From the NCBI RefSeq assembly GCF_006345805.1, contig NW_021827946.1, positions 1 to 9,443 of the forward strand: a DNA stretch of 9,443 nt, given 5' to 3'. Below, piece after piece: positions 1-9,443 of this stretch (the first letter of the stretch is position 1; every line of letters starts with the position of its first letter). Both the position numbers and the translations under genes were made by a program. The notes below the pieces were generated by a model. It had not been told where the DNA came from. It saw nothing but the letters and a program-made list of their open reading frames with translations, and did no database searches. This stretch comes from Octopus sinensis (lineage: Eukaryota).

Positions 1-83
1 ATGATGGTGGTGATGCTGCTACTGCTGTTGCTGCTGCTGCTGATAATGATGATGATGATGATGATGACTACTAGGACGACGAT
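1..83. repeat. Degenerate trinucleotide microsatellite (ATG/GCT/GAC)
   Basis: Runs of ATG, CTG and GAC triplets. These account for the low-complexity 1..270 ORF. Confidence 0.9.
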
Positions 84-649
84 GGCAATACAGTTAATTT
101 TGAATATCCCTTATGAAAAACCTTGTCAAGGAGTATTTCGTCTCTGTTCTGAGAATGGAACTAAATACAATCATAGTAAAAACATATTGCCGCCTTCTCT
201 TCCTCTTCCTTCTCCTCCTCCTTCTCCTCCTTCATATAAGAAAGAATCACAGTTAGAATCAAAGCAATGAACAATTTTATTCCGTTCAAATATTATCCGG
301 GTGCTCATTAAAAGAAACAGATAGGGGGTATTTTAGTGTACCCCCCAGGGGGGGATCGGGTCAGCTCTTCGGCTTGAAGTATGTATGGTCTGCTCCATCC
401 GGACTGTCCAGCCGGGATGGCCGGAAGTAATGCAAGAACGCCCTCATATTTTATGTCTGTAGTGTATAATTATGTATGCGTGCGTGTGCGTGTTTCTATG
501 CGTGAATAGATAAGATTTGTCATTTTAAGTTGATATGGAGACGTGTGAACATCTTTGCGTATATGTATGCTTAGTAGATGTGTTTCTTGGTAGTTATGTT
601 TACAAGTATATATCAATATATCGTAAAGTTATACGCATTATTCCCATAT

Positions 650-769
650 ACACTTACACACACACACACACATGTATATATATATACATATACATACCTA
701 TCTATTTGTCTACCTATCTATTTCTCTATATATATCTCTATATATATGTGTGTGTACATGTGTTTGTAG

Positions 770-813
<44 letters not shown>

Positions 814-930
814 GTATGTATGTATGTATACTTATCTACGTGTGTATGTATGTATGTATCTATCTATCTATCTATATTCATTACATTTATATAAGTGTGT
901 ATATGTATGCATATATATTTTGTACATACA
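650..930. repeat. Compound microsatellite (CA/TA/TG/TATG/TATC)
   Basis: Di- and tetranucleotide runs read directly from the sequence. Confidence 0.9.
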
Positions 931-933
931 TAT

Positions 934-1061
934 GTGGTAGTGTGGTAAGGCACTTCCTTCCCAACCGTATAGTTCCAGGTTCATTCCCATAGCATGGCAA
1001 CTTGGCCAAGTGTTTTCCACTGTAGTCTCGGGCTTACTATAAAGCCTTGTGACTGGATTTG
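934..1061 (+). mobile_element. tRNA-derived SINE, 5' head fragment
   Basis: Pol III A-box-like TGGTAGTGTGG (935-945) and B-box-like GGTTCATTCCC (978-988). The following ...CTTGGCCAAGTGTTTTCCACTGTAG...AAAGCCTTGTGACTGGATTTG resembles an abundant octopus SINE head (recalled, not searched). Confidence 0.75.
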
Positions 1062-1099
1062 TTATTCCGTCTTCGTTAATCATTTTAAATTACATTTTA

Positions 1100-1312
1100 T
1101 TTTTGTTTCAGCTCAGAGCTCCGGCCATGCTGATGCACCGCCGTTTAACGGATTAAGTCGACTACATCGACCCCAGTGCGTCACTGGTACTTAATTTATC
1201 GACCCCGAAAGGATTAAAAGGTAAAGTCGACCTCGGCGGAATTTGAACTCAGAACGCAGCAGCGGACGTAATGCCACAAAGCATTTCGCCCGGCGTGTTA
1301 ACGTCTCTGCCA
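1100..1312 (-). mobile_element. tRNA-derived SINE with Nin/Deu-like central domain, near full length, tail type A
   Basis: Minus strand: A-box-like TGGCAGAGACGTT (1312-1300), B-box GAGTTCAAATTCC (1250-1238) and central ATCCTTTCGGGGTCGATAAATTAAGTACCAG. Head and core align with the copy at 4981-5208. The tail aligns with 8760-8800. Confidence 0.9.
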
Positions 1313-1563
1313 AATCTGTTTACTTTCGTACATCAACTCTGTACTCGATGCCCTAATTCCCCGCAAATTATACAGGTGCCACCGATATGCGATGTTAGGC
1401 ATGAATCTGAGTATTACCATTCGGTTGATGACTCATGAAGCATTAGGGTCCATCTGTGTCTGTTCTACGCGTACATGTTTTAGCTATCGTTGCTTATTTA
1501 ATGCATTTTACATTATTCAGTAACTAAACACCGTGCATCCCGATTTTTGTTAACAGTATACAG

Positions 1564-1614
<51 letters not shown>
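1564..1614. repeat. (TA)n(TG)n microsatellite
   Basis: Perfect dinucleotide runs. Confidence 0.95.
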
Positions 1615-1616
<2 letters not shown>

Positions 1617-2028
1617 ACACTCTATATAAATTCTCTACTGGGAATGACCAAGTTTAAAAATCTGCTGGATCTCACTCATAAGGGAATCTTACATTGCTTA
1701 TAAACTCTATATTTGGAAGGACTCATATTAAACTCTGTTGGACCTTTGGACTTTACTCATAGGTTGTTGGAATAATGCATATATACCATTATGCCTAAAA
1801 AATGGATTTACAACTTCAATATCCATACATATCTTGCATCTATTTTCTTTACTTCACTCACTCTTTATTTTGTATCACATCTAAATAATGACTTAACTAT
1901 CCTCTCACACCGTCTCCGATGAAGGGATTTAATTAATAAATATCCTAGAAACGGCTGTTAGACCTTCTATCTATAAATGCTCTAATATCTACACAGCGTT
2001 GGTTTCTTATCTTATTACGCAAAATATT

Positions 2029-2030
<2 letters not shown>
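1615..2030 (+). mobile_element. Putative Penelope-like pLTR or retrozyme-type segment carrying a hammerhead motif
   Basis: About 415 bp of complex sequence between two microsatellites, containing the motif at 1912-1963. Boundaries are approximate and no TSD can be resolved. Confidence 0.45.
1912..1963 (+). ncRNA. Minimal type I hammerhead ribozyme motif (U4C core variant)
   Basis: Stem I GTCT(1912-1915)/AGAC(1960-1963); core CCGATGA (1916-1922); stem II GGGAT(1924-1928)/ATCCT(1942-1946); GAAA (1948-1951); near-palindromic stem III ACGGCTGT (1951-1958); GUU cleavage triplet (1957-1959). Confidence 0.75.
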
Positions 2031-2072
<42 letters not shown>

Positions 2073-2073
2073 T
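2031..2073. repeat. (TA)n microsatellite
   Basis: TA dinucleotide run. Confidence 0.95.
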
Positions 2074-2264
2074 AGGGTTAAAATAATTTTAATTAATATC
2101 ATCATTACTATAGAATTGCCGCCGTCGCTGCAATGATCGCCAGGATCATCATCAAAGTTCCATTAGAACTTCCCACTTTATTCGGATATTGCAACTATCT
2201 TGCATTACATTAAATATAGCTCTCAGTTGTTCATCAAAAAGCTAGAAAGTAAGTCCTGCGGACA

Positions 2265-2339
2265 TTATATATATGTATATGTATATACACATATATACAT
2301 AGAAACATACATACACACACACACATATATATAATAATA

Positions 2340-2376
<37 letters not shown>

Positions 2377-2421
2377 TTTGTGTGTGAGAGTGCGTTTGTG
2401 TGTGTATATGTGTGTATGTGT
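2265..2421. repeat. Compound TA/CA/TG microsatellite
   Basis: Dinucleotide runs read directly from the sequence. Confidence 0.9.
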
Positions 2422-2892
2422 AGCACACATTACAGAAAAAAAGAAGGTAAAAATACAATCCGTGAAGATACGAAAAAAAACTAAAAGAATATGAATTTAT
2501 GATATAAATTTGTTATATTGAGGAAAAAGAATAATAAATAGTAGAATAAAAGAAAATATAAGCAAAAGGAAAAGAAAAGAAAAGCGAAAAGAAAGCTGCG
2601 AAAATTATATAAACTATGTAATTAATTAAATGATGAAAAATTGAAGAAAGGGAATAATAGATTCATAAATATAATTCGTGGACTAAAAAATATGATTATG
2701 AAAAAATATCGAAAATAACAGGAAAATTGTTTTTGTCTTTTCCGCTGGATTTGTTAATTAAAATTTAAATTGATAATGTAAAAACGAGAATGAAATAGAT
2801 GTGAGAGAAACATTCAATTAGGTTTTGAGAGTACAAAGGAAGGTAGGTGGGAAAGATATGGTCACAATTTGTAAAACACACGCATATATTTT

Positions 2893-2896
<4 letters not shown>

Positions 2897-2936
<40 letters not shown>

Positions 2937-3036
2937 AAGAGAGAGAGAGAGAGAGAGAGAGGCATATACAGAGAAAATACATAGGCACAAACACACACAC
3001 AGAAATGTATATGTGTATGCGTGTGTGTGTGTGTGC

Positions 3037-3071
<35 letters not shown>
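2897..3071. repeat. Compound (TA)n(TG)n(GA)n(CA)n(TG)n microsatellite
   Basis: Dinucleotide runs read directly from the sequence. Confidence 0.9.
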
Positions 3072-3072
<1 letters not shown>

Positions 3073-3269
3073 ATAATCCAGTGTATGTACGCTTACATAT
3101 ACTCACACAGACATACTTATATACATATGCAGAGAGAGGTAAGTACACATCTAAATGGAGAGAGATAGAGAAGGAATAGTGAAAGAAATGACAGAAAAAG
3201 GAGAAAGGGAGAGAGGAGAGGGAGGAGCGAGAAGAGTGAGAATATATTTATTTGTGATCGTGTAAGCAT

Positions 3270-3507
3270 ACATATATTCATTATACATGCATGTATGTAT
3301 GCATATATAGCCATATACATATATATATATATATATATACATATATATGTATATAAATATATAATATATATATACATATATATGTATATAATATATATAT
3401 ATATTATAATATATATATATATACACATACATATATATTAAGATAGATAGATAGAAAGATAGATAGATAGATAGATAGATGATAGATAGATGATAGTAGA
3501 TAGATAA

Positions 3508-3581
<74 letters not shown>

Positions 3582-3714
3582 TGAGATATGTCTGTCTGTA
3601 TGTGTGTATGTATATATGTATATATATGCACACCCTTCTATAATCCCTGCGTAAATAAACGTGTGTGAGTGTCTCTGTGTGTGTTGTGTGTGTATGTATG
3701 TGTGTTTTGTGTAG

Positions 3715-3768
<54 letters not shown>

Positions 3769-3785
3769 GTATGTATATGTATGTA
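3270..3785. repeat. Compound microsatellite block including an imperfect (GATA)n array at about 3441-3581
   Basis: TA, GATA, TG and TATG runs. Confidence 0.9.
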
Positions 3786-4094
3786 TTACTATCTCTGCAT
3801 CTCTGTATACTACGAAGTTTTCTTTTAAAAACATATAATAAATACTTGCTATATTCTGCAATGCCTCTTTTCATTTTAAGCCAGGACTAATTATTATGTT
3901 TTTCCGCGTTTTTCTAGTTCTTTCTGTGAAACACTGAAATGCCGAAAGCCATTGTCGGCCTCCACGATGTCAGCGGCTGGATTGAATGATGAAGCGGTGG
4001 AAAGATATAGCGACGGAGTAACAAACTGATTGAAGCACAAATTGATCGAAACGTAATTCAACGAAAACGTAGCAAAAATATTCGTCTCGAAATA

Positions 4095-4682
4095 CAGGGC
4101 AAAGAGGACGGACGTTATTGAAATGGCTATTACTCAGCCCCAGTGGAAGTGACATATGACCGACAGGTACCATTCGTCTTAGCATTTTTCTTCTTTTCAG
4201 GTAAAGACGATAGAGTATCGCGTGTTTGCCTACGACAGTTATGTGAAGAACAACGAGTCTATCGCAGCAGTTCAGCGTGAGTTTCAGCGCCACTTCAATA
4301 TTCACCGAAATTCACGACGTACACTAATGATTAAGGGACTAGTGAGGCATTCCAATCAACTTGGCATTGATAATCGATCGGTAAGGCGTATTTTGCATGA
4401 AGACCTGCATTCCCACCCGTACAAATTGGTCATTGGGATACAGTTGAAACCATGTGACTATGCACAGAGCAATGCTTGAAAGAGTGGAGGCCAGCTTCAA
4501 ACAACGCCTTCAGAAATGCATCAATGAAAACGGACGCCACATGACGGATGTTGTTTTCCACACGTGATTTTGATAAATTCTAATTCAATACGAACACATT
4601 GATGTCAATTAAGTTTGCTTGCAGCTAAAATTAATGATTTTGTGAATTTTTCAAAAACGTCCATTCTCTGTGCCCCAGCCTG
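4095..4682 (+). mobile_element. Internally deleted, non-autonomous Tc1/mariner-superfamily DNA transposon (588 bp)
   Basis: Left TIR CAGG-----GCAAAGAGGACGGACGTTATTGAA (4095-4122) versus the reverse complement of the right TIR CAGGCTGGGGCACAGAGAATGGACGTTTTTGAA (4650-4682), differing by 4 mismatches and a 5-nt gap. TA flanks both ends (4093-4094, 4683-4684), and transposase remnants lie inside. Confidence 0.9.
4201..4567 (+). pseudogene. Transposase remnant: N-terminal DUF4817-like HTH region plus extreme C-terminus, catalytic DDD/E domain missing
   Basis: The frame from 4201 reads TIEYRVFAYDSYVKNNESIAAVQREFQRHFNIHRN...LGIDNRSVRRILHEDLHSHPYKL...QLKPCDYAQ. A second frame at 4472-4567 reads MLERVEASFKQRLQKCINENGRHMTDVVFHT*, resembling the RLxxCIxxNGxH C-terminal motif of these transposases. 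There is no ATG at the N-terminus. Confidence 0.85.
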
Positions 4683-4708
4683 TATTCGTCTTTCTAACTA
4701 GGTCATAA

Positions 4709-4728
4709 ACACACACACACACAAACAG

Positions 4729-4793
<65 letters not shown>

Positions 4794-4805
4794 GTATGTA
4801 TATAT
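4709..4805. repeat. (CA)n(TA)n microsatellite
   Basis: Dinucleotide runs read directly from the sequence. Confidence 0.95.
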
Positions 4806-4869
4806 GGGATCGATGTAATCGACTGGTCTCCTCCCCCAAAATTTCAGGCCTTGTGCCTATAGTAGAAAG

Positions 4870-4871
<2 letters not shown>
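4806..4871 (+). mobile_element. 5'-truncated SINE 3' fragment, tail type B
   Basis: GGGATCGATGTAATCGACTGG...AAAATTTCAGGCCTTGTGCCTATAGTAGAAAGAAT aligns with 5129-5195. Confidence 0.85.
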
Positions 4872-4902
<31 letters not shown>

Positions 4903-4917
4903 TATTATTATTATTAC

Positions 4918-4949
<32 letters not shown>

Positions 4950-4977
4950 TATTATTATTATTATTATTATTATCATT
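4871..4977. repeat. (ATC)10 followed by (ATT)n, an expanded SINE tail microsatellite
   Basis: Begins exactly at the SINE 3' end. The related copy also ends in ATTATCATTATTATT (5194-5208). Confidence 0.9.
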
Positions 4978-4980
4978 AAA

Positions 4981-5208
4981 GTGTTGAGCTAGCAGAATCG
5001 TTAGCTCCCTGGACAAAATGCTTAGTTGTATTTCGACCGTCGCTACGTTCTGAGTTGAAATTCCGCCGAGTTCGGCTTTACCTTTCATCCTTTCGGGTTC
5101 GATAAAAAGAATTACCAGTTGAACACTGGGGGTCGATGTAATCGACTGACTCCCATCCACAAAATTTCAAGCCTTGTACCTTTAGTAGAAAGGATTATCA
5201 TTATTATT
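4981..5208 (+). mobile_element. tRNA-derived SINE with Nin/Deu-like central domain, full length, tail type B
   Basis: A-box-like TAGCAGAATCG (4990-5000), degenerate B-box GAGTTGAAATTCC (5052-5064), core CCTTTCATCCTTTCGGGTTCGATAAA and an ATT-repeat tail. Homologous to the reverse complement of 1155-1312. Confidence 0.9.
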
Positions 5209-5557
5209 AAATGATAATATTATAAACAATAACTTTGAAGTCCGACAGTGGTTTACCTTCGATGTTATAGTTTATGACAACTTTCGTATTTTACACTCTG
5301 CCAAAGGACAGAGAAACCCACCAGATTAATGTAAAATTGTCTTTACCATAAGTGAACATAAAAACAAACATTAGCGAGTGTATATATATGTGTGCGAGCG
5401 TGCGTATGTGCGTACGTGTGTGGGTGTATATATATGTATATATATATATATCAATACACACATATTTAAACAAATTATTAACACTTTAATTAACCATTGT
5501 AATTGTTTGATACCTTAAATCTTTCAAATATTTGCTATATAGAAGAATATGTGATTT

Positions 5558-5559
5558 GT

Positions 5560-5590
<31 letters not shown>

Positions 5591-5678
5591 GTGTGTGGTG
5601 TGTGTGTGTGTGTGGTTGTGTGTCTGTGTTTGTGTCTGTGTGTGTATTGTGTGTGTATATATCACACACAGATATATG

Positions 5679-5717
<39 letters not shown>

Positions 5718-5812
5718 TATGTATATGTATAATTTATATATGTAATATATAATGTAACATACATACTATATATATATATATTATATATATTATATATATA
5801 TATATATATACA
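5558..5812. repeat. Compound TA/TG microsatellite
   Basis: Dinucleotide runs read directly from the sequence. Confidence 0.9.
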
Positions 5813-6061
5813 CCACACTCAATTTGTACACATACAAGGGGAGGAGCATATAGCTACGCAGATGAAGTGAAAGTGAGAGGGAAAACGATATATAGATGTG
5901 TATGCGTGTCGGTGTATGTGTTTCTGTGAGTGTGCGTGTGTGTGCAAGTGTGTGTGTGTGTCCATACATAATTTTGTGCACATTTAATTCAAGTTTAAAA
6001 TTTTACCATCACATGACATGCTGAATATCTATTATTTAGTTGTTTGTTATTACAAGCTACA

Positions 6062-6171
<110 letters not shown>

Positions 6172-6313
6172 AGTAACGATAATATATTAATAGTACATAT
6201 GTGTACAAACTTACACATCCATACATACAAACATACATATTATATATATGTGCGTATATGTGTGTGTATATACATACATTATATACAAACATACATAGAG
6301 ATAGACAGACAGA

Positions 6314-6355
<42 letters not shown>

Positions 6356-6566
6356 CTTACATGTGTGTATTTGTGAGGTGTGTGTGTGTGTGTTTTATTT
6401 TTCATGACGAAGAAAGCTAGGCAGAAACCAGACACTCTTCTCGACTGGTGTAGATGTACCAAAGACGCTGATATCAGCGAAGTGTTGATTTTGACGGTTA
6501 ATCTGTGAAATGTGAGCGTTTATTGATGACAGCAGGGGTGCAGACACAATTACATCCATACAAGTG

Positions 6567-6727
<161 letters not shown>

Positions 6728-6917
6728 AGAATTTATACATCAAACATATAAACCTACATAGATGCATGTATTTCATATATACACATGTACAGCAAAACGC
6801 AGGCTGATCCACGCATAGTTTTTTTATTTTTACTTACACACGCACACATATATCCTGAAGACTTTTCAAATATATACATACGCAAAATGCCATAAATAGA
6901 TACCACTGATCCTTGCT

Positions 6918-7102
6918 TATATATACATACATGCATACATACATGCATACAAACATGCATACATACATACATACATACATATATACATACATACATACAT
7001 ACATACATACGTATATATATATTTATTTATATGTTCATATATTATGTGTATATATATATATCCCTCAAACCAAAAATCCATTGAAATTACATATATATAA
7101 CA

Positions 7103-7141
<39 letters not shown>

Positions 7142-7156
7142 TATATATATATATAT
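6918..7156. repeat. (TACA)n and (TA)n microsatellite block
   Basis: Tetra- and dinucleotide runs read directly from the sequence. Confidence 0.85.
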
Positions 7157-7255
7157 AATGAATATACAGCAAACAATTTAGTTATATATTCATATATACA
7201 TTAGATTAAAACTTATGCCTGAAAGCACCGTAGTTATATGAACATGCCTATATGA

Positions 7256-7356
7256 ATATACACACGTACACATACACACACACACACTCACACACACTCA
7301 CACACACACACACACATATATATATGTATATATATGTCTATATATGTATATACATA
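7256..7356. repeat. (CA)n(TA)n microsatellite
   Basis: Dinucleotide runs read directly from the sequence. Confidence 0.9.
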
Positions 7357-8316
7357 TGAATTTATACATAGGTTTATATCCACGTACGTACGGAGAGAGA
7401 TACAGAAGAACAAGTGAAACTTTTTGTGCATATACTTATGTGTATACACACATAGACACAAACACGCACACGTATATATATATATATGTATATATTTACA
7501 AGGAAAGATACAAAGATTTTTGTGAAGCTAAGGATTCATCCGTCGTTCGATCGCGTTTCGCTGCTTCCGTTTTTCTGAGCAAATGTGAAAACGGAAACCG
7601 GAAACTCAGTGTAGCGACAGAGGGAAGGAAGCCTCAGCTTCGGCTCTATGAATAATGCCTACTACGCATATTTTGAACTCACTTTGGTCTCTTGTTTGTA
7701 AATTACAATACACTACACATATACGTATATATGTATATATATTTATATATACGTAGTATATATGCATGCATGTATGTATGCATATATATGTACATATGTA
7801 TGTATACACAGACACACATATATATATGCAAAAACTTCCGTTTACAAGTCTATTTTTAGGGCAGCTGATATATATGGAAATAAGGAATAAACCCTCCAAT
7901 ATTTCCCTAATCAATATGACGTCTATCTTCCACTTTTTAAAATACCGTTTATGCTTCTTAGCTCCTTCATTGTTTTTCATTTATTGGATCTATTGTCATG
8001 AATTTTATTACTTGCTCATCGTGTTCTATTATAGTAGATCTTAAATTTTTCAGTCTAAACTTACAGACCCAAAAATGCATATTAAAATTATATACGGCCT
8101 CGTCTTTGAAAACCCAAATATTTTGTAAGATGGTGACAGTATTTGAATGTTTACGCTACATGTTCGCTCAATATACTACGTTGACTTGTATGCCGAAAAA
8201 TACATTATATGATTTTCATGAATTATATATGAATGCAATTGCAGCGTGGAAGGTGTTTGTAAGCCATTTAAGAAACACACAAAAGCCGTTCAATTCACTT
8301 CAACATTTAAGTTTAA

Positions 8317-8366
8317 TTTGTCAAAATATTTTCGTCGCTAAAATCCGCGACCTGTTCACTGACAAA
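8317..8366 (-). ncRNA. Minimal type I hammerhead-like motif, G3:C8 variant (copy 1)
   Basis: The minus strand reads TTTGTCA-GTGAACA-G-GTCGC-ggatttta-GCGAC-GAA-AATATT-T-TGACAAA. This gives a 7-bp stem I, a 5-bp stem II and a palindromic stem III. Confidence 0.6.
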
Positions 8367-8388
8367 AATCCGTGCTGCATCTGAGAAA

Positions 8389-8433
8389 GTCAGTGAACAG
8401 GTCGCGGTCTTAAAGCGACGAAAATATTTTGAC
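8389..8433 (+). ncRNA. Minimal type I hammerhead-like motif, G3:C8 variant (copy 2)
   Basis: GTCA(8389-8392)-GTGAACA(8393-8399)-G-GTCGC(8401-8405)-loop-GCGAC(8415-8419)-GAAA(8420-8423), with palindrome AATATT (8423-8428), T8429 and TGAC (8430-8433). Confidence 0.6.
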
Positions 8434-8740
8434 AAATTAAACTTAAATGTTGAAGTGAATCGAACGGCTTTTGTGTGTTTCTTAAATGGCTTACAAACAC
8501 CTTCCACGCTGCAATTGTTTTCGTTTCAGCACACGATCTCAGATCAAATCACTTGCTATGCGAGTACATCCCCTATATATGAATGATTATCTTTAAACGA
8601 ACCAGACTGGTTGAATGTCTTGTTAATTCTGTATGATTATGGGGAAATATTTAGGAACGTAGATCTAAGTATAACTACAACGGCTTATCCCCGTATTCAA
8701 CGATCTGTATTTCTACAATTATTCGTTGTAGACATGTAGT

Positions 8741-8909
8741 TACTCTTTTACTCTTTTACTTGTTTCAGTCATTTGACTGCGGCCAAGCTGGAGCACTGCC
8801 TTTAGTCGAGCAAATCGACCCCAGGATTTATTCTTTGTAAGCCTAGTACATATTCTATCGGTCTCTTTTGCCGAACCTCTACGTTACGGGGACGTAATTA
8901 CACCAGCAT
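8741..8909 (-). mobile_element. SINE 3' half (different body), tail type A
   Basis: The minus strand ends ...CCTGGGGTCGATTTGCTCGACTAAAGGCAGTGCTCCAGCTTGGCCGCAGTCAAATGACTGAAACAAGT(AAAAGAGT)2. The tail aligns with 1103-1142. Confidence 0.85.
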
Positions 8910-8910
8910 T

Positions 8911-9173
8911 GACAACGAGGATGATGCTGATGCCGATGCTGATGATGATGAAGAGGAAGAGGTTGACGACGACTCTGACGCCGATGGTGATTATGATAAT
9001 GACGACGACGATGACGACGATGATGATGACGATGATGACGACAGTGATTTTGAAAACGCTGATGAAAATGATGATGATGATGACGTTGATGGAGATGATT
9101 ATGTCGACAACGACGACATCAACGATGATGAGGAGGACGACGACGATGTAAACGATGATGATGATGATGATAA

Positions 9174-9210
<37 letters not shown>

Positions 9211-9230
9211 GATGACGATGATGATGATGG

Positions 9231-9271
<41 letters not shown>

Positions 9272-9350
9272 GTGGTGGTGATGATTTTGATGGTGATGAT
9301 GATGATGATGGTGATGATGGTGGTGGTGGTGATGATGATGATGATGATGA
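8911..9350. repeat. Degenerate (GAT/GAC/GGT)n trinucleotide array
   Basis: About 440 bp of in-phase GAN-type triplets, more diverged in the 5' half. Confidence 0.9.
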
Positions 9351-9443
9351 AGAAAGATATGTTGGTCCTGCTGGGAGTAGCAATCACTACAAGAAGTTTT
9401 GAGATTATTCTTTTGTATGTATATATATGTATGTGCCTTTGAA

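Follow-up and report, generated by a model that had tools for sequence, protein, structure and literature searches.

A probable abortive Penelope-like insertion in Octopus sinensis whose arms carry a G3:C8 hammerhead motif

Penelope-like architectures and the Octopus insert

The closest described relatives of the insertion considered here are Penelope-like elements (PLEs). In the accessible parts of the literature, published PLEs are described with inverted pLTRs, a tail on one arm, target-site duplications (TSDs) of 8-10 bp, and pLTRs that take in the first 12-22 codons of the open reading frame (ORF) (PMC3846280). In Adineta Pen2a, the pLTR contains 12 codons, or 22 with the tail (PMC3846280). 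The head-to-head pLTR architecture is thus already known, to the point of being textbook for PLEs. PAc (Poseidon of Anolis carolinensis) is the one PLE reconstituted in vitro: it cuts and extends both strands and is predicted to form a dimer, two internal initiation sites define its tail, and insertion proceeds without need for ribozyme cleavage (Frangieh et al., 2024, PMC11167929). Hammerhead pairs on opposite strands, 100-700 bp apart, have been noted before in Schistosoma (PMC4209133).

The stretch of DNA analysed here (the window, 9,443 nucleotides of O. sinensis) is microsatellite-rich animal DNA. An earlier note had described in it a 338-bp insert between the copies of a perfect 12-bp duplication, and this was borne out. 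The 12-mer (83% AT) has its two copies on the plus strand at 8224-8235 and 8574-8585; it cannot be lengthened and is found nowhere else in the window. A 12-mer is repeated at the same offset at 0.12% of random window positions, and the other repeated 12-mers within 7830-8900 are two overlapping tandem ones only. The insert consists of two arms. The direct arm (8389-8573, plus strand, 185 nt) is a pLTR copy 5'-truncated at the first base of stem I of a hammerhead motif, and it ends at the main 3' end of the family. The inverted arm (8236-8390, minus strand, 155 nt) contains sequence upstream of the motif, the motif itself, the 5' UTR and the first ~11 codons of the PLE ORF, and is without the tail. 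Where they can be compared, 8236-8363 (minus) and 8389-8517 (plus), the arms differ by one mismatch and a small change in one loop. The tail, a 56-nt 3' extension with a small hairpin (8518-8573, plus strand), is present in the direct arm only.

The 25 nt between the arms had been taken for a spacer, which they are not: 8364-8390, read on the minus strand, belongs to the element itself and lies upstream of the ribozyme, as seen from family contigs and from loose ends before 8389 and behind 8390. The left arm therefore extends from 8236 to 8390 and overlaps the right arm by 2 nt (8389-8390), a microhomology at the head-to-head junction. The description of the left arm as a truncated inverted copy accordingly holds on the 3' side of the element, where it is 56 nt shorter than the right arm, but not on the 5' side, where it is 27 nt longer. 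The upstream sequence has a pyrimidine run and a CAG (8383-8381) that looks like a 3' splice acceptor. By eye, in the window as well as in the contig consensus, CTAAC, the pyrimidine run and CAG directly upstream of stem I resemble the end of an intron; in D. virilis Penelope, an intron is described as ending at helix I (PMC4209133).

As in the EN+ PLEs Pen2a, Pen2 and Pen3a of Adineta vaga (Arkhipova et al., 2013, PMC3846280; Craig et al., 2021, PMC8557442), a pLTR is inverted head to head with the inverted arm the shorter, one arm alone has a tail-like extension, the pLTR reaches over the first ORF codons, the TSD is of similar size, and partial tandems occur in the family. However, the tail is 56 nt here and 30-40 nt there, the TSD 12 bp here and 8-10 bp there (PMC3846280), and both arms are so truncated here that no ORF body is left. 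The insert is two head-to-head pLTR copies (5' UTR plus first codons) of an Octopus PLE, a real, doubly truncated PLE insertion of known design. The supplement text of Craig et al. (PMC8557442), in its accessible form, includes entries for Octopus Naiad and for Hydra. No match was found in it to nine short motifs taken from either strand of the window, or to two more of mixed origin; line breaks in that text can hide matches.

The locus was compared with contigs of four of the 24 listed sequencing runs (X2, X5, X7 and X8), aligned to 7900-8735. In X2, one contig spans the left junction with 0 differences. In X5, the single left-flank contig, with 14 differences and 1 gap, ends its alignment exactly with the left TSD (at 8235), and a further 30 letters of it do not align to 8236 onward; no displayed joint connects it to 8586, and there is no added cover at 8600-8615. 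The contig fits a haplotype without the insert, and an empty site is suggested. X7 and X8 have no contig for most of the left flank. Zero depth over the right flank (8656-8735) in all four runs proves nothing; by eye, 8656-8740 is an imperfect inverted repeat, and it is uncovered in every run. The insertion is probably fairly recent, as the earlier note had it: the perfect TSD, the near-identical arms and a single diverged haplotype that breaks off where the insert begins make this plausible.

The hammerhead motif and its G3:C8 core

The element had also been called ribozyme-bearing, and both arms do carry a minimal type I hammerhead motif. In the direct arm the motif spans 8389-8433 (plus strand). 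Stem I (8389-8392/8430-8433) is followed by the core GUGAACA (8393-8399), an extra G (8400), a 5-bp stem II (8401-8405/8415-8419) closed by G10.1-C11.1, GAAA (8420-8423), a palindromic AUAU, U16.1 at 8428 and U17 at 8429; the predicted cut site is after 8429. In the inverted arm (8317-8366, minus strand) the motif has the same G3:C8 core and a 7-bp stem I, and loose ends are found at 8345. Loop 2 of this arm (8340-8345) is unlike that of the family and repeats letters that stand 25 nt upstream, as a local slip of the template would produce. In neither arm is the literal CUGANGA core found; both have GUGAACA, in which the 3:8 pair is kept as G:C, and both have stems I and II, G10.1-C11.1, GAAA, the palindromic helix III and NUH. 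The whole insert folds as a single long hairpin (-219.8 kcal/mol) in which the ribozyme helices are hidden.

The descriptor used was the published minimal consensus (supplement of PMC4209133, in the part available), relaxed to any of three pairs at 3:8 and composed after the motif had been spotted. It has two matches in the window, both inside the insert, and none in 20,000 dinucleotide shuffles of the right arm. Rfam detected no hammerhead in the insert, and at 8257-8496 gave only miRNA-type models that fit the long hairpin, all below the gathering score. In the contigs of the four runs, no variant reaches 5% at 8393-8399, 8420-8423 or 8428, which makes G3:C8 the state of the family rather than a private mutation. 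The invariant core is no proof of selection, because divergence within this young family is low. Loop 2 varies across the family contigs, a common change in stem I (8432 A>G) leaves a U-G pair in place, and 8419 C>T (3-7% across the four runs) keeps a wobble.

The minimal type I hammerheads of metazoan PLEs, as given in the accessible parts of Cervera and de la Pena (2014, PMC4209133), likewise have a U-rich upstream flank, a short stem I, an extra base before G10.1-C11.1, GAAA, a palindromic helix III and, in the Crassostrea row, a UUU cleavage triplet. Unlike GUGAACA here, their core is CUGANGA or a natural U3-A8 variant; the extra base is G here, whereas the published consensus has H, and the palindrome here is 4 nt (PMC4209133). 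Judged by its sequence, the core is unusual but structurally sensible. In PAc the ribozyme is likewise near the ORF start, but the pair is C3:G8 and the ATG is at stem II, whereas here 57 nt separate the predicted cut from the ATG downstream (PMC11167929). In PAc, G3:C8 has been made in the laboratory as a double mutant and is partly active (PMC11167929), and the natural covariant reported in the accessible literature is U3:A8 (PMC3088659, PMC4209133). In the accessible literature on G3-C8 with hammerhead or Penelope, whose coverage stops short of Lunse et al. (2017), where G3:C8 may already be reported, only laboratory uses were found (PMC3884650, PMC11167929). A very high-copy family with a G3:C8 core is a ready natural test of a laboratory swap that is partly active (PMC11167929), and the core shows that standard descriptors undercount ribozymes. 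No work on this family was found in the accessible literature on Penelope, hammerhead and octopus; the O. vulgaris repeat library on Zenodo probably contains it under some name. The study by Lunse and colleagues is said to be the main survey of PLE hammerhead variants.

The reading frame and its probable link to reverse transcriptase

The proposed Penelope-like origin is supported by a link of the ORF to reverse transcriptase (RT) motifs, by the pLTR-type arms and by recurrent head-to-head junctions. The first 29 codons of the PLE ORF are at 8486-8573 (plus strand, ATG at 8486). Against 1.84 billion proteins this frame had one match, an O. bimaculoides protein (E 4.3e-5) that begins with this peptide. 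Two of 342 candidates were longer relatives of that protein, one from O. sinensis (P0004) and one from O. vulgaris (P0005). The window peptide is identical to P0004 at 26 of 28 residues, and the next residues of P0004, L-R-N, are those encoded by the loose-end consensus behind 8570. P0004 overlaps, at 120/151, another O. vulgaris protein (P0006), a cluster mate of P0005. P0006 has PKF at 190, DKSG at 334, PPLYGLRKDHK at 402, RPV at 424 and SMDVVSLYPSI at 482; both RT patterns together were found in 0 of 100,000 shuffles. By eye, its motifs DK, RT1, RT2 and RT-A are arranged as in the D. virilis Penelope row, in order and roughly in spacing (Craig et al., Fig. S7, PMC8557442, as far as accessible). 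A link between the window frame and a PLE-type RT is indicated at the sequence level, via a chain of overlapping proteins and not by one DNA record.

Searches with P0005 and P0006 in Pfam, NCBIfam, PHROGs and PDB gave no RT match. Neither a GIY-YIG domain nor RT motif C is present in the proteins found, all of which are truncated gene models ending before the endonuclease. Two structure predictions were poor (mean pLDDT 34.5 and 32.2). In the protein atlas, P0005 has eukaryotic look-alikes at 0.96-0.97, with DUF8422 on 16-41% of members, which is functionally uninformative, and no mention of DUF8422 was found in the literature searched. No viral loci related to P0005 were found, and P0006 gave chance phage matches only. 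In the O. sinensis gene model P0004, the N-terminal 223 residues of the PLE are fused to a methyltransferase domain; the fusion is probably an annotation chimera.

In the 8486 frame, one arm ends at codon 11 and the other at codon 30, and the arms are best read as pLTRs made of the 5' UTR and the ORF start. Five of the seven listed variants in this frame alter a residue, so the variants give no sign of selection on it. Two other frames were rejected. A 61-codon frame at 8389 (P0001) has no longer homologue and meets a stop at 8494 in ~60% of the family depth, the stop-making change being synonymous in the 8486 frame. For a minus-strand ORF of 64 codons no homologue was found.

Family junctions and routes to the insertion

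The four runs yielded 14,118, 10,208, 6,052 and 9,638 contigs, nearly all on 8236-8571. Summed depth there is 1e5 to 3e6, and 52.5 (X2) and 15.7 (X5) in the left flank. The raw depth ratio of insert to flank, 3e4 to 1e5, is not a copy number, and abundance is therefore stated only as of the order of 1e4 or more. In X2, 10,433 of the 14,118 contigs are 90-99% alike to the window. Other listed runs, guessed to be RNA, share 0.24-0.32 of the words, which is no evidence of expression. An exact-pattern scan with a 19-mer gave one viral and 29 metagenome matches, none reaching more than 23 nt into the element, and longer exact patterns gave none in the genome and viral contig collections.

On the 3' side the family ends at a defined place: 145, 151, 92 and 126 contigs have loose ends behind 8570, with long unlike flanks, whereas the short 3' end is represented by only 10-11 loose-end contigs, in two of the four runs. 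The 5' side falls into two groups, one with loose ends and long unlike flanks behind 8382 (60, 38 and 52 contigs, in three of the four runs) and one that extends upstream past 8390 with conserved sequence (59, 45, 32 and 42 contigs). Head-to-head joints from left arm to right arm account for 13 of the 15 displayed joints (143 further joints are undisplayed); each is at a different breakpoint, with 0-3 shared letters or with inserted letters. There are also partial tandems, with back-joints 8561-8523, 8570-8536 and 8369-8247. The two arms of the window copy share minority alleles (8442/8311, 8462/8291 and 8468/8285), which places them in one subfamily. The flanks of other family copies are AT-rich, as is the 12-bp target here.

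We assign a probability of about 0.88 to the reading that the insert is an abortive insertion of an Octopus PLE made of two short cDNAs, its arms carrying a pLTR hammerhead with G3:C8. The element's transcript would read from its ORF into the next tandem copy, and reverse transcription would begin within the first codons of the next ORF, ~32 or 88 nt after the ATG. The two arm ends lie at different points of the ORF start; that they mark sites of initiation is suggested by analogy with PAc, which likewise has two 3' ends shortly into the ORF, AT-rich targets and both strands usable as primers, as far as the accessible parts of its description go (PMC11167929). Target-primed insertion, as proposed earlier, is supported. 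The endonuclease would nick both strands of the AT-rich target 12 nt apart, the distance being taken from the TSD, and each nick would prime one cDNA. Synthesis from the long start site would have stopped after 185 nt, and synthesis from the short one would have covered 155 nt. The staggered nicks would thus give two target-primed cDNAs, joined head to head by microhomology, here the 2-nt overlap, and gap fill-in would duplicate the 12-mer. Each arm has sequence absent from the other (8364-8388 in the left only, 8518-8573 in the right only), which fits two priming events better than a simple fold-back. In the parent RNA, the hammerhead may cut weakly, as a dimer or with protein help, at about even odds. 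The 128-bp hairpin would mask the hammerhead in any RNA transcribed across this copy.

The earlier note had gone further and called the element non-autonomous and mobilised in trans. In the trivial sense that this copy encodes no enzyme this stands, but the copy need not belong to a separate non-autonomous family: with arms that reach into the start of an RT-type frame, it may be what the own RNA of an autonomous element yields after 5' truncation. The earlier version keeps the PLE origin and differs from our reading in the template only, which would be a short, separately transcribed, non-autonomous RNA of ~200 nt (a solo pLTR, retrozyme-like) copied by an RT acting in trans. We give it somewhat less than an even chance; this estimate, like the one for fold-back priming below, applies to variants within the PLE reading. 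The clustering of 5' ends just upstream of the ribozyme, in the group behind 8382, speaks for a short RNA. So does the fact that 10 of the 13 head-to-head joints, those of other copies, have one arm beginning at 8371-8382, just upstream of the ribozyme. The back-joint from 8369 to 8247 (depth 1,587 in X2) suggests ~125 bp head-to-tail units with the ribozyme, like a retrozyme subfamily, and retrozymes have been proposed, in the accessible part of the source, as derivatives of PLE pLTRs (bioRxiv 10.64898/2026.07.22.740005). However, the contigs of the second 5' group run upstream past 8390 with conserved sequence, and the left arm of this copy is of that longer type; a splice site could also produce the 5' cluster, and so could priming of the second strand where 5 nt of the 5' region match the reverse complement of the 3' end. 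Non-LTR retrozymes, as described in the accessible parts of Cervera and de la Pena (2020, PMC7229834) and of the preprint (bioRxiv 10.64898/2026.07.22.740005), are likewise short, ribozyme-bearing and PLE-related, with TSDs of more than 4 bp, but they are head-to-tail tandems with mostly canonical hammerheads, whereas this copy is an inverted pair over an ORF start. Head-to-tail hammerhead units are absent from this inverted copy, and a minority of family contigs suggest tandems.

In the same 10 joints, the other arm begins downstream of the predicted cut site (8432-8514), in two of them 3-4 nt after it, a placement to which cleaved templates or a bias in assembly might have led. In copies that stop near 8382, the first letters are the reverse complement of the 6 nt at the family's 3' end (8376-8383 versus 8565-8573). 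This start may be a minimal inverted stub from second-strand priming, which would make such copies MITE-like.

Under the same PLE origin, a single cDNA or antisense RNA might instead have folded back and primed itself to give the inverted arm, a route proposed for Adineta Penelopes; we consider this unlikely. Self-priming is, in the accessible part of the source, the published proposal for head-to-head PLE junctions (PMC3846280), and near-identical arms with minority alleles in common are in keeping with it, but with 8364-8388 and 8518-8573 each confined to one arm, neither arm is a plain copy of the other, the junction is without a palindrome, and loop 2 is unlike between the arms. A high-copy SINE or unrelated repeat with a chance hammerhead-like motif, or an assembly artefact, would account for the lack of an Rfam match and for the right-flank contigs missing in all four runs. 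We regard this as very improbable, given the absence of the descriptor from all 20,000 shuffles, no tRNA gene found in the window (a decayed head could escape), no A-rich tail at 8573, the X2 contig that crosses the left junction with 0 differences, and an exact TSD that misassembly would hardly make. Least probable of all is a DNA transposon, MITE or other, whose terminal inverted repeats are very short and whose fold-back arose by a later rearrangement: many copies do start near 8382 with the 6-nt reverse complement, but that is the only terminal inversion in other copies, and here, in agreement with the earlier note's view that this is no classical MITE, the left end is internal, the right arm is 56 nt longer, the TSD is 12 bp, inversion breakpoints vary, and the hammerhead motif and the overlap with an RT-type frame are present.

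For the reading as a PLE insertion from two cDNAs, the family offers thousands of junctions for testing twin priming behind PLE head-to-head inversion, this copy being no plain fold-back. A wider view, which we consider possible but on balance doubtful, is that a Penelope pLTR with an active, naturally reversed G3:C8 hammerhead is among the most abundant repeats of octopus genomes, that its short insertions, in the tens of thousands, are a record of twin priming at two fixed start sites, the smallest being 6-nt inverted stubs with the look of MITE ends, and that, with CUGANGA searches blind to this core, other PLEs called ribozyme-less may hide such cores. Hairpins of 128 bp, if transcribed, would be double-stranded RNA. 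Octopus-type animals are known for heavy A-to-I editing.

The window contains other repeats. One interspersed repeat is present at 1150-1310 (plus strand) and 4992-5153 (minus strand), with a partial copy at 4806-4878; the copies are ~80% alike and lie beside ATC/ATT microsatellites, and we take the repeat to be SINE-like. A third repeat-like stretch, 8740-8900, does not align to the other two and is presumably common in octopus DNA. At ~3950-4680, broken frames resemble a decayed Tc1/mariner transposase, with a weak DUF4817 match (E 0.088, below the cut-off).

What the first reader, a model, noticed from the sequence alone, without database searches (positions are those of the whole stretch)
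8317..8433. Two back-to-back hammerhead-like motifs with a compensatory G3:C8 catalytic core
Seen: each arm of the inverted repeat has the order stem I, GUGAACA, stem II (GUCGC/GCGAC), GAAA, palindromic AAUAUU, U, stem I'. GUGAACA differs from the canonical CUGANGA only at positions 3 and 8. Established: C3 and G8 form a tertiary Watson-Crick pair in the active hammerhead, and the swapped G3:C8 pair can retain activity. Minimal type I hammerheads with a short palindromic stem III occur in Penelope-like elements and retrozymes and are thought to cleave as dimers. Seen: apart from one base, all differences between the two 128-bp arms fall in the predicted loop II, the part expected to be free to vary. 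Inference: this is a variant ribozyme family that CUGANGA-based searches would miss. Caveats are an extra G between A9 and stem II, a weak UUU cleavage triplet and only 4 bp of stem I in the plus-strand copy.
Basis: partly seen in the sequence, partly recalled or inferred. Interest (0 to 1): 0.88.

Follow-up and report, generated by a model that had tools for sequence, protein, structure and literature searches.

The report
Swapped-core hammerhead in Penelope-type retrotransposon
This is a short dead copy of a very abundant Penelope-type jumping gene whose RNA carries a hammerhead (self-cutting RNA) motif with one core base pair swapped (G3:C8), a form I found in print only as a lab-made mutant; it likely cuts slowly at best, and cutting is untested.

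Summary
[quoted passage not shown] The family has about 10,000 motif copies and long RT + GIY-YIG reading frames; the motif lies 56 nt before the start codon. G3:C8 is the family's master state. Related PLEs carry the same fold at the same place with C3:G8, U3:A8 or U3·G8 and compensatory stem changes, so the fold and the 3:8 pair are selected. The extra G and U17 are normal PLE-hammerhead features, not defects. Against strong activity: 107 of 122 sampled arms were copied from uncut RNA, none in excess starts at the cut site, and a G3·G8 sub-lineage also spread. Copy ends point to capped transcripts starting 19 nt before the motif and, in some insertions, two different RNA templates. No natural G3:C8 found in the papers I could search (two key papers not held); this scan noted G3-C8 candidates earlier in other genomes. 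Verdict: new variant of a known kind; cleavage untested.

The parts
8224..8235 (.). Left target-site duplication (12 bp)
   Evidence: Exact direct repeat of 8574-8585; distinct 10-13-bp duplications at 9 of 22 family insertions examined, most others sit in (TA)n
8236..8390 (-). Inverted arm: 5'-truncated copy of the element's pseudo-LTR without the tail; includes the 25-nt leader 8364-8388 and 2 nt of junction microhomology
   Evidence: Alignment; the leader is the natural upstream sequence in long copies
8317..8366 (-). Hammerhead motif, minus copy: 7-bp stem I, G3:C8 core, 8-nt loop II; predicted cut between 8324 and 8323
   Evidence: cut site inferred from hammerhead numbering
8382..8382 (-). 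Inferred transcription start of the element (A of AGATG, 19 nt before stem I); this arm runs 6-8 nt past it
   Evidence: Family 5' ends cluster here and often carry a non-genomic G; TATA-like box about 28 nt upstream in long copies; inference
8389..8433 (+). Hammerhead motif, plus copy: cut short inside stem I (4 bp), G3:C8 core, 9-nt loop II; predicted cut after U8429
8389..8517 (+). Direct arm of the pseudo-LTR, ending at the first family 3' end (inferred reverse-transcription start site 1)
   Evidence: 52 of 122 sampled arms end here
8486..8572 (+). First 29 codons of the PLE RT/GIY-YIG reading frame (MAYKHLPRCNC...)
   Evidence: Translation; in L295 the same sequence runs on into the ORF
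8518..8573 (+). PLE 'tail' (56 nt) ending at the second family 3' end (inferred start site 2)
   Evidence: 70 of 122 sampled arms end here; fixed end seen in 30 loci
8574..8585 (.). Right target-site duplication (12 bp)

Best explanation
The stretch is a short, likely dead insertion of an endonuclease-bearing Penelope-like retrotransposon, and each arm carries that element's minimal type I hammerhead, whose G3:C8 pair replaces the usual C3:G8 and is predicted to allow slow, dimer- or protein-assisted cutting. Shown: PLE anatomy, linkage to an RT + C-terminal GIY-YIG frame, family-wide G3:C8, and covariation of stems I, II and the 3:8 pair across related elements. Inferred: the element is transcribed from a TATA/initiator promoter just upstream, so the hammerhead is the first fold of the capped mRNA, 56 nt before the start codon. 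The protein nicks AT-rich DNA on both strands and starts reverse transcription inside the RNA at one of two sites about 150 and 210 nt from the cap; two such short cDNAs, sometimes from different RNA molecules, are joined head to head, giving this inverted pair. Most inserted copies come from uncut RNA, so cutting is likely slow or conditional; it would remove the cap from a monomer or split tandem transcripts, acting as a brake or processing step rather than as a step needed for every insertion. Two motifs would pair through the palindromic AAUAUU in tandem (same-strand) copies, not in this inverted pair.
For: About 10,000 motif copies: 9,946 matches of an 18-mer at <=1 mismatch, 0 for the reversed control. 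G3 in 120 of 121 and C8 in 111 of 121 aligned copies; non-CpG variation 1.5% in the core against 19.8% in loop II and 3.7% in the 3' flank. 8 of 9 long-frame copies have the motif 0.9-1.1 kb after the stop, the ninth only as an inverted 5' arm; open frames up to 1,042 aa. pLTR-ORF junction in L295. Sister family (same branch, SH-aLRT 99, quick tree): ACUA/UAGU, U3:A8 in 18 of 23 rows, same extra G, GUUGC/GCAAC, U17. Family X: C3 in 24 of 24, G8 in 22 of 24, GUCAC/GUGAC; family Y: U3 in 31 of 36, G8 in 26 of 36. In 80 metagenome loci with related ORFs, a scan open to any 3:8 pair gave 16 hits, 15 Watson-Crick (12 C:G, 2 U:A, 1 A:U), against 4 hits in 5 one-strand shuffles. 14 of 14 same-clade elements pair at 3:8; permutation 4e-5, not corrected for kinship. 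In a PLE hammerhead the lab-made C3G/G8C double mutant partly restores cutting, which needs the PLE protein (PMC11167929). Non-genomic G before AGATG in 13 of 19 positional-sample arms that end there (p 8e-5) and 22 of 34 others, next base variable; such a G marks cap copying in L1 (PMC11702581).
Against: No cleavage assay. 107 of 122 positionally sampled arms run through the predicted cut site; only 2 start at it, and both are explained by stem I microhomology. 205 copies have a G3·G8 mismatch, about six times the matching change at position 3 (about 32, from 16 of the first 100 of 202 rows); 7 such copies share a loop type and have unrelated flanks, so a mismatched sub-lineage transposed. 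Family Y has a U·G wobble. PLE minimal hammerheads cut weakly even with the normal core (PMC4209133), and hammerhead mutants did not reduce insertion in vitro. Within-family conservation is weak evidence: copies are young, dead copies mutate neutrally, and part of the sample was picked by the motif. No run on record as RNA was available, so expression and the start site are inferred.
Confidence: 0.6

Rival explanations
1. The motif is a hammerhead-derived fold that no longer cuts in this family. It is kept as a structure (for example a protein-binding or translation-control element at the mRNA 5' end), and the 3:8 pair drifts because only the shape matters.
For: Uncut templates dominate (107 of 122); G3·G8 sub-lineage spread; four different 3:8 states among related families in one genome; hammerhead mutants do not affect PLE insertion in vitro (PMC11167929); Cervera and de la Pena leave non-cleaving roles open.
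Against: All catalytic positions (G5, A6, A9, G12, A13, A14, A15.1-U16.1) are kept, N17 is never G in the 16 homolog hits, and the 3:8 pair, a tertiary contact of the active core (PMC3088659), is repeatedly restored to a pair. The G3·G8 group is about 2% of copies and could have been moved in trans.
Confidence: 0.33
2. The two opposed motifs work together at this locus as a host-adopted switch or a cis dimer.
For: Both copies keep an intact core.
Against: Opposite strands cannot dimerise in cis; read-through gives a 128-bp hairpin; the plus copy is cut inside stem I; the same layout occurs at dozens of sampled loci with varying junctions; intact cores are expected of young copies.
Confidence: 0.03
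3. It is a DNA-transposon MITE with long terminal inverted repeats, and the hammerhead likeness is chance.
For: Long inverted repeat and target duplication.
Against: Arms have unequal, site-specific 3' ends, variable 10-13-bp duplications, variable inner junctions, and continue into an RT/GIY-YIG frame; the motif covaries across distant PLEs; 0 chance hits in 10 Mb.
Confidence: 0.01

Closest known systems
Minimal type I hammerheads of metazoan Penelope-like elements (min-HHR; Cervera and de la Pena 2014, PMC4209133; read: main text parts 1-2 of 4, supplement parts 1-2 of 3)
   Same: Position in the pseudo-LTR, short stem I, unpaired base between 9 and 10.1, G10.1-C11.1, palindromic stem III, frequent U17, copies in opposite orientation 100-700 bp apart.
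   Different: Core is G3:C8. Their 56-motif alignment shows C3:G8, U3:A8 and one U3·G8, no G3. No cephalopod is in it.
Natural U3:A8 core variants (Perreault et al. 2011, PMC3088659, passages; Schistosoma Cercyon PLEs, PMC4209133)
   Same: Compensatory change at the tertiary 3:8 pair in nature; a sister family here has exactly this.
   Different: G3:C8 needs two transversions with a mismatched intermediate; not listed in the passages read.
Engineered C3G/G8C rescue mutant (Anolis Poseidon PAc hammerhead, Frangieh et al. 2024, PMC11167929, parts 1-2 of 4; review PMC8495972, passages; PMC3884650, passages)
   Same: Same swapped pair; partial rescue of cutting; tail explained by two internal RT start sites inside the ORF start; AT-rich targets; uncut RNA the main template.
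   Different: Here it is the natural master state of about 10,000 copies; tail is 56 nt rather than 30-40; the motif lies wholly in the UTR.
Endonuclease-bearing PLEs of the Neptune/Nematis type (Craig et al. 2021, PMC8557442, passages; Arkhipova et al. 2013, PMC3846280, passages)
   Same: RT then C-terminal GIY-YIG, CX2-5CxxC linker, CCHH motif, (TA)n preference, inverted pLTR, tail, partial tandems, TATA plus initiator in the pLTR.
   Different: Long microsatellite-filled 3' UTR (about 1 kb). Neptune versus Nematis not resolved here (Nematis by recall of motifs only). Copy ends fit sense, capped templates rather than the antisense self-priming proposed in PMC3846280.
Non-LTR retrozymes (PMC7229834, passages; bioRxiv 10.64898/2026.07.22.740005, part 1 of 5)
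   Same: Type I hammerhead in an animal repeat, PLE link.
   Different: Not a tandem non-coding monomer; it is the end of a coding PLE.

Membership tests
EN+ Penelope-like element | Single ORF with RT and C-terminal GIY-YIG endonuclease | tested here: met
   Frames of 715-1,042 aa with DKS, YVDD and YIGET motifs in family copies. Pfam finds nothing on the family's own ORF but RVT_1 in 6 and GIY-YIG in 5 of 28 aligned homologs; the 46-50% identical sister EN is over the GIY-YIG cut-off.
EN+ Penelope-like element | Pseudo-LTRs in tandem or inverted layout, overlapping the ORF start | tested here: met
   Inverted arms, partial tandems and the pLTR-ORF junction in L295
EN+ Penelope-like element | Optional 3' tail from two RT start sites; variable target duplication; AT-rich targets | tested here: met
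   Two 3'-end clusters, 52 and 70 of 122 arms; 10-13-bp duplications or (TA)n
Neptune/Nematis clades | CX2-5CxxC linker and CCHH motif | tested here: met
Nematis (versus Neptune) | Placement in an RT tree with named reference elements | not tested
   No named references were in hand; the tree holds only unnamed relatives
PLE minimal type I hammerhead | Three-way junction with stems I and II, supported by covariation | tested here: met
   Compensatory stems in sister family and family X, and in metagenome relatives
PLE minimal type I hammerhead | Unpaired base after A9, G10.1-C11.1, palindromic stem III, N17 not G | tested here: met
   Sequence against PMC4209133
Hammerhead ribozyme | Literal core consensus C3 U G A N G8 A | tested here: not met
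   G3 and C8; Rfam no match. Hence filed as a variant, not a plain member
Hammerhead ribozyme | Watson-Crick pair between positions 3 and 8 | tested here: met
   G:C in the family; 15 of 16 homolog hits paired; exceptions: G·G in about 2% of copies, U·G in family Y
Hammerhead ribozyme | Site-specific self-cleavage after N17 | not testable with these tools
   No bench test; the genomic footprint shows no excess of copies starting at the cut site
Non-LTR retrozyme | Short non-coding tandem monomer | tested here: not met
   Continues into a coding PLE

The most novel reading that the evidence does not exclude
The first natural, genome-scale hammerhead with the swapped G3:C8 catalytic pair, active as a protein-assisted dimer; together with U3:A8, A3:U8, U3·G8 and C3:G8 families in the same genome it shows all four Watson-Crick states of the core pair in one animal's PLEs, a natural series for tuning cleavage rate. 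The same copies record the PLE mechanism in vivo: internal priming near the 5' end of capped, uncut mRNAs, on both target strands, from two separate RNA molecules.
Probability: 0.4. Interest if true: 0.7.

Novelty: new variant of a known kind. Interest (0 to 1): 0.52.

Why it matters
Hammerhead searches fix CUGANGA (at most adding U3:A8), so about 10,000 motifs in this genome, and a further A3:U8 family, are invisible to them; PLE hammerhead counts and claims of absence would need redoing with a paired 3:8 descriptor. What PLE hammerheads do is an open question: here related families differ at one catalytic pair on an almost identical frame, and a mismatched sub-lineage exists, which makes a direct test of whether cutting matters to the element. 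The copy ends also discriminate between models for the head-to-head PLE layout (sense capped templates, sometimes two of them, against antisense self-priming).

Tried and rejected
Rfam: no hammerhead family matched. Idea that the family is a 1-kb non-autonomous element: dropped once the EN and ORF were found upstream. Idea that the 61-codon open frame across the motif is the ORF start: wrong frame; the ORF starts at 8486, so the core is not under coding constraint. Search for C3:G8 members with the family's own 3' half: 3 hits, all inversion-junction artefacts. Idea that G3·G8 is the ancestral intermediate: the most diverged copies sampled are G3:C8 and G8 occurs in several backgrounds. Idea that CTAAC...TTTCTCAG is a 3' splice site giving the 5'-end cluster: not favoured, because the base upstream of the extra G varies and no spliced joint was among the rows shown; not excluded. 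Sequencing runs: no RNA holder listed; only contigs, which cannot show ends or strand. Solved-structure search gave only weak RT hits. MAFFT alignment of the short motifs was poor and one row was mis-cut; pairs were counted by parsing instead. Literature: 10 searches; G3-C8, G3C8, C3G/G8C, GUGANGA and GUGANCA turned up only engineered mutants. Lunse et al. 2017 (PMC5785218) and Przybilski and Hammann 2007 (PMC1986816) were not held, and supplements of Perreault 2011, Craig 2021 and the 2026 preprint were not seen; any of these may list a natural G3:C8.

Full report
Observation. Plus strand: stem I GUCA 8389-8392, GUGAACA 8393-8399, an extra G, stem II GUCGC/GCGAC around a 9-nt loop, GAA, palindromic AAUAUU, U8429, UGAC. 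The minus copy (8366-8317) has a 7-bp stem I and an 8-nt loop. The arms differ only in loop II and one further base. A descriptor that allows any Watson-Crick 3:8 pair hit these two sites only, and 0 sites in 10 Mb of matched random sequence. Rfam did not report a hammerhead. Folding alone is unremarkable (z -2.0 and -1.5), as expected for so small a motif.

What the locus is. The insertion spans 8236-8573 between two copies of a 12-bp target duplication. The genome is a 2.72-Gb animal assembly; the closest named homolog of the element's protein is an Octopus vulgaris protein at 57%, so an octopus is inferred. The motif is a large repeat: 4,645 exact matches to one pattern and 9,946 to an 18-mer at up to one mismatch, with 0 for reversed controls. 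[quoted passage not shown] Of 9 such copies, 8 have the G3:C8 motif 0.9-1.1 kb after the stop and one only as an inverted 5' arm. In L295 the arm and tail run on into the ORF, which fixes the start codon at window 8486 and puts the motif in the UTR, 56 nt upstream. Inverted pLTR, tail, partial tandems, variable duplications and (TA)n targets are the described PLE layout (PMC8557442; PMC3846280). Pfam does not recognise the family's own ORF, only some homologs. The linker and CCHH motifs place it with Neptune/Nematis; which of the two was not tested.

The back-to-back layout is not a functional unit. The copies face opposite ways, so a transcript has one sense copy; read-through folds into a long hairpin of -219.8 kcal/mol. 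The plus copy is cut inside stem I. The two loop II forms are subfamily markers found across the genome, so their difference says nothing about selection here. It does suggest two templates: arms had discordant loop lengths in 7 of 24 insertions and 2 of 19 from a positional sample (those 2 probably one event), always in the same direction.

Is the fold selected? Within the family, G3 is in 120 of 121 and C8 in 111 of 121 aligned copies; non-CpG variation is 1.5% in the core, 19.8% in loop II, 3.7% in the 3' flank. That is weak evidence, since copies are young and partly chosen by the motif. Comparison across elements is strong. The sister family (EN 46-50% identical; joined with SH-aLRT 99 in a quick tree of 16 rows, rows under 250 aa left out) has ACUA/UAGU, U3:A8 in 18 of 23 rows, the same extra G, GUUGC/GCAAC, AAUU and U17. 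Two older families share the GUCA/G/GUCRC frame: family X with C3 in 24 of 24 and G8 in 22 of 24, family Y with U3 in 31 of 36 and G8 in 26 of 36. In 80 metagenome loci encoding related proteins, a scan open to any 3:8 pair found 16 motifs, 14 on the sense strand: 12 C:G, 2 U:A, 1 A:U (inside the ORF match, possibly chance) and 1 C·A (near copy of a C:G hit); shuffles gave 4 hits in five one-strand passes. The extra base was in 15 of 16 and U17 in 7 of 16. Five more were read by eye. For 14 same-clade elements all pair at 3:8 (7 C:G, 6 U:A, 1 G:C; permutation 4e-5); kin share states, but U:A rows are scattered on the tree. A separate PLE family has A3:U8.

The base between A9 and G10.1 is listed as a conserved feature of PLE minimal hammerheads (PMC4209133), and U17 is frequent in that paper's 56-motif alignment. 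The 4-bp stem I is only truncation of the plus arm.

Does it cut? For: every catalytic position other than 3 and 8 is kept, the pair is restored, and in the Anolis PLE hammerhead the C3G/G8C double mutant partly rescues cutting, which needs the element's protein (PMC11167929; also PMC8495972). Against: taking the first 100 matches of a downstream pattern along contig C1 (86 loci, 122 arms), 107 arms run through the predicted cut, 2 start at it (both share stem I microhomology with the partner arm) and 13 start 3' of it. Uncut RNA is thus the main template, as in vitro. Also 205 copies have G3·G8 against 202 with any change at 3 (16 of the first 100 are C3) and 159 with A or U at 8; 7 G·G copies share a loop and have unrelated flanks, so a mismatched form was mobilised, perhaps in trans. 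G·G is not the ancestral state: the most diverged copies sampled are G:C. No RNA reads were available.

Mechanism. 83 of the 122 arms end within 23 nt 5' of stem I and only 5 go further. Where an arm ends at AGATG, the next base is G in 13 of 19 cases (genomic C; p 8e-5 against 0.25) and in 22 of 34 in other loci, some of them related; the base beyond varies. An extra G at full-length 5' junctions reflects cap copying in L1 (PMC11702581, passages), and a TATA-like box lies about 28 nt upstream in long copies; a TATA plus initiator in a pLTR is described. I infer a transcription start 19 nt before stem I. 3' ends fall in two clusters, 52 and 70 arms, about 56 nt apart inside the ORF start, as for the two RT start sites of PAc. 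So most copies would be short cDNAs of the 5' end of capped, uncut mRNA, primed internally on each nicked target strand and joined head to head. The hammerhead would be the first fold of the mRNA; slow cutting through AAUAUU-paired dimers in tandem transcripts, or with protein help, would decap or split the RNA. These steps are inferred.

Novelty. PLE minimal hammerheads and natural U3:A8 are published (PMC4209133; PMC3088659). G3:C8 appeared only as an engineered rescue in ten searches; Lunse 2017 and Przybilski 2007 were not held and several supplements were not seen. Earlier notes of this scan mention G3-C8 candidates behind PLE RTs in other genomes (unchecked), none for this sequence; two notes gave me the lead to test copy ends at the cut site. 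Other papers seen as passages only: PMC6765202, PMC3884650, PMC6155905, PMC10085705, PMC2377424, PMC7229834.

Verdict. Observation confirmed; interpretation partly supported. New variant of a known kind, with good comparative support for the fold and no proof of catalysis. Interest 0.52.

Noticed in passing
L079 / L274-L293 (about 1570-1610 in L274): A separate, young GIY-YIG PLE family has an A3:U8 core (6-bp stem I, 2-bp stem II, ACCGGU, C17) in nearly all of 29 arms listed; I found no natural A3:U8 in the papers read.
   Followed up: partly
L344-L373 (family Y) and L374-L393 (family X): Two older families share this family's GUCA / extra G / GUCRC frame but have U3·G8 and C3:G8 cores; family X links to a related EN (L389), family Y's ORF was not found in 1.5-kb flanks.
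   Followed up: partly
window 8236-8573; L002, L005, L008, L010, L016, L023, L474, L475: The two arms of one insertion carry different subfamily loop II types: 7 of 24 insertions in the sample and 2 of 19 in the positional sample (those 2 probably one duplicated event), always 9-nt loop on the tail arm and 8-nt loop on the inverted arm; 0 of 19 with an 8-nt tail arm. Suggests two RNA templates per insertion.
   Followed up: partly
L125-L127, L135, L136, L139, L143; L302-L306; L311: G3·G8 copies: about six-fold excess over the matching change at position 3, in several subfamily backgrounds, with one sub-lineage concentrated on contig C20. Unexplained.
   Followed up: partly
L068, L077, L081-L083, L085, L074, L075: Other, more distant GIY-YIG PLE families in this genome have U3:A8 cores, so non-canonical cores may be the rule among its PLEs.
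   Followed up: partly
L194 4960-5020; L196 2490-2540: Metagenome relatives with further core variants: U15.1-A16.1 (L194) and C9 with U3:A8 (L196).
   Followed up: no
L310, L315, L317, L311, L312: Arrays of 3-7 short arms in tandem at single loci; same-strand tandems like these are where hammerhead dimers could form.
   Followed up: no
window 4183-4680: Broken frame resembling a Tc1/mariner transposase piece (recalled likeness, not searched).
   Followed up: no
window about 1060-1310, 4990-5200 and 8750-8910: Copies of abundant short interspersed repeats that also flank many fetched loci; 1217-1310 and 4992-5085 are 80% complementary.
   Followed up: no
window 8920-9350: Long (GAT)n-type array giving a 198-aa poly-Asp open frame; probably a microsatellite.
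   Followed up: no
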